Assembly (NCBI GenBank): GCA_009103225.1
Contig: RHPI01001755.1
Location: 1-5,007, forward strand
Reading direction: 5' to 3'
Source of the DNA: Chlorokybus atmophyticus
Lineage: Eukaryota > Plantae > Mesostigma and Chlorokybus algae
DNA length: 5,007 nt
Shown here: one piece after another, positions 1 through 5,007 of the stretch
Layout of the letters: every line of letters begins with the position of its first letter
How positions within the stretch are numbered: position 1 is the first letter of the stretch
Program-made: the position numbers and the translations under genes
The notes under the pieces: generated by a model
What the model was told of the DNA's origin: nothing
Seen by the model: only the letters and a program-made list of their open reading frames with translations
Database searches by the model: none

Positions 1-90
1 GGCGCTCATTGCTTGCTATGGTACACCCCAGGCCCGGTGGGGAGTTTCATTGTGTATTCACTTCTGTAGCGGGCGCCTCCCACATCCTCG

Positions 91-277
91 CCCAAGCACG
101 GTGTCAAGCTCTCCCTGCGTGTAGCGGCAAGCGCGTCATGGTGATGGAATGGGGAGACGCCACGGCCTCCCGCTTGTGGGTGTCTTTCCTTGGCATGCGT
201 CCGGAGGTTCTTCCCTTCGCTCGTGCTGCGTTGAGCTCCTTCGGTGTTCTGGGCGCTGCCCTCCCAAGCACGGTGTC
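91..277 (+). repeat. Exact 15-bp dispersed direct repeat cccaagcacggtgtc (91-105 and 263-277)
   Basis: Direct reading; the copies are 172 bp apart and lie in different codon phases. Confidence 0.85.
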
Positions 278-413
278 GGGAGTCAGCCCACCCTTTGAAA
301 CATCGTCCACCAGATATCGCTTCACCTTGTTTCCTGGCAAGGAACTCCCCCGCACCCTCTCCATACGAGTGCAGCAAGCGGGTGCATGGTTGACATATGC
401 GGTGGATGTCACT
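174..413 (+). other. RRM-like region of ORF1
   Basis: LWVSFLGMRPEVLPFARAALSSFGVL...TRYRFTLFPGKELPRTLSI matches the V.v.gvP......aL..fG.v...R.v......lP..l.i pattern that precedes the knuckle in L1/Tx1 ORF1. Judged by eye. Confidence 0.55.
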
Positions 414-434
414 TCCTTCTCCACCCCTCCTGTC

Positions 435-476
435 TGCCACGTGTGCTCCCGCCCAGGTCATACCCGCTTTCGTTGT
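435..476 (+). other. CCHC zinc knuckle (CX2CX4HX4C)
   Basis: CHVCSRPGHTRFRC in frame 3 has the exact spacing. Confidence 0.92.
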
Positions 477-2319
477 CCTCAGCGCCAGGGATTCCTCTGC
501 TCCCGCTGGAGATGCCTCCACCCGTGCACCCCCAGCGCAGAGAGGCGCCACACATCTCCCCACGCAGCGTCCTCCTCTCCAGCAGACGCAGCGAGCCCCC
601 ACCGCCACCGGTGATCCCCCCTCTGCTCCCTCTTCTTCACGCACCCCGGTGGAGGGGAGTGAAGACTCCGCCTCGATACCAGCCTTCAACGCTGCTGCAG
701 ATGGCGCTCAGCACGCCCTTCCTTCGGTAGGAGCAGCGCCTTCAACCTTGCAGGCCCTCGCCACCCTCTCTCGCCTGGACGACCAGCGCGCTATCGAACA
801 GTCAGCATGGCAGCAGGCGTCGAGGCGGAAGGGTGGGAAGCTGCAGGCGGCTACGAGCGTGAAGCCCATGGCCTCTACTCTTTCTCAGCCCTCGCTCGTG
901 CGATGGCTGATTCCCCCTACCGCTCGCAGGTCCACAGCATGGTGGGACATGGTGGAGGAGGAGGAACACGAGCACACGGACGTGACGGCGATGACAGACA
1001 CCCCCCCCCGTTACTCCTCGTGCTTCCACCCTTCTTCCCCCGGCAATTGGCTGGGTAAAACACGCCCTGCAAGAGGTGGGGGTGGATGTTGGCCTCGGCC
1101 CTATTGACACAGTTTTTGTTGTTCCGCTGCTGGGGAGCGGCCTGCTGGACTCAGACTCCCCGAGTGTTCTGCTATCCGACGCTGGGCAAGTTTCTGGCAT
1201 GCACGTCGCAAAACTCTCCCTCCCTGTCAACCAGCCCACATCACCAGCGTCCTGGCTGCGTGCCCAGGTGCGGGAGGTGCTGGGTGTGGTCGGCTATCCA
1301 CTCGACACGTCCACGGACGCGATGGACGTTGACTACGCCATGGGCAACATGCTTGCAGTCAGGGGCACAGGAAACAAACGCAAGGGGAAGTTGTACCTGG
1401 CTCCGGTGCTTTCAATGGCAACTCCCGACTTATCTCTTTCCTCTGCATTCATTCAGAGGTGGACCCCCCTGCATGAATGGGAGGCGTACTTGCTAGAAAG
1501 AGCAGCAGGGAGGGCTGCAACGCTGGGCCTTTCTCTTCATCAATCACTCACCGACTGGGGGGCTCAGCATTCAGCTCCGCGCTCAGCACCTCCTGCGGTT
1601 ACCTCACCCTCGATGGTTGGTCCTTTGGGCCCCTCTCCTCAGCCATCAGTGGTGAAACGCCTCTTTCCTGCCCTCTCTCCATCAGCTCCGCTGACGGCGC
1701 CACAATCTGCACTTTCTCCTCCAAGCCCCGCGCCAGCCATGGAGGTCCGCTTCGCTTCTCCACAGAAGACTTTTCCCACCCCGGAGCTGGTGTCCTTGCT
1801 TGTTGCACTGCGCTGCCAGGACGGGGAATGGTGGTTGGGGCTAGGACGCTGCAGCTCTCCTTCGCCCTTTCCCTTCGCCCTTGCCATGGCATCAACGGAG
1901 GGAGTAGAGCCGGAGCACCGTCTTCGCCAGCTTGCTGCTGATGCTATGCATCTGCCCGAAGCCACGGAATGGAGGGAGTGGGAGGCAGCTACCAGCTCCT
2001 TGTCTCTGCATCTGCAGGAGCACGCCGTCGGCGTTGGAAGAGTATGGGTGGTCTCGCCCCCACACCAGATCACAGTTACAGGCTCGGGCACGGTTTTGTG
2101 GGCTAATCTTCGCAAGCTTTTTCTGGTGGCGGGTGGCCTGGAGCCGCTAACAGCTCAAGCCTTGCAACAACAGCGTAAGCATGCGCAGCAGTTGTTGCCA
2201 CTGCCGCAAGGCGCGGACGACTCCCTTGTGGACGCTCTGCGCTGGGCTTCGACTGAGCCAGCAACGGTGCAGCTGCAAGAGCTGCTGGGTCTTTCGGCCT
2301 TTGAGTCGCTGCCGCCTTC

Positions 2320-2323
2320 ATGA
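2320..2323 (+). promoter_or_regulatory. ATGA start/stop overlap between ORF1 and ORF2 (candidate translational coupling site)
   Basis: ORF2 ATG is at 2320-2322 and ORF1 TGA at 2321-2323. The first endonuclease motif (WNVRG) begins at codon 10. Confidence 0.7.
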
Positions 2324-3079
2324 ATTCACCCTTACACGTCCGGCCTTGGAATGTGCGGGGGCTCGGAGGTTCAGCCTCTCACCTAGGTTTAAGCAAACGT
2401 TCGCTGCTGCTGCAACGCCTCCGTTCCTGGGGACTAGCAAGCTCTCTTTTTCTCCTATTGCAAGAAACTAAGCTCGGCCCCACTTCTGAAGCTGCATGGC
2501 TTCAGCGCTTCTGGCGGGGAGGTTCCTGCTGGTCTCCAGCTGCTGGCAGCCGAGGCGGGGTGGCCATTTTATTTCCTTCATGTCTTTCGCACCTGGTGAT
2601 CTCACAAGGTGTGTGTGTGCCTGCGCGCTGCTGTTGGGTGAAGCTGCGGTGGGATGGAGGCGTCCTGCTTCTGGCCTCGGTCTACGCACCCAACGAGGCA
2701 GCTGAACGCACTGCTTTTTTTGCAACTATATCATCCTCTCTCCCGGAAGCGGACTACTACATTCTGGGGGGGGGACTGGAATGTCACGGACAACCCCATC
2801 CTGGATCGCTCTCACGGGGGGGAGGACTTAAGCCCGTCTTCTCTCTCCTCATCCTCACTGCAAATGCTGCTCTCTGAGCGTGGCCTGGAAGACAACTTTC
2901 GTATTTTACACCCTCTCTCCATGGACTTCACATGGAGCAATCGCCGACAAGGTGCCGATCATAGAGCTGCACGCTTGGATCGTCTTTATGTGAGCACTGC
3001 CCTGCGGGAACTCACAGAGTCTTCAGAGGTGTGCTTAGGGGAAACACTTTCTGACCATGTCCCCGTCACCGTTACTCTT
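2320..3079 (+). other. APE-type (EEP family) endonuclease domain
   Basis: WNVRG, LQETK, SRGGVAIL, SVYAPN, GGDWN, FTW, RLDRLY and SDHVPV are all present in order, with catalytic N, E, Y, D, N, D and H intact. Confidence 0.95.
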
Positions 3080-4217
3080 TGCCCTACTGCAGCTGTTGAG
3101 CGTGGGCCCGGATGCTGGAAGTTAGACCCTACGCTGATGGCCGACACCCTCTTCCGCACTGACGTAGAAGACCTTTGGTCTACCAGATCTCAGCGCCGCC
3201 CCCAGCCGCACTTGATGGTAGAATGGTTCGAGGAAGGGCTCGAACAGGTGGCTGTCCTGGCCAGGCAGCACTGCACGCGCAGACGTGCTCTCCGCCATCA
3301 GTCAGACCAAGCTGTTCGAGCCCTGCTGGTGTCGGCTGAACGCTCCTTGTCCAGCTCCCCTACCAACGCCGCTCTGCAGGAGGAGTGCTCCTCGCTGCGT
3401 GGACAGCTTGCGAGGCTGGAGGAGGAGGCGGTGGAGGGTTCTTTCCTTCGCTTCAGCAGCGAATGAAGGCTGGAGGGTGAGAGAATGAGTAAATCTTTTT
3501 TTGCTAAAGGCAAGGCAGACAGGCAGCTCTTGCTCTTGCGTTCTCTCAGCTATTCCTTGCATCCGCATGATCCCCCCCTCACGGAGCAGGCAGAGATCTT
3601 GGAAGCAGCACGAGACTTCTACTGTTCTTTCTTTTCCTCCACACAGGTTGACCCTGTTGCTAAGGCTGATGCGTTGGCAACTTGTGTCGGCCATGTGCAA
3701 CCATCGGTGTCAGCAGAGGTTGCTCAAGGCTTGGACTTACCCATCACTATGGAAGAACTAGAAGCGGCCTTGATGTCCATGAACTCTCACAAAAGCCCGG
3801 GTATGGATGGGCTAACCGCCTATTTCTGGCAAGGCATGTGGCCCGTGCTCAAGGAGGACTACACTGCTTACTGCCAACAGGTGTTGTCTCGAGGGTATAT
3901 GGGCACGTCACAAGGAGTGGGTGTGATCACGATGTTGCACAAGAAGGTGACCTAGCCGATCTCCGCAACTGGCGTCCAATCACCCTACTCTCTCTTCACT
4001 ACAGGATACTAGCGAAGGCCATAGCCACTCGGCTTTCCCCTCTCCTTCCTGAGGTTCTCTCCGAGGAGCAAACAGGCTTTGTGAAACACCGCTACATATT
4101 AGACAACGTGCTCACAGCTCTGGATGCCATACACTACGTGAGTTCAACCAACCAGGATGTAGCCCTTCTTCTCTTAGACTTTATGAAGGCATTCGATAGG
4201 TTGGATTGGGATTTCTT

Positions 4218-4245
4218 GGAGCAGGTTATGCGGAGCAGGTTATGC
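4218..4245 (+). repeat. Perfect 14-bp tandem duplication (ggagcaggttatgc x2) causing an RT frameshift
   Basis: Units at 4218-4231 and 4232-4245, followed by gg. Removing one unit restores FLEQVMRLGFG. Confidence 0.95.
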
Positions 4246-4695
4246 GGCTTGGTTTTGGTGCAACGTTGTGTGGATGGATCAGAGTTCTCAATGGTGGGGG
4301 TCGCAGCCGAGTTTTGATCAATGGCCATCTATCCGAGGAGTTCTCCCTCCAACGCAGCGTGAGGCAAGGCTGCCCGATGGCCCCTGCCCTGTTTGTTCTT
4401 GCTACTGAAGCATTAGGTGCAATGCTGAAGTCCCATCCTGCCTGCAAAGGCTTGGCTCTTCCCTCATCTGGTGTTCTCCTTCCTGATGAAGACGCGTCAT
4501 TAAAAGATATCCGCTACTTTGCATTCGCAGACGATACTGCCGTGCTGCTGGAGGTATCGCCAGCAGCTTACGCGGCCTTCTTTTCTGTCATGCACTTGTA
4601 CTGTTTAGCCTCACACTCTGTCCTCAACCTCCCCAAGTCGGTTGGCATCCTACTCGGAGCAGCAGCACAGCGTCACCCTCCGGAGTGGGGGGTTA

Positions 4696-4721
4696 GGTGG
4701 CTTCACCGGGGGGAAGCCACC
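4696..4721. repeat. Perfect 9-bp inverted repeat with 8-nt loop (ggtggcttc accggggg gaagccacc)
   Basis: Arms at 4696-4704 and 4713-4721 are exact reverse complements. Confidence 0.85.
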
Positions 4722-4734
4722 ACGCTCTTAGGCG

Positions 4735-5007
4735 TACAAAGTTTGCCTCAACTGAATCACCCTACCAAAAAACTCATTTAAGTTATGATCCAGGACTCCG
4801 ACGCCAGCAGCAATTTGCTGACCGGCAACAACTGGTGAAACTTTTCTACCAGAAACTACATGGACAGCGCCTATGTTAAGATCCTTTTTAACGGCCACGA
4901 CCAATTCGCAGAACAGGGGGGTCTCACTGTAGCGCCATTCAACCCTACCAGCACCTGACGCCGCCTTCCCACGAAACGCATATACGTAGACTCGTTCGGT
5001 CTTTCGG
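4735..5007 (+). pseudogene. Fragment of a giant-virus (Nucleocytoviricota) major capsid protein gene, C-terminal jelly-roll, decayed; runs off the window end
   Basis: Stitched translation: YKVCLN/NHPTKKLI*VMIQDSDASSNLLTGNNW*NFSTRNYMDSAYVKILFNGHDQFAEQG/SHCSAIQPYQHLT/RLPTKRIYVDSFGLS. This follows the NCLDV MCP motif series (K.RLNFNHP.KELIWV, N.WFNFS, SAK...NGHDRF, YF..VQPYQHHT, P...IYVYSF.L) in order and with plausible spacing. Disablements: -1 near 4753, TAA 4779-4781, TGA 4836-4838, -1 at the G6 run 4916-4921, +1 near 4961. Confidence 0.88.

Follow-up and report, generated by a model that had tools for sequence, protein, structure and literature searches.

In the accessible part of their report, Maumus et al. 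(2014, PMC4083422) describe NCLDV-like relics in the moss Physcomitrella patens at 61 loci that are more than 92% alike. The relics are pseudogenes with internal stops and truncations, and rearrangements as well as retrotransposon insertions are found among them. In the same part of the report, no major capsid protein gene is present in these regions, and the dated insertions are those of LTR elements. A second group of related systems comprises chimeric retrocopies made by LINEs, of which the U6/L1 chimeras and the chimeras of Magnaporthe are examples in the available excerpts (PMC4476161, PMC2104539). According to the available excerpt of a catalogue of L1 chimeras (10.1101/2025.02.02.635956), the other RNA is located 5' of the LINE and the 3' part of the LINE at the 3' side. 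Viral insertions in Symbiodiniaceae are, in the accessible portion of the respective paper, mostly RNA-virus capsids (PMC9651163).

The window analyzed here is the whole stretch of 5,007 nt from Chlorokybus atmophyticus. On its plus strand a LINE extends to position 4736 and is followed from 4737 by part of the major capsid protein (MCP) of an NCLDV, read in the same frame as the reverse transcriptase (RT) of the LINE. This junction of LINE and capsid sequence had been noticed in a sequence-only reading of the window and was confirmed by our analysis. The locus is a real but fairly ordinary scar within a virus-derived repeat. It belongs to a kind that is already known, in which a decaying relic of a giant virus is interspersed with a host retrotransposon, and adds a new example to it. 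Its one modestly interesting feature is the amplification of a dead capsid fragment to about a dozen copies.

Judged by its sequence, the plus-strand element up to 4736 is a decayed L1-like non-LTR retrotransposon with a putative apurinic-type endonuclease (APE) and a RT. The 5' ORF of the LINE (3..611, plus strand) is an open frame with a weak CCHC zinc knuckle at about 432–482, for which the zf-CCHC score (E 0.056, 14 bits) was below the cut-off and is to be taken as a hint only. An open frame of 442 aa (995..2320, plus strand) is located between the knuckle ORF and the endonuclease and is presumed to belong to the LINE as well. It had neither a Pfam family nor a usable match in the ESM Atlas and may be a lineage-specific ORF1 region of the LINE. 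Within positions 1000–1012, a contig of one sequencing run (X3, see below) has one extra C in the C-run after 1000 when compared to the window. Either one of the two carries an error in homopolymer length, or the site is polymorphic; by our own count the extra C would not join the neighbouring open frames.

The putative endonuclease region of ORF2 (2305..3463, plus strand) is divided into two frames (2305–2874 and 2642–3463) and is followed by an in-frame TGA (3464–3466). Here, the family Exo_endo_phos (PF03372) was matched by two collinear pieces spanning profile positions 3–128 (E 2.1e-4, 21.5 bits) and 120–225 (E 0.011, 16 bits), respectively. Both scores are below the cut-off of 24.5 bits; the order and the position of the pieces fit an APE located N-terminal to the RT. 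The RT region of ORF2 (3467..4736, plus strand) consists of three frames and ends at motif 7 (..TTLLGV), as indicated by RVT_1, by PDB matches and by alignments with RT relatives. An RVT_1-type RT domain (PF00078), as it is characteristic for non-LTR retrotransposons, was found with 57.6 bits on the frame 3670–4314 and with 29.2 bits, just under the cut-off of 29.6, on 4200–4778. Among solved structures, human LINE-1 ORF2p gave the best matches with both RT pieces (E 1e-6 to 9e-6), and R2 proteins were also among the best PDB matches.

At least four lesions disable ORF2. These are the frame change within the endonuclease, the TGA at 3464–3466, a stop together with a frameshift near 3953 and a 14-bp duplication. 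The latter is a perfect tandem duplication (GGAGCAGGTTATGC twice; 4218..4245, plus strand), which shifts the RT frame.

The nearest protein relatives of the LINE were 36–38% identical over most of the query. A search among longer proteins gave five matches, with identities of no more than 38% along most of the query, plus one with 57% over 58 residues; among proteins of similar length there was a single match (38%). Sibling contigs of the LINE with a likeness of at least 80% were represented among the listed run contigs by only one piece of 80 nt with 13 differences. By sequence comparison, the LINE thus appears nearly alone, without close siblings. Rfam gave no match in the window at the gathering score, and a cluster look-up of the nearest capsid and RT relatives returned no names.

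The last RT frame reads ..FADD.., ..LNLPKS.. and ..TTLLGV, which we take, by their patterns, to be the RT motifs 5, 6 and 7, respectively. In the alignment with the RT relative P0002 (566 aa) the homology runs to TTLLGVQ of the window, corresponding to IRILGVD at residue 402, and hence ends at 4736–4739. The earlier placement of the end of the LINE homology at LLGV (4736) is in agreement with this. The alignments with P0003 and P0005 stop at motif 6, KS(V). Beyond motif 7, P0002 has 164 more residues and P0005 has about 340 more after KYLGI. Since these relatives are longer past motif 7, the LINE of the window is missing its thumb and C-terminal region as well as any 3' UTR. Thumb, 3' UTR and poly(A) had already been reported missing by the sequence-only reading, and we likewise found none of them in 4737–5007, where the longest A run read from the sequence has six letters. 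An APE-type LINE would end in a 3' UTR followed by poly(A) or another tail, and no such end is present in the window. The 5' side of the LINE is long. It takes up the window from the first base onwards, and a contig of X3 runs 594 nt further upstream at single-copy depth.

Downstream of the LINE, the region 4737..5007 (plus strand) is a 5'-truncated repeat copy that carries a dead fragment of the C-terminal jelly roll of an NCLDV MCP and runs off the window. This identification is based on Pfam, PDB, HMMER and alignment. The capsid reading contains three in-frame stops at 4779–4781 (TAA), 4836–4838 (TGA) and 4956–4958 (TGA) on the plus strand, as determined by frame reading. The 93-residue translation of 4728–5006, with the three stops read as X, served as the query. 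In Pfam it matched Capsid_NCLDV (PF04451) at profile positions 39–127 of 196 with E 0.009 and 16.2 bits, which is below the cut-off of 34.8. Among solved structures the PBCV-1 proteins MCPv3 (8h2i; E 2.4e-4) and MCPv1 (E 4.1e-4) were matched. HMMER found 15 proteins at E ≤ 1e-3 among 1.84 billion. The best of these, P0007 (413 aa; E 3.8e-9, 42% identity), aligned query residues 7–92 with about residues 269–355. Eight of the 15 matches were checked in Pfam; PF04451 was present in all eight and the N-terminal PF16903 in six. In an alignment of nine sequences 10 columns were invariant, the NHP and NG motifs being among them.

In the C-terminal jelly roll the fragment is significantly similar to bona fide MCPs, and it represents the middle of this jelly roll. 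A complete open MCP gene with the N-terminal jelly roll (PF16903) is not found here, as the approximately 268 N-terminal residues are replaced by LINE sequence in the window. The MCP frame reads gta caa agt ttg cct caa ctg aat cac cct and is identical to the RT frame. The sequence-only reading had let the capsid homology start at tac aaa gtt (4735). Its boundary was right within 2 nt; its codon parse was one base off.

No longer capsid relatives came up in a word-based protein search. In viral contigs the capsid piece gave 11 pattern matches, none of which was confirmed, and an exact 31-base pattern from the piece had no match in each of the metagenome, genome and viral contig sets. An alternative genetic code for the stops was considered and rejected, because in the alignment of nine sequences the three stops align to W/F/M, F/L and H of the relatives. 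The minus strand of 4728–5006 contains a stop-free frame of 92 codons opposite to the dead capsid reading, which runs off the end of the window. A coding role of this antisense frame was rejected as well; it had no Pfam match, and an open frame opposite to a former gene is not unusual.

In total, contigs of four sequencing runs from two studies, here named X1 to X4, were aligned to the window. X1 and X2 originate from the same sample, and X4 had no contigs aligned to the window. Contigs over 4755–5005 had a depth of 94–99 in X1 and X3, compared to 5–9 for the LINE. The capsid repeat is thus present about 12–16 times, contig word depth being a rough measure of copy number. In X2 the repeat had a depth of 6.4 and the LINE was not assembled. 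That the depth ratio is the same in two studies speaks for copy number in a single genome and against a mixture.

The window copy differs from the family in 9 of 251 letters (3.6%). All seven differences within 4772–5005 are located at 4812, 4830, 4874, 4877, 4886, 4887 and 4925; two more are located within 4755–4771. At six of the seven listed positions a T or A of the window stands opposite a C or G of the family, which fits C-to-T decay of this copy. None of the differences falls into a stop codon, and all three stops are common to the high-depth copies. Since the stops are shared by the family, the death of the capsid gene preceded the origin of the copies. The same argument excludes that the capsid piece of the window was retrocopied from a working viral mRNA.

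The family contigs reach 447–467 nt upstream of 4755 and 602–648 nt downstream of 5005, and contig ends recur at about these distances. The sequence shared by the family amounts to at least 1.37 kb, and the window copy lacks at least 449 nt that the sister copies have. Beyond 5005, 30 letters of the family continue the capsid reading, as read by eye in the capsid frame. Upstream of 4737 the family carries a different, non-LINE sequence. The depth of the family at the position of the joint was 99.5 upstream versus 94 downstream in X3, and in X1 one contig with a depth of 98.6 covered both sides. As the depth does not fall towards the 5' side, the family does not look spread by 5'-truncating retroposition. 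The source of the capsid piece is a resident, dead and amplified viral relic. As a variant to be considered, the family may form a tandem array with the window copy as a diverged, truncated edge unit; such a position would account for its truncation as well as for its divergence of 3.6%.

The capsid sequence is not the normal 3' region of the LINE, a case which the sequence-only reading had named as refuting, since the sister copies of the capsid piece continue upstream with non-LINE sequence and at a depth quite different from that of the LINE.

The joint is located on the plus strand between 4736, the last base of the LINE, and 4737, the first base of the capsid-repeat family, as derived from the end of the RT homology, a comparison of loose ends and the X3 contig. 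When the 30 loose letters of the high-depth sister copies before 4755 were compared to the window by eye, 18 of 19 letters were identical from 4737 to 4755 versus 3 of 11 upstream of 4737. This places the breakpoint between 4736 and 4737, where the sister copies are without LINE sequence. No filler letters were found at the joint. On the capsid side, which is the side that can be checked, there is no microhomology because the last LINE base differs from the family base before 4737.

The GC content was 62.5% at 4621–4740 and 49.8% at 4741–5007, which corresponds to the fall from approximately 62% to approximately 50% counted previously by hand. The contrast is softer than these figures suggest. 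The RT part (3670–4736) had 53.5% overall, 200-nt windows at 4001–4300 had 49%, and 1.8% of the 271-nt windows of the LINE were as low in GC as the capsid piece. The observed/expected ratio of CpG was 0.65 in the LINE (1–4736; TpG+CpA 1.26) and 1.02 in the capsid piece (4737–5007), the latter a small sample of 271 nt. This may reflect a different residence time or a different methylation history of the two parts, as far as the small capsid sample is representative.

The joint itself was bridged by X3 only. Here, a contig of 1033 nt with a depth of 9.19 spans 3769–4801 with 0 differences and thereby includes 65 nt on the capsid side, while the neighbouring LINE contigs have depths of 7.2–8.3. 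The bridging contig has the window copy's own letters where the high-depth family differs, namely at 4744 and at two positions within 4755–4771. Additionally, the family contig of X3 is split exactly where the bridging path merges (4772–4801). X3 is possibly the source of the assembly itself, so that its support is independent of the assembler and not of the sample. X1, which belongs to the other study, contained the LINE with 0 differences to 4575 as well as the high-depth repeat, and none of its listed contigs spans 4576–4754. A short piece of low depth in X1 starts at 4686 and is preceded by 24 unlike letters; we give it no weight. As a single-copy contig of X3 is identical to the window across the joint, misassembly, one of the origins proposed by the sequence-only reading, is disfavoured.

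How the joint was formed can be answered only tentatively. Our preferred explanation, with a probability of about 0.4, is that a single DNA deletion or end-joining event made the joint and removed the 3' end of the LINE together with the beginning of the repeat copy. Both partners would once have been adjacent, or the LINE would have resided inside virus-derived DNA, and one deletion, not a RT event, would then have fused the two. Such a deletion needs two earlier events, i.e. the arrival of the LINE and the arrival of the repeat copy side by side. We rank it first because both partners are cut at arbitrary internal points, because the joint is clean, without filler and at single-copy depth, and because the repeat family shows no 5'-truncation gradient. 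It is also favoured by the shared stops, according to which the capsid gene was already dead before the window copy arose, and by the decay of both parts, visible in the lesions of the LINE and in the T/A differences of the capsid copy. Furthermore, there is a precedent in the rearranged NCLDV relics with retrotransposon insertions described in the accessible part of the moss report (PMC4083422). Of the origins proposed earlier, the insertion of the LINE into viral DNA followed by a later deletion is, tentatively, the best fit. The deletion is followed in our ranking by a nested insertion, a break-primed insertion of the LINE, a template switch and, at last, a misassembly.

In case of a nested insertion, a 5'-truncated copy of a mobile, capsid-bearing repeat would have landed in an older LINE, which would be interrupted and have its 3' part beyond the window. 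This is the simplest of the alternatives with a single event, since both apparent truncations would result from it. Retroposed copies are often 5'-truncated, which is a consequence of target-primed reverse transcription, and the repeat copy of the window is truncated in the same way. It also belongs to a family of about 12–16 nearly identical copies, and the contrast between the CpG-poor LINE (0.65) and the capsid piece (1.02, a small sample of 271 nt) would fit a later arrival of the latter. However, the depth of the family is equal on both sides of the joint position, without a gradient of 5'-truncation, and terminal features of any transposon class were not seen. Moreover, a divergence of 3.6% (9/251) from the family majority is not that of a fresh insertion. 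We therefore consider a nested insertion unlikely, even though it is the strongest single competitor of the deletion.

It is equally unlikely that the RT of the LINE itself made the joint, be it by a jump from the RNA of the dead capsid repeat or by priming at a broken end of the repeat. If it did, the locus would provide an actual example of how retrotransposon machinery works on endogenous DNA of giant viruses. The host retrotransposon machinery would then be reshuffling, and perhaps spreading, giant-virus relics in the genome.

Of these two routes, priming at a break is the less improbable one, but it falls behind the nested insertion. Here, the broken end of a capsid repeat would have primed the RT internally on the LINE RNA in an endonuclease-independent manner, and the LINE would have been born without its 3' end. 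Endonuclease-independent insertions of L1 are described as 3'-truncated, without poly(A) or target-site duplications and accompanied by deletions of the target. The 3'-truncation of the LINE without poly(A), its long 5' side including the 594 nt beyond the window in X3, and the direct joint to the target without filler all agree with this. No sibling LINE was found against which microhomology could be checked, however, and no family-like stretch interrupts the 594 nt upstream in X3, where the 5' end of the LINE was not located either, so that the remaining half of the broken repeat does not lie nearby.

A template switch is more doubtful still. The retrocopy of a giant-virus capsid mRNA that had been proposed earlier is disfavoured, because the three stops are common to the approximately 12–16x family, and because the order of the partners is reversed compared to the known chimeras, at least to those in the accessible part of the catalogue (10.1101/2025.02.02.635956). 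In an amended form, the RT would have been primed on the transcript of a resident, dead capsid repeat, would have jumped to the LINE RNA at motif 7 and would have copied it to the 5' end. Both parts being on the same strand, the clean joint and the long 5' side of the LINE part could be explained in this way, and chimeric retrocopies made by LINE RTs are known, as the available excerpts report (PMC2104539, PMC4476161, 10.1101/2025.02.02.635956). The amendment does not change the unusual partner order relative to the catalogued chimeras, and it requires the capsid repeat to be transcribed. The stops common to the genomic family argue against a working viral mRNA as the template. In addition, the LINE has no sibling contigs of at least 80% likeness except for the piece of 80 nt and no close protein, and thus shows no sign of recent activity of its family.

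Finally, assemblers do err at the edges of high-copy repeats, and the joint is located at such an edge, is bridged by X3 alone, possibly the assembly's own source, and is followed by window letters at 4812–4925 that are absent from the listed contigs, a weak point as contigs drop rare variants; but a false joining of two unrelated loci at the repeat boundary is very improbable, given that the X3 contig crosses from 4736 to 4737 without a single difference, reaches 65 nt into the capsid side, carries there three letters unlike the high-depth family (4744 and two in 4755–4771), has the depth of the single-copy flank and coincides with the split of the family contig exactly at the merge (4772–4801).

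Irrespective of the event that made the joint, the locus shows that a fragment of a giant-virus capsid gene has turned into a repeat of about 12–16 copies after its death. It also shows that giant-virus relics are broken up alongside host retrotransposons. A warning can be drawn from this, as a capsid match beside a RT is not evidence of a live virus or of a fresh retrocopy.

Compared to the known systems, the LINE resembles human LINE-1 ORF2p (PDB 8sxt, 8c8j, 8uw3 and others), its best structure match, in the layout of a putative APE followed by the RT. The relationship to human LINE-1 ORF2p is distant, and the element of the window is frameshifted and without anything after RT motif 7. The capsid fragment can be aligned, within a single frame, with the C-terminal jelly roll of small (about 400–440 aa) double-jelly-roll MCPs of NCLDV such as PBCV-1 (8h2i). 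In contrast to MCPs of the PBCV-1 type, it has three in-frame stops, and no N-terminal jelly roll is present in the window. Nothing found among 1.84 billion proteins is more than 42% identical to the fragment.

With the chimeras made by LINEs, as far as the accessible excerpts describe them (PMC4476161, PMC2104539, 10.1101/2025.02.02.635956), the locus has in common that two unrelated sequences are joined head to tail on one strand and that a LINE is one of the partners. It differs from the usual order given in the available part of the catalogue (10.1101/2025.02.02.635956), since the LINE is the 5' partner here and is cut internally.

The locus also resembles the relics of Physcomitrella as they appear in the accessible part of that report (PMC4083422). 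Both have many similar copies of virus-derived DNA with stops and truncations, rearrangement and a retrotransposon as the neighbour. Measured against the same part of the report (PMC4083422), the locus described here is distinct in that a capsid fragment is involved, with at least 1.37 kb of shared sequence and about 12–16x depth, and in that this fragment adjoins a non-LTR LINE truncated on the 3' side. It is one more example for the known picture of decaying giant-virus insertions.

Follow-up and report, generated by a model that had tools for sequence, protein, structure and literature searches.

A decayed LINE joined to a capsid gene fragment

The window, i.e. the whole stretch of 5,007 nucleotides analysed here, consists of a decayed LINE of the L1 type, with a capsid relic at the 3' end. 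The LINE parts lie in order on the + strand and in several frames, namely ORF1 with a weak zinc-knuckle match, the APE endonuclease and the reverse transcriptase. Judged from its translated sequence, an element with this order of parts is an L1-clade LINE, the clade name being given for the architecture alone. ORF1 is represented by a 5'-open piece with a CCHC zinc knuckle at 3..614 (+), where the Pfam zf-CCHC match (E 0.056) was below the cut-off. A 442-codon open frame, taken from the list of open reading frames, occupies 995..2323 (+) and is probably the remainder of a long ORF1. This frame had no match in Pfam, PDB or the Atlas. By eye it contains two stretches that are possibly, though vaguely, Nudix-like. 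Together with 3-614 and 394-1107, the 442-codon frame would give an unusually long ORF1.

ORF2 is frameshifted throughout its two regions. The APE endonuclease region (2305..3466, +) was recognised with Pfam Exo_endo_phos (E 2e-4 and 0.011, both under the cut-off) and by tblastn with the protein P0002. The reverse transcriptase region (3467..4737, +) was matched by Pfam RVT_1 with E-values of 2e-15 and 9e-7. A perfect 14-base tandem duplication at 4218-4245 falls on a frameshift of the reverse transcriptase. P0002 (1383 aa, 40% identity) was the sole LINE relative found and is full-length. The alignment to it ends at residue 778, window position 4736, and about 600 codons plus the 3' end of the LINE are missing.

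The base composition changes where the LINE ends. GC content is about 49% in the relic versus 54-62% in the LINE, and the AT skew becomes positive from 4738. The CpG observed/expected ratio of the relic is 1.03, compared with 0.43-0.85 in 17 of 17 LINE bins. A eukaryotic setting beside a LINE had been proposed in the first-pass annotation, and an L1-type LINE does adjoin the relic.

The 3' part resembles the second jelly-roll of a giant-virus capsid protein

By its sequence, 4738..5006 (+) is a decayed second jelly-roll piece of a Nucleocytoviricota (NCLDV) major capsid protein (MCP). It corresponds to positions ~35-127 of 196 of PF04451 and reaches the window end. When frame +3 was searched with stops replaced by X, 14 phmmer matches were obtained among 1.84 billion representative proteins (best E 2.3e-8 at 42% identity). 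All except one, a repeat protein, carry PF04451 (Capsid_NCLDV; 13/14). Ten of the 13 capsid matches were aligned to the fragment in a frameshift-aware manner; scores were 110-148, and the alignments spanned up to 4738-5006. As a control for chance similarity, the best MCP (score 148) was aligned to 25 shuffles and 12 equal-sized LINE stretches, all of which scored 39 or less. These matches and scores bear out the NCLDV MCP origin that had been suggested by eye, and no cellular or transposon family explains the fragment better.

A profile of 64 IMG/VR viral MCPs matched frame +3 alone among the six frames (E 3e-7); against the read-through with X at every break the same profile gave E 2e-16, which is a single-sequence E-value. 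The Pfam Capsid_NCLDV match to frame +3 alone was weak (E 0.013, 15.6 bits, cut-off 34.8). In PDB, the sole matches of the fragment were PBCV-1 MCPv1 (E 6e-4) and MCPv3 (E 4e-4) of entry 8h2i.

The motifs NHPxKEL, NGxDRF, QPYQHH and IYxYSF are found in that order in the window. As read in the first-pass annotation, NHPTKKLI*V, NNW*NFS, KILFNGHDQFAEQ and IYVDSFGL lie in frame +3 and IQPYQHLT lies in frame +2. The frame path 1-3-2-3 given there is correct; frame +1 holds just the lead-in KVCLN*, which had not been listed. The capsid homology assigned to 4735..5007 is real, but its onset is at 4738 and not at 4735.

The N-terminal jelly-roll (PF16903) is absent from the window, and the LINE occupies its place. 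Word-seeded searches with a single-frame read-through gave no match. Exact DNA patterns gave no matches in metagenome and viral contigs, using a pattern that covered two sites differing in the abundant version described below. A pattern common to all versions likewise gave none in the metagenome, viral and prokaryote collections, and a QPGSYNFSRI-type pattern had no viral matches. In addition, there was no match in phages or plasmids and no Rfam family, and the Atlas yielded nothing for the capsid piece.

An abundant version of the fragment is present in public runs

The stretch is contained in five public runs (X1-X5) from three studies with three organism labels, dated 2018-2021; none of them is listed as an RNA run, and X4 and X5 are RNA by guess only. 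In X1 and X2 the LINE was matched nearly letter for letter, and 4755-5005 was matched by high-depth contigs. At window position 1000, near the ORF1 frame change, X1 carries one extra base, possibly reflecting an assembly error in the window. Related LINE copies matching 4512-4553, 4598-4642 and 4686-4725 were observed in X1, X2 and X5. The relative in X2 runs past 4725 as LINE, and that in X5 is a 3718-base contig with a depth of 17.

Contig depth in X1 was 7.1-9.2 for the LINE versus 94-99.5 for the capsid part, and in X2 4.6-7.6 versus 98.6. The abundant capsid version is thus found at 11-16x LINE depth in these two runs, where contig depth is no copy number and is taken just as a within-run contrast of adjoining contigs. 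In X3, X4 and X5 the capsid part was present at depths of 6.4, 43.6 and 48.7, and the window's LINE copy was missing. The abundant contigs are only 0.5-3.4 kb long. They extend without LINE by about 467 bases upstream and 600-650 bases downstream in X2-X4, and by 1420 and 1761 bases in X5. The upstream loose end, read by eye, continues as further capsid sequence in frame. For the bases downstream of the window, QPSG..NFSR had been predicted in the first-pass annotation. The loose end of the abundant version, again by eye, holds a degenerate QPGSY-like stretch in frame, which is one codon short of the prediction.

The listed differences between the window and X1-X4 are at 7 sites, identical in all four runs, and there are no gaps; over 4755-5005 the differences number 9 in all (X2-X4). 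No listed difference was found among X1-X4 themselves. The X5 version has one more substitution, a 6-base tandem duplication and one frame break fewer. X4 and X5 bear one organism label, yet they carry different fixed versions. No diverged sibling copies were detected at 80% likeness on the capsid part in X1 and X2. Contigs drop rare variants, and the window's own 4802-5007 is missing from the X1 contigs.

The capsid gene is dead and most lesions are shared

The first-pass annotation had noted no long open reading frame. The open frame of a functional capsid gene is indeed lacking; the fragment carries three stops (4753, 4779, 4836) and three frame breaks and is a relic without function now. 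The stop at 4753..4755 (+) is also present in the abundant version, as read from the loose ends of the abundant contigs. At the same position (4753..4755, +) lies a frame break that only the window copy has and that was placed in 6 of 10 frameshift-aware alignments. The in-frame stops at 4779..4781 (+), a conserved Trp position, and at 4836..4838 (+) are not among the listed differences and are common to the abundant version. A frame break in a G run at 4917..4924 (+; 8/10 alignments) is likewise common to it, with 0 gaps in X1-X4. The last break, at 4955..4964 (+; 8/10 alignments), is common to X1-X4 and missing from the X5 version. Within 4772-5005, two stops and two frame breaks are therefore shared by the window and X1-X4, and the third stop lies in the loose end. 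A genetic code with TGA as Trp was considered as a rescue of the frame and rejected, since the frame breaks and a TAA persist.

Both partners are cut at the junction

The LINE/capsid junction at 4737..4738 (no strand assigned) is sharp. Base 4737 fits both sides, as judged by eye against the loose ends. Both the LINE and the capsid gene are cut internally at this point. No poly(A), target-site repeat or marking repeat was seen within the window. An X1 contig covering 3769-4801 crosses the junction with 64 capsid-side bases at a depth of 9.2 and without other letters. The junction is bridged in X1 only, which is possibly the source sample, and it is not seen in X2; there, 4576-4754 is not covered by the window's LINE copy, which carries no evidential weight. 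As expected of an endogenous element, the relic is thus joined to host-type DNA at single-copy depth, in X1 only and possibly in the source itself. The internal cut in both partners and the one shared base are compatible with end-joining at a break and do not resemble a transposon end.

The window copy is probably secondary

The window and X1-X4 share two states (4956, 4961) that are missing from X5, and the X5 states are more capsid-like. The window copy therefore appears to have split off after the X5 version. When X5 is taken as outgroup, the window copy accounts for 11 substitutions and the abundant version for 0; the window copy has also suffered one private 1-base loss. These 12 window-private events comprise 7 that are listed, 2 known by count and 3 taken by eye from the loose ends; of the 11 substitutions among them, 2 are known by count only and 2 were taken by eye from loose ends. 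C>T/G>A changes in the window account for 7 of the 9 visible substitutions, four of them at CpG. For the six listed C>T/G>A changes, enrichment at CpG was not significant (p 0.22). We also considered the T/A>C/G hypermutation outlined for Bigelowiella (10.64898/2026.01.13.699255), which misfits because the window changes are opposite in direction.

At the informative amino-acid sites (4744, 4887, 4925 and the break at 4753), it is the window that shows the derived state. Taken together with the lesions common to the abundant version, this suggests that the gene was already dead when the piece was copied. The window piece is thus probably a secondary copy of a dead, high-copy capsid version. 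Against this, a consensus of a hidden, diverged nuclear family would give the ratio of 11:0 by construction.

From the directly observed capsid identity, lesions, LINE truncation, X1 junction and abundant version with other flanks, we infer the following order of events. Viral DNA would have entered the host lineage, and the capsid gene would have acquired three stops and a frame break. The dead gene would then have ended up on a high-copy, slowly changing molecule. An internal capsid piece would subsequently have been end-joined into an old LINE by DNA-break repair, with loss of the LINE 3' part. Finally, decay would have been faster in the single nuclear copy, with C>T/G>A changes predominating.

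Location of the source

We tentatively place the source of the window piece in organelle DNA, with the mitochondrion as first candidate and a NUMT/NUPT-like route into the nucleus, and regard this as having nearly an even chance. An organelle genome would, with one assumption, account for the 11-16x depth, the lack of diverged siblings and the assembly in runs without the LINE copy. It would also account for the small tandem duplication, for the lack of CpG depletion and for the fixed haplotypes in two samples with one label. The uniform high-depth source, the diverged single copy and the C>T/G>A excess form a NUMT/NUPT-like pattern, which a family consensus predicts too. Several points speak against an organelle. 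The prior is low, the relic has a GC content of about 49%, and no organelle gene was seen in the 30-base loose ends shown of the abundant contigs. Moreover, some of the shared lesions are changes of the G>A type, which would fit a methylated nuclear phase at an earlier time, and the published NCLDV relics compared are nuclear in the accessible parts of those reports. The literature on giant-virus or capsid sequence in organelle genomes, covered at the level of titles and abstract openings and mostly outside subscription journals, contained no capsid relic. In its full form, the proposal is a capsid pseudogene in an organelle (probably mitochondrial) genome, segregating as haplotypes and passed to the nucleus as a NUMT-like, LINE-cutting insert; this is quite possible, albeit somewhat short of evenly balanced.

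Alternatively, the abundant version may be a uniform nuclear repeat or multi-copy family, and the window would contain one of its members, joined to the LINE through a deletion or through ectopic repair. Such a family could stem from duplication of endogenous viral regions or from a transposon that had captured the dead gene, or it could be a repeat, either tandem or subtelomeric. We consider a nuclear family of any of these forms a serious possibility, if not one that reaches an even chance. It shares the entry of viral DNA, the gene death, the end-joining and the final decay with the organelle reading and differs only in where the source is located. Precedents are at hand: in Physcomitrella, 61 loci of >92% identity, some with a common disrupting mutation, are described in the accessible text of PMC4083422, and viral insertions that are duplicated and chimeric and have been invaded by mobile elements are described in that of PMC12210455 for Acanthamoeba. 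A consensus contig would account for the 11:0 asymmetry. However, neither X1 nor X2 showed a sibling of the capsid part at 80-95% identity, and the fixed differences between X4 and X5 and the lack of CpG depletion speak against a nuclear family. If X4 and X5 are RNA, which is a guess, a silenced relic at such depth would be unexpected.

A primary viral insertion, representing the edge of a larger element that was later struck by a LINE and lost 3' LINE sequence by deletion, is unlikely. The relic does reach the window end, so that more viral DNA may follow, and insertion of LINEs into viral regions is on record (PMC12210455, available portion). Yet the lesions are common to the abundant version elsewhere, and all polarisable differences are derived in the window. 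The simple insertion or edge of a large element envisaged in the first-pass annotation is not supported in that form, as the junction cuts both partners and the lesions recur in the LINE-free abundant version.

A chimeric retrocopy is more doubtful still. Here the LINE reverse transcriptase would have started on a dead capsid transcript and switched to LINE RNA. Chimeras by template switching are known for mammalian L1, the LINE and the capsid piece have the same orientation, and X4 and X5 possibly represent RNA. The same orientation has even odds by chance, though, more than 4.7 kb of further synthesis would be needed after the switch, and no poly(A) or target-site duplication is visible in the window.

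It is highly improbable that the abundant version belongs to an episome or a virus, persistent or latent, that lives in the cultures and carries a dead capsid paralogue. Giant viruses have several MCP paralogues (PBCV-1 MCPv1-5), and replication would fit the higher depth. Against this stand the identical dead sequence in 2018-2021 runs of three studies, contigs of 0.5-3.4 kb and the absence of exact matches from the viral and metagenome collections. An assembly or library chimera at the LINE-capsid junction is the least credible explanation: the junction is bridged in one run only, but the X1 contig crosses it with 64 capsid-side bases at single-copy depth and without other letters, and the 11 own substitutions of the window copy would be unexpected in a chimera of the abundant version.

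Affinity of the virus

The best identities of the fragment in a set of 489 capsids were 36-44%. Of 464 C-terminal domains, 142 entered the first tree, and a subset of 45 was used again in the second. In the FastTree analysis (143 sequences, 192 columns), the fragment grouped with the MCPv1-like P0011, P0013, P0014, P0015 and L304 with a support of 0.79. P0014 is closer to PBCV-1 MCPv1 than to Vp54 (441 vs 303 bits). In the IQ-TREE analysis (46 sequences), the fragment was placed next to a group in which one capsid exactly matches that of an Algavirales AG_04 genome (support 65). The wider 36-member IQ-TREE group also contains IM_08 (support 35). The taxonomy rows were taken solely from the PMC8575486 supplement. 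The reference set is biased by the seed motif and by P0003/P0014 and comprises no irido-, asfar- or marseillevirus sequences. The two trees disagree on the nearest group of the repaired fragment, in agreement with the earlier caution that the lineage cannot be fixed. We would describe the fragment as a putative Megaviricetes-type MCP with a weak lean to Algavirales, both tree neighbours being Algavirales-like at poor support and with biased references.

P0013, P0014 and P0015 (780 aa) are MCPv1-like capsid proteins with long N-terminal insertions, and P0015 holds a YCF48/BNR-repeat domain within its first jelly-roll. L304 is a GC-rich viral contig in which an MCPv1-like gene and a likely dual-specificity phosphatase (HCRAG motif) lie close to each other (positions 1027-1521 and 3001-4527). 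The TGNN stretch of PBCV-1 MCPv1 is also found in the fragment. Identity to all relatives, PBCV-1 MCPv1 and MCPv3 (8h2i) included, is about 30-43%. A capsid that is about 40% identical to any relative found marks an unsampled virus.

Implications and comparison with known systems

Giant-virus relics in algal and plant nuclei are already known, and NCLDV core genes including MCP are described from algal, protist and few plant or fungal genomes in the accessible text of PMC5294986. According to the available part of a recent catalogue, 781,111 viral regions occur in 7,103 assemblies (bioRxiv 10.1101/2025.04.19.649669); such regions are given for 168 streptophyte assemblies in survey data, as far as accessible. 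A nuclear relic is thus one more record of past giant-virus infection. What is new here is the abundant, uniform and already dead version that is the likely source of the relic; the second-hand origin of the relic is fairly well supported. If the source is an organelle, a capsid relic would reside in a compartment where our literature search found none, and nuclear 'viral insertions' could be second-hand. The pair of versions would also allow rates of decay to be compared directly between two compartments. A route from virus to organelle to nucleus would, if true, re-seed giant-virus DNA into nuclear genomes.

NUMTs are characterised by a uniform abundant source, a single diverged copy, an excess of C>T/G>A changes and a sharp junction. 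The window piece resembles a NUMT in these features. The Aureococcus mitochondrial genome carries virus-related dam/dcm genes (PMC7936722, accessible text). Those are methyltransferases of unclear donor and not capsid genes, and organelle residence of the present source is a proposal only.

In Klebsormidium, Interfilum, Entransia and Cymbomonas, MCP and core genes branch with phycodnaviruses, as given in the available part of Gallot-Lavallee and Blanc 2017 (PMC5294986). The viral regions of these algae contain recognisable genes, and the same portion of that report mentions neither a LINE-fused secondary fragment nor a high-depth source. The Acanthamoeba insertions (PMC12210455, accessible part) are similar in that the copies are partial and 85-95% identical, have recombined and have mobile elements as neighbours. 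In contrast to those diverged copies, one version dominates here at 11-16x depth.

The NCLDV-like regions of Physcomitrella patens and Selaginella (Maumus et al. 2014, PMC4083422), as far as the accessible text describes them, are alike in their dead genes, many similar copies, common disrupting mutations and retrotransposon neighbours. According to the available part of PMC5294986, these regions are without MCP, have 34% GC and are pithovirus-like, whereas the present relic derives from a capsid gene, has about 49% GC and is accompanied by an abundant version that looks uniform.
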